The notes beneath the pieces were generated by a model. It did no database searches and was not told the DNA's origin. It was given only the letters and a program-made list of their open reading frames with translations. DNA of 64,000 bases from a virus. The position numbers and the translations under genes were made by a program. Below are positions 1-64,000 of this stretch, piece after piece (within the stretch, counting starts at the first letter, position 1; each line of letters starts with the position of its first letter). The stretch spans positions 37,826 through 101,825 of IMG/VR virus record IMGVR_UViG_3300008050_000025, one strand, 5' to 3'.

Positions 1-84
1 TACTAAGAAGTCTTCGGAAGACTTACAGAGGTACAGAATAGCTCTTTGGATATTCTCTTCGAATGTATATGTAATCGTCGTCAT
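1..84 (-). CDS. 5' fragment of a gene running off the window edge, possibly a DnaB-like replicative helicase
   Basis: ATG at 84 overlaps the dUTPase stop (ATGA). It reads MTTITYTFEENIQRAILYLCKSSEDFLV with no stop to the edge. The E-x-x-Q-R-A-I-L pattern resembles the DnaB N-terminal helix; only 28 codons are visible. Confidence 0.4.
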   Translation of the reverse strand, partial: MTTITYTFEENIQRAILYLCKSSEDFLV

Positions 85-551
85 TTACCTGTTGAGCCAA
101 AGCCGCCTGTACCACGCACGTTCTCTGCGTGAACCTCAGAATCGAATTCAGACACCTTGGCCTCATACTCATCATAGTCTTCGTGGGTGAAATACGTGAC
201 CTCTTTTGGTAACTTGCACAAAATCATTTGCGCCACCCGCGCTCCCTTCTTGAGCTTAAGCCCAGCAATGGAAGTGTTGAAGAGCCGCAGCTTAATCTCC
301 CCCCGGTAATCAGAATCAATGATTCCAGGAGAGTTCGGGATGAGCATGTTCTTCCCCATAGAGCTGCGGAGTGTAATCATAAAGTAGTACCCAGGAGGGC
401 AAGCTACTTTTACACCTGTACCAACTAGTACAGTTGTCTTGGGCATGATTTCTAGGTCTTTGGTAATCCTCAGGTCAATCCCTGCGGAGCCAGGAGTCTT
501 AGGGAAGAGGTCGTCTTCACCAAACTCACTGTACATTAAAATATTATCCAT
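81..551 (-). CDS. dut: Trimeric dUTPase
   Basis: All five dUTPase motifs are present: AGIDL, RSS, GIIDSDYRGE, RVAQM, RGTGGFGSTG. Confidence 0.97.
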   Translation of the reverse strand: MDNILMYSEFGEDDLFPKTPGSAGIDLRITKDLEIMPKTTVLVGTGVKVACPPGYYFMITLRSSMGKNMLIPNSPGIIDSDYRGEIKLRLFNTSIAGLKLKKGARVAQMILCKLPKEVTYFTHEDYDEYEAKVSEFDSEVHAENVRGTGGFGSTGK

Positions 552-1068
552 TAGGTCTGTGCCCTATCTTGTTTTGTTTTTCTTCATCAGTAAAGTCATC
601 TGCTACAGAAGCAGCAACTTGATTAGCTCTCTCTTTTCTATCTCTGGCTTCCTTGTCGGAAACCTTCTTAACTCTGCCTTGGTCTTCCAAGACTTTAAAA
701 TCCATCTCAAACTGAGCGTAAGGAGAGATACCTTTCTTAAACTTCAAGGCCTCCTTTGTATTCTCAATCTCTTTCTCATACCACTCACGGGCGTAACCTT
801 CATCAGTGCATCGGTTATCAGACTCCCTAGTACCACCAATAGTTTTAGTGTACCCTTCACTTACCGTACCTATGAGTTTCGACTTTGAAGCACAGTGAGG
901 ACAGACACCTTCATCTTCTGGATAATCTTTCGGAGGGCTTCCGTTCTCGTCGGAGCAATCCATAATGTAATGCCCATCCTTATTAGTCTCGCTGCACCCG
1001 TACCTCTTCAAAGGGTCTTCACCAAAGCAATAGAATCTAAACTTCTTGTACTTGTCTACGTTTCTCAT
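544..1068 (-). CDS. Hypothetical protein with a possible zinc ribbon
   Basis: 174-aa ORF overlapping both nrdJ (ATGA) and dut. It has an FYC...GC pair and a CPHC motif. Confidence 0.6.
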   Translation of the reverse strand: MRNVDKYKKFRFYCFGEDPLKRYGCSETNKDGHYIMDCSDENGSPPKDYPEDEGVCPHCASKSKLIGTVSEGYTKTIGGTRESDNRCTDEGYAREWYEKEIENTKEALKFKKGISPYAQFEMDFKVLEDQGRVKKVSDKEARDRKERANQVAASVADDFTDEEKQNKIGHRPNG

Positions 1069-3926
1069 ATCTCACAAACCCCTGACTTACATGTGTCAAC
1101 AGATTCTGTCAGTATCTCCAACTTGTTCTCAGCAATAAGTACATCCAGGTCTAGTGTGGAATGGTCAATGGCTTCCAGAGGTTCGTTGCCTCTACTACCA
1201 GCCTTATAAAACGTGAGGCCCTTCATCTCTCCGATTCCTCCAAGCACCATTTCAGATAGCTCCGCAGAATACTGTGCTGTGCTAGGAAGATTACAAGTCT
1301 TAGAGATTGCAGCATCAATCTTTGACTGAATGGCTACTTGCATCTTGATATGCTCCTCTGGTGTTACATCATATGCTCCTACGATATGGCTCACATCTCT
1401 CCCCTCCAAGAACATTTTCTTGAACAACGGGTCGATAACTAAAGCCTCATTATACACATCCTCAGTTCCTGTCTTCCACCTTCGCTTATACACAGGGGAG
1501 AAGATTGGTTCGATGCCTGTGGAAACTCCCACCACCATTGCCACTGTGCCTGTTGGAGCTACTGTCAACAATGAAGCATTGCGAAGACCGTTCTTCTTAA
1601 TGTCTGACCTGATACGTGCAGGAAGAGTTTTCATAAACTGCTCATCCTTTAGCTTTCTCCAATCATATGCTTCGAAAGAGCCTTTCTCACGGGCAAGATA
1701 CATGGAAGCCTTGTACGCTTCGTTGCGGAAGGTTTCGAATAGCCTCTCTGTAAACTCAATACATGACTCGGAACCATACCTGTACCCTGCTTTGATTAGG
1801 AACGTGGCAAAGCCTAGAACTCCTAGACCAATGCGTCGGCTCCTATGACCTACCTCTCTGCACTCTTCGATAGGGAAGGTGTTTACCTCAAGGATGTCGT
1901 CCAGATATCTCACGCCCAACCTAATTGTACGAGCGATTCTTCTCCAATCAATCACACCCTCATCAGATACCATATTTGCTAGGTTGACATGTCCCAAGCA
2001 ACAGTTACCAAATGCTGGTAGAGGTTGCTCTCCACAATTCTTAACGCAAATCCCAGAAGACTTAACGTACTTCCCGTCACCATGAGAAGTAATAACGTGA
2101 TAGTTATGGTTATCGTCTACCGTAATGTTGTACACATCCTGAGTTCCAACTTCCTCCACACTCACTACTTTATGGTTGCCAATCACCAAACTTTTGAACG
2201 CCGAGAAGGAAGTGAACCTACATTTCCGATTTACAGAAATAGGGAGACCTTTCTTTATAGCGTATCTCTGCCACAACTTCTTAGTGAACTTTCCTTCATT
2301 GGCGAACACTTTTCTACCATGACCTACCAGCTCATCGTTAGAGACATCCTTCCAGCGACCATTATCCTCTCCTGTATGGGTGGCAAAAGAAACCTTCCAT
2401 TCGTCCGTCATCTTATGGTAGGGGTTATCCTTGCCTTTCATCTTTTCTGCATGAAGTTGTCTATGCTCACCATGAGGCATCGCTTGCAAATTATCCATAC
2501 TGTCGTTCAGACTATTACAATCTATATGATGGATAGCAGTTGTCTTCGGGTCAACGTTTATCCCGTTAAACTCCGCCATAACCCTGTATTGCCTACGGTT
2601 TCTCCGAGCACCTCCGGTCATTTTTGCTCCAACATTAGAAATCTGCCGATAACCATTGCTGTTAAAACTATTCCATGGGAAGACACTTTGCCCTTCATGC
2701 AAATCAGAAAGATTTACATATTCCAATTCCTTTGTAAGAATCTTATGGTTAGGGGTCGCAATTAGTACAGAGCCATCATCTAAAGTTAACTTCCATACCT
2801 TACTACCCTGCCCTGTCATACGTGGGTTTCGGCCCATCTTAATCTCTACCTGACCAGTGGTTAGATTAGTAGAATACACGGGAACGTCCTCACCTTTATC
2901 AGCAAGCTCTTTAATACTTACACCATTCCGACCATCAGCAACAGCAATAATGCTGTCTCCTGCAACACACGGGTTAGTGCTATTGAGTGTTTCAAAGTAA
3001 CTTACATTATTGAACTGGTTTGTGTAGTCTAGGTTAAAGATTCCAGGCTCACCGCACTCCACGGCGTTCCTTAGGATTCTGTCCCACAACTCCTTGGCTT
3101 TCAGGGGAACCTTCACAGCCTCAGAGAAGGTGTCTGACGGCGTTAGAAGGTGGAAGGCACTTGCCACACCTAATGCATCCTCTTCGCTCTTAGCGATGAC
3201 CTTGACGTTATCTACGCCCTGTTCTGACTCTCTTCTCACAGAGTACTGGTCATACCTTACGTGTCTACCCCCAAAAGTGAAGTACCAATCCTCGTTGTTC
3301 TCCACAGCTTCCAAGAATCTATCAGATACTCCCACTGAGATATTAAAGTTCGTAAGCTCATGCCTATCCAGCTTAGCATCTAAGAACTCCATAAAGTCTG
3401 GGTGAGATACGTTAAGGATTGCGATGAGGGCGGTTCTTCTACTCTTCCCTGCCTTTACGTGCGACCCAATCTCATTAATCATCTTCATTGTTGAGATAGA
3501 GCCGGGAGCAGAGAACGGAATGTTCTGAATGCTATCCCCTTTGGGTCGGATGTTTGAGTAATTAAACCCAATGCCCCCACCTGAGCAAGCAATCTTGTAC
3601 ATGTCCTGAATCATCTTGCCAATACTGGCTACTGAATCGTCAGGCTCAAGGACATAGCAGTTAAGCATGTTGTAGTTCGGCCTTCCTGCACCAAACAAAA
3701 TACGCCCCCCAGGAACTAGGTCGGCACTATTGATTGCATCGTAGAATTTCTTTTCCCACTTCGGCTGCTCTTTAATGTCTTCTACAACGGATGCTTGCTT
3801 TGCTGCCCTACGGGAAACCTCACTCCAGGTGCTCTCCCCAGGGAAGAAGTACTTGAGCTTAGCTATGTCTTCGTGAATTGTTCCTTCGGGAATCACGTAT
3901 CCCGGTACAGCAGGCCTATTCCCCAT
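1065..3926 (-). CDS. nrdJ: Class II (adenosylcobalamin-dependent) ribonucleotide reductase, intein-containing
   Basis: Motifs PGGRIL, NCYV, GGGIG, RRTA, NISV, EPG, TNP/CGEQ, CCLG, GLGVLG, APTGT, IDAAISKT and a C-terminal CKSGVC. It has FY instead of the class I YY pair, no ATP cone and no adjacent small subunit. Confidence 0.92.
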   Translation of the reverse strand: MGNRPAVPGYVIPEGTIHEDIAKLKYFFPGESTWSEVSRRAAKQASVVEDIKEQPKWEKKFYDAINSADLVPGGRILFGAGRPNYNMLNCYVLEPDDSVASIGKMIQDMYKIACSGGGIGFNYSNIRPKGDSIQNIPFSAPGSISTMKMINEIGSHVKAGKSRRTALIAILNVSHPDFMEFLDAKLDRHELTNFNISVGVSDRFLEAVENNEDWYFTFGGRHVRYDQYSVRRESEQGVDNVKVIAKSEEDALGVASAFHLLTPSDTFSEAVKVPLKAKELWDRILRNAVECGEPGIFNLDYTNQFNNVSYFETLNSTNPCVAGDSIIAVADGRNGVSIKELADKGEDVPVYSTNLTTGQVEIKMGRNPRMTGQGSKVWKLTLDDGSVLIATPNHKILTKELEYVNLSDLHEGQSVFPWNSFNSNGYRQISNVGAKMTGGARRNRRQYRVMAEFNGINVDPKTTAIHHIDCNSLNDSMDNLQAMPHGEHRQLHAEKMKGKDNPYHKMTDEWKVSFATHTGEDNGRWKDVSNDELVGHGRKVFANEGKFTKKLWQRYAIKKGLPISVNRKCRFTSFSAFKSLVIGNHKVVSVEEVGTQDVYNITVDDNHNYHVITSHGDGKYVKSSGICVKNCGEQPLPAFGNCCLGHVNLANMVSDEGVIDWRRIARTIRLGVRYLDDILEVNTFPIEECREVGHRSRRIGLGVLGFATFLIKAGYRYGSESCIEFTERLFETFRNEAYKASMYLAREKGSFEAYDWRKLKDEQFMKTLPARIRSDIKKNGLRNASLLTVAPTGTVAMVVGVSTGIEPIFSPVYKRRWKTGTEDVYNEALVIDPLFKKMFLEGRDVSHIVGAYDVTPEEHIKMQVAIQSKIDAAISKTCNLPSTAQYSAELSEMVLGGIGEMKGLTFYKAGSRGNEPLEAIDHSTLDLDVLIAENKLEILTESVDTCKSGVCEI
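2037..2969 (-). mobile_element. Intein (311 aa) with HNH homing endonuclease, inserted at the RNR catalytic cysteine
   Basis: It splits TNP|CGEQ. Block A is CVAGDS, block B is ATPNHKIL, block F is DVYNITVDDNHNY and the C-terminus is ICVKN|C. An internal HNH motif reads IHHIDCNSLNDSMDNLQAMPHGEHRQLH. Confidence 0.95.
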
Positions 3927-4206
3927 CTCTAATTACAATCTGAATATCCGACTCGTACACAACAACTCTGTCATCTCCTAGCCCACTAATCTCTTGGGCG
4001 GCATGTTGCGCGTAAGCAACCATATCTCCTTCCCGAACTTCGTCAGACACCTTTTGCCCAACACTAATAATCAAACCTCTGTTCAACTTCTTTCCTGTTA
4101 ATGAATCGGGCATAACAATCCCGCTACTTGTCTCAGGGAGTTCATCCCCTACTGTGATGGGTTGGATTAAAACTCTTTCCCCTACCGCTAGTACTTCTAA
4201 TGCCAT
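3916..4206 (-). CDS. groES: Co-chaperonin GroES (Cpn10)
   Basis: 96 aa with the pattern ERVLI...TSSGIVMP...G.IISVG...VREGDMV...ESDI. Confidence 0.9.
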   Translation of the reverse strand: MALEVLAVGERVLIQPITVGDELPETSSGIVMPDSLTGKKLNRGLIISVGQKVSDEVREGDMVAYAQHAAQEISGLGDDRVVVYESDIQIVIRDGE

Positions 4207-4212
4207 GTGTAA

Positions 4213-4218
4213 TATTTA
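4213..4218 (-). promoter_or_regulatory. Putative late promoter TAAATA upstream of groES-nrdJ
   Basis: GTAAATATT, 6 nt before the ATG. Confidence 0.5.
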
Positions 4219-4334
4219 CCTTCTATGATGTGTGGGAGGTGTCCGTTTTTGAACAATTTATCAAAATCCTACAAACTCCCACACTTATAATAGGTTGCGC
4301 CCATCGAAAGTTAGAGCGTAATGTTTGTAAACCT

Positions 4335-5951
4335 TTAGTTTGTAACGTGTAGTGAGGTTACACCGCCTTTCTTTACCACTGTGATTTTCTCAGACGTATC
4401 TACCAGCAGTGAAGTTAGGTACTCGTTGTGCGTAATGATGAACAACTTTTTATCAGGAGACTGTGCGCGAACCAAATCGAACAAGCACTGAACACCTTCG
4501 TCATCTAGGGAGTCTGCAATCTCATCAAAGAAGATAATGTTAGACCTTTCCTTTCCAGACAGTGCCAGCAAATCATTCAATGCTAGCATGACAGATAAGG
4601 ATACCCTCTTCTTCTCCCCTCCTGACATCGTACCATAAGAAACCTCACCTCCTTGATTAATAACAGTCTCCTCTAACACATCATTAAACTCAAGAGTAAT
4701 ATTTCCATTAGACATTGTATTCAAGTAATAGTTGACACGATTGTTAAAGAACACAAGGATGTTCCTAATGACATACTTAATCAAGCCATGCTCCGAGAAG
4801 GCATCCTCCCAGAAGCGCATAAGGCTATAATTTCTCTGAGCATTCATCACTGCGTCATTATGAATCTCCGACTGCTTCACATGAGAATTCATATCCTTTG
4901 TGTGCAATTCAATTTCCTTATCAAAGTCCTTAATAGATTGAATGCTTTGAAAGTCATCTGATGAGATTGGTATTGCAGACAGGTCAAGAGTCTCAACCAT
5001 CTTGCTAACCTCTTTCCTAACATCAGGAATTGTAAGTTGCAAGAACTTAATCTCCTTCTCAAGTTTAACGTATCTCTGCTGAACGTATGAAGACCTTTCC
5101 CCACAGTTCTCACAAGCTAAACCTTTCAACTCTTCGAATTCCCCTTTGTATTTTTTCAAAGTGGCCACAGCATTCGAAAGGTTAACTTGCTTCGACCTAA
5201 TCTCAAGGTCAAGTTCATGATTGTCTTTCTCCATCTGCTGAATGTCAGCGAGGGAATACTTCTCAATGAACTCCTTCTTCTCCTTAGTTAGAAGCGCATT
5301 GGCTTCCGCTTTGCTATCCCTAGCTTCACCTATTTTAAGGCTAGCACTATTAGTAGCTTCATACGAAACATCTGCTAACGTCTGAGCTACTTTAGTTTCT
5401 GCTTGAAACTGGGACTTGAGTGCCTTAATTGTGTGCCTGTTCTTAAAGATAGAAGATGCATTAAGGAAGCTCTGGAGAATCTGTCTCTTATCTTCTGGTG
5501 TGGCAGTCAGGAAACTCATCTCATTCTGTTGACCAAATACCATTGAAGCTAGGAACACCTTCTTATTGATGTTTAGATGCTTCTCCAACATGGCCTGGGT
5601 CTCAGCCATGGAGCCGCCAATGTGGTCAGCGCCATTAACGGAAACGTGCAGCTTGTTAGGGCCTTTAGACCTAGAGATTACCGTGTCTCCGTTCACCCAC
5701 AGCTTAACCAAACACTTTCCTTTAGTGCGAGTGTTCTTTAAGGTTTTCTCCGAAGACTTCCGCAAGGTCTTTCCAAACAGTGCGAAGTAAATAGCCTCAA
5801 TCAAAGTGCTCTTGCCAGAGCCATTGGACCCTTTCTTTAAAGTGTCCTCATTGATTCCTTTGATGGATGTAATGTTTCCAAGGGTATCAAAGTTAAGGTA
5901 AATCTTACCAGCCGACAGGAAGTTATTAATCTCAATAGAATTTAGAATCAT
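4335..5951 (-). CDS. Recombination endonuclease ATPase subunit (T4 gp46 / SbcC / Rad50-like)
   Basis: Walker A NGSGKST, Q-loop FGQ, coiled coil with CENC zinc hook, signature MSGGE, Walker B FFDE, and ITH. Confidence 0.95.
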   Translation of the reverse strand: MILNSIEINNFLSAGKIYLNFDTLGNITSIKGINEDTLKKGSNGSGKSTLIEAIYFALFGKTLRKSSEKTLKNTRTKGKCLVKLWVNGDTVISRSKGPNKLHVSVNGADHIGGSMAETQAMLEKHLNINKKVFLASMVFGQQNEMSFLTATPEDKRQILQSFLNASSIFKNRHTIKALKSQFQAETKVAQTLADVSYEATNSASLKIGEARDSKAEANALLTKEKKEFIEKYSLADIQQMEKDNHELDLEIRSKQVNLSNAVATLKKYKGEFEELKGLACENCGERSSYVQQRYVKLEKEIKFLQLTIPDVRKEVSKMVETLDLSAIPISSDDFQSIQSIKDFDKEIELHTKDMNSHVKQSEIHNDAVMNAQRNYSLMRFWEDAFSEHGLIKYVIRNILVFFNNRVNYYLNTMSNGNITLEFNDVLEETVINQGGEVSYGTMSGGEKKRVSLSVMLALNDLLALSGKERSNIIFFDEIADSLDDEGVQCLFDLVRAQSPDKKLFIITHNEYLTSLLVDTSEKITVVKKGGVTSLHVTN

Positions 5952-6964
5952 TGACCTTGGATTAGTTTAAGAGCATCCATAAGCTCAGTCTTATTGAATA
6001 TTGTATCAGTGTCAGTAATGTACTGTTCAATCATTGCATCATCAAAAGCCAAGACAGAGCCTTGCATGTTCCTAGCAACACCTGCCTTTTGAAATACATC
6101 TTCAAACACTACGTCCATGTGGGCCAAGTCGTATCGCTTAGTAATGTCTTCCTTTATCTGCTTCTCAGCAAACGTGTCCAACGTGTCCACCTTAATCCTT
6201 AGGATAGTAAAGAAGTCTTTGAACTTGTGCTTCTTGTCAAGCGCAGCAATCTCATCAAGCTTTCCAACAATATGTTTAATGCCCGTATTGATTTGAGACT
6301 TCACAACCTCTACCTTTCCATCAGAGATAAGCAGTTCATGAATGTACTTAGTGGTATTGGCTTCACCAAAACTAGTGGCGTACTGTGTGCCTAGTACATA
6401 AACGTTCTCACCATACTTGTATGGTTTGTGAATGTGCCCCAAGAGCGTAAGCCTGTCTTCAAAATGATTCTTCCTTACAACAGAGTCATAAGTATAGCCT
6501 TTCCTAACAAGGCTTCCATTGAAACCAAAGTGTCCGAAGATTGGAAGTGGTGCTGTCTTTTTGATGTCTTGAATAATTCTATCCTCATCATCGTAATGAG
6601 GAATGATTGCAAACTCAACCCCACCAATAGCAACTACTTCTGTGTCAGATACAACCTTTACCCTATCTGCTTCAAACAGCGACAAAGATGTGTCAGACGC
6701 GCCATTACGGACGAGAGTGTCGTGATTACCACGGTTAATAATGATTTGCTTTGCTTTGATTCCATCCAACAACTTTTGGAACGCAAGAAGCTCTCTCCCT
6801 TTCGGGTTTCTACTGTGAAAGATGTCTCCATTGATTACAACAGTGTGAGCTAGTTTCCTATTAGCATAATACAAAAGGGTTTCCACTTGCTTGTCAAGGT
6901 ATCCGTAAAGATAGTTTGAACGCAGGTGGAGGTCAGTTAAAACTACTACTCTATGCTGCGACAT
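5948..6964 (-). CDS. Recombination endonuclease nuclease subunit (T4 gp47 / SbcD / Mre11-like)
   Basis: Metallophosphoesterase motifs DLH, GDIF, GNHD, GH and GHIH; adjacent to the Rad50-like gene. Confidence 0.95.
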   Translation of the reverse strand: MSQHRVVVLTDLHLRSNYLYGYLDKQVETLLYYANRKLAHTVVINGDIFHSRNPKGRELLAFQKLLDGIKAKQIIINRGNHDTLVRNGASDTSLSLFEADRVKVVSDTEVVAIGGVEFAIIPHYDDEDRIIQDIKKTAPLPIFGHFGFNGSLVRKGYTYDSVVRKNHFEDRLTLLGHIHKPYKYGENVYVLGTQYATSFGEANTTKYIHELLISDGKVEVVKSQINTGIKHIVGKLDEIAALDKKHKFKDFFTILRIKVDTLDTFAEKQIKEDITKRYDLAHMDVVFEDVFQKAGVARNMQGSVLAFDDAMIEQYITDTDTIFNKTELMDALKLIQGQ

Positions 6965-8582
6965 TTTTGTTATAGTATTCCATAATCTGTTCTTTATTTA
7001 GTACCTTGTAACTGGCATCTTGCTCAACTTCTACGCCACTTCCAAAGGAAACCCCAGCCTCCATGTCTACTTTGAAGGGTACATCAAATGTCCACCCGTA
7101 AAGACCTTTTAGATAACTAAGGTCTGCCATGCAGTAATGCATCAGACTGATTGCCTTATGGTAACTTTCCACAGGAGCTTGAATCTCTAAGGAGTCATGT
7201 ACTGTTGCTACTAGGTCCAATTCGATACCGTGCGTTTGCGACAAAGTGTGAACTCTCCAAATTGAATGAAGCATAAGGTCAGACGCAGAACTCTGAATAA
7301 CAAAGTTTACACCTTGACGTAAAGCTCTCTCTTGGAAAGCTCTCTTAGGGCTATTAACGTTAGGAAGCCTACGACGACGACCGAAGAGACTGGTGGCGTA
7401 ACCTGTTCTCTTAATCTCTGCTCTTGTAGCTTCAATCCACTTTGGAACTCCTGGGAATGCCTTGAAGTACTTACTAAAGATTTCTTTGCAGAACGTCACC
7501 GACTTCTTAATACTAGCAGCAAGCTTGGTAGGTCCACCGCCGTAAACGATAAGGAACGTCACGCTCTTAGAGATTTGTCTCTCCTGAGCAGTAATCTTAT
7601 TGATTGGCTTCTTGAAAATCAGAGAAGCTGTAAACTTGTGCAAGTCTTCCCCAGACTCAAACGCAGCGATTAGGTTCTTGTCTTGAGAGCAGTGAGCTAG
7701 TACCCTAACTTCTGCTGCACTGTAGTCTCCTGAGATGAATACCTTTCCCTTATCAGCACCCATAATACTACGCAAGTTAACGTGCATAGCTTGTGGGTCT
7801 TCATCTTCATCAGGTCTTGGAAGTGTGTGAAAAGATACACCCTTGTTGTACTTCCTGTTAACCATAGAGCCAGCCTTCTTTCCAGGCTCAAGCTTCTTAA
7901 CGTTATAAGACGAGTTAGAAAGTCTTCCTGTCTTGGTTACTGAAAAGTTGTATTGGGAATAAATCCTGCCGTCCTGGTTATACTTAAGAGCCTTAGCCAC
8001 GCCGTAAACATAATCATTCCTCTGCTTAACCCTCTTCTTCCACTCTAAGTAAGTGTCAATGAACTCAGCACCAAGAATTTCCTTAGGCGTAGACTTCGCT
8101 TTTGAATACACATCGTCCCTAATCCTTTTCAAATTCTCTTGGTTAATCTTAGGAAGCTGTGATGCAGCGTTCCACTCTTGAGGGGTTAGCCCAAAACCAG
8201 AATTACCTTTGTCGTCCTCTTCATCTGTAAACAGAATCTCAATAACCCCGTGAGGCTTGTACTCAACATTAGGTAAAGGGTTCTGCCTGTCTAAGATGCC
8301 GCGCAACCTATCAATCTCTTTTGTAAGCTGCTCCTCCAGAACCTTAACGTGGTCAGTGTTAGCCTTGATGCCACGTCGCTCCATATCTCCTACAATAAGG
8401 ATGACTTCGCTGAGAACTTTATCATATGCCTCAGTAACGCCATCGGCTGTCATACCTAATCTAATCTTCTCCTCTAGGTGCAACGTGTAGTTGCAATCCA
8501 TAGCGCAGCCCAAGGCCAGCTTCTCCATCGGGACATTGGCCCAATCAGTTTTGGAGGCATCTTCTCCTTTAATGTTTAACAT
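6951..8582 (-). CDS. polA: Family A DNA polymerase, C-terminal part (ExoIII motif plus polymerase domain)
   Basis: TKTGRLS, motif A DYSAAEVR, DLH, motif B RQISKSVTFLIVYG, FGRRRR, NFVIQSSASD and motif C VHDS. The N-terminal LGCAMDC sits where ExoIII is expected. Confidence 0.95.
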   Translation of the reverse strand: MLNIKGEDASKTDWANVPMEKLALGCAMDCNYTLHLEEKIRLGMTADGVTEAYDKVLSEVILIVGDMERRGIKANTDHVKVLEEQLTKEIDRLRGILDRQNPLPNVEYKPHGVIEILFTDEEDDKGNSGFGLTPQEWNAASQLPKINQENLKRIRDDVYSKAKSTPKEILGAEFIDTYLEWKKRVKQRNDYVYGVAKALKYNQDGRIYSQYNFSVTKTGRLSNSSYNVKKLEPGKKAGSMVNRKYNKGVSFHTLPRPDEDEDPQAMHVNLRSIMGADKGKVFISGDYSAAEVRVLAHCSQDKNLIAAFESGEDLHKFTASLIFKKPINKITAQERQISKSVTFLIVYGGGPTKLAASIKKSVTFCKEIFSKYFKAFPGVPKWIEATRAEIKRTGYATSLFGRRRRLPNVNSPKRAFQERALRQGVNFVIQSSASDLMLHSIWRVHTLSQTHGIELDLVATVHDSLEIQAPVESYHKAISLMHYCMADLSYLKGLYGWTFDVPFKVDMEAGVSFGSGVEVEQDASYKVLNKEQIMEYYNKNVAA

Positions 8583-8583
8583 A

Positions 8584-9570
8584 TTACCAGTCTTTCAGTT
8601 GTTCAGGGAAGTATTCTTTCACTAGGCTCATTAAAGAGTGAGACCTGTTCTCATCTACCAGTGAGTGCATGAATTGAATGCAGTGTACATTTTGAAAAGG
8701 CTTTGACCCACGCTTCCTTAGAAACTTTTGGTCAAACTTAGAATTTGCATATATCTTCATTACATTTGGGTTCGCATGTAGTTCAGAGGACAGTTCATAA
8801 ATCATATCAAGCTCTTCATCTGTGAACTTGGATTCGAAGTGGTGCATGGGTATGATGAACGCGCTGTCCTCTTCGTATGAACCTCCAATACAAGTAATGA
8901 CATCCTTATTGAAGTCAAGTCCTGTAGTCTCAAGGTCCATACCAATCTTCTCAGCCAAGTTAGCCTTACGGAACTCTTCTCGTACAAGTTCCATAGTATC
9001 ACACAGTACTACACCAGCCTCTTTGAACTTGTCAACCTTGAGGATGTTCCTGCTATAAGAGTTAGTTAAGTCCTCTACAAAAACATTCCTAACCATAGGC
9101 TCTAGGTAAACTGTCTCTGGCGCAAAGGTTGGGAACACTACAATCTGTTTGCCAGTTGTCTCACTCTCAATAATGAACTCACAGCCACGCCTATTAAGAA
9201 GGCCTCTCTGCTTGAGCACTACCTTCAAAGCAATATCCCCCATGAGGATTACCAAGTCTGGTTGGATTTCTTCCAACTCTTTCATGATAATCTCTCTGTG
9301 GAACTCAAACTCAGCCAACTCCAGGTCATCAAACTCTTTGTTGTAGTCTTTGATTGCTGGAATGAACTGGTAGTTGCACATAGGACTTTCCGCAATGATA
9401 CCTTTCACTAAGTACTCAGCGTCTTCTTCCATGTCGGCAACGTGCCCACCGTTTTTAGTGAGGGAGGGGGTCACGAAGACAATCTTCTCCGTTCCAACAT
9501 CCTCCTGATAGTTGTTGTAGGTCTTAGGGTCTTTTAACTTCCCCAAAGATTCTTCTAGTTTCTTGGACAT
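8584..9570 (-). CDS. Family A DNA polymerase, N-terminal part: degenerate UDG-like domain plus 3'-5' exonuclease ExoI/ExoII
   Basis: UDG family-4-like segment (EIQPDLVILMGDIA...RRG...VFPTFAP), then ExoI MDLETTGL, ExoII NSKFDQKFL and LVDENRSHSL. The stop lies 1 nt before the ATG of the polymerase ORF. Confidence 0.85.
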   Translation of the reverse strand: MSKKLEESLGKLKDPKTYNNYQEDVGTEKIVFVTPSLTKNGGHVADMEEDAEYLVKGIIAESPMCNYQFIPAIKDYNKEFDDLELAEFEFHREIIMKELEEIQPDLVILMGDIALKVVLKQRGLLNRRGCEFIIESETTGKQIVVFPTFAPETVYLEPMVRNVFVEDLTNSYSRNILKVDKFKEAGVVLCDTMELVREEFRKANLAEKIGMDLETTGLDFNKDVITCIGGSYEEDSAFIIPMHHFESKFTDEELDMIYELSSELHANPNVMKIYANSKFDQKFLRKRGSKPFQNVHCIQFMHSLVDENRSHSLMSLVKEYFPEQLKDW

Positions 9571-9591
9571 TCCTAACTATTATGATAATAT

Positions 9592-9969
9592 ATGAGCACT
9601 AAAAAGAAAAAGCATTACATTGACAACAAGGAATTTGAAAAGACTATTTTCAATTACATTGAAGACAATGAGACATATGAAAAAGAGTTAGTGTCCATGT
9701 TGGAGTTGCTTATCAACAACATCCTGATGACGTTCAAATTCAATGTCGATTATGATGATGCTAGGCAAGAGTGCTTCGTGCTATGCCTAAAAGTCCTCAA
9801 GAACTTCACTAAGGAGAAAGGTTCAGCTTTCAACTACTTCACTACTGTAATCGTTAACAACTTAAGATTGATTTACACCAAGAACAAGAAGTATAATTTA
9901 AAGATTACGAAGTACAGGGAGTTGAAGGGAGATGTTTTCAATACTCCAGGGTCAACACCACAGAGCTAG
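9592..9969 (+). CDS. Late-transcription sigma factor (T4 gp55-like)
   Basis: KKHYIDNKEF N-terminus and AFNYFTT..N motif typical of the gp55 family; a short sigma with no region 4. Confidence 0.85.
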   Translation: MSTKKKKHYIDNKEFEKTIFNYIEDNETYEKELVSMLELLINNILMTFKFNVDYDDARQECFVLCLKVLKNFTKEKGSAFNYFTTVIVNNLRLIYTKNKKYNLKITKYRELKGDVFNTPGSTPQS

Positions 9970-10222
9970 CCTCTACATCCACTACTATAATAGACCCTTT
10001 GCCAATACTTTTGAAGTCTTCTTTGACGGCTTCCTTATGTATTTTCTTAGCGTGTCGGGTGGCCACTTCCAAAGAGCTAGATGTAACTAACTCAGCGTAG
10101 TAAATCCTACCCTTTCCTAAGGATTCCTCATAGTCATTCTTGTCAGCGACAACGAAACCTTTCGTCTTACCGACAAGAAGAAGTCCCATACCCTTTACGG
10201 AACCTTGTTTGTGGGAAACCAT
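9938..10222 (-). CDS. Hypothetical protein
   Basis: 94-aa ORF whose ATG overlaps the upstream mini-ORF stop (TAATG). Confidence 0.6.
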   Translation of the reverse strand: MVSHKQGSVKGMGLLLVGKTKGFVVADKNDYEESLGKGRIYYAELVTSSSLEVATRHAKKIHKEAVKEDFKSIGKGSIIVVDVEASSVVLTLEY

Positions 10223-10296
10223 TATTCTTTTTCAAGCTCGGCAAGTGACTGTACCGCGCAGTTAAACACATCGCGGGAAGGGGGCGTGTTACTCAT
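10222..10296 (-). CDS. 24-aa mini-ORF (MSNTPPSRDVFNCAVQSLAELEKE), not in the ORF track
   Basis: Fills the gap exactly: its ATG overlaps the thioredoxin TGA (ATGA) and its TAA overlaps the next ATG (TAATG). Confidence 0.5.
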   Translation of the reverse strand: MSNTPPSRDVFNCAVQSLAELEKE

Positions 10297-10601
10297 TTCG
10301 TAAAGTAATTGTAGAGAGAAGGGTACTCAACCACAACCCTCAAACCTTTACCTTCTGTAGTAAGTAGTGCTGGTGCAGATGTAATGTTAAACGTGCCAAA
10401 TGCCTCAGGCGTATTCCAACTATCAATCTTGTACATTGGAACCTCTGGGTGATTGGTGGCCCATTGCTCGGCCAACTTCTCCATCTTACCACTCCACTTG
10501 CACCAAGGGGACACGTACAAAATAGAGAACACGTCATTATGCCTACGCTTCAACACTTCATTAATGTCAGCGTGGGTCTTTAGGTGTGTAATATTACTCA
10601 T
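10293..10601 (-). CDS. Thioredoxin-like protein (WCKWS, CxxS variant)
   Basis: YVSPWCKWS, KID and NITSAPAL cis-Pro loop. The likely start MSNITH at 10601 overlaps the upstream stop. Confidence 0.8.
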   Translation of the reverse strand: MSNITHLKTHADINEVLKRRHNDVFSILYVSPWCKWSGKMEKLAEQWATNHPEVPMYKIDSWNTPEAFGTFNITSAPALLTTEGKGLRVVVEYPSLYNYFTK

Positions 10602-11034
10602 CGTCGTCAGACTTATTGACCCTGATAAAAGCTTCTTTCTGTTCTTCCTGGTCAAGGGCTGCTTGCTCAGCTTCTTTAGCCTCGCGCTCCTTGCCCATCT
10701 CTTCCATCTTCTCAAGCTCTTCCAAGCTAGACGCAATCTTTGAGATGTAAGTTGCCACGCCAGCCATCATAATGACTGCGGCAATCTCATCATCAGACTG
10801 AATGCCAGCACCTTTAAATACAGATGCGACTTTTTCAAATTGCTCGGTCTGTTCCTGAGTAAGTTTAATGTATAGTTTCATACGTCTATCTTTTTTGATT
10901 TTAACTTTAGAACCATGCATAGTGAAGTCGGCATCTTCTAAGGCCTCAAGCATACCCGTCTTCTCCACAATCTGTTCTTGGACTGGGTTTAGCTCCACCT
11001 CTTCCGACTTACTTTCTTCCTGAATATTCTGCAT
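10594..11034 (-). CDS. Hypothetical protein
   Basis: 146-aa ORF, first gene of the minus-strand block, divergent from the resolvase. Confidence 0.7.
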   Translation of the reverse strand: MQNIQEESKSEEVELNPVQEQIVEKTGMLEALEDADFTMHGSKVKIKKDRRMKLYIKLTQEQTEQFEKVASVFKGAGIQSDDEIAAVIMMAGVATYISKIASSLEELEKMEEMGKEREAKEAEQAALDQEEQKEAFIRVNKSDDDE

Positions 11035-11064
11035 AGTATTTGCCTACGCCCCTATTATAGCATT

Positions 11065-11580
11065 ATGGGCGATAATTTAGAAGATATTCTTACCACAGGT
11101 GAATTTGGTTTAAAGAAAAAGAAACGCAAGAACAGTAAAGCGAAAGGGAGTAGGTATGAGAACGCAGTAGCTAAGAAGCTGAACGAAAGGTTTGAGACCA
11201 CAGACTTCCAACGTACTCCTGGGTCAGGAGCCTTCGCAACCACTCACAACCTGCCAGAACACCTCCAGATTGCAGGAGACCTCATCACACCTACCAACTT
11301 CAAGTTCGTTATCGAGTGCAAGGCTGGGTATGACCTCGACATTTATGACTACTTTCGCGGCTCCTCGACTATAATAAGTTTTATAAAACAAGGTGAAGAA
11401 GAAGTAAAGAACTCTAAGGATAAGAATTATCTTATTATATACAAGAAGGATTACAAACCTGAGCTAGTAATCACGGGGCGAAGCTACGGGATTACTCCTG
11501 AGCTATCGTTCAACGGAGAATACTTTATCTATACCCTCAAGGATTTTCTCCAACTTGAGAATGATGTCTTTCTTTCTTGA
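11065..11580 (+). CDS. Holliday junction resolvase (Hjc-like PD-(D/E)XK nuclease)
   Basis: KAKGSRYE, RTPGSGA, GDL and IECK motifs. Confidence 0.85.
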   Translation: MGDNLEDILTTGEFGLKKKKRKNSKAKGSRYENAVAKKLNERFETTDFQRTPGSGAFATTHNLPEHLQIAGDLITPTNFKFVIECKAGYDLDIYDYFRGSSTIISFIKQGEEEVKNSKDKNYLIIYKKDYKPELVITGRSYGITPELSFNGEYFIYTLKDFLQLENDVFLS

Positions 11581-14103
11581 CTCGGAGATAACTCCTTCAT
11601 CGGAACCTGATAGAACTTTACCTACCGACTGGAACAACTTGTTGTAAGCTCTCCCATCGAAGATGGCAGCATCATCTTGTGGACGAATCAGGGTGGCATA
11701 CATCGTTCTTGGCCTGCCGTCTTTACCAGTGTATTCCCATTTGATATTCCCACTGTCTAACAGCTTAGGTTCACACTTGTTAATCAAGAATGCAACCGCT
11801 TGATGCCTACCTGAGAACCCAACCTTACCCGCATGTGATTGGATAAGGGCTTCATCATGTGAGGTAAACATAGTAGACACAAGGTCGTTTACAGCCATAC
11901 CTTTAAGCATAGACTTATCACGCCCAATAACTCTTCTGATTGCCCTGATTGCTTTAGCTGTAGTGTTTCCCTTATCCAGCTTGGTTGAAGCTGTTGATTT
12001 AATACTACTTATAATTTTCTGCGCATCCTCTGTTGAAATTCCAGAGTCAGGGTCGTAGAGCAAGTCTTCCATGTTCCTAATGATGCCATCAGGAGTGTGT
12101 CCTTTGGCAACAGTGTTCTGTGAGAAGATGGATGCTATTCCTGTAGAGAATGTGGACATCACCTTGGCAGCATCGGAAAGCTCCTTTGTCAGTTTTGACT
12201 TTTGACCCTTAGACATATCAACCATTAGTGGTGAATCCTTAACGAAGTCGTTGAACACTTGATGAGTTTCACCTATCTCGTCCAGCGTATCACTAGGAGA
12301 ACTTCCTTTCAAGCTAGACATATAAGACTTAGCTGAAATGTTAACGTTAGTTCTACCAACTGATACCTGCCCATTGTCATTGAAGTAAGCTTTCAATGAG
12401 ATTGGAAGAGACTTGTCAACCTGTAGATTGATTCCGTAAGTGTCTTGTAGGTGTGCGTTCAGCTTTGTGTAATCCTCAGGGCTAGAAAGCTCAACAGTGA
12501 AGTCTTCTCGTTTACCCATCTTGGTAACGTCCCTTACTCCGCCAACAGAAACAACCTTCACTCCTGCATCTGCAAGAACTGTGGAGATGATGTTAGCTTC
12601 CATCATTGACTGCCTGATAATCTCCTTGGCAGCTTCTCCGATATCAGTAATGCCAGCCCTCTCAATCATACTCTCTAAAGCAGATTCGGGTTCCTCACCG
12701 TTAACCAAACCTGCTCCAACAGGAACACCATTGGCCATCATGTCTGCGAACTCAGATATCTTTTGAACTGAGTCTACGAATTCTCCAATAGAATTAATGT
12801 CTTCGCCACCCTCATCAGAGAAAGGAAGACCTACTGCGTTGGAGATAAACCCTGCGATTACCCCTTCCTTGGCAGTGCTGACCATACGTGAGGCGTGAGA
12901 CCCCTCTGTGTTCCTCAGTACTGGCCGAACTAGGGGTCGTTCCGTGCCATCAGACTTGCGGAGCATAACGCCTCTCAAAGCCTTCCCAAGGCCCTCTGTA
13001 CCTGCCCCTATCGTTAGGCCTAGGTTGGGGTCTGTCCCTGTAGACAAGTGAATACTATCCAACATGTCGTATGTTTGTGGAAGATTTTTCCTTCCACCTG
13101 CCGAATCGTCCCTTCCGACGTATAACTTTCTATTACTCACTGCGAATGAATCCAGAACCTCAAGAGACTTTTTAGTTACCAAGGATTCATCAATATACCT
13201 AACGCCGTCATCTTCACGAATCATGGAAGTGATTTGTATAGCATCTTTGAATGCCGAATATAGTTCTTGCTGAGACTCTTCTGATACGGTTGGGTCATAC
13301 CCTCCACGCATCTCCCTCTTGAATGAGAGCAATTCACCGACTCCGAATCCGGCAGGGTGGTCTGTGATTGTTCTGAATATACTACGAAGAGTTACACCTT
13401 CTACAAGGTCTTGTGTTCTACGTGATTCATCATAAATCTCATCCATATCCTCAGGGACCCAAGGGAACCAAGGGTTTTCAATGATATCCCCCCTCTCATT
13501 CGTCCATGTACCATCCTCATTTCTAGACAGTTTGAACGTTGACTCCCCCGCAAAAGGACTTTGCCCTTTTACATCTGCTGCCCCACCTGGAACCCCTTCT
13601 TCCTCTGCAATGTGGGATGCTAGCCATTCACGGAATGTAATATAGTTTACACCTTGGCCTAATTCTCCATCGACAGCTAGGCCTGTAGTCATAGGACCCT
13701 CTGGTGTCATCCAATGCACCTTGCCTACCTTAAGTTTCCCTGGAGGTGTGGGTGCTGCTGGCTCCCCTGCCTCTCCTGGTTTGACATCTAGCTGTGGCTG
13801 TACAACGTGTGGCACGAAATCTCCTGCCATCTGGTCTATACTGTTCACAACCTTTAGTCCACCAGGATTTGGTGGAAGGTTATTGTATAGCTGCTTCTTC
13901 AAGGCTGGGTCACTTTTCGTACCCTTTAGTACTTTGTTAAAGTTGGAGTTGTGGCCCTCCCCTACTTTTCCCTGCGCGTGAAGGGCATCAAACTTGCTAC
14001 TTGCGGCCCTGAAAGCGTCGGCTTTCTGACCTACCTCTACTGGTTTGTGCGCCTCCTCAAGAGCGTATAACTGTAGGAGTTTCTTGTAATATTTGTTCGC
14101 CAT
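11503..14103 (-). CDS. Large hypothetical protein (866 aa), possibly virion-internal
   Basis: Long ORF directly after the tail tube gene. Its N-terminal leader ends in ALEE, resembling a prohead-protease site; function unknown. Confidence 0.7.
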   Translation of the reverse strand: MANKYYKKLLQLYALEEAHKPVEVGQKADAFRAASSKFDALHAQGKVGEGHNSNFNKVLKGTKSDPALKKQLYNNLPPNPGGLKVVNSIDQMAGDFVPHVVQPQLDVKPGEAGEPAAPTPPGKLKVGKVHWMTPEGPMTTGLAVDGELGQGVNYITFREWLASHIAEEEGVPGGAADVKGQSPFAGESTFKLSRNEDGTWTNERGDIIENPWFPWVPEDMDEIYDESRRTQDLVEGVTLRSIFRTITDHPAGFGVGELLSFKREMRGGYDPTVSEESQQELYSAFKDAIQITSMIREDDGVRYIDESLVTKKSLEVLDSFAVSNRKLYVGRDDSAGGRKNLPQTYDMLDSIHLSTGTDPNLGLTIGAGTEGLGKALRGVMLRKSDGTERPLVRPVLRNTEGSHASRMVSTAKEGVIAGFISNAVGLPFSDEGGEDINSIGEFVDSVQKISEFADMMANGVPVGAGLVNGEEPESALESMIERAGITDIGEAAKEIIRQSMMEANIISTVLADAGVKVVSVGGVRDVTKMGKREDFTVELSSPEDYTKLNAHLQDTYGINLQVDKSLPISLKAYFNDNGQVSVGRTNVNISAKSYMSSLKGSSPSDTLDEIGETHQVFNDFVKDSPLMVDMSKGQKSKLTKELSDAAKVMSTFSTGIASIFSQNTVAKGHTPDGIIRNMEDLLYDPDSGISTEDAQKIISSIKSTASTKLDKGNTTAKAIRAIRRVIGRDKSMLKGMAVNDLVSTMFTSHDEALIQSHAGKVGFSGRHQAVAFLINKCEPKLLDSGNIKWEYTGKDGRPRTMYATLIRPQDDAAIFDGRAYNKLFQSVGKVLSGSDEGVISESRKKDIILKLEKILEGIDKVFSVER

Positions 14104-14110
14104 AGGAAAA

Positions 14111-14142
14111 AGAAGTGCCCTTCTAAGTAGTTAGGCACTTCT
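14111..14142 (-). terminator. Rho-independent terminator after the tail tube gene
   Basis: Minus strand AGAAGTGCC-loop-GGCACTTCT followed by TTTT. Confidence 0.7.
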
Positions 14143-14163
14143 TCATGTATTGATAAGCAAGTA

Positions 14164-14814
14164 TTAAGTAATAACGTCGAATAACGTATCGAAAACATTA
14201 TCCTCTACCCTGTACTGAGCGATGAAATCGTACTGTACAGCTACTTCAATAGTGTGGAACTCGTTTGTAGAGTAGTTATACTCTGCAAGCTTCCAAGATT
14301 TCGGCCATGCGCCATAGAGCTTTACTACAAGCTTAGGTTGCCTGTTGTGGTCAAGTTGGACAAGCTCAAGAGTTCTCTTAAACTGGTCCCCAGGAATCAC
14401 AGGAGCCGAGTGCGTACCAAAGATTGGGTCATACGTTGTCCTCATCCAAGAGAATAGAAGCTTCGCAGCATCTCCTCTAATCATGTCGTCAAACGTTAGA
14501 ATAGTTTCTTCAACGGAAACCTTACCTGGGTAGTAGAACTTATCGTTCACCCTATCCACTGTAATAGCTTCTGATGTGTACCCAAGTTGTCCTACAGACT
14601 TAACTGCCATGGCCAAGGTGTCAGATGCATCAGTAAGGTTGAAGTAATTATCAACTGTACCAAGGATACCTGCAATGCTTGGAATCCTCAAAATCCAACT
14701 GTATGCTCTGTACGAGTCATACTGGTGTGTGAGCCTATGGCCATCGGTAATCCCGATGTCTAGTGCCCTTCCTTGTTGGTTCAGGAATTCGTTTACGGTG
14801 TCATTTGTTGCCAA
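14164..14814 (-). CDS. Tail tube protein (T4 gp19-like)
   Basis: KFYYPGK, TLTFDD, LYGAWP and VAVQYD motifs. TTG start with a GGAG Shine-Dalgarno; follows the sheath gene. Confidence 0.9.
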   Translation of the reverse strand: MATNDTVNEFLNQQGRALDIGITDGHRLTHQYDSYRAYSWILRIPSIAGILGTVDNYFNLTDASDTLAMAVKSVGQLGYTSEAITVDRVNDKFYYPGKVSVEETILTFDDMIRGDAAKLLFSWMRTTYDPIFGTHSAPVIPGDQFKRTLELVQLDHNRQPKLVVKLYGAWPKSWKLAEYNYSTNEFHTIEVAVQYDFIAQYRVEDNVFDTLFDVIT

Positions 14815-14830
14815 GTGTTATCTCCTATAT

Positions 14831-14836
14831 TATTTA
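14831..14836 (-). promoter_or_regulatory. Putative late promoter TAAATA upstream of the tail tube gene
   Basis: CTAAATAAT overlapping the sheath stop codon. Confidence 0.55.
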
Positions 14837-17101
14837 GGCAGCGATAGAAATACTACCAGTTTGGTTAGTCACGTCCAGTTCGAACACAACGATTTCCCCA
14901 GCTTTGACTGGAGTGATTTGAACCCTTACCCAAATCTCGCCCCTTTCTTGACGAGCAGTAGTGTTCACTGTTGCATCAGAAACAACCGAGAAGGATTTGA
15001 TTCCTCTGTTATCTTTGATGTCTTGCAGATAAGGCGTAACCGCCCCAACTATTTGACTCCATGTGATAGGGTCACTTGGTTCGAATGAGTATTGGCGAGT
15101 GCTTGCAAGGATATCTTTCCTGATTTGAATCAGCATATCCATCACGTTCTCTCGGTCCAATGAGGTCTCTTCCCTCTGCGAAGTGCGCTGCCCCCACATC
15201 ACGATTCCCTCTTGTGGGAATTTGACAATTGGGTTAATGGCGTTTCCGCCACCGTACATCAAGTCACGTCCACCTTGTAGAACAACAGCTTCAACTTCTG
15301 ACCTTCCGGTAAGTTTTCCTCGTACCAATCCAGCAGCAGCATCCCAAGGTTTGTTGGTAGACACTAGAAGTTTAATCTTATCAATGGCTGGGTCGAACCA
15401 ATCATTAGCTCCTGCGAACACATCAAATTGTTGTGTCCAAGGCCATTGAATGGATGTGTACTTATCATTGATTTCAATAGTTCGACCGTCACCAAGACCG
15501 TTGTGCCAGTTAACCGCACGTTGCTCCGAAGGCAACCCTTCTGGAGGGCTGGTAATGTATCGGAACCTTTCTTCACCTGCTGCAAGGGCAATCGCAGCAT
15601 CCTGTACTGATTGTACATGGATACCAAAGAGTCCCAAGAAGGAGATGTTTACTGACTCATCTAGGAAAGACTGCATACCTGTTCGGGATGCTTTGCTTCC
15701 AATCAATGCTGTAGTAATGTCCGCATCAGTAAGGCTTCCACCCTCATCAGCAACGTCACCATTGACACCGTTTGCGAATTGCAGTTCAGCGTCAATAAGT
15801 TTTTGGAAAATCACAGTTGCTGTTCCCGCTGCAAAAGTACCATCCTCTTCAACATCAACACCAGCAACAGTTCCTCCATAAGTAGCTGGCGCGTCCTTAG
15901 TAACTGCTCCAACGTACCTAGATTCTGCTCCACCAACGTAACCATGCTTTGCAACGTAGAACCGAGAGGTAGGTGAGTCTGTGCCTTCTTTAATGTTCAG
16001 ATTGTCTAGAATCCAGTTCGTTGAGTTATCAGCAGTGTTTACAAAGTCAACTAGATAACTTTCTTCAATTGCACCGTCCATAGCGAAGGAAACAACTGAA
16101 TCCTTTCCTTGTCGGGAAGCTACGCTTGCTAGCAAGCCGTAAGTCTTGAGACCATTAACGGTGCTGCTTGTAGCGTAGTTGTACCCAGCGCCAGGGTAAA
16201 GAGATTCAAGTGCAATCGCTCCACCTGCTGCGCTAGTCTTAGCCAAAGTATTTCCAAGAGCAGTCACTGCGCTACCTTGGTATGCAGTATATGAACCAGA
16301 ACCAGCAAGCCAAGCCTCAATGCCTGTCATGCTTGTGTAATGGACCCCTGGGGTTGCGAATAGTTTATGAGCGGTATTAACTGGCCACGTACCTGCTTCT
16401 ACTGAGATGGCTGATTGTGCTGGCTGAGAAATAACCCCATCTGGGCCTTCAAGTGGAGCGCCTCCACCACCTGCTGCTCGACCTGTATCCCCAAGAGCGG
16501 AGAAAGAAGCCCCTGCTGTATCCATTAGATATGCAGTTACAGAAAGTGTTGCGCTAGCACCAGCAAAGTTGCCAACGAAGTATCCCAGCGACGAAGACTC
16601 CATATGGAACGATAGGTCTGCGGTATCAGGCATGTACGCAGCCATTGTATCGTTGATGTCCTGAATGACATCAGTACCAGAAGGGACACCTACAACATAG
16701 CTTTCCCCATTTGCAGCAACTCCAGCACCATCTACAACATCAATGAAGAACGCATAGCCGTAACCTTGTTCAAGACCTGACACAGCTACGTGTGGTTGAG
16801 TACCAATTTTAATGTTGCCAACCGATGTCAGCTTAGAAGGTGCAGCGGCTCTTGTGTACCATACACTATTAGTCTTTGACAGAATATCGTATGCGCCAAG
16901 AAGACCTTGACCTCCTGATGAGCGGTTAGGTGCTCCGAATGTTTTTACCAACGATTCTTGGTTTGTAAGCAGCGTAGGGGTATCAACTGGCCCCATTGAA
17001 GCAAACCCCACAACACCTACTGCTGTAGAGTTGAGTGCTGTAATGTAATTACTGAAATCGTTAAGTAGAACGTAGTTGCCTGGGCTTGAAAAAAGTGCCA
17101 T
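14834..17101 (-). CDS. Tail sheath protein (T4 gp18-like)
   Basis: FSSPG.Y, GFASMGP, FGAP, PWDAAAG..RG, INPI, WGQRT and FEPSD motifs. Confidence 0.95.
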   Translation of the reverse strand: MALFSSPGNYVLLNDFSNYITALNSTAVGVVGFASMGPVDTPTLLTNQESLVKTFGAPNRSSGGQGLLGAYDILSKTNSVWYTRAAAPSKLTSVGNIKIGTQPHVAVSGLEQGYGYAFFIDVVDGAGVAANGESYVVGVPSGTDVIQDINDTMAAYMPDTADLSFHMESSSLGYFVGNFAGASATLSVTAYLMDTAGASFSALGDTGRAAGGGGAPLEGPDGVISQPAQSAISVEAGTWPVNTAHKLFATPGVHYTSMTGIEAWLAGSGSYTAYQGSAVTALGNTLAKTSAAGGAIALESLYPGAGYNYATSSTVNGLKTYGLLASVASRQGKDSVVSFAMDGAIEESYLVDFVNTADNSTNWILDNLNIKEGTDSPTSRFYVAKHGYVGGAESRYVGAVTKDAPATYGGTVAGVDVEEDGTFAAGTATVIFQKLIDAELQFANGVNGDVADEGGSLTDADITTALIGSKASRTGMQSFLDESVNISFLGLFGIHVQSVQDAAIALAAGEERFRYITSPPEGLPSEQRAVNWHNGLGDGRTIEINDKYTSIQWPWTQQFDVFAGANDWFDPAIDKIKLLVSTNKPWDAAAGLVRGKLTGRSEVEAVVLQGGRDLMYGGGNAINPIVKFPQEGIVMWGQRTSQREETSLDRENVMDMLIQIRKDILASTRQYSFEPSDPITWSQIVGAVTPYLQDIKDNRGIKSFSVVSDATVNTTARQERGEIWVRVQITPVKAGEIVVFELDVTNQTGSISIAA

Positions 17102-17103
17102 AG

Positions 17104-17337
17104 TTATTTCTGTATCTCTTTGAAGTCGATTAGTTTCCTTCTCTTCATTTCAGCCATGCTGGAAGAGATGGTGTACGGTTTTGGGACAGTAGCAACCTCT
17201 CGACCTTTTAGCCAAAGATGCTTCCAAGCGCCATTGCTAAAAACAATCACCTGCTTTCCTGTGTAAGTCAGGTTCGCAATCTCCAATACAGAAGTACGAA
17301 CCATTCGTTGGGCGGGTTTCTTGTTCCGTTGTGCCAC
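17104..17337 (-). CDS. Small hypothetical protein
   Basis: 77-aa ORF with GTG start, upstream GAGG and a TAAATA motif; lies between gp15 and the sheath gene. Confidence 0.6.
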   Translation of the reverse strand: MAQRNKKPAQRMVRTSVLEIANLTYTGKQVIVFSNGAWKHLWLKGREVATVPKPYTISSSMAEMKRRKLIDFKEIQK

Positions 17338-17355
17338 GCATGGATTCCTCTGTAG

Positions 17356-17361
17356 TATTTA
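17356..17361 (-). promoter_or_regulatory. Putative late promoter TAAATA upstream of the sheath operon
   Basis: ATAAATACT in the intergenic gap. Confidence 0.65.
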
Positions 17362-17380
17362 TCACATATAAATGGGGCGA

Positions 17381-18118
17381 CTAGGAAATAATCTCATCTG
17401 TAACGAGAGACCTAATTTTCCCTGTGCTAGTCATTAAGTACTTCTTGGTAGGCAGATAGGCTTCCATCGCAATGATACATGACTTTTGCAGTACTCTATT
17501 CTCCTTATCCCCTGCCACAGCGATAGATTGGTCTGCCCAGTCTACGATATATCCCATGGTAGAGTTGCCGTGCTTGGTTTTAATCGTACCGTGAGGGTGG
17601 AACATCAATTCTACCTGCTCCATCATCTGATTAATGTTTTCAATGTACCTATCGTAAATGCTCACCCTGTACTGTAAGGTGACAGCTTTTGGGGCTAGAG
17701 ATACGATTCTCTGTGCCCTACGCTTCTCAGGGTCGTACAGTTTTTCAACCACAATATTAAAGTCAGGTCTACGACGTGCCATATCCAACTCCATGTCAAT
17801 CACAGATATTGAAACGATTGGCAACCTCAGGTTACGCTCCTTCTTAAGCTTAGCAATGGCTCTTTCAACAGTTCCGTGCATCACTTCAATGTCATCGTGA
17901 ACCTTATCATCTGCCCCCATTACTTCCAAGCCTCTCATCATTTCCATCAAGGCAGATGTGTATTCTCTTTGAAAATCAATGGTATCATGATTAGCCTTCT
18001 CATGCTTCTCAATAAGGTTCCTCACATACACATTAAGGTAAGCGTTTGCGTGAAGGTTAGGGTCTACCGCATCCATAGAGGAAGGGTTGCCCACTGAGTT
18101 ATTGATGTAGTTTGCCAT
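17381..18118 (-). CDS. Tail sheath stabiliser / tail terminator (T4 gp15-like)
   Basis: RLPIVSI...D..RR, PKAVTLQY and NQMMEQV...FHP motifs plus synteny. The start at 18118 overlaps the upstream stop (TAATG). Confidence 0.8.
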   Translation of the reverse strand: MANYINNSVGNPSSMDAVDPNLHANAYLNVYVRNLIEKHEKANHDTIDFQREYTSALMEMMRGLEVMGADDKVHDDIEVMHGTVERAIAKLKKERNLRLPIVSISVIDMELDMARRRPDFNIVVEKLYDPEKRRAQRIVSLAPKAVTLQYRVSIYDRYIENINQMMEQVELMFHPHGTIKTKHGNSTMGYIVDWADQSIAVAGDKENRVLQKSCIIAMEAYLPTKKYLMTSTGKIRSLVTDEIIS

Positions 18119-18663
18119 TATTTCTCTATTCTCCAACCATAATGTGACTTTCTTGCGCCCGTTATAACATTTGATATATTCTTACCAAGGCCGTACTTAT
18201 TCTGCAAGTAATATTGTGTACAGAAATGAACCCTTCCATCCTTGTGAATGAAGTGGTGCATTTTGTCGCTATAGAAATGGTTGTCAGCACCCGTATTTAT
18301 ACTTACGCCGTACATTGGGTTTTTGCGGCCACTTTGCGCCTTTGACATTTTCTTTTTAGATTCCTCTGAATGTGTCCTTCCCCGCATTGGGGATGTTGCG
18401 TACCTAGAAAGGTTCATACACAGAGGTTCCCCATAATCTTCGTCTAGAAATTCTTGCTCTATTTCTAAAATGTTCTCACAAGAATACACCACTAAGTCCA
18501 TAGAAAAATCAAGGTACTTATCATACGCCCTTTGCATGTGAATATTGGGATGCCTTCCGTTTTTAAGTTGCCAAAAATGTTCTCTTTTCCTTGACTCAAA
18601 TCTAGAGGAACTCCCCCAATACCACTTAGGTCCAATCTCTATTCGATATATGCCTGAATCCAT
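18118..18663 (-). mobile_element. Free-standing GIY-YIG homing endonuclease with NUMOD3 motif (Seg-like)
   Basis: SGIYRI...WYWGSS...R..EH, EQ.FLD, MN and GRTHSEESKKKMS. It appears AT-richer than its neighbours. Confidence 0.9.
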
Positions 18664-18676
18664 ATATGTATATCCC

Positions 18677-19558
18677 TTAAAACAGCGTCCAGGTCGGAGG
18701 CTCTTCAATCTCGTTGAGAAGGTCTTCAACCAACATTGTCATCTCGGCAGAAGACTGCGCAATCAATGCATCCCCATTAAGCTGTGCTCCACCATCTGGA
18801 GAGGGTAGAACTTTATACTTACCTCGTTCTTGCCCTAGAACCCCTTTAGCGATGGCCAGAGAATACTTTTGAAGCCACGACAGGTAGTAGTGATGTAAAG
18901 TCTCAGCGTTGAGACATTTATATTCTACTGCAACCTCTTCTATATCACCCTCTCTAGGGGTTGGTGAAATGTACAGATACTCTCCGTTCAATACTTGGAA
19001 CGAGCCGTCACGCCCAAGAATCTTTCTAATCTGCTCCAAGTTCATCTGCATGATTAGGAAGTCACTTGCCTGAAAGTCATCGAACAGGAAGTTCTGGTTG
19101 AAGTAGTTTAGGAAGAAGTCGAACTCAAGCGTACCACTTTGCTGAGCAACAGAGAGCAATGTCTTCTTGTATGCAGCATATCGGAAGTTGTTCAGAACGA
19201 ACTTGGGAAGCTTGTACATGCTGATATTGGGTTCCGTGATGAAGGTCATCATCTGGGTAGTCCAATCGGGGGCATGATAATCCATTTTGGATATCGCCTC
19301 ATCCACACATGTTCCCATTTGGAAGTCAGTTAGCTCTACCCTTACGATAGGGTATCCTAACCTTGCTTTGATGAAATCAAAGATACTTTGGTAGAAATCA
19401 TTGAAGGCAGCTTCATCGCCAAACCTTCTCCTGTTAAGGCTGTCGTAGTCAATACCACCACTTACCTCAGTCGCACTTGCGAACATCTCAGGGTTAGTTC
19501 CTTGGGTGGACCCATGTGTGAATCCAAACGAAGTCTTAGGTACTGTCCAGTTTGCCAT
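18677..19558 (-). CDS. Neck protein (T4 gp13-like)
   Basis: IKARLGYPIVRVEL...Q...VDEAI, WLQKY.LA.AK..LG..RGKY, P.GG.QLNG and EEPP motifs. Confidence 0.9.
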   Translation of the reverse strand: MANWTVPKTSFGFTHGSTQGTNPEMFASATEVSGGIDYDSLNRRRFGDEAAFNDFYQSIFDFIKARLGYPIVRVELTDFQMGTCVDEAISKMDYHAPDWTTQMMTFITEPNISMYKLPKFVLNNFRYAAYKKTLLSVAQQSGTLEFDFFLNYFNQNFLFDDFQASDFLIMQMNLEQIRKILGRDGSFQVLNGEYLYISPTPREGDIEEVAVEYKCLNAETLHHYYLSWLQKYSLAIAKGVLGQERGKYKVLPSPDGGAQLNGDALIAQSSAEMTMLVEDLLNEIEEPPTWTLF

Positions 19559-19575
19559 CTCATTGTATATAGCGA

Positions 19576-19609
19576 AAGACCCATGACACAATTAAGCATC
19601 ATGGGTCTT
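19576..19609 (-). terminator. Stem-loop / terminator after the major capsid gene
   Basis: 11-bp inverted repeat AAGACCCATGA / TCATGGGTCTT, with a short U tract on the minus strand. Confidence 0.7.
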
Positions 19610-19611
19610 GT

Positions 19612-19617
19612 TATTTA
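19612..19617 (-). promoter_or_regulatory. TAAATA motif between capsid and neck genes
   Basis: CTAAATAAC; a TATATA variant lies closer to the neck-gene ATG. Confidence 0.4.
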
Positions 19618-19631
19618 GCTTACGCTAATCC

Positions 19632-21146
19632 TTAGGCGCGTTCAGCTTTACCGAATGGCTGGATTAGGTAGTTAGAGTTAGCACCGATGATTCGGATAAC
19701 CCTGTAGAATCGTGATTCAGGAGACACAGCAACCTTACCGTAACGGGTAATCAAACCTTTCCTTGGTTGGAAGGTTTCAGGGTCTGTGATTGTAGGCAAC
19801 ATTTGTAGTGGTACATATGGTGCGTAGATAAATCCTGAGTCCATTGCGCTAGAGCCTTTGTATCCCATCAGAATTTCATCTTCTGGATATAGAGGGTCTA
19901 CGTATACGTCAAACTGTCCCATCCACTTGCCTTTGTAGGTAATGTTGTTACCTAGCTGGCCAGCAGCTTCCTTAGGAGCACCACCTTCAAGCTTAGCGGC
20001 AGACCACAGCATAGCTGCGATGAATGGAGAAGTAACCATGAAGTTACCTGCACCACGCCATGTAGTCTTGTAGATGTCCTGAGAGGCGAATTGAATCACA
20101 GCAATCAGGTTAGCGTACACTTCGCCCAAGTGTCGAGGAGCAAGTCCAAGCGCACTAGTTGAGAAGTCTACCAGGAATACGTTCTCGTCAGTACGGGCAG
20201 GGTTTGTACCCAACCTAGTAGCAGACGAATCGTTAGCATCCAATTGGTAGCTGTACGAGCCAGGAACATTTCCAAATCCGTCAGATGCGAAGTTGTTAGA
20301 GTTACCTAGGTCCATTGCTGCACGGTTAAATCCACCGCTATCGTGACGGTCGTAAGCGATGTTACGGACATCCTCGATAAGTTCACGGTCGATTTCAAGA
20401 CGTACTTCGTTACCAAGCAAGCCAGTCAGTTCTTTCTCTAGAGAGATGTTGTGATAAGCCTTAAGGTCTTGAGCAGCTTCGATTGTCCATAGAGCACGGA
20501 ACTTTCTTGTTCGTGCCAAGACAGCTTGTTGTTCGATGTGGAAGTTGATTTCCGGGATACCAGTACCTGCCAGGATTTCACCAGCAGATGTACTCCAAGG
20601 AGCATTGTATCCAGCAGCAGTACCCGAAGGCCATGCAGCAATCGAACCACCAACAGTAGCTGAGCCATCAATGAAGTCGGAGCCAGAAGCTACGCTTGAA
20701 AGAGACTTAGCACCTGCACCAGCAGTATCAGTAGAAACATCCAGTGCTCCAACGTTACCGTTTCCTACGGCAACTTTGTTAGCGTAGGTCAGGTTGTACT
20801 TGCTGTATACGGTTTCAACATCACTACCGTATTGACGGTCGTGACCCAAGTAGAATACTTGAGAAACTGGGGCGCTCATTGGTTGAACACCGCAAATCTT
20901 GTTTGCAATCAGTTCAGGGAAAATCCTGCGAATTAGAGGAAATGCGAATTTCTGGAATGTGCCAAGTTGACCAACATTCGTGCTCTCAGAAAGCATTTGA
21001 CCTGTCTCCTTCACTTGCTCGTTAACAATCATTGCTGCTTGGTTTTCCAAGAGTACAGCAGTTGTTTCACGAATAGAAGGGTCATCAATATCTTTCAGGA
21101 TTTTGCCCCATTTCTCTACTAAAAGGTCGTTAGTTGTTTTAGTCAT
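19632..21146 (-). CDS. Major capsid protein (T4 gp23-like)
   Basis: EKW, LLENQ, PLIRR.FP.LIA..ICGVQPM, RKFRALWT.EAAQDL, EIDRE, YAPYVPL and FQPRKG..TRY motifs. Confidence 0.97.
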   Translation of the reverse strand: MTKTTNDLLVEKWGKILKDIDDPSIRETTAVLLENQAAMIVNEQVKETGQMLSESTNVGQLGTFQKFAFPLIRRIFPELIANKICGVQPMSAPVSQVFYLGHDRQYGSDVETVYSKYNLTYANKVAVGNGNVGALDVSTDTAGAGAKSLSSVASGSDFIDGSATVGGSIAAWPSGTAAGYNAPWSTSAGEILAGTGIPEINFHIEQQAVLARTRKFRALWTIEAAQDLKAYHNISLEKELTGLLGNEVRLEIDRELIEDVRNIAYDRHDSGGFNRAAMDLGNSNNFASDGFGNVPGSYSYQLDANDSSATRLGTNPARTDENVFLVDFSTSALGLAPRHLGEVYANLIAVIQFASQDIYKTTWRGAGNFMVTSPFIAAMLWSAAKLEGGAPKEAAGQLGNNITYKGKWMGQFDVYVDPLYPEDEILMGYKGSSAMDSGFIYAPYVPLQMLPTITDPETFQPRKGLITRYGKVAVSPESRFYRVIRIIGANSNYLIQPFGKAERA

Positions 21147-21159
21147 GTTAAATTACTTA

Positions 21160-21768
21160 TTAGCCGTTAAGAGAATCACTGAGAGCGATTACTTCCTCGG
21201 TTAGGTGTGGATTGAAAGTGTCGTCCAAAGCATCTGCTCCATCCAACTCCCCATCCGAATTCTCGTTGATAATGTGTGCCTTGTCTGACAGTTCCATATC
21301 CCCAAAAGATTCCTCTAGCTCCTCATTCTGTTCCTTGAGGCCAGAGATAATTTCGACAGACTCACTCAGTTGAGTTTCAAGGTCTGCCTTTTCATTGTAA
21401 GAATTATCTAGAAGCTCGTTGCTTTTCGCAACTGACTCTTCAAGTTTTGAAATCTTTTCTTCGAAGTCTTCACGAAGAGATTTGATTTCTTCGTTGTCCG
21501 ATACCGTTGCAACAATGTTTTTAATCTTGTTGAATGCATCTGCATCCTTAGCTTCGTTGACCTCTTGCGCAAGTTCTTCCCGCGCAACTTCTTTAAGGTC
21601 AGTCAGTTTGGTAGAAAGGAAAGAAGCTACTTTCGATTCTAACAACCTTTGGTTAGCAGTCACTTCGTCGTTAATCACTTCCTCTACAATGCTACAAATC
21701 TCCTCGATACCTGTCTGTGACAAGCCTTCGGGAAGGAGTTTGACGATTTGTTCAAGTTGCTTTCTCAT
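21160..21768 (-). CDS. Prohead core scaffolding protein (T4 gp22-like)
   Basis: Acidic coiled-coil ORF between protease and capsid genes, with many L/I-x-E sites. Confidence 0.75.
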   Translation of the reverse strand: MRKQLEQIVKLLPEGLSQTGIEEICSIVEEVINDEVTANQRLLESKVASFLSTKLTDLKEVAREELAQEVNEAKDADAFNKIKNIVATVSDNEEIKSLREDFEEKISKLEESVAKSNELLDNSYNEKADLETQLSESVEIISGLKEQNEELEESFGDMELSDKAHIINENSDGELDGADALDDTFNPHLTEEVIALSDSLNG

Positions 21769-21782
21769 AAGTCTTTCTACAA

Positions 21783-21788
21783 TATTTA
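21783..21788 (-). promoter_or_regulatory. Putative late promoter TAAATA upstream of scaffold-capsid genes
   Basis: ATAAATATT in the intergenic gap. Confidence 0.65.
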
Positions 21789-21811
21789 TTAATGTCCCAC
21801 TAAAGGGCTTT

Positions 21812-22420
21812 CTATTTTTTAATTCCTTCTAGAGCTTCACGTAAGAACTGGATGTACAGCATCTCTTCGTGGTACTTGCTGTACTTATTCCCGTACTCTA
21901 CGCTCTCTAAAATACATGCGCCTTCCATCAATGTAGGGTTGGCTCCGACGCACGAAGGGTCGGCTACGATATCCCAGCACATGATTGTGAGGTTCTCGCC
22001 AACTCTAAACTTCCCTTCTTCAATCGGAATCAACGAACCTGTGGCTCTGGAAGACATTCCGATACGAACACCATCACGTACTAAGTCTTGAGCGACCTTT
22101 CCAGCAGGAGTGTTTAGCAATTCGACATTGCCCATAACCTTGTTACCTTCCATGTATAACTCTGTAATGAGACATGCGGCATTCTTAAGGTTGACTGTAG
22201 GTGAGGAGGGATGGTCAAGCTCCCCGACGAACTTTCTCTCTTGGATAAGGTTTTGCAGCCTACCAACTTCTCTCTCTAGGATATCCTTAGAGTACTTTCG
22301 GTTGTTCCTATTGAAGACTTCTGCTTCTGCAAGAAGACCTGTCAACACCATGTTGCCCGACTTAGAAGACTCTTCCAAGACAGACAAACCGCCAAATGAA
22401 CATACATCGGTTATTAACAT
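21812..22420 (-). CDS. Prohead core protease (T4 gp21-like)
   Basis: NRNNRKY, GELDHP, TPAG, GMSSRATGS and DIVADPS motifs. Confidence 0.95.
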   Translation of the reverse strand: MLITDVCSFGGLSVLEESSKSGNMVLTGLLAEAEVFNRNNRKYSKDILEREVGRLQNLIQERKFVGELDHPSSPTVNLKNAACLITELYMEGNKVMGNVELLNTPAGKVAQDLVRDGVRIGMSSRATGSLIPIEEGKFRVGENLTIMCWDIVADPSCVGANPTLMEGACILESVEYGNKYSKYHEEMLYIQFLREALEGIKK

Positions 22421-22872
22421 TATCCTACTCTTTTAAGGAACTCCTCAATGCGTCCCTTTGAAATGGCCTTTTTCTTTTTCTTCTTAGGAGCGGCCTTCTT
22501 CTTTTTAGGCTCCATACTTTGTGCTGTACCAACTCCGATAGCACCACATGCAGTCATCTCTTGGAGATTCCTTAAGGTCTTGAGACCTTCTTCAAGCACC
22601 TTGATTGCAGCGTCAATGATTGGAGCAGCGTCAGCGGTATCATCGCTGGCCTTGCTTTCATTAAGCACTACTGGGTCTGGGGTGAAATGCTCATCACCTG
22701 TGGCATGAGCAATAAGCTTGTCACGGTCAGCGGAGGAAATCTCAGGAAGAGCGTCCTCTTGTATCGGCGTAAGGTTAGAAGTGTTATCCCCGACTGGCGG
22801 TATTGCTACCGTAGGCGGGGAGTTTTTCATAATCTCCAGAGCAATGTCGCCTAGAGTTTGTTCTCCTTCCAT
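22420..22872 (-). CDS. Hypothetical protein, positionally a prohead core protein
   Basis: 150-aa ORF coupled to the protease gene, with IQE/LNE/LQE motifs and a Lys-rich tail. Confidence 0.65.
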   Translation of the reverse strand: MEGEQTLGDIALEIMKNSPPTVAIPPVGDNTSNLTPIQEDALPEISSADRDKLIAHATGDEHFTPDPVVLNESKASDDTADAAPIIDAAIKVLEEGLKTLRNLQEMTACGAIGVGTAQSMEPKKKKAAPKKKKKKAISKGRIEEFLKRVG

Positions 22873-22875
22873 GGA

Positions 22876-23400
22876 TTACTCCTCCGACAAGTATGCGATA
22901 AACTCTGCGTCCTCTTCCGAGTCTACGATTTCGTACCCATCTTCACACTCTACAAGGTATGCGTAGGATGTAGCGTCTTCTTCGTTCTCTACAATGTTGT
23001 ACGTGGTCTCGTTAACAGTTAGAGTTAAGTCTTCGTCAGACTCTGCATCCACTTCTTCTGCTTCCTCTTGCAGAACAGCCATTACCATTGCCTCACCTTC
23101 TACCTCAAAAACATCCTCAGTAACAACGTAAGTATCCTCGTCCAACTTGACCTCTACGATAGGGTCAATGCTGTCTTGGATGCTTTCAAATACGTTATCC
23201 TCAAGGTTGCTAATAGGGATATAGATGTCGCCATCATACTCTACAAACTCCTCAGAGAGTTGGAATACATTGTCGCCAATAGCGCATACGAGAACATTTG
23301 CGTCAGAAGTTTCATCGCTGAAATCAATTCCTGCATGTTCCATTAGCATACGGGCAGTATCTTTAGGAACGCCCCCTTCTTTTCTATTTAGATAATCCAT
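22876..23400 (-). CDS. Very acidic hypothetical protein, positionally a prohead core protein
   Basis: D/E-rich ORF in the head cluster; likely start MDYLNRK. Confidence 0.65.
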   Translation of the reverse strand: MDYLNRKEGGVPKDTARMLMEHAGIDFSDETSDANVLVCAIGDNVFQLSEEFVEYDGDIYIPISNLEDNVFESIQDSIDPIVEVKLDEDTYVVTEDVFEVEGEAMVMAVLQEEAEEVDAESDEDLTLTVNETTYNIVENEEDATSYAYLVECEDGYEIVDSEEDAEFIAYLSEE

Positions 23401-23866
23401 TTTCTTTAGATTTGTTTGAATCCCTATCTTCAAGATGAAGGGCTTCCTCTATCATATTTAGTCGCTCATAGTTTTCTACTGCCCATTTTTTAGGAGCACT
23501 ATTTCCTGACAATGAACGAATAAGCTTTCCTGCCTTCTTCCTACCACCTCTAAACAATAGGATAGTGATAATTGTTGCCACGATAGCACCATAAATCAAA
23601 GTCTCCCCTAGCTCTCTCAACTCATAAAGAAGCCTCGCAAGGCCTCCTTCTGGCGGTGGAGCAATTTGCGTATGCTCTTCTAAGGAATCCATATACGCCT
23701 CTGTCGAGAACGCGACTACGGCAGTGGAGGCCCCAATAACAACTGGCGTAAGTCCAAGCCCTGCGCCTAGCATAGCTGTACCGCCAGCAGCGGCTCCAAC
23801 AATTAGAGCGGCGCAGCTAGTGAACATGAACATTACAAATGCTATAAACGTGTGCCTAAACTTCAC
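23384..23866 (-). CDS. Putative membrane lipoprotein
   Basis: GTG start just after a TAAATA motif gives MKFRHTFIAFVMFMFTS-C (lipobox-like). A Gly/Ala hydrophobic stretch and a second transmembrane segment (LIYGAIVATIITILLF) follow, then RGGRKK. Confidence 0.6.
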   Translation of the reverse strand: MKFRHTFIAFVMFMFTSCAALIVGAAAGGTAMLGAGLGLTPVVIGASTAVVAFSTEAYMDSLEEHTQIAPPPEGGLARLLYELRELGETLIYGAIVATIITILLFRGGRKKAGKLIRSLSGNSAPKKWAVENYERLNMIEEALHLEDRDSNKSKENGLSK

Positions 23867-23870
23867 ACAG

Positions 23871-23876
23871 TATTTA
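23871..23876 (-). promoter_or_regulatory. Putative late promoter TAAATA upstream of the membrane lipoprotein
   Basis: CTAAATACT overlapping the upstream stop codon. Confidence 0.5.
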
Positions 23877-25499
23877 GACCTTTCGAATATATCCGTACAC
23901 ATCAATACCCCAGCGGCCACCTGCCGAGGAGTTTAGACCTGATGCCACAAACGTCATAGACGTAGGACCTTCACCTGCCTCTTTGATGTAAGGAATGGTT
24001 GTACTGGCTACGTCCACATAATTATTAGGTCTGCCGTCATACAAATCGTTCCTGACTCTGCCAATAGTTAAATACATAGATTGCCCATCATTATCAGTGT
24101 ATCTCAAAGTTGACTCAGAAGTTTGGTCCCCTCCACCGATACGGTATTTGGCCCTGACTAGAAGAGCCACAATGTCGTCACCCTCAGGAGCTACCGTGGC
24201 AGTTGGAATAACTGTATGTGTGCCGTTGCTTTGGTTAGGCATCAAAGTGACATCTGAATTAAACAAAACAAGTTCTTGTGTTCCGAGGCTCTCAAGTCTA
24301 TCCTCTAGAGAGACCAACCTCCCTTCGTGGTTTCCTGGGGAGTCTGAGCCAACACCTTTAACAATGTCATCTCTTAATGTTCTGTAATCAGGGTCTCTTC
24401 TTGTCATAACCCTGTTGGTAAATGATGGTCTGAATGCTGCGACCATCCCCTGTCTTTCGTCTAAAGTAAGCTCTGCTGTCCTAAAGAAAGGCCTAATATC
24501 TACGACGTTACTGCTAGGAATAAAGGAGCCTTCTAAATGCCCAAAAGGTGTAAGGACATAGCATAAAGGCAAGCAGAAAGTTCCTCGTTCAGTTAACTGT
24601 CCATCAGCCCAATCTGACAGTGCATCTGCTGTTGGGATATCCGACCACTGTTCTCCAAACAATGGAGTGCGTACACAGTCATCAGGCCTGAACGTAAAGT
24701 TCTTTAAGTCTTCTACCAAAGGAGTTGTTGTGTACTTGTGACCTTCAAATCCTCCGTTTGCTCCACCCTTCTTCTCATCAATAACATTGCCAAGATTAAT
24801 CTCAGTCGTCTTTTGCAGAGAGGTCCTTCCTTCAAGCTCTGCGTCATCGGCAAACCTACTCCCTTCTTTCCTATTGAGGTTTACAGTTTCAGGACTTTCC
24901 ATAAACCAACCGCCCTGCATAACTCCTAGCTTAGGCTTTAAGTTGTCCTGGTCTTCTGCTGGGTACGCTTCAATAAAAACAATATCCATTCGATATGCTG
25001 GAGCCGAGTTGCTTCCCTCTACAACATCTGGATAGTCATCAGTTGTGAATGCTGGGATTACTACACTGGGATTTGCACCATTAGTTTCAAGCAAGCGAAC
25101 AAGAGCGGTTCTACCCATGCCCCAACCTTTAACCCCATCAATGCCATACGAGCTATCCTCTGGCTGTGCCTTGACAATCTTGTCATTCTCGGCCAGCATC
25201 CCAGGTGCTCTCCTTTCCTGCAACCCGTCAGCCCTATCAGGAGCACTGTTCACCCGCGCAATAAAGCTTCCAGGGTTCGCAAAGATATACCCAGGCGCAG
25301 ACTCATCTACGTAAGGCTTAAGGTCTCCGAAAGTTGAGCGTCCTGTTAACTGTCCAATCTCAGCACGAAGTTGGTCAACTTGTACTTGCAAGATTTCATC
25401 ATTCGAAAGCAAATCTTTCAAAGGAAGGTTATCAACCTCGGACGTGTAAGGGTCATTCGGTTGATAGAATCTGATGTTTCTCTTAATAGTGTTAGCCAT
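23874..25499 (-). CDS. Putative baseplate/fibre structural protein
   Basis: 541 aa, last gene of the tail cluster. It has an N-terminal EVDNLPL..L motif, a short coiled coil and a beta-rich C-terminus. Confidence 0.6.
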   Translation of the reverse strand: MANTIKRNIRFYQPNDPYTSEVDNLPLKDLLSNDEILQVQVDQLRAEIGQLTGRSTFGDLKPYVDESAPGYIFANPGSFIARVNSAPDRADGLQERRAPGMLAENDKIVKAQPEDSSYGIDGVKGWGMGRTALVRLLETNGANPSVVIPAFTTDDYPDVVEGSNSAPAYRMDIVFIEAYPAEDQDNLKPKLGVMQGGWFMESPETVNLNRKEGSRFADDAELEGRTSLQKTTEINLGNVIDEKKGGANGGFEGHKYTTTPLVEDLKNFTFRPDDCVRTPLFGEQWSDIPTADALSDWADGQLTERGTFCLPLCYVLTPFGHLEGSFIPSSNVVDIRPFFRTAELTLDERQGMVAAFRPSFTNRVMTRRDPDYRTLRDDIVKGVGSDSPGNHEGRLVSLEDRLESLGTQELVLFNSDVTLMPNQSNGTHTVIPTATVAPEGDDIVALLVRAKYRIGGGDQTSESTLRYTDNDGQSMYLTIGRVRNDLYDGRPNNYVDVASTTIPYIKEAGEGPTSMTFVASGLNSSAGGRWGIDVYGYIRKV

Positions 25500-28400
25500 T
25501 ATAGTAATTTATTTAGGTCAAACAAGTTGAGAGAACGAACTCCCACGCCGAAGGTATCTGTATCCGTCGCACCATCTCGGCCTTCTCCACCAGCACCATT
25601 TGTTGAACGGTAGATTGACACACCATTAACCTTCTTGAAGGATAGGTGTTTGGCATTGTTGAACAAGTTAGAGGCAGAGTCATCAAGGAAGTTTCTCATA
25701 TACCCTAATGAATCCATATGCAATGGTGACGGTAAAACAGACGGGGTAGACGACACTAGTACACTACCACTGGTAGCCATGTCCCTAGTGTATATTGACG
25801 TTTGCGATGGAGGGAGAAGAGCGGGTGTTCCAATTCCTGGTGAAGGAATACCCCAACCATGAATGTCTTCGTATCCACTCAAGGATTTACCTGTAATCTC
25901 CAAGCCCCCTTCTAGTCCAATAACTCTTCGTGGGTCTGAGCCTGGGACTGCCGAAGCATCCATAGTAATGTTCATAAACCCTTGCGAGTTGATTTGGTCA
26001 ATAGGATAGCCTCCTGTATCTCTACCGATAGTTACAATGCCCAGACCTGCTTGGTCGGCACTAGCTGCATACATGGTTTTAAGGTCGCCCCTGTGACCAA
26101 ACATAAGTCTAAACACTCCATAGTTTCGGAAAGCGTTATCGCCGTTGTAGGTTGTAGCTGCTCCATACTTTCCAAAGTAGTCAAGTGCAACACCGTTAGG
26201 CCACTTGCCCAAAGGTCCATGAAAACTGCTGGCATCACTAATGCCGCTTGGGTTTCCTTCATTAAGTCTAACGTTGGCCGCATGAATTCTAGAGTCGTCA
26301 GCAATGTTGAAAATCTGAACCCTAGTACCCATTGAGCTTGGGTCATAATATCCAGAGCAAGGGTCAACGTATCCCTCATAAGCATAGCTATCGAATGCAG
26401 ATACAGAACTAAAGATTGTGGTGTACCCTTCCGAGCCACCTGAATCAAACAAAGGCTCTCCTGTGTATGGGTCTGTCCCTTGAGGAATGTTCGCAATAGT
26501 AGTATAGCCTTTATCAGAAGCTGTAACAGTTGGACCCCATTCAATGTTTCCCGAACCTTCAATTCCAAGGCCGTCAACGTTTGAAATCACTCCAGATACA
26601 GAGGATGCTGGCATTGAGAAGTTAAAGTTAACAGCATCAATGTCTACATAGCTTCCCTGCACAGCCCTTACAGCCATACCGCCACCACACATAGGTCCTT
26701 CCGAACCTGATGCTATAAGTCTGGTGGTCGCTGTAAACGCATCGGAACCAACTGCCTCATGGAAACCTTCCCCAATAATGTCAGTAGTGAAAGGGTTAGG
26801 GTAGAACTGCACATATGCGTACTGTTGTACACCGCTCCAAGCGTCACTTAGGTCAGTGTCGGCCCACGCCCCGCTATTGAATTTCAAATCAACTGTGTCT
26901 GCTTTGGTTTCAGCGTCGCCACCAATGTTTCGCATATTCAAACCCGAACTCTTATTAACAACAATGCAAGACCTAGTGGAGTGTATCTCAATCTTGGTCT
27001 GGTTCCCGGTAGCACTCAATTCGTACTTCTCAGATTCTGGGACAGTTCCTCCATCTGCTGTAGGAGTTTGAAGAGTTGCAACAGAGTTATCCTCTGCCAT
27101 TACAGCAATACCAAACCTACTAATCTTTGTAGGCCCTGTGATTTCAATCTCTGAGTTCTTCTCCGCGCAGAATGCAGCGGTCTGGAAGGAGTCATTGATT
27201 CCCGCCAAAGTAAAGTTACCGCCACTGTCAGGAACGAGCGAAGCAATTAAACTTGCGACGGCGGAGCCACGCATAGATGCCTTAGAGTTTCCGAGTACGT
27301 GAACGCACTTACCTCTAACAGGTGCGTCTGCATCTGCCTTAAAGCTTGCGTTGATAATCTCAATAGTTGAGTTGTCCGATACAATAATTCCAGGCTCATC
27401 GTGTAGCACCCCTGTCTTTGAACCATGATTAGACATAGCACCTTTGAAGTTTGCACCACCATTGTTGCCCGTCCACCTGCCAAGATAAGAAGGCAAAGAC
27501 CTTAGGCCTGTATAGTGGGGCCTTACAATAGAGTTATGGGAAGCCCTTAGATTGACACCATTGTTGGAAACGTGATACGCACCTTTGTTCTTGTCCCACG
27601 TCGTATCGCCGTCAAGCCTGTCGGCAGATGCAAGTTCGTCTACACGGTATGCGTATTCGAATAAGGAGTTGACCATGCAAATACCATCCAGTTGATTATC
27701 ATCAACCGTAAGCTGTGGAAGATTCATCGTAGAATCTTTTAGGCTAACACCTGTAAGGTTGTTATATGAATCTAGCCTACCCAAGAAGGACATGTCAGAG
27801 CCTTTCAACCTAAACCCATCTTTAGTATTTTGATAAGCTTGAAGGACCGAGGTTGTGAGGTCAGTGCCCCCAGCATTACCTTTACCAGAAGTGACACGAA
27901 CACCACCTGTGACCTTAGAGTTATCCAAAATCATACCAACTTCATTACGGCTAAGAGCCATCGTGAACCTGTTAAAGTCTGCATCTGAATCTGTGCCAAG
28001 AGCAGTGTTGGTAAAAACAAGCGTTGAGTTTACTGCGTGAACACCTGCACTATCTGTAGTAAGTGCTCTTGTCTTATCAGAATCCCTTTCATAGTTACGG
28101 TATCCGATTAAACTTCCGAGAATACACAACTCAGAGTTACGACACATAATTCCAGCTAGTCTCGCACGAATGGCTGCGGTGTGCTCCAGTATAATCTCGG
28201 AAGAATTAATGTTCATTCCGTAGTTCTCATTGTAAACGAGAGGAGAAGCTGTATTGTCTGCACCACTTGCAGTATCAACACAAACCCCTGTAAGCTTAAT
28301 GCTTCCATGGCAATCCCTAATGTTTACGGCTTGGAAATAGTTTCCATACAAATTCATTGCCGCGCCATCGGACACAGCAAGGACATCCCTTGAAGTTTCT

Positions 28401-29170
28401 AAGCTTTGACCTTGGCCATTTGTACCAATAGCCTCTAGGTCATAGGAGCCAATAGTTTCGTCAACAGCAGATACGTAAGGAGTACCACTCAGTACGTCAC
28501 TGGAACCTACTGCACCTTCAATACTAATCTCTTCATAGAAATGCAGCCTCCCGCATTCATCTTCGGTGTCAATGTTCTTAGTTACGAACATACGCCCACC
28601 GCCGCCAACTAACTGAGAGTTGTCGAAAATAGAAGCCCCTGTCCTTGTTGAGGATGCCCCTTCAATATAGTCCCTAGCAGTAGTTGTAGTAATCCTGTAT
28701 GGAGCGTCCTGTGTGGCACTTGCTGGGGAGATAGCTCTGGATGCAACAGCGGTAACTGTACAGTCTGCATCATAAGTGTGTAGCTTGTTGTCAATATGAA
28801 GCTGCCCTTCCCCTACCGTTGTGATTCCAAATAGGTCAAGAGTGCCCAAGTTTCCGAAGTCACAAATTTCAATGTACAACGGGAACGTTAGTCGCTGGGG
28901 AATCCTATTAACAATATCATCGAAGTTATCATACACACCGATGCTGTGGTCGGCTGTAGCTGATAGCGTCATCGTTACTTCTTTCCCTTGAACGCCGGGG
29001 AACCCGTGGAACTGGTGCAGCAGGTCGGTTCTCCTAAGAAGCCTGTCAATAGGAATGTTGTCCTGTTCATAGTTGTAGAATGAACTGGCATCATATAGGT
29101 AACTCTCCGCGTAAGGGAGAGAAAGTACATCTGTTCCAGATGTTAGATTAAAGTCGTTAATGTTACCCAT
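25499..29170 (-). CDS. Putative tail spike / beta-helix structural protein
   Basis: 1223 aa with repeated N..G(I/V/F).(L/M)..S.(M/L) rungs typical of right-handed parallel beta-helices; in the tail cluster. Confidence 0.65.
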   Translation of the reverse strand: MGNINDFNLTSGTDVLSLPYAESYLYDASSFYNYEQDNIPIDRLLRRTDLLHQFHGFPGVQGKEVTMTLSATADHSIGVYDNFDDIVNRIPQRLTFPLYIEICDFGNLGTLDLFGITTVGEGQLHIDNKLHTYDADCTVTAVASRAISPASATQDAPYRITTTTARDYIEGASSTRTGASIFDNSQLVGGGGRMFVTKNIDTEDECGRLHFYEEISIEGAVGSSDVLSGTPYVSAVDETIGSYDLEAIGTNGQGQSLETSRDVLAVSDGAAMNLYGNYFQAVNIRDCHGSIKLTGVCVDTASGADNTASPLVYNENYGMNINSSEIILEHTAAIRARLAGIMCRNSELCILGSLIGYRNYERDSDKTRALTTDSAGVHAVNSTLVFTNTALGTDSDADFNRFTMALSRNEVGMILDNSKVTGGVRVTSGKGNAGGTDLTTSVLQAYQNTKDGFRLKGSDMSFLGRLDSYNNLTGVSLKDSTMNLPQLTVDDNQLDGICMVNSLFEYAYRVDELASADRLDGDTTWDKNKGAYHVSNNGVNLRASHNSIVRPHYTGLRSLPSYLGRWTGNNGGANFKGAMSNHGSKTGVLHDEPGIIVSDNSTIEIINASFKADADAPVRGKCVHVLGNSKASMRGSAVASLIASLVPDSGGNFTLAGINDSFQTAAFCAEKNSEIEITGPTKISRFGIAVMAEDNSVATLQTPTADGGTVPESEKYELSATGNQTKIEIHSTRSCIVVNKSSGLNMRNIGGDAETKADTVDLKFNSGAWADTDLSDAWSGVQQYAYVQFYPNPFTTDIIGEGFHEAVGSDAFTATTRLIASGSEGPMCGGGMAVRAVQGSYVDIDAVNFNFSMPASSVSGVISNVDGLGIEGSGNIEWGPTVTASDKGYTTIANIPQGTDPYTGEPLFDSGGSEGYTTIFSSVSAFDSYAYEGYVDPCSGYYDPSSMGTRVQIFNIADDSRIHAANVRLNEGNPSGISDASSFHGPLGKWPNGVALDYFGKYGAATTYNGDNAFRNYGVFRLMFGHRGDLKTMYAASADQAGLGIVTIGRDTGGYPIDQINSQGFMNITMDASAVPGSDPRRVIGLEGGLEITGKSLSGYEDIHGWGIPSPGIGTPALLPPSQTSIYTRDMATSGSVLVSSTPSVLPSPLHMDSLGYMRNFLDDSASNLFNNAKHLSFKKVNGVSIYRSTNGAGGEGRDGATDTDTFGVGVRSLNLFDLNKLL

Positions 29171-29172
29171 GC

Positions 29173-29751
29173 TTAAAAGTCAATTGTCCATCTAATGTCT
29201 AGTGAGAACTCGTCTGTCTTAGCTAAGTCAGAGAAAGTTCGATACGCGCACAAGTACGCGGTTGCCGTTGGTGTGGTTTGAGAAGGGTTCTTACTGAACA
29301 AACCAATCTCATTTAGAGTCAGACCATTGCCTACGTTCCTATCTACAAGAAGTCTCCATCTAACTTTTGTCTCTGCAACCTTGTCAACAAAAGATGCTGG
29401 AATCTCTCCGAAGGCTTCCGATGCGTACAGAGTTCCGCTTGCCATAAGGTCTTGGGTTACTACAGTAAGTGAGCCAGTTCCGTACTCTGAGGAATCTAAA
29501 GCGTTACCCAGCCTACCATTTGAACTAACCTGCAAAGAGTCAGAGCCATCAGTACCTAGTTGGAACCTGGAGATTTGGAATTCTGTGATAGGGTCGTCTA
29601 GGTCTGCTGCAAATGCTTCTGCCAAAGTGACACCCATACCGCTACACACGACGTTATTGTCTGAATAGAAAAGAGTGCGTCCTCCATCTGGGTACACCTT
29701 GTAAATCTCAAGATGCCCTTTAGGGCTGATATAGTTTTCGTCGAACTTCAT
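29173..29751 (-). CDS. Baseplate/tail-fibre attachment protein
   Basis: KGHLEI, NVVC..G, LNEIGLF and AYRTF...K...FSL..RWTI pattern, characteristic of fibre N-terminal / collar-like domains. Confidence 0.65.
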   Translation of the reverse strand: MKFDENYISPKGHLEIYKVYPDGGRTLFYSDNNVVCSGMGVTLAEAFAADLDDPITEFQISRFQLGTDGSDSLQVSSNGRLGNALDSSEYGTGSLTVVTQDLMASGTLYASEAFGEIPASFVDKVAETKVRWRLLVDRNVGNGLTLNEIGLFSKNPSQTTPTATAYLCAYRTFSDLAKTDEFSLDIRWTIDF

Positions 29752-32700
29752 TAGAAATCAATTACCCAAGTTACGGTAATAAAGTCTGAGCTTGGGTCAA
29801 TCTGCAAACCTCCTGGGAAGAATACCTTCTTTGAGAACAGTCTGAACTCAGGTTCCTTCTCCACCAGTACGCTAGAATTATATAGACTAGTGGCGTAGAA
29901 ATCTCCATCCCACCCAATATACAAAGGTTCAATACTGTTTGGAGATAAGTATTTCGTGGAGAAGGCATTAAGTTGTTGTTGGTCAGAGAAGTCAAAGGAC
30001 TTGACAGTGACCGAAGAGGTGTCGTTTGTCAGCACCGCACTCCCCACAAGAACCTTAGGGTTCTGTATATCAATTGGGTCAGAGGACTTACGTAACAAGA
30101 TTCCTATCTTGTTGTGTCCATCTGCCGAGGCCGTGAACGATACCGTTTCACGATGCCACACACCGTCGCTAGTAAGATTAACATCGGAGAAGTTATCGCT
30201 CTTGAGTTTAATATTGTCTCCTATAGATTTGTACTCAAGAACCAGAGTGTATGTGTCGCCTGACACACACCACCCATTAGGATTAACTCGACCTCTAGGT
30301 GAGCCAGCCCCTGTGTGGAAAAGTGAAAGTTCATCATTGGCTGTTGCCTGAGCTACCAGTACAGCGCCGTTTAAGTATTCAGGACCTGCGCCTGCGTCAT
30401 TTCGCGTAGATGATGCGCCTCCCCCTCCAACCGTAGCTAGTGCGGTTGGGCTTCCTGATGCCAAAAACGGAGGGCCACCAAGACCTTCGTGGGAGCCAAA
30501 CTTAATTGAAGTCTTTGTATAGTCAATTGTCCAAAGACCTAAAGCCCCAAGTCCTCCGTAATACGTGTTCAGCATTTCCCATTCATCCCTTGTCAGAGTG
30601 ATGGAATAAGCTACCTGCTTAGTAGATGACACTGGAGAAACAGCAGAAACTACCATACCCGCGCTGGAGTCTAGCAATACCTGAGAAGCTCTCTCTTCAA
30701 CCTTCTGCTCTAAAATGAACCCGTTAGGAGTAATAACCCCGTACTCATTTAGGTTTCCGTAGGACTGGGAAAACGAACCTGCCGAGAAGATTGTCGTACC
30801 GCTAGTCTCAGGATAGCAACCGTCATCAACACCTTCTTCGTAGTTGGCAATCCCTTCAACACCTCTTCCCGCGAACTCCATCTTATTGAGGAAGTGCCCA
30901 AGTTCCCCAGGCCCATCAGTGACAGGCTGGACAGTTGTATCATTAGGGTTTGGGAAATCAGGGAAGACCGAGGATGCGTCAACAGGGTCTACAAGACTGT
31001 AGTACCTAAAATCTGTCAAGGCTGATTGTGCCCCAGCACCAAGCCACGACAACCTAAAGAAGGTTGTAATCATATCACCAGGACGAGATTCCTTTACAGT
31101 TGATATTGGCGCTGAGATGTAGTTCTCATACTTGTCAGCGTTTGCTCCTGCGTAAGGGAAAACTGTAATGTCCTCCAGCCCATCAATATGTGTTGAGGCT
31201 ACAACACCATTATGGTATCTCTTCCACCTCAGGTCAGTGAAGTCCCACACAAGTTCCGTCCCATCTTCCTTCTTGTAAAGAATACCATACTTCAAAGTCA
31301 TAGTAGTTCCTGGGCTTTCAACGTGGTCAATACTTACTTTGAATTGGTCAGACAGGAATCCAACGCTAGATGCCATTACTGTATGAGCAATGATTGCGTT
31401 TCTTGGGTTAGCACTATCTTTTACAAATCTAATTGCGTCATGTCCATAAATCAAGTCTTGCTCAATGCGGGGATATGTTCCATCATTCTCAGACTGTGGC
31501 TGCACATGCCAACCACCTTCAATGAATGGAATAGTTCCCCATTTGTACTCGGAAGTCTTTAGGTCAAGGTTTCTAATATCTTCTACGCCATGATATTGAT
31601 TCAGGCAGTAATCAGATAGACCAACAGATTTAACATGAACACCTTGCCCTGACAGAGGGAAGATGAATACATCAAATGTACTCTCAAGGTTTGCTCCTAG
31701 GTCAACCGTTCCAATGTAGTTATCATTTAAGTCCCCAAGAAGCTCTTGCCCCCAAATTGTGATAGTGTTGGTAGAGCTTGCATCAATGTCAAGTTCAATA
31801 ACAGAACCTGCTGGTACGGAGGTATCTGAATACCTAGGGCGACTCAAAGATGTATCAGGTGTCCATGAACCAGAGCCATCGTAGTAAAGTGCCCTTACTG
31901 AATTACCACCGTTGAAGAACTCTGTACCTGATAGATTTGATACGTAAGATTCAATACGGATGTCTTTAATGTGGAACCCGCTGGCAAGCGAAGTGGTAAT
32001 GTCTGCGCCGTTAACAGAGGAACGGAACTCCAAGCACATAGGATATTTTCCTTGGCTAGCATAAGAGTTCAGTTCCGACTTAACATACACATCCAACTCA
32101 CTTGAAAGGTCTTCAAGAGATATATTGTAATTTATGTTGTTAACCATAGCGGTAGACGCACGGTTAAATGTATCCCACTCGCTGGTAGCAAAGTTATAGT
32201 GCAGGTCTTTCAGTGCCGACCCTTCCTTTCTAATCCTCAAACCAACATAGTATTGTTCAACAGTAGATGATGTTTCCGAATCAATCTGTATTGTTATCGC
32301 TGGGTCGATTGGTACAAAAATCCTTTGGTCGTCATCTTGGAAGGAGGCATCAAACAGTACGGCCCTATTACTGTTCTTATAGTTCTCATCATCTACCTCT
32401 GTTCCACTAGGGTCAGTCACTGCCGAAGGTGAGGTGAACGGGCTAAGGTAATATGCGTACCCAGAGTTCAGGGTCTTAGCGCCAGTAGTTTTTGTCAGGT
32501 CTAACATTCCTGCGCTCTTCGCTACGTCAAACCTATTACGGTCAGATACATTAGAGAAGTCTCTGTGTGCAATAGCTACGCCAATCTTTCCGTACTCTCC
32601 TGATAGTGACTCTGCATCGACAACAAGGTTATATGCCTTCTCAGGATACAGACCTGTAAACTTCTGACCAACAAAGGTCAACCCTGAGTAGTCTTCTCCT

Positions 32701-34262
32701 TCTACTGTGGTTTGAGTAGAAGACATGATGATTCCTGGCCCCTCTTCGTGGTCAGCTAGGCTAAGTCCTTCGTTGCCAAAGCGCCAACCTTCGACTTGTC
32801 CAAACCTAAGGTTTCGGACAGTGTACTCTGCCATGCCACTGTCTGTTCCATCACCAATGATAGAGATTTCAAATACTGACTGCTCTCTTCCATCGGTAGG
32901 GATTACTGTGGAGTATGTTCTCCATTCTCCAATAGAAACATTTCCAACAACCATAGGCTCGTTGTATCCCCAAGAACCAATACCGCCATCAAGAGCGAAT
33001 GTATACCACTCCCCTGTAGTGGTGTCTTTTAATTGGATAGACAGGCCATTTGCACCTGCTGTTTCTGAATATAAATCAAACGCTAAAGTGGCAAACCCTT
33101 TGTAAGGGGAGCCTGCTGGTTCTGATAGGAACGTGTCGTATGTACTATGGTGCTGTTTAAACCTCTGGGAGATACGTGCAGCACCGATACCTGTGGTCGA
33201 GCTTGCTTGGAAATGAACTCCATCCCATAACAATTCCTTACCAACGTAACCTACATCACCGATATTGTAACCCGCAACATAATTACTAAGGACTTCCCAA
33301 GATTGGAAATCTACGATACCATATTCGTTAAGGATATCTTTGGGAACACCAGAGAGTTCAGTGTAGTTTGTGAAGTCAGCGTTAACCAGCCAATTGATAG
33401 TCTTGTCGAAGTTTGGATTCGCAAGAATATAATTGTCCGCATAGAAGGTCTCTACAGATTCAATCAGTGCCTTTCCTTTAGTTTCCCAATCGTTCTTAGG
33501 AAGCTCTAACCGCAGAAAGTAATTAACCGTATCGTAGAAGCTGTCATTGATAGAATAATCAGGCTTTGAAGTGAACTCCAAGTAGCCTCGGCTATTGAAA
33601 GACATTTCCTCTGCGTACCTGCCAATCTGATACTTCCCGGTAGTGTTGTTTAAGTACTGTAAAGTGCCATTGTGTACTTGAAGCGATATCAAGGAGACAG
33701 CGACGGGGACCGTGGAGTTTCCTGTGATTTTATATGTGAAAGACTTAGGCAACCACCCAGGAACTGGCACGTCAACCACGACAACATCAGAACCATGTTC
33801 TGCATTTACATAGATTGTTTCTCCGTGGATAACCTCAGGGTCTCCCCAAGTTTCAATCTTGGCCTTGGACAAGTCAGCAGCAGCAATAGCATCATCGTAC
33901 CTAGGCTGATATCTGATTCCATCCGTCAGCAATCTGTTCGGCAGGTCTTTGTGAAGGACATGAATTCCAGAGCCTGTACCAGTTACGTGCAGATACTCAG
34001 TGGTGGCTCCATGGCTCTTTGTTACAGCGTGTCGAGAGTCGTGCTTCTTGAAGTTAATGGAAGGGCTTCCCATGGTCATTGCGTGGATACCAAAGGAAGA
34101 CACGGACATTAAGGAAGTGCTACTTACGGCAGAAGGTGGGGGCGTGAATGAAAGCATGTCTACGACTGCCATCTTTGCACCCTCTACAATCATGTTCTCC
34201 TCCGAAAACACTTTCTCCTTACCGTAAGGAGTGTGCGCGTAAATCTCTACTAACCCTTTCAT
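29751..34262 (-). CDS. Large structural protein (1503 aa): attachment-domain termini enclosing carbohydrate-binding-like modules
   Basis: Its termini resemble the 192-aa neighbour. Internal ILANPNF / LVNADF and beta-sandwich-like segments are present. Confidence 0.6.
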   Translation of the reverse strand: MKGLVEIYAHTPYGKEKVFSEENMIVEGAKMAVVDMLSFTPPPSAVSSTSLMSVSSFGIHAMTMGSPSINFKKHDSRHAVTKSHGATTEYLHVTGTGSGIHVLHKDLPNRLLTDGIRYQPRYDDAIAAADLSKAKIETWGDPEVIHGETIYVNAEHGSDVVVVDVPVPGWLPKSFTYKITGNSTVPVAVSLISLQVHNGTLQYLNNTTGKYQIGRYAEEMSFNSRGYLEFTSKPDYSINDSFYDTVNYFLRLELPKNDWETKGKALIESVETFYADNYILANPNFDKTINWLVNADFTNYTELSGVPKDILNEYGIVDFQSWEVLSNYVAGYNIGDVGYVGKELLWDGVHFQASSTTGIGAARISQRFKQHHSTYDTFLSEPAGSPYKGFATLAFDLYSETAGANGLSIQLKDTTTGEWYTFALDGGIGSWGYNEPMVVGNVSIGEWRTYSTVIPTDGREQSVFEISIIGDGTDSGMAEYTVRNLRFGQVEGWRFGNEGLSLADHEEGPGIIMSSTQTTVEGEDYSGLTFVGQKFTGLYPEKAYNLVVDAESLSGEYGKIGVAIAHRDFSNVSDRNRFDVAKSAGMLDLTKTTGAKTLNSGYAYYLSPFTSPSAVTDPSGTEVDDENYKNSNRAVLFDASFQDDDQRIFVPIDPAITIQIDSETSSTVEQYYVGLRIRKEGSALKDLHYNFATSEWDTFNRASTAMVNNINYNISLEDLSSELDVYVKSELNSYASQGKYPMCLEFRSSVNGADITTSLASGFHIKDIRIESYVSNLSGTEFFNGGNSVRALYYDGSGSWTPDTSLSRPRYSDTSVPAGSVIELDIDASSTNTITIWGQELLGDLNDNYIGTVDLGANLESTFDVFIFPLSGQGVHVKSVGLSDYCLNQYHGVEDIRNLDLKTSEYKWGTIPFIEGGWHVQPQSENDGTYPRIEQDLIYGHDAIRFVKDSANPRNAIIAHTVMASSVGFLSDQFKVSIDHVESPGTTMTLKYGILYKKEDGTELVWDFTDLRWKRYHNGVVASTHIDGLEDITVFPYAGANADKYENYISAPISTVKESRPGDMITTFFRLSWLGAGAQSALTDFRYYSLVDPVDASSVFPDFPNPNDTTVQPVTDGPGELGHFLNKMEFAGRGVEGIANYEEGVDDGCYPETSGTTIFSAGSFSQSYGNLNEYGVITPNGFILEQKVEERASQVLLDSSAGMVVSAVSPVSSTKQVAYSITLTRDEWEMLNTYYGGLGALGLWTIDYTKTSIKFGSHEGLGGPPFLASGSPTALATVGGGGASSTRNDAGAGPEYLNGAVLVAQATANDELSLFHTGAGSPRGRVNPNGWCVSGDTYTLVLEYKSIGDNIKLKSDNFSDVNLTSDGVWHRETVSFTASADGHNKIGILLRKSSDPIDIQNPKVLVGSAVLTNDTSSVTVKSFDFSDQQQLNAFSTKYLSPNSIEPLYIGWDGDFYATSLYNSSVLVEKEPEFRLFSKKVFFPGGLQIDPSSDFITVTWVIDF

Positions 34263-37200
34263 TATATCGTGTAGTATGTGACACCTGCTGTATCACCTTC
34301 TGCAAATGTTCCTCCATATCGCTCAAGATACACATGCCTTGAACCTCCGTCAGAACCAAGACCAAGCAAAGCAGTAATAGTGGAATCCCTAGAATGCAAT
34401 GTTGATACTAGTGTATCTAGGAACAATAGGATAGATTTAACTTCTTCCCTGGTGTACTCTTCCGGTACATCCCCGTAACCAGTATTGGTCAAGGAAACAC
34501 TATCAACCCTGACACTAGGTTTGTTTAGGTCAGAAGGGTGGGTATGCGGACGCATCACAGGGGTAATTTCGATATAGTAATAAGTGTCGTCATCGTGGAC
34601 AGACTCATACCTGCCTGTGTAAAGGCTTCTTGTATAAGGGTTTAGAGGCCCTTTAAGATTATCGGTATGGAATGGGATGCTTACAGAGGTTGCACCATCA
34701 GGTAGTTCCACCTCATAAGAATCAGACAGCGCCTCTCCTTCTAGCTGCCACCTGTTACGTGTAAAGTCGTACACAAACATGTCTGACATATCCGTACGCC
34801 CTTGGTATCTCTTATTTCCGGTAACGATTCGAACAGCTACCTTGTTACTTTCCCCATGCCCTGAACTGTCAAACGTCAAGTCCAAGTTATAGTTCTCGTC
34901 TGGGAAGAGGGTATTACTTAATGTGCGGAACATGTTTGGGTTACGTAGGTTAACCTCTTCCGCTGCCCCTCCTGTACTAGCTGAGTCTAATCCAAACGTC
35001 AACCAGTATGCGTCATCCACATTGAACTCTTCGTCCATCACGACAGAATCAGAGATTGTTCTCCAATCAGAGTCAGCCTGGAACGCTGGGGTATTAACTG
35101 TAACCGTGTCCTCCCATGTAAGGGTCTGGGAGTCGTAGTATTTCTTGGCTGTCTGGTTAAGCAACGTGTACCCGATAGAACCGTTTGTGCCCTCGGCTGA
35201 TACATCGTAGCTCAACGTGTACATGTCTCCAGCGACCAAACTAGAAACTGATTCTGTGCGGATGAACTCGTTTGCCGTGCTTGACAAGTACTGAACTCCT
35301 GAGAACTGTACTCCGTAGAAACCTCCTGACAGATTTAAATCATCTGATACTACATCGGATGTTGAACTGAATGTCAGCACGTCAGCGCCTGATGAACTCC
35401 AGTCTGTAAGCCCATCTTCAAAGTATTGGTTGAAGACTAAGTTCTTGTTCTTAATCAACGGGTATCTCATAGTAGCATTGCTACCGTGCCTTCCTTGGAA
35501 GAAAGAAACACCATGGATATCAATGAACCTTCTTTGTCCACAGCCCTTATCGACTATGTGTGGGTAGTTTACAATTGCAATCGTATCTGATTCAGGGTGG
35601 AACGAGAACTGAATCCCTGACAATTGAATATCATTTGTCAGGTTTCCGTTGTCCAACTCATGTGGGAATGTGTTCCAACCTTTGTCCCATACAAGACCTT
35701 TCTCATCGACCAACACAAGTTGGTCATCCTGAGTTCTATATGCCTTACCTTTAATCTTATCAGTACCGATAATGTAAGAGAACTCAACAGAAGACAACGG
35801 GGTGTTGGAACCATCGGTGTAGGCAAGTACCGAGGCAGTCTCGGTAGTTCCCGCAATGCCGCTAACAAGCATGGATGCGTTGTAAAGTCCCTCACCGAAT
35901 ACATGGTCTAGGATATAAAAACCAGAACCATCCAAGTTCATATCGAAGTCTCTTCGATAGTCTGTCCACACATCATGGATGCCTGAGCCAAGCTCCACAC
36001 CTTGCATATTCTCATGTGAGAAATCCAACAACGTGCTATCCTTAGAACCTAATCTTAGAATCCTGTTTAGCAAGGCTTTGAAGATAGTGCCGTCACTAAT
36101 ATGCCGTGTAGGGACTATGGAATCACACCCAAGGTCTTCTACGCCTCGGAGGTTCATAGTTGAGCTTACAGGAACTCCAATAACGTTTCCGCTTGGGGCA
36201 CTGTATACAATCTCATTGTCATCTACAACAGGAGAGTTAGACGCATCGTACACCGAACTATATGTGATAGACTCAGGAGACATGAAGTGCTGACCTGAGA
36301 AGTTATAGCCTTTGTAGATTACTTCTTTAGTTGTCTCTAACCCACTTGTAGAACTTCCGTAGAAGTAGGTAGATTTAGGCTGACTCCTTCCTGTACGTGC
36401 ATATCCTTCGGTTGGGATTTCATACTTGAAGTCTCTCCTTCTGCTGGTATCCCTATCAAGCCCTCCACCAAACACAGTCCAAAAAGAATCAGAAGGTGCA
36501 GGCAGAACCCTTCCCAACTTGAGAAGGTCTGCATCTAGAGAACTAAAGTAATCTCCTGCTCCACTAGTTCCAAGCCACCCTGACACACTATGGGAATCAA
36601 GGACAGTTGTGTTTGCATCGTCGGCGTGATACACCATTGACAAGCAAACCGAGTCTACCATATCAGTCATCGGGTCGCTAACATCAATACTAATAAACAT
36701 TCTAGGAGTTACATGGAACGGAGTGAACTCATGTAATGTTCTGGAGATGTTGGTGATGACGGTAGGAGTCATCGCATCCTGACCGTTGCTCTCGTCAATA
36801 TCGCCAACGTCAACCGCTACAAAGATATGCGACGACTTAGAGTTCCAGTAATCAAGGGCTTCCACTTGCTCAGGCACACCTCCCTCTATAACGCTATCCA
36901 TGTTGGCGGCGATTTCAAGAGATGACGTGAAGAACTTTACTCCAGTGTTGTTACCGAAGTAAAAGGTTTCTGCTGTATTCCCAATACCTGTACTTGTTTC
37001 AATGAATGAGATGAGGTCGTCAAGGAACTCATCAGAGATTCCATAGCGGGAACCTTCGTTACACTCAGATAGGATTTCTCTCAGCCTATCAAGCATACTC
37101 TTTGTGATTTGGGATGTGGCGTAAAACCTGTCTCTCTCCCAAGGTGGAACAGCAACGGTGTAATCTCCCCTGTGCTTGTATCCATCCCCGTTAGGAAGAG

Positions 37201-38581
37201 TTTGATAATGCTCCCCATTAATCATAATGAACTTGAACTCTCTGTCAAGCTCTTCTAGGATAGCATCAACACAGAACCTAATGTTCTTGTCATGGTCTGT
37301 GGGTGAAAGGTTGAATGTTAGGGAAGTGTTCTCTCTGCTCTCAGAGATGAACGCTGCCAAAGTATTAAAGTCCTGGCATACAGGAGCCTCTGTTTTAAGG
37401 GCGTAGTACAGCAGGAAAGGAAGATATGATTCATACGCTTCGTGGATATCCGAAGATGCTTCGAAGGTTGTAATCTCCCGTGGGAACACGTACTGGATAG
37501 CGTCGAATAGACTTTGCCTTGTCCCCTTGGCTTTATAGATGTATACCGCTTGCCTAAGCTGTGCTCTCCATGAGTTAACGTCACCGCCAACAAACTTCCA
37601 TCCGATAAGTCCTGCTAGGTAATCCAGGAACTCAGGGGGGCATTCGTTAATGTTCATTAGGTCGCCAATCTCTTCAATCAAAGTATCCATGTCATAGAAT
37701 GAATACGAGATAGCTTTCAAGAACGTCATAAGAGGCCCAGCCGAATCGCTCTTGGTAGGAAGCAACCCAGACACATCAATCATATCATGGGAATCTTTAA
37801 TGAAAGATGACTGCCTCTCTTTGGCGTTATACCAAACGTCAATAAGAGTTTTTAGGTTGTCAAGGTTTTGTGTTCCTGACAAATACTTGTCTGTGCTGTT
37901 TACGCTGCTTGTTGTTTGGAACTCGTAAGGGAGGTATCGGTTAAGAGAGGTTGCCTCCTCACGTCCTGTCCAAGTGTAATCGAACAAGCATTGCATAGCA
38001 GTGCTCTCCGTGAACGGCTTACCATAATATACACTGCTGACAATGTAGGGTGTCAGAGTAGATGATAGGGATGTGCTTGTTCCTGCAACTCCGGATGAGT
38101 TAAGGAAGTACATCATTCCAAGAGATGCCACTAGGTCATCGTGTACTTCTCCCGCATCGGATACAGTTGTGTACGGAGTATTTGTGGCAGAGGTTACAAA
38201 GGATGCAGCAGGTGTGTTACAAGCAATATCGGGCTGCACAGTCTCAGTTAGGAACAACGAGAACTCGCTAGGGGATTTGAAGTCGGAGAACGTCTTCCCA
38301 TACCTGTCCAACACATGCTCCTTGAAAACCTGAGGAGTTACGTTTGTGTTCTTGTTTGAGGGAATGGTATATGTCTTAACCTCTGCTTCTGTCAAACCAC
38401 TGACATCAAAGATAAAAGAGTTTTCGTGAGCGAATAGGAGAGTCTTCCCTAGGACCTTGTAGGTGATATCCTCTACAGTGCCATTTTTATAATCCTCATC
38501 CACGTAGATTGCAGGAACCAAGTCCTTAATCTTTTCTACGTAGTTGTACTTATATGAATTCCTATTTCCCTTGTATACCAT
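34262..38581 (-). CDS. Baseplate wedge protein (P2 gpI / T4 gp7-like) with appended carbohydrate-binding-like modules
   Basis: ECPPEFLDYLAGLIGW...WRAQLRQAVYIYKAKGT motif, a C-terminal NLVFNQYFEDGLTDW CBM-like start, and position after the gp6-like gene. Confidence 0.75.
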   Translation of the reverse strand: MVYKGNRNSYKYNYVEKIKDLVPAIYVDEDYKNGTVEDITYKVLGKTLLFAHENSFIFDVSGLTEAEVKTYTIPSNKNTNVTPQVFKEHVLDRYGKTFSDFKSPSEFSLFLTETVQPDIACNTPAASFVTSATNTPYTTVSDAGEVHDDLVASLGMMYFLNSSGVAGTSTSLSSTLTPYIVSSVYYGKPFTESTAMQCLFDYTWTGREEATSLNRYLPYEFQTTSSVNSTDKYLSGTQNLDNLKTLIDVWYNAKERQSSFIKDSHDMIDVSGLLPTKSDSAGPLMTFLKAISYSFYDMDTLIEEIGDLMNINECPPEFLDYLAGLIGWKFVGGDVNSWRAQLRQAVYIYKAKGTRQSLFDAIQYVFPREITTFEASSDIHEAYESYLPFLLYYALKTEAPVCQDFNTLAAFISESRENTSLTFNLSPTDHDKNIRFCVDAILEELDREFKFIMINGEHYQTLPNGDGYKHRGDYTVAVPPWERDRFYATSQITKSMLDRLREILSECNEGSRYGISDEFLDDLISFIETSTGIGNTAETFYFGNNTGVKFFTSSLEIAANMDSVIEGGVPEQVEALDYWNSKSSHIFVAVDVGDIDESNGQDAMTPTVITNISRTLHEFTPFHVTPRMFISIDVSDPMTDMVDSVCLSMVYHADDANTTVLDSHSVSGWLGTSGAGDYFSSLDADLLKLGRVLPAPSDSFWTVFGGGLDRDTSRRRDFKYEIPTEGYARTGRSQPKSTYFYGSSTSGLETTKEVIYKGYNFSGQHFMSPESITYSSVYDASNSPVVDDNEIVYSAPSGNVIGVPVSSTMNLRGVEDLGCDSIVPTRHISDGTIFKALLNRILRLGSKDSTLLDFSHENMQGVELGSGIHDVWTDYRRDFDMNLDGSGFYILDHVFGEGLYNASMLVSGIAGTTETASVLAYTDGSNTPLSSVEFSYIIGTDKIKGKAYRTQDDQLVLVDEKGLVWDKGWNTFPHELDNGNLTNDIQLSGIQFSFHPESDTIAIVNYPHIVDKGCGQRRFIDIHGVSFFQGRHGSNATMRYPLIKNKNLVFNQYFEDGLTDWSSSGADVLTFSSTSDVVSDDLNLSGGFYGVQFSGVQYLSSTANEFIRTESVSSLVAGDMYTLSYDVSAEGTNGSIGYTLLNQTAKKYYDSQTLTWEDTVTVNTPAFQADSDWRTISDSVVMDEEFNVDDAYWLTFGLDSASTGGAAEEVNLRNPNMFRTLSNTLFPDENYNLDLTFDSSGHGESNKVAVRIVTGNKRYQGRTDMSDMFVYDFTRNRWQLEGEALSDSYEVELPDGATSVSIPFHTDNLKGPLNPYTRSLYTGRYESVHDDDTYYYIEITPVMRPHTHPSDLNKPSVRVDSVSLTNTGYGDVPEEYTREEVKSILLFLDTLVSTLHSRDSTITALLGLGSDGGSRHVYLERYGGTFAEGDTAGVTYYTI

Positions 38582-38582
38582 A

Positions 38583-40208
38583 TTACACCAACTCTACATT
38601 GATTTCAAAGTTGTTTAATTGGATGAGTTCATTGAAGCTAACGAACACATCGCTAGAGATGTTATCTACTGAGAAGAACCTAACTTCTGCTGTTTTCAGA
38701 ATGTGATTAGTTAACTCTGAGATGTTGAAGCTTTCTCCAAACTCCCTGTTGTCGATGTGGAAGAACTCAAGCATCTTATCAGCAGACTTTGTTTTGATGT
38801 CTTCGATGTATGGCTCACGGGCTTTGTCTACATAGATTGTGCAAACCAAATCAAGTGTTCTGGCCACTCCGTCTACGATAGTAACCTCATCAGACCACAT
38901 CCTATACTGATTGAGGTACGTAAGAAGCTCTCCTTTGAATGCAAGGCTTGCCCTCTCGACTTGCAAGTCAGAGGCCTTTGCCAGAACATAGATGTCAATC
39001 ATGTTTCCACCTGCCCCACTCTGTCTGAGTGCTGGCATAGCTTTAGCAGTTTGCCCAGCGACGCTAACAAAAGTGTTGGCGAAGGTGTTGTAATCTTCCC
39101 CCGTCACAGCCCTGTATTGTGTACGGAAGAAGTACGGAGCGTACCTCTTTGCGTGTTCTACAGTTTCAGCATTAGACCCTCCGGTAGCTTGAGTAGAGTT
39201 AGTCATTGCTACTGTGAACTCATCAGTACCGTTCTTAGTTATTGGCAAGGCAGAACTAATCTTGCCTGTCACCAAGTCCCCCCTATCTCCGCCACCTGTC
39301 CTATAGAAAACGGAGTAAGTGATGTTAGCCTGTGGGCTTGCTCCTCTGATTCCATCGCCAAAGTAAAGTGTCGTTGAGTAGTCTGAATTGTACCTCTTCT
39401 CAAACACCCTCTCCGTTCCACTCTTGGCCAAGGCCATGTTATGGATTTCGGAGTAGATGTGCCCGTCACTAGCAGAGACAAACAAGCTCCCTTCAATCAC
39501 AGAAGGGGTAGAAATATCAATCGACTTCTGCGTCTGCCTAGGTGAGAAGGTTCCGGTCAGTGTGTGGTAAACTCCCTCCAGTAACACTAGGCCTTCAAAG
39601 ATGTCAGCAACCTCATCGTAGTAGGTAACGTCTAACGATAGGTCCTCAATGTTTCCAGCAGAAGATTGGTCGATAAGCCCTGTGGCCAAGTCAGTCTTGT
39701 ACAGGGTATATGACAAAGGCTTACCATCTCTTTGTGATGCCAAGGTGATAGTCCTATCTGCTTTAGCAATGGACATTGTATCAGCGCCAGTGAAAGAAAA
39801 ACCTTTCGGAGTCAAAGTCGCGGAACACTTACTTGCGATAGGCCCTTTCATCTGAATACCAATCAACTCAAGCATACCCATAAGGTGCTCAGTAGTTTGG
39901 ACAGTTGGGAAGAACTTCTCGTTAGCCAAGTAGTCAGCTTTCAAACTGTTGGTAGCGGCAGCGTATGCGATAAGGTCAATCCAGAACATACCAAAGTCTG
40001 ACTCAACGAAGTTGTTATACTGGTCGAGGCTGACAGCCTTTAGGTAAGTAATGAACGCTGCTTTGTACTCATCGAAATCAGCGACAGAGTAATCAATAAG
40101 GTCCTTCTTATCACTCTCTTGAATAGCTCCGAGAGCCATGAAGTCTGACTCAATAGTGCCGTCAAACGCAGAGGCATTGTAAGTTGTGTTGAAAGGAAAA
40201 GTTCCCAT
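38583..40208 (-). CDS. Baseplate wedge subunit (T4 gp6 / baseplate J-like)
   Basis: DF...K, NNFVESD.G, YFGDGIRG, YRTGGG, ATGG...E and RAVTGEDY motifs. Confidence 0.92.
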   Translation of the reverse strand: MGTFPFNTTYNASAFDGTIESDFMALGAIQESDKKDLIDYSVADFDEYKAAFITYLKAVSLDQYNNFVESDFGMFWIDLIAYAAATNSLKADYLANEKFFPTVQTTEHLMGMLELIGIQMKGPIASKCSATLTPKGFSFTGADTMSIAKADRTITLASQRDGKPLSYTLYKTDLATGLIDQSSAGNIEDLSLDVTYYDEVADIFEGLVLLEGVYHTLTGTFSPRQTQKSIDISTPSVIEGSLFVSASDGHIYSEIHNMALAKSGTERVFEKRYNSDYSTTLYFGDGIRGASPQANITYSVFYRTGGGDRGDLVTGKISSALPITKNGTDEFTVAMTNSTQATGGSNAETVEHAKRYAPYFFRTQYRAVTGEDYNTFANTFVSVAGQTAKAMPALRQSGAGGNMIDIYVLAKASDLQVERASLAFKGELLTYLNQYRMWSDEVTIVDGVARTLDLVCTIYVDKAREPYIEDIKTKSADKMLEFFHIDNREFGESFNISELTNHILKTAEVRFFSVDNISSDVFVSFNELIQLNNFEINVELV

Positions 40209-40636
40209 TATTTCATTATCAGGTTTAGGTCTTCTTCTACTCCAGGCTGATTCCTAAAGTAGACGGTTGTTTGAATAAGGATGCTGTTGCTATCGCTCTC
40301 GTTTCCTTGGGCTAATTGGCCAATCCTTACAGGTCCAATTCTTAAGCGTGGGAAGTACCGCGACACCAAGGCCTCTATTTCTATTTGAATGTCTCGTAGA
40401 ACTGAGTCAGTGAATTGGTCAAAGAGCCTTCTTCGGATAGTAGTTCCGAAGTCAGGGTACATTACTCGCTCACCCTTCTGAGTCTTTATCCCTTGAACCA
40501 ACCCATCTATAATGGTTTGATTGTCCGTGGATAGGGCAAAGTATCCTCCCTCGGAGTCTCCCATGGGAAACTTCATACCTCTAACGACTGACCTTCGTGA
40601 TGTCGTTACATAATCAAGTGTGTATCCATATGCCAT
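40208..40636 (-). CDS. Baseplate wedge protein (T4 gp25 / GPW-like)
   Basis: TQKGERVMYPDFGT..RR.LF and YFPRL motifs. Confidence 0.92.
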   Translation of the reverse strand: MAYGYTLDYVTTSRRSVVRGMKFPMGDSEGGYFALSTDNQTIIDGLVQGIKTQKGERVMYPDFGTTIRRRLFDQFTDSVLRDIQIEIEALVSRYFPRLRIGPVRIGQLAQGNESDSNSILIQTTVYFRNQPGVEEDLNLIMK

Positions 40637-43554
40637 TATACTCGGATGTTCTTAAAGAATCCTTCCTGCGCTTCATAGTTTTGAAGCACTTCTTTAGTAT
40701 TTAGAGGCTTACCATACATCTTGAAACTACCCACGAATCCATCTAGCCCACTTCTAGGGATGTCTCTTTCCACTCCGCTGTACAAGGCTCCGCCGATGGA
40801 AGGGTCATGCTGACCGTAGACAGCACCGCTGGCATCCAGGGTACTCTCAAAGTAGGAATCATTGGTGTTGGACCCTAGGAAGCCCAGGGGTGTTGTCGCC
40901 GCTCCCACGTAGCTCTCAAGGGACGCAGAGCGTCCTACCGAGTCTGTGAACCCACCTCCAACAATCCAAGGAGTGAATATTGGAATACCTACGGGAGGAG
41001 CCAGGGAACCTTCATGCAAACTTTCCACAAATCTGCTTGACTCTACCCCATGACTTATATTGTCAACCGAGTTAGCTGCCGATGGAACCTGCAAAGGCGT
41101 TCCCGGTGACAGTGCAAACAAGGTTGAGATACTTCCTGAGGATACCAACTTGGAGTCAATGTAAACGGAAACAAGGTCTGCACGATAGTCAAAAGTGACG
41201 GCACAGTGCGTAAAGATACCGGAACAATCAAGGACTGTTTTGTTGTCTTCTGTAGTCTCATCAAATGATACGTACAGACCTAATTTTGATTTGTTAGAAG
41301 TGCGAGGGTCAAGACCACTCAACGACTCAGCGATAGCCACGCTGGGACCCCATCTTCCGTGTTGGTGGTTCTGAGATACAGTTGGGAAGATTCCAAACTC
41401 TACCGATGATGCATCGGGGGTTCCTGAAACATAATCATCGGCTAACCTGTAGCCAATTGACAGCCCGTGAACCTTATCGTAGTCTCTGCCGGAACTATTG
41501 TTCGGGGAGGCTGTAACGATTTCCTGGTTAGCTCCACCAGTGTTCTCGCATGATACAAGAATTCTATACTGGTGAGACTCATTCATATTTGATACTAAGT
41601 CAGGGATGTGTACCCAAGACTCAATAGAGAAACCCTTACTGTTATACGTTAGGTCATCAAGCTTGGCCGAGCCTCTGTTGAGAGCGCCATCTTTAATATT
41701 GTTTGGCATTCTAACATATGACCCTTTCGGTACTGCGGCGTACCAAGGCTCAGGGTTCTCAGAAAGCTCAGCGTCATACAGTGTCCCCCTCAGGAACGGA
41801 ATACCGACCCCAGAAGTAAACACGCTAGATACATCCGAAGCAACCATCTTACCATTCAGGGCAGGAGAACTGTTAGCTTCGTTATCGAGATTATAAGCTG
41901 TACTCGACGGAGAGGTCACTACGCCCTTCAAAAAGTTATAGCATACGACCAATTTATCCATGACAATGTTATCTGTCAGAGATTTGACGAAAGGCTCTAC
42001 ACCGGAAACATCACCATCTCCACTAACATGAACGAAATCACCAACTCCAGGAGGAGCTACGGTAAAGTCTTTCAAGAAGATAGTTTGCCTCTTATCGGAT
42101 ACAGTGTAGGCTACTTTGTAAGGCCTAATAATGTCTGCCACATCTGCTGACTGCATGAAGCCTCGCTTCTGTACATCAATGGTTGGTTGGATACCTGTAC
42201 CATTCAAGAAGGAGAAATCATTGACAGGTATTCGTGGAAGGATATCGTAGACAGCAATACCTACGCCTCTAAAGATGGCAATGGTGTCTCCAACCAATGT
42301 CCACCCTGGAGAACCCTCCCCCGACATATATGGAGTGGCCCTGCCATCTCTAATTTTCTGCAAGATGTAGCCTGCTCCCACTGGGAAATCATTCGTAGTG
42401 ATAACGAAGTCTCCGAACAGCCCTGCTAGCTGTAGTTGTTTCTTTCTTTTCTTCTTCTCTTCCTCGTAACTGTTTGAGATTGCTGCCAAGCTTCTCTTGT
42501 AGTTCATAACAAGGGCAGCGGTGTCCGAATATCCTGAGAGAGTCAGGTCAGTGATTTGAGCGGATACAGTTGTGACCTGTGAGATACGGTCGTCTTCAAT
42601 CCCTTGCAGAATATCGTCGGTATCATACAAGCTCATAACCGCTTCGTTGACATCAGTGAACTCAGGGGAGAACACGGTATTAGAGTACTCTAACAAATCA
42701 AACGCATCGTAACCAATACCCTTACCTCCTTGGTTGGGGGCAGAGTTTAGCTTCCAGGAGTCGTACAGAATCTCAGCGACATCGTTCTCTGGAATGCCTC
42801 CACTTCTTGAGTCATAGTAAAGGCCATCCTCCGACAAAATGTATTTGCCTTGGATGCTGACGGGAGGGCCGTAGATGAGGTCGTAAGGGGACTCCTCCTC
42901 TTCGTCATCTCCTGCAATCTGCAATAGTAGAGCTTGCACAACTGCCTTACTGTTCTTGAAAGGAGTCACAATCTTAGTGTTGACAAACTCCTTATGTTCT
43001 GCAATCTTATCAATTTCCTCCTGGGAAAGCGCAGCGCCTCCAGCAGATGCTTCAATACCTGAGTAGTTTAGGACAGGTTCCTGCGAAGTCCCGTCAACCC
43101 TTTCCGATAGGATTTCAACAATCTTATCCAGGTCAGCATTGAGGTATTGCAAAGTAGTACTTAGTGTTCCCCGTTCATTTTGCAAGGACAACAAGCTTGC
43201 GGTTGGGGAAACAAGTACTGCCTCATCTCCAACGGTGTCTGAAATAGAATCAATTACATCGGGCAAAGAAGCGGTCGAGCCTCCTTGAGCAAAGATGTCA
43301 TCATTTCCCATACCCGCGCTAACAGCTACGGATAGTGCAGCAAGCTCTACGTGTACAGGGCCTACCGTCTTGTTTCCTCCAGTTGCGAGGTTCTGACTGT
43401 CCTGAGCAATTGAAATCTTCTTGTCAAGCACGGTAACTTTGGACTTCAAAGATACTGCCCTTTCGGTAAGCAAGTTCGAAAGCCCTGTCAGTGCAATCGT
43501 TGAAAGAGAGGCAAGTGCCTCTTTCGTGATGGGTGTGTGCGTAACATTAGCCAT
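40636..43554 (-). CDS. Baseplate-associated protein with C-terminal LamG/concanavalin-like domain
   Basis: Helical N-terminus, then FSIESWVH, THCAVTFD, VYID and GSFKMYGKPL...EV.QNY motifs. Confidence 0.7.
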   Translation of the reverse strand: MANVTHTPITKEALASLSTIALTGLSNLLTERAVSLKSKVTVLDKKISIAQDSQNLATGGNKTVGPVHVELAALSVAVSAGMGNDDIFAQGGSTASLPDVIDSISDTVGDEAVLVSPTASLLSLQNERGTLSTTLQYLNADLDKIVEILSERVDGTSQEPVLNYSGIEASAGGAALSQEEIDKIAEHKEFVNTKIVTPFKNSKAVVQALLLQIAGDDEEEESPYDLIYGPPVSIQGKYILSEDGLYYDSRSGGIPENDVAEILYDSWKLNSAPNQGGKGIGYDAFDLLEYSNTVFSPEFTDVNEAVMSLYDTDDILQGIEDDRISQVTTVSAQITDLTLSGYSDTAALVMNYKRSLAAISNSYEEEKKKRKKQLQLAGLFGDFVITTNDFPVGAGYILQKIRDGRATPYMSGEGSPGWTLVGDTIAIFRGVGIAVYDILPRIPVNDFSFLNGTGIQPTIDVQKRGFMQSADVADIIRPYKVAYTVSDKRQTIFLKDFTVAPPGVGDFVHVSGDGDVSGVEPFVKSLTDNIVMDKLVVCYNFLKGVVTSPSSTAYNLDNEANSSPALNGKMVASDVSSVFTSGVGIPFLRGTLYDAELSENPEPWYAAVPKGSYVRMPNNIKDGALNRGSAKLDDLTYNSKGFSIESWVHIPDLVSNMNESHQYRILVSCENTGGANQEIVTASPNNSSGRDYDKVHGLSIGYRLADDYVSGTPDASSVEFGIFPTVSQNHQHGRWGPSVAIAESLSGLDPRTSNKSKLGLYVSFDETTEDNKTVLDCSGIFTHCAVTFDYRADLVSVYIDSKLVSSGSISTLFALSPGTPLQVPSAANSVDNISHGVESSRFVESLHEGSLAPPVGIPIFTPWIVGGGFTDSVGRSASLESYVGAATTPLGFLGSNTNDSYFESTLDASGAVYGQHDPSIGGALYSGVERDIPRSGLDGFVGSFKMYGKPLNTKEVLQNYEAQEGFFKNIRV

Positions 43555-44485
43555 AGGTCAATACAGGAGAACCATTTACAATCACTCCCCAGTTAATACT
43601 CATCGGATGCCCATCTACCTCAATTGGTACAGGCGGGAAGTCCGACACAATATCTATCACACCATGGCTAGAAATGTTAATACCACCTTGGCCATTGTTG
43701 GTTATGTCTATATCTCCTACGGACATAGGGTTTTCTACAGATATGCTGGCGAAGTCCTTGGCCCTAACATTGGCCCCACCATAGCTCACTACTTCCACGG
43801 TCTTGTTGGCCGTGTCAATGTGGAGCCTGTTTCCATCCTCGTCTGATATGATGAGCCTAGCGCCCTTGCTGTATTCCTCTTTAGATGGGTTCGAAAGGGA
43901 AGGGAAGCTTTGAGGTGTTTCCCCATTAGCAGCGTCATAAGGGGAATCATCCATTAGGATAACCTTTCCAGCCGCACTTCTAACAGTGATACCAGAGCGC
44001 ACCCTATCTCCTGTCTTCTTTTGCGACATTGAGAAAGAGTGCCCTCCTTTGGATTTCCATGTTTCAACATCAGGAATTCCATTATCTGCGTAGGTATCAA
44101 TAGGGTCAGGGTTCCCATGAGAAAGGAAAGGGGAAGTATCTTCTGAGTCTCTGTCCCCAAGGCCTGTCTGAGCAGACCTATCTGTGTGGGCTGCATCCTT
44201 TGAGTAAGGAGAGCCATCTTTGTCGGGAGTGTTGTGGGCAGGTAAGAACACTACAGAAAGCCATACCCACTTGTAGTCAACATCTGAAATGTTTACTTTC
44301 GTAATGAGAACGTTGGCCCATTTGCCTGGAACTCCGAAGATACCAGCGCCGCCTCCCCCAGTTGGAGATGTTGCGTAACATGAAAAAGGCAAACCACCAT
44401 TCACATGAGGGTTTACAACTTTAACCATACCTCCTGCATACGGGTCGTTTACCGAAACTACTTGTGCGACATATATCTTACTCAT
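43547..44485 (-). CDS. Baseplate central spike (gp5/VgrG OB-fold), lysozyme-less
   Basis: AQVVSVNDP...G.VKV, GGGGAGIFGVP...V, KSKGGH and beta-repeat C-terminus. Confidence 0.8.
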   Translation of the reverse strand: MSKIYVAQVVSVNDPYAGGMVKVVNPHVNGGLPFSCYATSPTGGGGAGIFGVPGKWANVLITKVNISDVDYKWVWLSVVFLPAHNTPDKDGSPYSKDAAHTDRSAQTGLGDRDSEDTSPFLSHGNPDPIDTYADNGIPDVETWKSKGGHSFSMSQKKTGDRVRSGITVRSAAGKVILMDDSPYDAANGETPQSFPSLSNPSKEEYSKGARLIISDEDGNRLHIDTANKTVEVVSYGGANVRAKDFASISVENPMSVGDIDITNNGQGGINISSHGVIDIVSDFPPVPIEVDGHPMSINWGVIVNGSPVLTYG

Positions 44486-47043
44486 TTAAAATCCCCATCC
44501 CTTGTGGCGACAGGGTTTCTAACCAAATTAAACTCAGTCAACAGCCCTGTCTCCTTTGTGTATGTATGAGTGTATCCTACAAGTTCATAAAACCCAGACA
44601 ACCAGTGCTGTGCCTCTCCTGGCTTCCTAATCTCCGCAACCTTCAATCGTACCTTTCTACTCCCCCTTGTTCCAATATCTGCCAAGGGATTACTTATCTC
44701 CGGGATGCCCAACGTCTTCACTGTGATTTGGAACGAAGCGTTAGACACAAGGTAATCATGCATAAGGGTTCTCTCTAGGTTAGCAACCTCTTCGTCACCG
44801 TGATTTGAAAGGTAACTGAACAAGGTATCGTTCAGGGCTATAGACTTGAAGTTGTTGTGTGTTTCGACACGCATCCTCCCGTCCTCGTATTCATACGTAT
44901 AAGTCTTCTCAACGCCATCTTTAAAGATTCTGAACATGTCTTCGTCATCCGCTAGTGCTGCAAAAGCTGTAGCATACTTTGAATCCGATACCACCTGCCT
45001 TTCATAGGAGGTAGTTTCTCCACGGCTAGAACGAGTAGCCCAATCTTTGTAGAAGTTAAGGAACGAAGTTCCTCCCTCTTTTCTAGCTTGGTCAAACTTA
45101 TTGATGAGCTTAAGGTAAACTAGCCCAACCCCTTCTTCAGTAGCTATGTCAGATATGTCTCTGAACAGAACTTCCACAATATCCCACACGCCATCTACCT
45201 TATAGGCAGATGCGATGTCTTTGAAAATACTAAATGATTTCATAGAGGTTGGGTACATCGGGAGGATTGACTCATGGAAATCAATATCCACAACAATAGA
45301 ATCTTTGTAACCCTGTGCCAATTCTAAAGTGTTCCCAACTTGTAGCCCTGGGAATGAATCAAGCGCCAGAGCATCGAGGTCAGCCTTCGTGTCTTTATGA
45401 AGCTTAGAACGAATGCTCTGCTTGCTGGAGATAAGCATTATTGCCTCGTCATCAGAGATGCCTGGAGGAACAATACTTGCGAGAAGGCTTTGTTCCTCTG
45501 CTGACAAGGTTGCCCATGACACTTGCATCAATGTAAGCGCACCACCATCGCTTCCAATCAGAGGTAGCAACGCTTTGTTTATCTTCTCGACTATGCTAAG
45601 GATTTTACTCCTTGAATTGTCGGATGTTGATTTGGTGAGAAATGCCTTACCATAGCTATTACCTAGGTTAAGGGTTTCACGCGAAGGCGACCACTTGACC
45701 ACTTTGTTTATATCAGAAGTACTATCAATCTCTAGGCTTGTGCGAACAGTATTGCATTCATTTGATAACGAGTTTATGAAGGAGAAGCTGTAACGCACTT
45801 CCCATACATCTGAGTCGGGATGTGTTCTGTGTGTATACCTTCCCGATGCTCTTGGCGCATTTGGATTAAGAGTGCTTACCATTGAAGCAACTGACAAGCT
45901 CATAGGCTGTCCACCTACTCTGGCCATGAAGTCATTCTTGCCTGTGGAGGGATTAGGTTTGATAGACGTAGCAGGAAATGCAAGACCAGAAAGGTCAGGG
46001 TTGTCAAGTACTTCCCGAACAGTACCGACCCACTCTGTACCTGAGTATATTGAATCATTGTCAGGTACTTTAAGGTCAAGTCCTACGATAACACTGTCTG
46101 AGATACTAGCTGTAGCAGCGGCTGTTTGCTCACTCGCACCTCCTGGCAAGGAGTTTCTTGAGTCAGAAACTTCTTCCACTTCTCTTTCCTCACGACCGAA
46201 AGATGTCTCAATTCCAAACTCTTCCAGTAATATCTGGAACGCCATCAGTCTATGCAATTCAGTAGGAACACCTACCTTCACTGATACCCAGTTCAAAGCC
46301 TCCGCCAACAAGTCACCTACAACAGTATTTGTACTGACCACCTCCTGTCCTAGACCGCCGTAGGCAACATTGCCGTTCAAGGATTCCCCTGAGAGTTTGT
46401 CTACGAGAATCTCGTAGTAGTCTTCGATAGCTTTCCCAACACCGTTATCTCCTTGAAGGAACACAACGGGAACAACGCCATTGAATGTTGACATGAACTT
46501 ACCTAAAAGCTCACTAACAACTTCACTTGGTTTCCGCAAGGAGTCATCTTTAATGCAATCAACTTCTGTTTGTACCACAGTTTTAGAGGATACGTGTGCT
46601 GGGTCTTTCCTACTAGCCGCTGTAAACTGGTCAACTAGAGTAAGGACAATGACACGCTCATCTGTAGAGGAGTTCCTGTAGTTTATATCAACCAGCGTAC
46701 ATGGAACAATGCGCGAGATACCATCTTCCTTTGTGTCACCATATCCCCACCTCAAGTAGAACACTAGAGATTTGAAATCAAGCTCAGCAATAGAAGTGTC
46801 ATCTCGACCTTTCAGGAAATACATCCTGTACAGTTGGAGGATATTATCTTCGAAGGCCAAGGAAGGATTTATGATTGTGATGGTCATGTTGAGAGTACCG
46901 ACACCTTTACCATTGAACGTGTATGTGAAATCCTTCAACGACTCCTTAAACCCCATAGGGTCGGAGTAGTTTGCTAGGTTATCCAAATCCTCTTTGAAAG
47001 GACTCATGTAAAACCTAGAAGTCTTGTCTGTGTACGCTACCAT
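44482..47043 (-). CDS. Putative baseplate hub protein (gp27-like)
   Basis: LRWGYG N-terminal motif and C-terminal ITVKTLGIP...WLSGFY.LVGYTH...TEFNL; located between the gp53-like and gp5-like genes. Confidence 0.7.
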   Translation of the reverse strand: MVAYTDKTSRFYMSPFKEDLDNLANYSDPMGFKESLKDFTYTFNGKGVGTLNMTITIINPSLAFEDNILQLYRMYFLKGRDDTSIAELDFKSLVFYLRWGYGDTKEDGISRIVPCTLVDINYRNSSTDERVIVLTLVDQFTAASRKDPAHVSSKTVVQTEVDCIKDDSLRKPSEVVSELLGKFMSTFNGVVPVVFLQGDNGVGKAIEDYYEILVDKLSGESLNGNVAYGGLGQEVVSTNTVVGDLLAEALNWVSVKVGVPTELHRLMAFQILLEEFGIETSFGREEREVEEVSDSRNSLPGGASEQTAAATASISDSVIVGLDLKVPDNDSIYSGTEWVGTVREVLDNPDLSGLAFPATSIKPNPSTGKNDFMARVGGQPMSLSVASMVSTLNPNAPRASGRYTHRTHPDSDVWEVRYSFSFINSLSNECNTVRTSLEIDSTSDINKVVKWSPSRETLNLGNSYGKAFLTKSTSDNSRSKILSIVEKINKALLPLIGSDGGALTLMQVSWATLSAEEQSLLASIVPPGISDDEAIMLISSKQSIRSKLHKDTKADLDALALDSFPGLQVGNTLELAQGYKDSIVVDIDFHESILPMYPTSMKSFSIFKDIASAYKVDGVWDIVEVLFRDISDIATEEGVGLVYLKLINKFDQARKEGGTSFLNFYKDWATRSSRGETTSYERQVVSDSKYATAFAALADDEDMFRIFKDGVEKTYTYEYEDGRMRVETHNNFKSIALNDTLFSYLSNHGDEEVANLERTLMHDYLVSNASFQITVKTLGIPEISNPLADIGTRGSRKVRLKVAEIRKPGEAQHWLSGFYELVGYTHTYTKETGLLTEFNLVRNPVATRDGDFK

Positions 47044-47342
47044 TACAACACAGGGATTTTTATCTCTGCACCAACATATAGGTCTTCTTTGATGTCGTTT
47101 ACTGAATTAGCTAAAACAATCACCCACCAATAGCCGGGAGTTCCATATGCAGCCTGTGAGATAAGGTCAGGCCTTCCTGCCATAGCTGGAGACAGGACGG
47201 CAATCTTGTAATCCTTCTTACCGATTGATACATAGAACTCGTTATACTTCTCGGAAGAAGTAATGTCTTTTATGGCCTTGCCCCTGTGATTTACAATCTT
47301 GGGCGTGAAAACTTTATACCTCGACTTGTCATCATAATCCAT
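47043..47342 (-). CDS. Baseplate wedge protein (T4 gp53 / LysM-like)
   Basis: GRPDLIS..AYG....WWVI..AN...L..G..IKIP motif. Confidence 0.88.
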   Translation of the reverse strand: MDYDDKSRYKVFTPKIVNHRGKAIKDITSSEKYNEFYVSIGKKDYKIAVLSPAMAGRPDLISQAAYGTPGYWWVIVLANSVNDIKEDLYVGAEIKIPVL

Positions 47343-48328
47343 TACCTTGAACTCCTAGGCTCCTTGCCTTCATTGAAAATAGTATCCCAGCCCCAAGGAA
47401 AGTCAGTAGTGTCTCCGTGAAGGATACCGTGTGATTGACGGAACTCTTCCAGAGAAAGCTTGAGTCTAATGACTCTAGGGTAAAGCGATACGTGGTCTGT
47501 GCCTGAATCAGGACGGTACTCAATTCGGTAATCTTTCACGATACATGGAACGTGGTCATACACAGCGCCATACTTCAACAGAGCAATAGGGGGTCCATAC
47601 ATTGGAGAAGAGCCACTGCCCAACGAAGACCTAACAGACGAGATAACAATATTCACCAAATGACAAATGTACGCATACATGTCTGACTGCTTATATGATT
47701 CGGGGTCTGCTGCAAATGTGTACAGAGCTTGGTTTAAAGTATCCTCGGCAGGAATCTCAATGCTTTCTGATGTAGGATATCTTGGCCCTGCGTCCTTGTC
47801 TGAATCAATGACAACAACTCCAGCCGTCTGACCGCTGGATGTTCTGATTGAAGTGTTTATGGTGCTGTCAGAAATCTTAAAGTCATCTCTAACAATGTCC
47901 ACCATACGCGCTCTTGTCTTCTCCACATCTCTTTGCACATCCTTGGCAAAGGTCCCAAGCCTGTTTCCTAGAATGTACAAGATGTGAGGAAGCGTTAGCA
48001 GGAGTTCAAGGCTGAACTTTCTAGGCTCTGCTCCGGTAAACATCCTAACTGATTCGTTTCTCATAAGGATGTGGTTCTCTGCGTAACGTGCTTCGCCATG
48101 CTCCTTAATAGCAGGGTCCTCAAAGAAAGGAAGTCTGCGAGAAGTAATTGGGTTCTGCTGCTCACCTGCGTACAAACCTTCACTAGCAGGAGCGCCATAC
48201 CTAAATTCTAGGTATCCACGTTCCTCCAAGGCTTTGTTCATCCTTGTGGTGAAAAGTACATCTTCTCTGCTAGGAGTTAGGAACCCCGTAACAAAGTCGA
48301 TACCCTGATTGTAGATTGGATTTGGCAT
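47342..48328 (-). CDS. Putative tail tube initiator (gp48/gp54-like)
   Basis: R.E....F.GAEPRKFSL, PPIALLKYG..Y..VPCIVKDY.I and PR...KLSLEE motifs; lies between tape measure and gp53-like genes. Confidence 0.65.
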   Translation of the reverse strand: MPNPIYNQGIDFVTGFLTPSREDVLFTTRMNKALEERGYLEFRYGAPASEGLYAGEQQNPITSRRLPFFEDPAIKEHGEARYAENHILMRNESVRMFTGAEPRKFSLELLLTLPHILYILGNRLGTFAKDVQRDVEKTRARMVDIVRDDFKISDSTINTSIRTSSGQTAGVVVIDSDKDAGPRYPTSESIEIPAEDTLNQALYTFAADPESYKQSDMYAYICHLVNIVISSVRSSLGSGSSPMYGPPIALLKYGAVYDHVPCIVKDYRIEYRPDSGTDHVSLYPRVIRLKLSLEEFRQSHGILHGDTTDFPWGWDTIFNEGKEPRSSR

Positions 48329-48349
48329 TGTTTGAGTGTCTCAGGTATT

Positions 48350-50038
48350 TTAGAAACCTGTCCTTCGGGGGTAAGCAATCATTGTTCCGTTGTCATCATA
48401 ACCAATCCCCGCAGCCCTATTTAGTGCTGCGCGATATACGGACAATTGTTCTTGGCTAGTTTTGGCAATCTTTTCTAAAGCAAGAAGTATGGCCCTTTGG
48501 TCATCTCCTGCCTTAGCGAGCGCCTGAGCATCGGCAACAGTATCAATAGCCCCAGCCCTGCTAAGATAATCCATCATGCGTTGATTTTGTGTCCCTATCT
48601 GGTCGGTTCCAAACAAAGAATCCGTAGCTCTCCCAATGCCTAACGTTTCACTTAGTTGTCCTGAACGGGCTAATGTGTCCGCGTCCCACCCCCCGATTGC
48701 TTGCCAAGTAGAAATGTCGCCCTTGGCAAGGTCCATTATTCCCCTCCAGTTTTCGGGGGCAAAGATATCCTCCATACGTCCAGCCGCTGATTTCAACGCG
48801 TCGGCAGCAGGTTGCACATGGTCCATAGCTACGGATTTAAAGGATAAGTACGCATCATTAGCAATATCAAATGATTCAGGCATCTTCTCAATAAGGATAC
48901 CTGTCATCTTATTATAAAAATCACTGATGCCTGTGAAGAATTTCTCAGCCATATCTGACAAGGAGGTGTCGGTAATGTTAAAAGATTTCTTAAAGTTATC
49001 AATTCCTTCCTTGACGAAGTTGGAAGAATCTCTTGTAATACTTGTAATAAATGTTACGTACTCAATACCAAGTCCAATGAACTCAGCTTGAATCGTAGCA
49101 ATCATCGTGTTCCACGCACGAACAAAGTCAAGACGTTGTTGTGTTGAAACGATGGAATCAAACCCATTACCACCAAGATTAGAGTCAAACAGATTATTTT
49201 CTCTGTTCCTCTTAGCCAAAGCTAACAGTTGCTGGGAGATACCGTAGTGGTTAGCCGCGACATCGGCCATAAAGGAAATATCTCCGCCACCTAATACTTT
49301 ATCAAATCTGTCGGCAATGTTATCCAACAGACGGCTTGCTGCATCTCGGTATCCGATAGCTCCACGGTCGCCCAAACCACCTGTGCCCCCTAATTTAATA
49401 GCAGTAGTAAACTCTTTAGCTGTGGAACCAGCAACCAACCCCATAAGTTCCTGAACAGCGCCTTGGAACTGAACGCCACCTGCGGCTGTCATGTATGCAA
49501 GAGCAGACTGGAAACCTTTCGACGCTCCTGCGCCGTATTGGTTAGAAATCTTATTGCTGGTCTCGGCGGAACTCTTTACGGCTTGAGCTATAAAGTTGGA
49601 ATCAATGTGAAACCTACTACCAAGAGTCACCATCTCTCTAACAAGTCTGTCAGAGGCATTAAGGTTCATCCCTAGGATTTCAGTGTTGAACGCAAGGCTC
49701 TCAGCGAACAACTTCTCGCTCAAACCAAGCTTGGTAATCCCGGTGAGCGTGTTCTTGGCTCCTGCTTTGTAGTCCCTAAAGCCTACTTTAATAGCAGTGC
49801 CGACCTGGGCAAATGATTCCCCAAGCGTGAGACCTGATTGCCTCATTTGACGGGCTAGGCTTTCCCCGCCCTTATCTAATAGGAGCTGTTGCTTTCCAAC
49901 ACGAACCATCTCTGTCCATGTTGAAAGTAGGTTGTCGGAACCTTTATCCCACCTGTCACCGAAGTTACGAGCTTCACCCGTAGCCTTTCGGATAGCCGCA
50001 GTTAATGCTCCTATGTCTTCCCTAATATCATCAGCCAT
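48350..50038 (-). CDS. Putative tape measure protein
   Basis: 562-aa Ala/Gly-rich helical protein upstream of the baseplate genes; similar in length to T4 gp29. Confidence 0.6.
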   Translation of the reverse strand: MADDIREDIGALTAAIRKATGEARNFGDRWDKGSDNLLSTWTEMVRVGKQQLLLDKGGESLARQMRQSGLTLGESFAQVGTAIKVGFRDYKAGAKNTLTGITKLGLSEKLFAESLAFNTEILGMNLNASDRLVREMVTLGSRFHIDSNFIAQAVKSSAETSNKISNQYGAGASKGFQSALAYMTAAGGVQFQGAVQELMGLVAGSTAKEFTTAIKLGGTGGLGDRGAIGYRDAASRLLDNIADRFDKVLGGGDISFMADVAANHYGISQQLLALAKRNRENNLFDSNLGGNGFDSIVSTQQRLDFVRAWNTMIATIQAEFIGLGIEYVTFITSITRDSSNFVKEGIDNFKKSFNITDTSLSDMAEKFFTGISDFYNKMTGILIEKMPESFDIANDAYLSFKSVAMDHVQPAADALKSAAGRMEDIFAPENWRGIMDLAKGDISTWQAIGGWDADTLARSGQLSETLGIGRATDSLFGTDQIGTQNQRMMDYLSRAGAIDTVADAQALAKAGDDQRAILLALEKIAKTSQEQLSVYRAALNRAAGIGYDDNGTMIAYPRRTGF

Positions 50039-50496
50039 TATAATTGCTCAAGGTACTTCTGTACGCTCACAGGCTGTAGACCCCGAAGTTTTCTAGTATC
50101 GTACACCCTGTACATGATATTTAGGAACGCTAACTTCTTTGCTTCGCCTGTAGGTATGTAGGGTTGACCTCCAAATCTCATCAAGAGGTACTTCCTTGTG
50201 CTGGGAGTGACTAGTCCCAAGTTTATAGCTGCGAGGTACGTGTCTCCTTTTGCTCTTGAAGTGTCAGAGGGAGGATATCGAAAATAGGGACCGCCTCTAG
50301 CCCTTCCTACAAGCATGACCAGCGGATATACATCTGTGGCTGTCTTGCTCCTGTAGTGGAACGTGTATACCGAGGTTCCCTTGATTCTACTTATGTGACG
50401 TGCTCTAAAGGACTTACCTTTGAACGCCAACGATTCTTCGACTAGGCTCTGCTCTCGCTCAGAAGTTAAGTAGTCTTTTTGGGTAATATTGTCCAT
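50038..50496 (-). CDS. DNA end protector-like protein (T4 gp2-like)
   Basis: YTFHY.SK...D.YPLV, INL and YRVY motifs. Confidence 0.55.
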   Translation of the reverse strand: MDNITQKDYLTSEREQSLVEESLAFKGKSFRARHISRIKGTSVYTFHYRSKTATDVYPLVMLVGRARGGPYFRYPPSDTSRAKGDTYLAAINLGLVTPSTRKYLLMRFGGQPYIPTGEAKKLAFLNIMYRVYDTRKLRGLQPVSVQKYLEQL

Positions 50497-50524
50497 TATC
50501 TCTACAGTTCTACTGTAATAATAG

Positions 50525-50530
50525 TATTTA
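50525..50530 (-). promoter_or_regulatory. Putative late promoter TAAATA heading the tail/baseplate operon
   Basis: GTAAATACT in the intergenic region upstream of the gp2-like gene. Confidence 0.65.
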
Positions 50531-50604
50531 CTGTAGAAGTTAAAGAAAAGACTCTGGAGGCGGAGCCAAAAGAGTCTAAGTGAGAATAGATAAGATAGAA
50601 AAAA

Positions 50605-50877
50605 ATGAACGACCTATCCTCAGAAACCAAAGAACTGTTTGAGCAGATTGCGTATGGTCTATCCCTTGAATTCAGGGAAAAGTGGAAGCACAGATACGGA
50701 ACCCATCTAATCCTGATTTTCCAGGAGAGGATACTGAACTGTCTGGAGACACAAAAACCAATCGCTAAAGAGACCCTCCTCCAGACCATGTGCAGGAAGC
50801 ACAAATACAACCAGAGTATTATTGAAGATTTCTTTAGCGAAATAGATATTGGACTCTACAAGCCCTTGATTAAGTAG
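50605..50877 (+). CDS. Hypothetical protein
   Basis: 90-aa ORF with an A-rich upstream region; fills the gap between two minus-strand genes. Confidence 0.65.
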   Translation: MNDLSSETKELFEQIAYGLSLEFREKWKHRYGTHLILIFQERILNCLETQKPIAKETLLQTMCRKHKYNQSIIEDFFSEIDIGLYKPLIK

Positions 50878-51718
50878 ACTTCTTTTTAGCGTCCTGCTCA
50901 GCGTAGTAGGCCTTTCGCGCTTCTTTAGCTTCCTCAATCATTTGGGCTTTGCACTCAAACTCCTTGTCGATTGCAGCTTGGCTATTATGAGCAGGACATA
51001 TCCCACGCATGTCACACCAGTCGCAGAACTTATTAATCCTAGGCTTGAACTCATCAGTCTTCAACTTACGAATCGACCAGACTTCGTTCTTGAGTTTACG
51101 TTGAACGTATTGTTCTACCTTAGCTCCAGGAATCCTTACGGACACTAGCTTGTTCTGGACAGGATACCAGTGAGCCATCGTAATCTTATTGTACGGAATA
51201 TTGTACATGTGGTGTACAGCGAATGTGTACATGAGCATTTGTGGGTCTGAGTAAAGCTCTGTAGGAGTTTTCATCCTCTTGCTTGTTTTATAGTCGATGA
51301 CCAAATATCCGCCATCTTCACCTATTATAACACGGTCGATGATACCGTTGATGCTGAACGAGTCAGCCTCTACCTTGAAGCTATCCTCGGCTCCTACGGT
51401 CTTACTTAAGGCCTTGTTGAACGTGAAGAAGTTACTGATGCAGTTGGCAATCTTCTTCTTTCCATATCCTTTAGGACCCGATGTAGCAAACTCATACTTC
51501 GGTTTAATCTCTTCTGCAATCTCAAACAACTCCTCAACAGTTTCGCACTCAAAACCTAGTTCAAAGATTCTGTGAATGTACGAACCAAACTGTAGCGCAT
51601 CCGTGCTCTGTTTGTCGTTGAAGACTCCTGGTAGTTTTCTCACGTATTTGCAGTGATACTTGAAAGGGCACTCGTTAAAAGTGTTGATTTTTGTTGGGCT
51701 TACGGTTTTTATATACAT
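50870..51718 (-). CDS. PD-(D/E)XK exonuclease with Fe-S staple (Cas4/RecB/AddB-like)
   Basis: SPTKI..F.ECP, FGS.IH, GIIDRV, IDYKT, Q...Y and CDWC.....C motifs. Start MYIKTV has GGAGG 7 nt upstream. Confidence 0.9.
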   Translation of the reverse strand: MYIKTVSPTKINTFNECPFKYHCKYVRKLPGVFNDKQSTDALQFGSYIHRIFELGFECETVEELFEIAEEIKPKYEFATSGPKGYGKKKIANCISNFFTFNKALSKTVGAEDSFKVEADSFSINGIIDRVIIGEDGGYLVIDYKTSKRMKTPTELYSDPQMLMYTFAVHHMYNIPYNKITMAHWYPVQNKLVSVRIPGAKVEQYVQRKLKNEVWSIRKLKTDEFKPRINKFCDWCDMRGICPAHNSQAAIDKEFECKAQMIEEAKEARKAYYAEQDAKKKST

Positions 51719-52700
51719 GTATGTACCTCCTACAGTTATTATAGAGTATCTGCACTCTAAATTCTCTGACTTCTCTGAGACCAGCAGTGAGTTCGTCATT
51801 AACTCCATCTTTGAGCCTGACGACCGGAAGAAGATGAGCATCAACCTGGAGACTGGTCTATGGCAGGATTTTAAGTCTGGGGAGAAGGGCAACTTCTTCC
51901 ACCTAGTCAGCTTCGTAGAACATATTTCGTACAAGGCTGCGACGCTGTTCGTGGCCAAGAAGCTTCTCAACACTCCCGACCTTTTATTCTTTAGGTCTGA
52001 CGTTGAGCAGCGAGGGGTGAACCTTTCTAAGAAGACCGCTTCCCTAGACCATTACAAGGATACGTTTGTCCCAGTGTTTGGAACTGCTCCAGGATACACC
52101 GAGCATTTCCCTGAGAAGCTAGCATACGAGTTCGTTAAGGAGAGGGGTTTAGAGAAGTTCAAGTTCTACGTTGGAGTAGAGGGGGCCTTTGTAAATCGCA
52201 TCATCATCCCTTATGAAGATGAGAGTGGTCTGTTCTTCTTTCAGGGTCGTGCCCTCTTTAATAGCAAGATGAAGTATAAGAATCCTCACAAAGAGGAAAG
52301 TACTTTAAAAGCGTCAACTGTTCTGCTACCTTTCTCCAAAGAGGCTGACTACGTGTTTGTAACCGAGGGGCCTATTGACGCTCTTAGTTTGAAGGCACAC
52401 GGCATTAATGCTACGTGCGCTAACGGAAGTATTATCTCCTACGAGCAAGCAAAGATGCTTAAAGGTAAAACGGTAGTTATGTCTTTTGACAATGACGACG
52501 CAGGCAAGAAGGGGACGAAAACTTCCGTTAAGATTCTTCGTAACGTAGGAGTAGAAACAATCTGGTACTGCAACCCCCCAAAGCCTTATAAGGATTGGAA
52601 TGAGATGCACGTCGAGGCTCCTGCTGAATTACAGGCCCACGTTAGGGGCAGCATTCGCAAGTCTACCGTTCTCTATAGGATTACCTCAGAACTACTATAA
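51717..52700 (+). CDS. DNA primase (DnaG/gp61-like TOPRIM)
   Basis: NRIIIP, FQGRA, KYKN, VTEGPIDA, FDNDDAG and KDWNE motifs. Confidence 0.92.
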   Translation: MYVPPTVIIEYLHSKFSDFSETSSEFVINSIFEPDDRKKMSINLETGLWQDFKSGEKGNFFHLVSFVEHISYKAATLFVAKKLLNTPDLLFFRSDVEQRGVNLSKKTASLDHYKDTFVPVFGTAPGYTEHFPEKLAYEFVKERGLEKFKFYVGVEGAFVNRIIIPYEDESGLFFFQGRALFNSKMKYKNPHKEESTLKASTVLLPFSKEADYVFVTEGPIDALSLKAHGINATCANGSIISYEQAKMLKGKTVVMSFDNDDAGKKGTKTSVKILRNVGVETIWYCNPPKPYKDWNEMHVEAPAELQAHVRGSIRKSTVLYRITSELL

Positions 52701-53676
52701 ACCTTTGGCTTAGGATAGTTTCTGTTAGCAAGGTGAACTTAAGCTGAATCTCATACTTGCCTGACACAAGGCCGTAGCCTTCCGTAGCGTTTGCAATAGC
52801 TGTAAGTGCTGCGGTGTCCCACAGGAACATAACATCATCATGGGACGTTACTCTTGTCGATGCAGCGGTGTCTGCAAAGCCTGACACTTCGTATCTTGAA
52901 TCAAGGTTAGACTCTTCATTCAGCTTTACGATACGTACCTGGGCATCACGAATAACTGAGTCTCGGAAGATGTTCTTCTCCGCCAAGGACATGTTCTTGT
53001 TGGCTAGGCCAAGGTTCACGCCAAAGACTAAGTTCTCCTCGGAACCTATTTGGACATATCGGTTTCTCATCTTGACTGATGGGACGATATCGAGAGGCTC
53101 AGTAAACGTCACTACTGAGTCTTGGGACAGGCTAAACGTATGGACATATGTTACGAGGCTCCCGGTTTCCGTATTACGTAAAGTCCAAATATCGAAATAG
53201 TTTCCTACCTGTAAACCACTTGCAGCAATTGTCTTAGATGACCCGTCTTCCTCAGTGCCAGAGATTCCAGGTCGAAGGACAACAGAGAACACACCTTCAT
53301 CATAATTGTCAGCCCTGTAGACCCCGCTAGCAGCGGAAGCGTCCAGGGAATACCCAGAGTTGTCATAGCTTGTGCTGGTTACCAAAGTGTCCGGTGCTGC
53401 AAACCTAAAGATGGAATCATCGTACATTGACGACGCTACCAATCCGTACCTGACAGATGAGCCTTGGAGGTCCAAGAGGTTCTCAGGAAGGCCATTGGTA
53501 ATGTAAGGGAACTCAGTACTTGAAGAGGTTGTATCTTTGAAGATATGAACGGAAGATACTTCATACGGGTCGGAATACCCTCCTCCCACAACGTAGTGCA
53601 TCTGTAGCTCTACTCTCTCTTCCGTGGCTGGCCTATTATGCCTAGGGACTACAGTGATTGAATTTAGTTGTGACAT
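52681..53676 (-). CDS. Hypothetical protein, probably virion structural
   Basis: 331-aa beta-rich, Ser/Thr-rich ORF with TAAATA immediately upstream. Confidence 0.65.
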   Translation of the reverse strand: MSQLNSITVVPRHNRPATEERVELQMHYVVGGGYSDPYEVSSVHIFKDTTSSSTEFPYITNGLPENLLDLQGSSVRYGLVASSMYDDSIFRFAAPDTLVTSTSYDNSGYSLDASAASGVYRADNYDEGVFSVVLRPGISGTEEDGSSKTIAASGLQVGNYFDIWTLRNTETGSLVTYVHTFSLSQDSVVTFTEPLDIVPSVKMRNRYVQIGSEENLVFGVNLGLANKNMSLAEKNIFRDSVIRDAQVRIVKLNEESNLDSRYEVSGFADTAASTRVTSHDDVMFLWDTAALTAIANATEGYGLVSGKYEIQLKFTLLTETILSQRFIVVLR

Positions 53677-53683
53677 ACTGTAT

Positions 53684-53689
53684 TATTTA
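53684..53689 (-). promoter_or_regulatory. Putative late promoter TAAATA upstream of the 331-aa gene
   Basis: GTAAATAAT overlapping the upstream stop codon. Confidence 0.5.
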
Positions 53690-53857
53690 CTCCTTTGGAC
53701 GAACCTCCTCAAGGAGTTCTTTATACACCTTTAACAGGACCTCCCTGTCCCGAAAGGTCAAGGAGGAATACAGACTATGGCTGATTCCCTGATACTCAAA
53801 CAAACTAGCCTCCCTCAGGAGGTTTTCGGCTGTCAGCCGTGCGACTAGTTCGGAGTA
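53687..53857 (-). CDS. gp51-like C-terminal module, probably expressed by -1 frameshift from the upstream gene
   Basis: ATG-less frame YSELVARLTAENLLRE...SLTFRDREVLL, in the -1 frame directly after T TTT TTT. Confidence 0.6.
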   Translation of the reverse strand, partial: YSELVARLTAENLLREASLFEYQGISHSLYSSLTFRDREVLLKVYKELLEEVRPKE

Positions 53858-54702
53858 AAAAAATCCTTGCTCAATCCTAGAGCAATTTGATTGTCTTGGT
53901 GACAAGCGTTGCACTGGAAGATTACCATCTTCTCCATCCCATAATCGCTGCCATACACAGAGTTGTGAACTGTATCAACATCTCTCAAAGTGGTTCCTTG
54001 CAAGAACGCAAAGATGATTTTGCTGTCAGTTACTTCATCAACAGATAGGATGAATCGGTGAAGATTCATATACATGTCGTTAATGCTTCCTGTGTGCATT
54101 TCGTCCTTTACTGCGGGATGCCTTGCGACAACAGTAGTTTCAGAGTCTGGGAGCTTTAGAGTGATGGTGTTGAGATTTTCCTGGGCGTACTTCACAGGCA
54201 GGGTCTCAAGGTCAATTTGGAGCTTGTTAATCTTTCCACACTCCTTATTGGTGCAGGTGCTTTCCATTGGATAGATGTTACCCCAGGTAAGTTCTCGCAG
54301 TTTAAACAGGAGGTAGTCTCGGTCAGGAAGGGTTAAATACTCCCCAGGAACTCCTTCAACGCAGCGGCTAATAACCTGAGAGATTCCTGCTGTAACGTCG
54401 CCTTGGAGGTTCTTTAGGTCAAGCTCGTCTTGGAAATTGAATGGTCTGATTTTGACCGTAGCCACTCCATTGTATGCGTGTCCCCCGGATGGGAGGTTTA
54501 CGCTGACCCATTCTTTCTTACCCTGTACCTTTGCTAAGAGATTGGTTAAAATGTCACTATCCACATTGGTCTGTGGCGCATCAATAGTTTCGGAAGCTTT
54601 CACAGACTCTAGCATCTTTTCCTTATTCAAGACAGGGGGCGCATCCATAGGTTTAAAGTCGCCTGATTGGGCCATATCCATAATACTTTGGTCTTTTTCC
54701 AT
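53845..54702 (-). CDS. Baseplate hub / tail assembly chaperone (T4 gp26-like)
   Basis: VNLPSGG, IRPF...E, L...DRDYLL..LR, CTNKECG, LPDS, CNAC and terminal FF motifs. Confidence 0.85.
   Translation of the reverse strand: MEKDQSIMDMAQSGDFKPMDAPPVLNKEKMLESVKASETIDAPQTNVDSDILTNLLAKVQGKKEWVSVNLPSGGHAYNGVATVKIRPFNFQDELDLKNLQGDVTAGISQVISRCVEGVPGEYLTLPDRDYLLFKLRELTWGNIYPMESTCTNKECGKINKLQIDLETLPVKYAQENLNTITLKLPDSETTVVARHPAVKDEMHTGSINDMYMNLHRFILSVDEVTDSKIIFAFLQGTTLRDVDTVHNSVYGSDYGMEKMVIFQCNACHQDNQIALGLSKDFFTPN
53857..53863 (-). other. Putative -1 ribosomal frameshift slippery heptamer T TTT TTT
   Basis: In-frame X XXY YYZ heptamer (GAT TTT TTT ACT) ending three codons before the gp26-like stop. Confidence 0.6.
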
Positions 54703-54743
54703 CGAGATATCTATTATGTTTGTGGGAGAATGTACATATTTAG

Positions 54744-56096
54744 GTGCGATTTGTAATAACCAACACACGAACACAGCTTATAACCAAGAACCAGCATCTA
54801 TTTGGAATCTTGTTAAAGAAGTATACAAGGAAGGTTCAAGGGTATTTCCACTCCAAGCTGTATAAGCAAGGGAAGTGGGACGGTGGGAAGAAGTTCTTTT
54901 CACTGACAGGCAGGTTTGACACAGGACTATTGCCTTTTATACAAGCAGACCTAGACAGGGCTGGGCTACCTTATGAAGTGGAGGATAAGCGGGAATTCTT
55001 TGAGATGGGAAGTCCTGACGTGGAAGGTCTTACTTTGAGAGATTACCAAGAAGAGTTTGTAGAGTCAGCTTTGAAGCAAAGGCGTTGCATTATTAAAGCT
55101 CCAACAGCGGCTGGAAAAACTGCAATCATGATATCCATCCTCAAGGCAATCGGAGATAGGAAAGGGATTCTCTTCTTTTCCAAGAAATCCATCTTGGAGC
55201 AGACGTATAACGACCTTGTGAAGTTTGGCTTTGACCCTGGCGTTTGTTTCGGTGAAGGTTACATCCTGAAAGATATGATGCTTTGCACTATTCAGTCGGT
55301 AGAGAAGATTATGGCCTCCCACTTGAAGACTGCGGAATACATCATGTTTGATGAGATTCAAGAGTTCTCAAATGGTAAGCTAGGGGTCGCCTGTATGACA
55401 TCCTTTCCAAAGGCATCTGTTAGGATTGGCCTAACAGCGACCGTGCCAACCGATGACATCCCAAAGATGAATGCTATTGGAGGTTTGGGTCCTGTGCTGG
55501 AGAAGGTGTCGGTTACAGAATTGATTGAGGACAAGTGGCTAACTCCTCCAGTAATCACAATGATTAACAGAGAGAATGCTATGGAGGAAGATGATACCAA
55601 GATTTCCTACGTAGACAGTTACAACAAGTTCATCGTAAACAATGATTTGCGCAACTCAATGATTAGGTTGCTGACAGAACAGTTTGCGCAGGGGGAGCAC
55701 AGCAAGACACTAATTCTTGTGAAGAGTCTTGAACATGCAAAGGTGCTACATGAACTGTTGCCTGACTCAATCATGTGTCAAGGCTCCGACCCTTTATCAG
55801 TTAGGAACAAGGCCATCAAAGAATTCAAGAGTCGTACTCATGGAATTCTCATTGGAACAGTTATCTTCCAAACAGGTGTAAACATTCCAGAGATTACACA
55901 TTACATCAACGCCCGTGGGTTGAAGTCAGAGATTGCAACCATTCAAGCACTAGGCAGAGCCTTGAGATTGCATGAAACAAAGAAGGAAGTTTACATATAT
56001 GATTTCCTAGATAAAGAGAGATATCTTGGCAAACACGCCAAGGCTAGAAGAACGTCATACAAGAAACTGGGACTAGAGGTAAAGATACATGGATAA
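54744..56096 (+). CDS. uvsW: SF2 DNA helicase (T4 UvsW-like)
   Basis: WDG, LRDYQ, PTAAGKT, DEIQ, GLTAT, TGVNIP and QALGRALR motifs. Confidence 0.9.
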   Translation: MRFVITNTRTQLITKNQHLFGILLKKYTRKVQGYFHSKLYKQGKWDGGKKFFSLTGRFDTGLLPFIQADLDRAGLPYEVEDKREFFEMGSPDVEGLTLRDYQEEFVESALKQRRCIIKAPTAAGKTAIMISILKAIGDRKGILFFSKKSILEQTYNDLVKFGFDPGVCFGEGYILKDMMLCTIQSVEKIMASHLKTAEYIMFDEIQEFSNGKLGVACMTSFPKASVRIGLTATVPTDDIPKMNAIGGLGPVLEKVSVTELIEDKWLTPPVITMINRENAMEEDDTKISYVDSYNKFIVNNDLRNSMIRLLTEQFAQGEHSKTLILVKSLEHAKVLHELLPDSIMCQGSDPLSVRNKAIKEFKSRTHGILIGTVIFQTGVNIPEITHYINARGLKSEIATIQALGRALRLHETKKEVYIYDFLDKERYLGKHAKARRTSYKKLGLEVKIHG

Positions 56097-56319
56097 GGAA
56101 ACGGAAAGAGTAAAGAGGGCGAATACGCTAAGCATGGATGACGTGGAAAGTATGAAACACTTGCTTGAGTCCCTGTTGCGTGATTTCAAGGAAGGAAGTG
56201 AAATTAATGAGGACAGCATTGCATCCATGGATAATGCTATCCTTGAGTTGCTACAAATGCGAAAGAGACATGTAGCATTCTACATGTCTCTTTTGAAGCA
56301 AGGCTACCTTGAAGGTTAG
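56089..56319 (+). CDS. Hypothetical protein
   Basis: 76-aa helical ORF overlapping the helicase stop. Confidence 0.65.
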   Translation: MDKETERVKRANTLSMDDVESMKHLLESLLRDFKEGSEINEDSIASMDNAILELLQMRKRHVAFYMSLLKQGYLEG

Positions 56320-58124
56320 TCTTCTAGGTCGTCTTCCCCTTCCGTACTTTCAGGGTCAGCATCCGATGCTGATACCTTTAGTTGTGAGATAATGTCTTCC
56401 ATGTCGCTTGCGACTTGCATGGCTTCTTCCTCTGACAGGTTGACATCAGGTTCCCCTGCGTCTTCTTCCTGTTCCCCTTCATCAGGGTTTGGAACGCCAC
56501 CTGCGGCAAGCTCTTCGTCGGACATCCCTACTTCTTCCCTAGAGCCTTCTTCGTCGGCCCCCTCTTTAATATCTTTCTCCTTGGCCTTGAAGTCTTTTAC
56601 GTCGTCGGCCTCCTCCTTATCTTCCTTAGCCTTTTTCTCTTTCCCTTTTTTCTTGGCTTTCTTCTTGTTGTCGTCCTCTTCTTCCATCTCCTCCTCATCT
56701 TCCATCTCCTCCTCATCTTCCTTAGCCTTTTTCTCTTTCCCTTCTTTCTTGGCTTTCTTCTTGGCTTTCTTCTTGTTGTCGTCCTCTTCTTCCATCTCCT
56801 CTTGGCCGTCGTGGTCATCGTCGCCGTAGTATCCACCTTCTTCAATGGCGGTAGCAGCTTTAGCTCCTGCGGCTTCCATATTGAAAGCTTCATTAAGTGT
56901 TGAAACATCGTGACCGCATACTTCTTGCATCGACTCCACGAACACTTCCTTGATGTAATCGCTCAAGTCAAGAACTTCTACTCCGCAGTGACCGTTAACC
57001 ATTGTAGCTGCCTCGGTGAATAGCTCCTTCAAGACTTCTGACTCAGTGTTTTCACTAAGAGCCTTGAACAGATACCCTTGAACTTTAGCCAAGTCTGAGA
57101 AAGTAGGAATGTATTTCAGGCTGTTGATGTTGATTCCGTAGTTCTCACTAAGCGATGAGATAATCTCTTTCTTAGCTGGCTTCTTCATCTCAAAGATGGT
57201 GGAAGTAAACTCCCTAATCATCTTCTTGGTTGTGCTGTTAGTAAAGTTAAATGTACAAATCCTAGTAAACGCTTCGTTCAACTCGCTCTTCGATGCCAGC
57301 GCGAAGTAAGGAACATCCTTTACTAGAGAAGCAAGAGGTTTCTCGACCGCTTCCTCTGTAAACATACAAGATACCAATTCCTTAACCTTGGTGTTTGCAA
57401 TCCACATGTTAGAGAAGTTGCGCTTGGACTCGTAAATCTCCCTGGCAACCAATTCTCTTCGGCACACCAATGAGTATAGCTCGGAGTCTTCGTTATTGTC
57501 AAGAGTAATTCCTTCCTTGATAAGGTCTTCGTATGAGGTCTTCTCTACATCAAACGCTTTGGACAGCGCGTTGTTTATACGAATAGAGTTCCTGATATCA
57601 GGAACTTCACTTAGGGTTTTGGCGTTTTCGGTTATGGTTTGCTTTACAGTATCTTTAAGCTCGGACAGCTTCGAATACTCCTTCGTTGTTACGACTGAGG
57701 TATTCTCATTAAGCTTGGCCAGTTTATTAGTAAGCTCGGCCCTTGTCGCCATAATACTGTGTCGATTCTTAAACGTTTCAAGAATGGAACCAAAGCTATC
57801 GTTTGCCTTATCGTACCGACTATCGCTCAGCCCAGCTACCATGGCAGAGATTTTCTCCGCTACGAAAGCATCAACTGCTGAATCGGACATAATCTCATCG
57901 GCTGGTCGGACTTTGAAGCCATCCAGTTTGACATTATCTTCGTTGACAACATACTCGCAGTGAAGCAAGTGTTGGCTTTCCGAAAGCAAAGTAAGCCTAT
58001 TACTTGTACTATCAATGTCAAATATGACCACATTCTCCCTCAATGCACGACCAAGATAATCAACAGCGTTGGTTAGTCGTGCGTAGGAAGCGTCCCTAAT
58101 CTTAAAAATGTCTCCGAAATCCAT
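56316..58124 (-). CDS. Hypothetical protein after the portal gene, probably prohead core/internal
   Basis: 602 aa with many L/I-x-E sites (LRE, LSE, LNE, ITE) and a charged low-complexity C-terminus. Confidence 0.7.
   Translation of the reverse strand: MDFGDIFKIRDASYARLTNAVDYLGRALRENVVIFDIDSTSNRLTLLSESQHLLHCEYVVNEDNVKLDGFKVRPADEIMSDSAVDAFVAEKISAMVAGLSDSRYDKANDSFGSILETFKNRHSIMATRAELTNKLAKLNENTSVVTTKEYSKLSELKDTVKQTITENAKTLSEVPDIRNSIRINNALSKAFDVEKTSYEDLIKEGITLDNNEDSELYSLVCRRELVAREIYESKRNFSNMWIANTKVKELVSCMFTEEAVEKPLASLVKDVPYFALASKSELNEAFTRICTFNFTNSTTKKMIREFTSTIFEMKKPAKKEIISSLSENYGININSLKYIPTFSDLAKVQGYLFKALSENTESEVLKELFTEAATMVNGHCGVEVLDLSDYIKEVFVESMQEVCGHDVSTLNEAFNMEAAGAKAATAIEEGGYYGDDDHDGQEEMEEEDDNKKKAKKKAKKEGKEKKAKEDEEEMEDEEEMEEEDDNKKKAKKKGKEKKAKEDKEEADDVKDFKAKEKDIKEGADEEGSREEVGMSDEELAAGGVPNPDEGEQEEDAGEPDVNLSEEEAMQVASDMEDIISQLKVSASDADPESTEGEDDLED
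56619..56801. repeat. Imperfect tandem duplication (~75-87 bp units) with nested short repeats
   Basis: Two copies encoding EEMEEEDDNKKKAKKK...GKEKKAKED at about 56619-56693 and 56715-56801; one copy has an extra 12-nt repeat. Confidence 0.9.
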
Positions 58125-58178
58125 AACAGCCTGTATTGTATATACAGCCTATAAATTGATTTCTACTTCAATATTTTG

Positions 58179-59834
58179 CTACTGAGCGCCTGTAGGTTCC
58201 GCCCCGGCTTCGGCATCAGCCCCATCACCTGGAATTGCTTCCCCTCCCCCTCCTCCCATAGCAGCCTCTTGTTGTGCTGCTTGTTCGGCGGCTTCTTGCT
58301 CTGCCTTCTTCTTCATACGTGCAACCATTTCGTTGATTTCTGAGTCAGACATTCCAAAGTATTCTTTGTAAATGTACTCATCATCAAACAGTTGCAGACC
58401 TTGAATTTGAGATACAACCATAAGTTTAGCTTGGTCAAGCTCTAGCCTACGTTTCTCATGCATATCGGAAGGCGGCTGTAGTCGGATACTTACGCTCCTG
58501 ATTACAGTCATAGGGTAACCTTTCAGCTTCAAGTGTCGTCTGAACATCTCTTCGATGCCAACCTCAACGTCACGTTGAAGTCGGGATACGGCTTTAGAGA
58601 ATTTTAAATCTAGCTGACTTAGGTTCGCCTTTCGTTCTGGGGACTTATCCTTTTCAACGATAAAGTCCTTGGGTACTTTCATAGCTGCAAGTACCTTATC
58701 TCTCCAATACTTAACGTCATCAATATCACCAAGGTTCTGTCCTCCTGGCAATACGTCAATGTCAGTACCTTTTCCATTTCGTGTCAGGACGAAGAAGTCT
58801 TCATCAACCGACGCTGGGTTATACCTTTCGTTAACTGTTCCGGTTCCGGTATCCCAGTACTTCTCTTTCTTGAACTTAGCTTTTACCCTTTCTAGGTAAG
58901 CCTCGCCTTTAGACTGTGGCATAGTTCCGATGTCAATCTTGAACACCCTTCTTTCAGGTGCGCGTTGCAGCCTGTAAATCAACATCGCATCCTCCATCAA
59001 CCTAAGGGAACGCCATGTCCTAATAGCTGATGCAGCAATACTCTTCCCATAAGGATAGAAGTTAGAGTCAGACGTTAGCCGCCTGAAATGGATAAGTTGG
59101 TGTTTGTCCAACTTAATAGTGTTCTTCTCATCCAAAGGTAGGGAGCCAGGGTTTGAATCCATTGTCTGCCCACTCTTAGGAATCTCTTGATAGTAGTTTT
59201 GCAAGTATCCGTAGTTGTCCTCAATACGGAAGATGTACTTAGGGTCAAGAACCTTGAGCCTAACAATACCCATCTTAGGGTTCTTTAGGTTAGTAACGTT
59301 CTCAATGAAACAGTCACCATACTTTCCTACGTTCCTTACAATGTCCCAGATGTATTTGTCCAAGCGAGTTGTTCTAATGAACTTCTCTGCCTCTCTACGC
59401 ATGATTTCAGTTTCAGAGTCAATCTTAAAGATTTGACCTGAACTATCTTCTTGAGTAGCGTCATCCGCATAGATGTCAAACGCAGAACAAATCTCTGGGT
59501 AGTCATCCATCTTCTCGACATCCCTATACCTGCCACGCCTTGTAGTCTCAATTTGAGGGAGATTGATTTGACCACGGCTAACCGCGATTCCACCCATCCC
59601 TCCTGTCCCATCCATGTCATTAGGGATGAGAGGGGAAGAAGTATCTCCACCTCTAGGCTCAGGTTTGCGAGGGCGACCAGCAGGAGGTTTAGTTTCCTTA
59701 GAGAAAACGGTTCTCCACCATGCTGCAAAAGGCCCTAGGTTTTGTCCACCCATACCATGCATTCGCTGGTAAGGGAATGAGGTGTACTCCTCTTCAATTA
59801 TTTCGTTTCCAAATTCGTCTAACTCAGTACCCAT
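58179..59834 (-). CDS. Portal protein (T4 gp20-like)
   Basis: YPEI..A.DIYAD, LDP, LRLMEDAMLIYR..RAPERRVFKID.G, EDFF, LPGG.NLGDIDDV.Y and KVP motifs. Confidence 0.97.
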   Translation of the reverse strand: MGTELDEFGNEIIEEEYTSFPYQRMHGMGGQNLGPFAAWWRTVFSKETKPPAGRPRKPEPRGGDTSSPLIPNDMDGTGGMGGIAVSRGQINLPQIETTRRGRYRDVEKMDDYPEICSAFDIYADDATQEDSSGQIFKIDSETEIMRREAEKFIRTTRLDKYIWDIVRNVGKYGDCFIENVTNLKNPKMGIVRLKVLDPKYIFRIEDNYGYLQNYYQEIPKSGQTMDSNPGSLPLDEKNTIKLDKHQLIHFRRLTSDSNFYPYGKSIAASAIRTWRSLRLMEDAMLIYRLQRAPERRVFKIDIGTMPQSKGEAYLERVKAKFKKEKYWDTGTGTVNERYNPASVDEDFFVLTRNGKGTDIDVLPGGQNLGDIDDVKYWRDKVLAAMKVPKDFIVEKDKSPERKANLSQLDLKFSKAVSRLQRDVEVGIEEMFRRHLKLKGYPMTVIRSVSIRLQPPSDMHEKRRLELDQAKLMVVSQIQGLQLFDDEYIYKEYFGMSDSEINEMVARMKKKAEQEAAEQAAQQEAAMGGGGGEAIPGDGADAEAGAEPTGAQ

Positions 59835-61297
59835 GCTCTATATTCCTCAAAATGTTCGTCGATACCATCGACTGCTTTCATAGACACCAAACTGTCGCCC
59901 TTTACTGCCTCCATAGGTTTGTCGCCATCCAACAATGGCATTTCCCCTGCAAGCTCAAGTTTAGACATTACGTGTGCAGCTAAAGCAAGACTGGTTACAA
60001 GGTCGTCATGATAACCTTTATCAGCCTGAACTTTTCCTGACTCGGTGGTAATAAAGCAGACTAACTCCTCTGAGGTTCTCTTGGAATTAATCTTCACCCT
60101 ATTTAGGTACAAGCAGTCCTGTAATGACTCAAGAACTGCATCCCTTCCTGTCTTAGACAAAAGTACACCGCACTCCCCTTTTTCGTCGAACCACATGTTC
60201 TCGTACTCTAACTCTTCAAAAAGGTCCTCAATGAGAATAATTCCTAAAGAGTTTCTTTCACACGCGATACGTGCGAAGTTGTACTGCAATGCGACCTCAT
60301 ATACGTCTTGCGCTAGGTCTCGCATCTTAGTGTTGGCAGAATAATACTCTGCTACCTGTTCACCTGTGTTCAGACAAATTACATGGAAAGCTGCGAAATC
60401 CCTACCAACCCCATAAGATGGGTCTACGGCGATTAGGTATTCGAAACCAGGACGAGCTTCTTTCCACACCCTGAACTTGTTGTACTTGTAGCTCTTATAA
60501 TTGTCGTTAATCGTTTCCATGATTCGACTAAGAGTATCTCTATCAATAAAGGTATCACCCGTTCCTAAGAACTGACATAGTACTTCTTGCAGCCACGCTC
60601 GTTCACCAAGCGTAGGTCGCATAGTTTTGGCCCAAGCATCAGTATATTCTGGGTGCTCTCTCCAGTGAATGTCAATAACGTTAAACTCAGTCTTCCCAGC
60701 GACTGAATCTCGGTACAACTCGTAATACACGTTTGACATACCGTTAACAGTAGACAGGAGCACAGCTTCACCACCAGTTGAAATCGTAGGGAAGATAGCC
60801 TTCCAAAACTCTCTCATGTTATCAATGAACGCGGCTTCGTCAACAATCAGCAGGGAAACCGCTTCGGAACGACCAGCACCAGCAGGTTGTGATTTGATTC
60901 GACTTCCTGTAGCCAATCTTAAGTTGTGAACGTTCTTCTTCGTAATTTCAGGTCGTAGCCATGCAGGAAGTTCTTCATACATCCCGAACACTCTTTCTAG
61001 GAACGCAGATGATTCACGTTCACCAATCGACACAACCATGATGTTCTTGTCTTCTTGGAAGATAATGTACCACAGCGCATACGCGCACATGATAGTTGTA
61101 ACACCCGCCTGACGAAACTTCCTAATAATGTTGAATCGGTGCTCACCTATCTCACTGACAATCCTTTTCTGGAATCTATACAGGTCAAACGGAATCGTAC
61201 CCTTTTTTGGGTGGACAATATAAATGTAGTTAAGAATGAAGTACTCACAGCTTTCTGCACATTTAAGGTACTCTTCCTCCATTTCTTCCGGTGTCAT
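59819..61297 (-). CDS. Terminase large subunit (T4 gp17-like)
   Basis: F.LY.FQ, KFRQAGVTT, LIVDEAAF, STVNG, AVDPS.GVGRD, CERN and HDDLV motifs. Confidence 0.96.
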   Translation of the reverse strand: MTPEEMEEEYLKCAESCEYFILNYIYIVHPKKGTIPFDLYRFQKRIVSEIGEHRFNIIRKFRQAGVTTIMCAYALWYIIFQEDKNIMVVSIGERESSAFLERVFGMYEELPAWLRPEITKKNVHNLRLATGSRIKSQPAGAGRSEAVSLLIVDEAAFIDNMREFWKAIFPTISTGGEAVLLSTVNGMSNVYYELYRDSVAGKTEFNVIDIHWREHPEYTDAWAKTMRPTLGERAWLQEVLCQFLGTGDTFIDRDTLSRIMETINDNYKSYKYNKFRVWKEARPGFEYLIAVDPSYGVGRDFAAFHVICLNTGEQVAEYYSANTKMRDLAQDVYEVALQYNFARIACERNSLGIILIEDLFEELEYENMWFDEKGECGVLLSKTGRDAVLESLQDCLYLNRVKINSKRTSEELVCFITTESGKVQADKGYHDDLVTSLALAAHVMSKLELAGEMPLLDGDKPMEAVKGDSLVSMKAVDGIDEHFEEYRAWVLS

Positions 61298-61332
61298 ACT
61301 ATGATATCTAGAGAGGGTTCCCTCTATACGTT

Positions 61333-62055
61333 ATGATTATCCCAGAGCCTGAAATACACGTACTTCTCCCTACTAGGGACGAAAACACAGCAAAAGCATC
61401 GACTAGCGACAAGTTCTTTCAAGAGATAGGGCATACCCAGTATGAGTATGGAATCGGGCACGACTCCATTTTTGATGCTGTAACCTCTCAAGTTCACCAC
61501 GGGCCTGTGTACCATAGCGACAGAGATATCCTAATAGTCATGCACGATGATGTGGATATTCTGTCCAACAAAGCAGTCTTCAAGTATTGCCTAGAACCTT
61601 TAAAGGATGAAACGACAGGCTTCGTAGGCGTAGCAGGAACACAGTTCCTCCGCCAATCTGCTATCTGGTGGGAAGGTATGCAACAACCTTCTGCTATTAC
61701 AGCACTCGCTGGGACTGTGGGACACGGTAGCAATCTATCGGAAATGCATAGAACTGTGTATGGCCCTGGCAATAAGAGACAGGTTGTAGTTATAGACGGC
61801 CTCTTTCTAGCCGCAACGTATCGAACCTGGAGAGCTGTCAGAACAGCCATGCCAGAAGGTTTTGTTGGTGGATGGGACTTCTATGACCTGTATTACACCT
61901 TCCAGGCACATATGAAAGGGTTGAAGAATTACGTAATGCCTCTCGACGTTTTGCACAAATCTCCAGGTGAGATTGATGGAAAGGAAGGTTGGCACAAGAA
62001 CCGAGAGGTCTTCCTAAGGAAGTATGGCAAACATCTCCCCCAGACAATCGCCTAA
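61333..62055 (+). CDS. GT-A fold (GT2-like) glycosyltransferase
   Basis: SIF.A, MHDDV, GFVGVAG, IDGLFLA, WDFYD and HKSPG motifs. Confidence 0.85.
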   Translation: MIIPEPEIHVLLPTRDENTAKASTSDKFFQEIGHTQYEYGIGHDSIFDAVTSQVHHGPVYHSDRDILIVMHDDVDILSNKAVFKYCLEPLKDETTGFVGVAGTQFLRQSAIWWEGMQQPSAITALAGTVGHGSNLSEMHRTVYGPGNKRQVVVIDGLFLAATYRTWRAVRTAMPEGFVGGWDFYDLYYTFQAHMKGLKNYVMPLDVLHKSPGEIDGKEGWHKNREVFLRKYGKHLPQTIA

Positions 62056-62528
62056 GCTTTGCAGCTTATAATGACATGCATATCAGGTCCTGAGCGGTCA
62101 ATGTCATCCATAATGGATGCAAGTCCATCTTTGGGTTCCCCACTGTGTAACGAGAGAAATAGGTTGCAAGTGGTCATTAAGTACTCTGATGCTTCTTTGT
62201 AGTCTTTATCAAAGTCTAATGGGGAGTACATGTCTGTAGACAGGTACGTTACGCCCTCCGCCTCTCTTGTGCATCTTCTGAGGAAAGTCTTATCACTCTT
62301 GCAGAAGTTCTTTTCCCAACCCTTTTTAGGAAGCACAATGATAAAAGGGATTCTCATAGCTGCCAATATAGCAAAAGTCTTTAAAACAACCCCTGGGACA
62401 GGAATTACGTAAGCTACGTTTGGGTCTAAGGCATTCAGACACATTTGGATACGGGAATACTTAATTGTGTTGCATTCCCCAAAAAAGGTGTCATCTCCCA
62501 TAACAGCTATTCTTTTCTCTAATTTCAT
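62052..62528 (-). CDS. Hypothetical protein, possibly SLOG/YspA-like
   Basis: RIAVMG start, GV and IPFIIVLP segments; assignment weak. Confidence 0.45.
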   Translation of the reverse strand: MKLEKRIAVMGDDTFFGECNTIKYSRIQMCLNALDPNVAYVIPVPGVVLKTFAILAAMRIPFIIVLPKKGWEKNFCKSDKTFLRRCTREAEGVTYLSTDMYSPLDFDKDYKEASEYLMTTCNLFLSLHSGEPKDGLASIMDDIDRSGPDMHVIISCKA

Positions 62529-62562
62529 AGACCTACGATATATAATCTTAGAGCTTGCCATT

Positions 62563-63366
62563 ATGAACTACAAACAAGGTGAAATTACAGAAGTTGTCGG
62601 CCCTGCACTACTAGCCGTAGGAGCAGTTGCGAAGAATGCAGCGGTCGCCGTTAAGAAGAAACTTGTTGGGGACAAGAAAAGCGAAAAGCAAAAGGTCAAG
62701 CCTATTGGGACAGATACTGTCGAAGATAACATGAAATACACACAAGGTACTATTGAAGAGGGGCCTCTGGGCAACATTATCGCAACCGCTAAAGGCAAGC
62801 TTAAAACCAGGAAGGCAGTGGGCAAAGGGCAAGCTGGAGCCATTGAAAGACTTCACTCAGCCGAGGCAAAGGAGAAAGGGACCGACGCTTACCAGGATAA
62901 GAAGCTTGCGACTAAGCTGAAATCTAAGGCCGATAAGATTGCCAAGCGGGATAAGAAAGAGGCTGCATCAGGTAAGAGGCCCGGAGTACTTAAAAGGCTT
63001 GTTAGGAAGGTTACAGGTCAAAGTACGCAAGCTGGGGAACGTGCGCGTAACTTGCACAGGGTAAGCCAAAGTGCTGCACATAAAAGTGGTCGCAAGGAAG
63101 GTTATGAGAAAGACAGAACACCTTCCCAAAGGAAGCCGGGGTTACAGGCAGATAACATGAATTACGATAAAGCAACATACATTTCAGAAGCAGGAGTGCA
63201 GAGCGCACAACGGAAACTCAAAGGGGCTGTTAAGGCTTACAAGAATGGGAACCTAGACGCGAAAGGAGTTATGACGGCGGTGACACGGGTTAATAACAAG
63301 AGGGCATCAAGCAAGGATAGGCTTGCTAGACGAGATGCTGCTAAAGCTGCTAAGGACGACTCTTAA
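62563..63366 (+). CDS. Highly basic protein with three repeated leader motifs; candidate internal head polyprotein
   Basis: MNYKQGEITE, MKYTQGTIEE and MNYDKATYISE motifs, each followed by a Lys/Ala-rich segment. Confidence 0.7.
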   Translation: MNYKQGEITEVVGPALLAVGAVAKNAAVAVKKKLVGDKKSEKQKVKPIGTDTVEDNMKYTQGTIEEGPLGNIIATAKGKLKTRKAVGKGQAGAIERLHSAEAKEKGTDAYQDKKLATKLKSKADKIAKRDKKEAASGKRPGVLKRLVRKVTGQSTQAGERARNLHRVSQSAAHKSGRKEGYEKDRTPSQRKPGLQADNMNYDKATYISEAGVQSAQRKLKGAVKAYKNGNLDAKGVMTAVTRVNNKRASSKDRLARRDAAKAAKDDS

Positions 63367-63401
63367 ATGAGGGAAGTGCTGGCCTTAAACGTCTAGGGCG
63401 C

Positions 63402-63435
63402 AAAGCCCCGTAGGATTTTAGTCCTACGGGGCTTT
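63402..63435. terminator. Bidirectional rho-independent terminator
   Basis: 14-bp perfect stem AAAGCCCCGTAGGA / TCCTACGGGGCTTT between convergent genes. Confidence 0.9.
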
Positions 63436-63446
63436 TCTCATTTAGA

Positions 63447-63977
63447 TTAACCTATAGTATCTGTGATGAGACTCTCTAAGTCCCTTCTCACACTTGCGGT
63501 TACTGCGTAATGGTATACGCCGTACCCTGCAAAACCTTGTTCCTGTACCTCATGTACTTCGAATACAATGTTTTGGAACCTTGGTTGAATTACATCACCT
63601 GCCTCCAAAGGTCTGTGCAATTGAGTATCTAAGTAGCTCTTGTTAAACGTAAAGGTTTGGTCGTTGGTAAGCTTAATACCGAACTCTGATAGTTCCTCAC
63701 CAATTGGGATAGGTGTGTAGTGTCCTCGGACAAGTACTTTCGTGGCGTACTTCTTAAGCCTATCCTCTTCGTACAGTTCGTCGTAGTTGCTATCTGTTTC
63801 TACTTTGTAAATATAGAACTCAGAACCTCCGAGGGCAATTTGCTCCTCGTCGATAATATTGAAGAACCCGATGTCTGGGTTTTCCTCGCTGAACATATCA
63901 AGGCGAACATCCTCAGGTACTTCAACCTCCGGTAGGGAGCCATGTCCATGCTTGTTGAAGTGCTTTCTTAGGTTCAT
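63447..63977 (-). CDS. Neck / head-closure protein (T4 gp14-like)
   Basis: EEQI...G, DELYEED, LSEFGI, P..GDVI and FEV..V motifs. Confidence 0.85.
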   Translation of the reverse strand: MNLRKHFNKHGHGSLPEVEVPEDVRLDMFSEENPDIGFFNIIDEEQIALGGSEFYIYKVETDSNYDELYEEDRLKKYATKVLVRGHYTPIPIGEELSEFGIKLTNDQTFTFNKSYLDTQLHRPLEAGDVIQPRFQNIVFEVHEVQEQGFAGYGVYHYAVTASVRRDLESLITDTIG

Positions 63978-64000
63978 TTACTTACTCTCTTTCTTCTTAA

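Follow-up and report, generated by a model that had tools for sequence, protein, structure and literature searches.

A family A DNA polymerase split within its proofreading domain in a marine T4-like phage

INTRODUCTION

The usual polymerase of T4-like phages belongs to family B (PolB). In the DNA analyzed here (the window, a stretch of 64,000 nucleotides of the metagenome record of an uncultured marine phage of this type), the polymerase is of family A (PolA) and its parts are found in two abutting open reading frames, with a stop codon inside the 3′–5′ exonuclease domain. Does this locus contain one gene, broken in nature or during assembly, or two genes with products that together build one enzyme? 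The answer for which we argue, and which we hold to be very probable, is that these are two separately translated genes, derived from one ancient fission of a UDG-like/family A polymerase, and that their products form a heterodimer.

RESULTS AND DISCUSSION

Gene layout and reality of the split

An earlier note on this DNA had described two open reading frames meeting at TAA-T-ATG, with ExoI and ExoII on the first and the ExoIII position and polymerase motifs A, B and C on the second; the coordinates and translations agree with that description on every point (Table 1). The gene 1 product ends in ...EQLKDW before the TAA. Upstream of its ATG, the gene 2 frame is open over four codons only and is closed there by a TGA. 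A single base separates the genes and leaves no space for an intein, an intron or an endonuclease gene, and indeed, as the note had stated, the junction holds no remnant of an intein, intron or homing endonuclease. A Shine–Dalgarno sequence is absent at the gene 2 start, and absent too for most genes in the 64-kb window.

Table 1. Positions in the window of the two polymerase genes, their junction and their motifs
Feature	Position	Strand	Description
Gene 1 (N subunit), 328 aa	8584..9570	-	Degenerate UDG-like domain and first exonuclease part (ExoI, ExoII)
Gene 2 (C subunit), 543 aa	6951..8582	-	ExoIII helix and complete polymerase domain (thumb, palm, fingers)
Junction	8580..8586	-	TAA 8586-8584, single T 8583, ATG 8582-8580
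Family-4-UDG-like domain, degenerate, gene 1	9046..9489	-	aa ~28-175; Foldseek
ExoI motif, gene 1	8929..8937	-	DLE (D212, E214)
ExoII motif, gene 1	8731..8745	-	NSKFD (D280)
ExoIII position, gene 2	8496..8510	-	GCAMD; Gly25 for the usual Tyr, catalytic Asp29 present
Polymerase motif A, gene 2	7704..7727	-	DYSAAEVR
Polymerase motif B, gene 2	7539..7580	-	RQISKSVTFLIVYG
Polymerase motif C, gene 2	7191..7202	-	VHDS

A shift of +1 and a single base separate the two frames, and the record is a metagenome assembly, so that one may think of a 1-nt indel introduced by sequencing or assembly into a truly continuous gene. However, in a junction comparison made with Logan contigs (not raw reads), contigs from three studies cover positions 7800–9400 without gap and without indel at the junction; in run X5, the junction bins are without coverage. 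An independent seawater assembly of 2025 is 98.3% identical, with 27 substitutions and 0 indels. Further, the stop falls at one and the same residue in 61 divergent clusters, and relatives have genes between the halves (see below). The assembly error that the earlier note had considered is not seen at the junction of the independent assembly, and the probability of such an artefact is almost nil.

The 25 listed differences with the 2025 assembly affect 24 codons; the change is synonymous in 21 of these and non-synonymous in 3, and both genes are under purifying selection. No RNA runs containing the stretch were found. A recently broken and decaying gene, for which nothing speaks beyond the interruption itself, is hardly credible: besides the predominance of synonymous changes, every catalytic motif is intact, the pair encodes the sole polymerase of the genome (one PolA, this one, and no PolB in the 92%-complete genome of this phage), and the cut is ancient and common to the clade.

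Domain identity and catalytic residues

In Pfam searches, gene 2 matches DNA_pol_A (PF00476) on residues 146–514 (E=1.1e-73), while gene 1 matches DNA_pol_A_exo1 on residues 191–321 (E=1e-13) and gives a weak UDG match under the cut-off (E=2e-4). In PHROG 17, gene 1 corresponds to positions 554–785 and gene 2 to positions 797–1250. The profile of alignment A2 aligns to Klenow from the ExoIII region onward (E=1e-67). The residues of the family A polymerase motifs A (D..E), B (R-x3-K-x3-F-x3-YG) and C (HD) are invariant in alignment A2 (D286/E291, R335/K339/F343/Y347/G348 and H462/D463, respectively).

Active family 4 uracil-DNA glycosylases possess four Fe-S cysteines and a His-Pro in motif B. 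In this phage, the CxGC, KCP, CR and HP positions are absent. In alignment A1, the four Cys and the HP are retained in most of the clade and lost in this phage and its nearest relatives. With the AF2 model of the gene 1 product (pLDDT 89), Foldseek finds matches to family-4 UDGs, to the Klenow exonuclease domain and to the phiLo UDG-PolA (9qhs). The UDG-like domain itself matches 4zby, 1l9g, UdgX and 9qhs, that is, a family-4-UDG fold N-terminal to the exonuclease domain.

In DEDDy exonucleases (PF01612), the carboxylates are found in ExoI (D-x-E), in ExoII (N-x2-3-(F/Y)-D) and in ExoIII (Y-x3-D). D212 and E214 in ExoI, which are invariant across 61 split and 67 fused clusters, and D280 in ExoII, with Asp present in 60/61 split clusters, follow the patterns. 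In the ExoIII columns, the fused homologues have Y-x3-D, whereas here D29 is present with G25 in place of the Tyr; both G25 and D29 are invariant in alignment A2. The Gly remarked on in the earlier note is a real feature and one kept throughout the split clade. The four catalytic carboxylates are all retained, three on the gene 1 product and one on the gene 2 product, and the stop codon separates ExoII from ExoIII, where three Exo motifs would otherwise be on one polypeptide. The Tyr is part of the canonical DEDDy site, and with its absence clade-wide the exonuclease could be weakened or act differently. H244 was considered as a substitute for this Tyr; it is equally conserved in split and fused forms and, hence, not specific to the split clade.

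Conservation and origin of the cut

When 1.84 billion representatives were searched, the top ~38 matches all had lengths of 320–350 aa, and their alignments ran to the very end of each matched protein. In alignment A1, 41/41 rows end with ...YFPxE-LExx-stop. Whether the split position is conserved, as the earlier note had asked, is answered by the 61 split protein clusters (with mutual identity under 50%), which end at exactly the same position as gene 1. In a tree built from the N-regions of both forms (61 split, 67 fused), the label switches once (SH-aLRT 93): the split forms are one side of a single branch and have a single origin. The best matches are split as well, contrary to the possibility raised earlier that close relatives would all have a continuous gene.

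The fused homologues align straight through the junction and, compared with them, the gene 2 product has only ~5 new N-terminal residues (MLNIK or MLTVT), with M1 and L2 conserved as a true start. At loci L062–L081, the same ExoII|ExoIII cut and ExoIII Gly are found, together with a second cut ~158 aa into the C piece; this phage has the first cut only. These three-gene-split loci appear to be a sister lineage of the two-gene form.

Partner genes, junctions and cargo in relatives

The downstream partner gene is present, on the same strand, in 64/64 IMG/VR loci (those whose downstream flank exceeds ~1 kb). The junctions of the relatives are TAATG, TAA-A-ATG, TAG-A-ATG, TAA-C-ATG, TAAAAATG and TAA-AAC-ATG, and all three relative frames occur. 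In ~40 loci, the halves are 0.2–3.7 kb apart with other genes between them (glutamine-synthetase-like, saccharopine-dehydrogenase-like, ThyX or dNMP-kinase-like). The glutamine-synthetase-like cargo gene was not found in the genome of this phage itself. Among 10 scanned inserts of relatives, there is no HNH, GIY-YIG or LAGLIDADG endonuclease; the homing-endonuclease "genes in pieces" arrangement (of the Aeh1 nrdA type) is seen neither in this phage nor in those inserts.

If ribosomes were programmed to shift by +1, or to bypass the stop, at AAA-GAC-TGG-TAA-T, a single fused polymerase of ~870 aa would result, at least for part of the time. The downstream frame is indeed +1 and open over the four codons before the ATG, and +1 slippage at AAA-G is conceivable in principle. 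However, the relatives have no slippery site in common and no constant frame relation: they show a –1 overlap or spacers of 1, 2 or 3 nt, and in most of them 0.2–3.7 kb separate the halves; the conserved M1 and L2 likewise speak against it, and a stimulatory element was not seen at the junction. We consider this recoding very improbable in the present phage. For the family, the junctions in all frames and the intervening genes rule out a mechanism based on frameshifting, readthrough or protein splicing, so that the +1 recoding left possible by the earlier note can effectively be discarded at that level. For a split intein, both ends are in register with the fused homologues, and the few extra residues at the gene 2 N-terminus leave no space for intein halves.

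The translational coupling suggested for the junction fares differently in this phage and in its family. Here it is plausible: the abutting genes are probably co-transcribed, and translation of gene 2 would restart at the stop codon of gene 1. The family as a whole cannot depend on it, since cargo genes separate the halves in most relatives.

A probable proofreading site built from two chains

With a cut inside the proofreading domain, the site would have to be built from two proteins. The complex model of both chains, a check proposed in the earlier note, gave an ipSAE of 0.86 in 3/3 runs versus 0.00 for the best of three controls; in the calibration, the same mark was reached by 58/80 solved complexes and 2/110 mismatched pairs. 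At least 76% of the contacts recur between runs, and the partner pLDDT is at least 81. In the predicted complex, residues 14–69 of the C chain pack against residues 185–324 of the N chain, and D29 of the C chain adjoins D212 of the N chain. Although the controls were passed, solved single-chain PolA structures exist and the score may reflect memory of that fold; the model shows likeness and not binding.

Most likely, the two chains form a non-covalent heterodimer with a fold as in the single-chain relatives. One ancient fission would have split a UDG-like/family A replicative DNA polymerase into two real genes, the cut falling within the proofreading domain, in a surface link from the ExoII to the ExoIII element. 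From the 328-aa product would come the UDG-like domain and the carboxylates D212, E214 and D280. The 543-aa product would add D29, the fourth carboxylate, on its ExoIII helix, along with the entire polymerase domain. The heterodimer would be the sole DNA polymerase of the phage, and its exonuclease would be active without the ExoIII Tyr. This composite site, put forward in the earlier note together with a heterodimeric PolA, is supported by the conserved cut, the single origin and the partner genes and, further, by the independent assembly without indel, the purifying selection and the complex model, from which we infer the physical complex.

Alternatively, the two products might form no stable enzyme: the 543-aa chain would be a polymerase deficient in proofreading, and the 328-aa chain would be an accessory protein, either vestigial or acting independently. 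The clade-wide lack of the ExoIII Tyr and the degenerate UDG-like domain of this phage would fit, as would the intervening genes in many relatives, with which equal expression of the halves is not enforced. But the four carboxylates are conserved on both chains over a deep clade, the gene pair co-occurs in every one of the 64 loci and selection is purifying on both genes. In addition, the ExoIII helix belongs to the core of the DEDD fold, and either chain alone would be incomplete. Two unassociated products are, on these grounds, improbable. There is a small chance that a detachable proofreading/UDG-like subunit could, through its amount or occupancy, tune replication fidelity or the tolerance to unusual bases, the cut and the Tyr to Gly change not being then a neutral fission. 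If so, the recurrent cargo, of nucleotide-metabolism and amino-group-transfer type (glutamine-synthetase-like, saccharopine-dehydrogenase-like, ThyX, dNMP-kinase-like), could have a functional link to DNA precursor or base modification.

Comparison with known polymerases

The heterodimer that we favor has its nearest sequence relatives among the single-chain UDG-PolAs of SPO1/SP-10-like, N4-like and SP15/phiLo-like phages (Czernecki et al. 2023, PMC10201439; PMC13697223; PDB 9qhs). They share its order of domains (family-4-UDG-like, 3′–5′ exonuclease, polymerase). SP-10 is at 27% identity (tblastn), the N subunit finds its best fold match in the phiLo polymerase (Foldseek), and N4-type enzymes, like that of this phage, have a UDG-like domain devoid of catalytic and cluster residues. 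The single-chain UDG-PolAs are uninterrupted and retain the ExoIII Tyr, whereas the phage studied here has the ExoII|ExoIII cut and a Gly. Cultured phages are not above ~27% identity to either piece; megablast gave no phage matches, and a single-sequence scan for related loci gave none.

Split PolAs are known already in S-SBP1-like and LUZ24-like phages; what is new here is the cut within the proofreading domain. In T7-like cyanopodoviruses, the S-SBP1-like PolA is encoded, according to PMC10201439, in two adjacent genes that arose by fission without an intein, in a recent event that left overlapping genes from a +1 frameshift, and the AlphaFold complex superposes on uninterrupted relatives. 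It belongs to a T7-like PolA subfamily without UDG domain and has its cut at the exo|pol boundary. In the present phage, by contrast, the cut is within the exonuclease domain, old, widespread and often accompanied by cargo genes. In the cultured LUZ24-like phages (Bruynoghevirus), "DNA polymerase part I / part II" are separate exonuclease-subunit and polymerase genes with ~2.3 kb of small genes between them. LUZ24 gp25 has ExoI, ExoII and ExoIII (YCLQD) on one chain, so that the cut is at the domain boundary; the LUZ24-like PolA lacks a UDG-like domain and, at the profile level, shows no significant similarity to the present family. An exonuclease subunit with ExoI–III characterizes S-SBP1-like and LUZ24-like systems; here ExoIII lies on the polymerase chain.

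Split family B polymerases are described in PMC3061061 for T4-related phages (gp43A/gp43B), RM378 and Methanothermobacter; in T4-type phages, the two genes are 2 bp to 3 kb apart and the products form non-covalent complexes. The gp43A/gp43B-type systems are PolB, and this phage is without PolB. Rhodothermus phage RM378 was considered as a precedent for a split PolA and set aside: profile and Pfam searches found no PolA in its genome, and its split polymerase is a PolB (PMC3061061). No description of a split UDG-PolA was found in open-access papers.

The present locus would, thus, offer a natural replicative family A polymerase with a proofreading site made of two polypeptides, three carboxylates from one and one from the other, in an arrangement stable over deep divergence in a widespread marine T4-like phage group using PolA in place of PolB. 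It would extend the natural split PolAs past the exo|pol boundary cuts of T7-like and LUZ24-like phages, and it raises the question whether a DEDD site without Tyr can proofread. For polymerase engineering, it may constitute a natural two-piece scaffold. In annotation pipelines, caution is called for, as such genes get called truncated or "exonuclease only."

Organization of the two polymerase genes

The polymerase occupies two minus-strand genes, with a single nucleotide between them (table below). The 328-aa product of gene 1 (N piece) presents a weak UDG match (aa 87–154) and a clear match to the PolA 3′–5′ exonuclease (aa 191–321), with both ExoI (DLE) and ExoII (NSKFD). In the 543-aa product of gene 2 (C piece), the ExoIII position reads GCAMD, and the DNA_pol_A domain (E = 1.1e-73) is complete, motifs A, B, and C included. 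One PHROG polymerase profile is matched consecutively by the N piece (positions 554–785) and the C piece (797–1250). In the frame of gene 2, a TGA four codons upstream of the ATG closes the reading. An earlier note, made from the sequence alone, had described the ORFs, the TAA-T-ATG junction, the placement of the motifs, and Gly in place of Tyr at ExoIII; upon re-checking of ORFs and motifs, the description is accurate in every detail.

Polymerase genes, neighboring features in the window, and genes found between the halves in relatives (L numbers are IMG/VR loci)
Feature	Coordinates	Strand	Remarks
Gene 1 (N piece)	9570..8584	-	328 aa; C-terminus ...EQLKDW-TAA
Gene 2 (C piece)	8582..6951	-	543 aa; ATG start at 8582
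Intergenic spacer	8583	-	single T
UDG-like domain	9046-9489	-	four cysteines (CxGC, KCP, CR) and HP lost in window
RNR large subunit	1065-3926	-	953 aa
Intein with HNH endonuclease in RNR	about 2097-2945	-	Intein_splicing aa 328-610; HNH_3 aa 450-489
Thioredoxin-like ORF	10293-10736	-	weak (Pfam E=2.4e-4, below cut-off)
Cpn10/GroES co-chaperonin	3916-4206	-	
dUTPase	81-551	-	
Small glutamine-synthetase-like gene		as halves	between halves, 30 loci
Saccharopine-dehydrogenase-like gene		as halves	between halves, 6 loci
ThyX		as halves	between halves, 3 loci
Further protein, 659 aa			between halves; cargo gene
Cargo-gene gaps, examples	L004:4939-5919; L026:4933-5988; L049:4944-8670; L060:574-1254		

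The IMG/VR virus record containing the window is 101.8 kb long and 92% complete, and the stretch is found in Logan contigs of several marine runs. Two of these contigs are identical, and the record may derive from them. A further contig, which comes from an independent seawater study of 2025, spans 7800–9400 unbroken and gap-free, with 27 substitutions; its 25 listed differences fall in 24 codons (21 synonymous, 3 non-synonymous), with both genes affected. Thus, at the level of assembled contigs, a diverged strain from nature has the same junction, free of any indel, and the synonymous excess indicates purifying selection on both genes.

Conservation and origin of the cut

In a search of the 328-aa piece against 1.84 billion representative proteins, the best matches (about 38) are all 320–350 aa long, with alignments that reach their very C-terminal ends; fused proteins (800–930 aa) appear with weaker scores only. 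All of the 41 short proteins aligned (24%–46% identical to that of the window) end at ...YFPxE-LExx-stop, which answers positively the question, raised in the note, of whether the split position is conserved. Residues D212, E214, and D280 of the N piece are essentially invariant. On a maximum-likelihood tree of the shared region (61 split and 67 fused sequences), there is a single switch between the split and fused labels, and its branch has an SH-aLRT of 93. Since all other PolAs are single-chain, one ancient fission is the simplest reading. Some relatives are of intermediate length: P0061, P0094, P0119, and P0131 (392–443 aa) extend beyond the point between ExoII and ExoIII and end elsewhere in the polymerase, and P0102, P0103, P0118, P0120, and P0124 (580–651 aa) likewise pass that point, with other end positions. 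They may be contig-end fragments or represent further independent fission positions.

A profile scan of IMG/VR yielded 80 loci. The homologous gene pairs looked for are present, both pieces sharing one strand, in 64/64 loci whose sequence continues for more than about 1 kb downstream; in the 16 others, the sequence stops <720 nt past the first gene. The genes abut in 11 loci (TAATG, TAA-A-ATG, TAG-A-ATG, TAA-C-ATG, TAAAAATG, or TAA-AAC-ATG), with all relative frames represented, in-frame among them. In about 40 loci, 0.2–3.7 kb of co-directional genes separate the halves. Given these variable frames and intervening genes, the family cannot obtain its enzyme through frameshifting, readthrough, or trans-splicing, and the +1 recoding that the note had left open is in effect excluded at the level of the family.

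In relatives, the gap between the halves is a cargo-gene hotspot. No homing endonuclease was found in the 10 inserts scanned (0/10), and the glutamine-synthetase-like gene is absent from the window's own genome. A second cut, at about residue 158 of the C piece, is found in 12 loci within L062–L080 as well as in L081 (e.g., L062:4945–5421 + 5418–6533), giving a three-gene polymerase in a sister clade; a dNMP-kinase-like gene sits in the second gap in L064, L067, L073, and L074. In L075 (6508–6786), the piece after the gap has only 92 aa, as a result of a further cut or of a defect.

The exonuclease site and structure models

Fused homologues align unbroken across the junction, which falls between ...YFPxFxGYE and DEVxKY-KWxxVP...Y-x3-D; compared with them, split forms have about five extra N-terminal residues (MLNIK or MLTVT) and have lost nothing. 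Those few residues leave no room for split-intein halves, and the in-register alignment agrees with the lack of an intein stated previously. In a profile alignment to Klenow, the C piece begins about a dozen residues ahead of the segment FNQIALEEAGRYAAED, so that about 25 residues lie between the cut and the ExoIII Tyr downstream of it. This Tyr is kept in fused relatives; Gly replaces it in the window, in 18/18 aligned two-piece relatives (G25 of the C piece, invariant), and in relatives with three pieces. The Asp of ExoIII, D29, does not vary. In Klenow mutants, the four carboxylates are essential metal ligands and the contribution of the Tyr is smaller, so that proofreading by the split polymerase is plausible.

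The AlphaFold2 model of the N piece (mean pLDDT 89) is matched by Foldseek to the phiLo UDG-PolA (9qhs) over 306 columns, its first half to family-4 UDGs and its second half to the Klenow exonuclease. The four cysteines and the HP motif, kept by most of the split clade, have been lost in the window and in the relatives nearest to it; the window's UDG-like domain is, therefore, most likely structural, and the distribution suggests secondary loss of the Fe–S cluster within the split clade.

For the two chains modeled as a complex, as the note had advised, ipSAE is 0.86 in three runs (best of three controls, 0.00), a mark attained by 58/80 solved complexes and 2/110 mismatched pairs when the method was calibrated. 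Contacts agree to at least 76% between runs, with partner pLDDT at least 81; residues 185–324 of the N piece are packed by residues 14–69 of the C piece, and C:D29 adjoins N:D212. Because single-chain PolA structures have been solved, this pass may reflect memory of the PolA fold; the model shows halves predicted to fit the known PolA architecture and does not imply binding. Together with the conserved cut and the partner genes, it supports the proposal of a two-gene PolA with an exonuclease site shared by two chains.

Comparison with known split polymerases

Natural splitting of polymerases is itself already known. UDG-PolAs were described by Czernecki et al. (2023; PMC10201439), who regarded the PolA of S-SBP1-like T7-like cyanophages as the first split one. 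The polymerase of LUZ24-like phages has long been annotated "part I/II," and, among PolBs, split forms occur in T4-related phages, RM378, and Methanothermobacter. LUZ24 gp25 carries ExoI, II, and III together (checked here), so its cut is at a domain boundary, whereas that of the window lies between ExoII and ExoIII. In the open-access literature, we found no description of a UDG-PolA that is split or of a PolA cut within its exonuclease domain. The evidence supports as new, among naturally split polymerases, the position of the cut, the PolA subfamily, the old and widespread lineage, and the composite proofreading site.

Biological setting

The phage has a gp23-like major capsid protein, with about 31% identity to proteins of T4-like cyanophages, and genes for SbcCD (gp46/47-like), sheath, portal, and terminase. 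A search of the 92%-complete genome for a family B polymerase gave none, and PolA is the only DNA polymerase found; this marine myovirus, a distant T4-like one, thus has the split PolA as its replicase. Most genes of the window lack a Shine–Dalgarno sequence, and many begin at the stop codon of the gene before or within it, which suggests a host with weak Shine–Dalgarno dependence. The TAA-T-ATG junction is ordinary operon packing, and termination–reinitiation between the two genes would be a reasonable mechanism.

The intein of the ribonucleotide reductase (RNR) indicates that the genome hosts a mobile element, though not at the polymerase cut. Thioredoxin is a processivity factor of T7 PolA; the weak thioredoxin-like ORF is upstream of the polymerase operon, at a distance of about 700 nt. 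The co-chaperonin and dUTPase genes flank the RNR/SbcCD/polymerase block.
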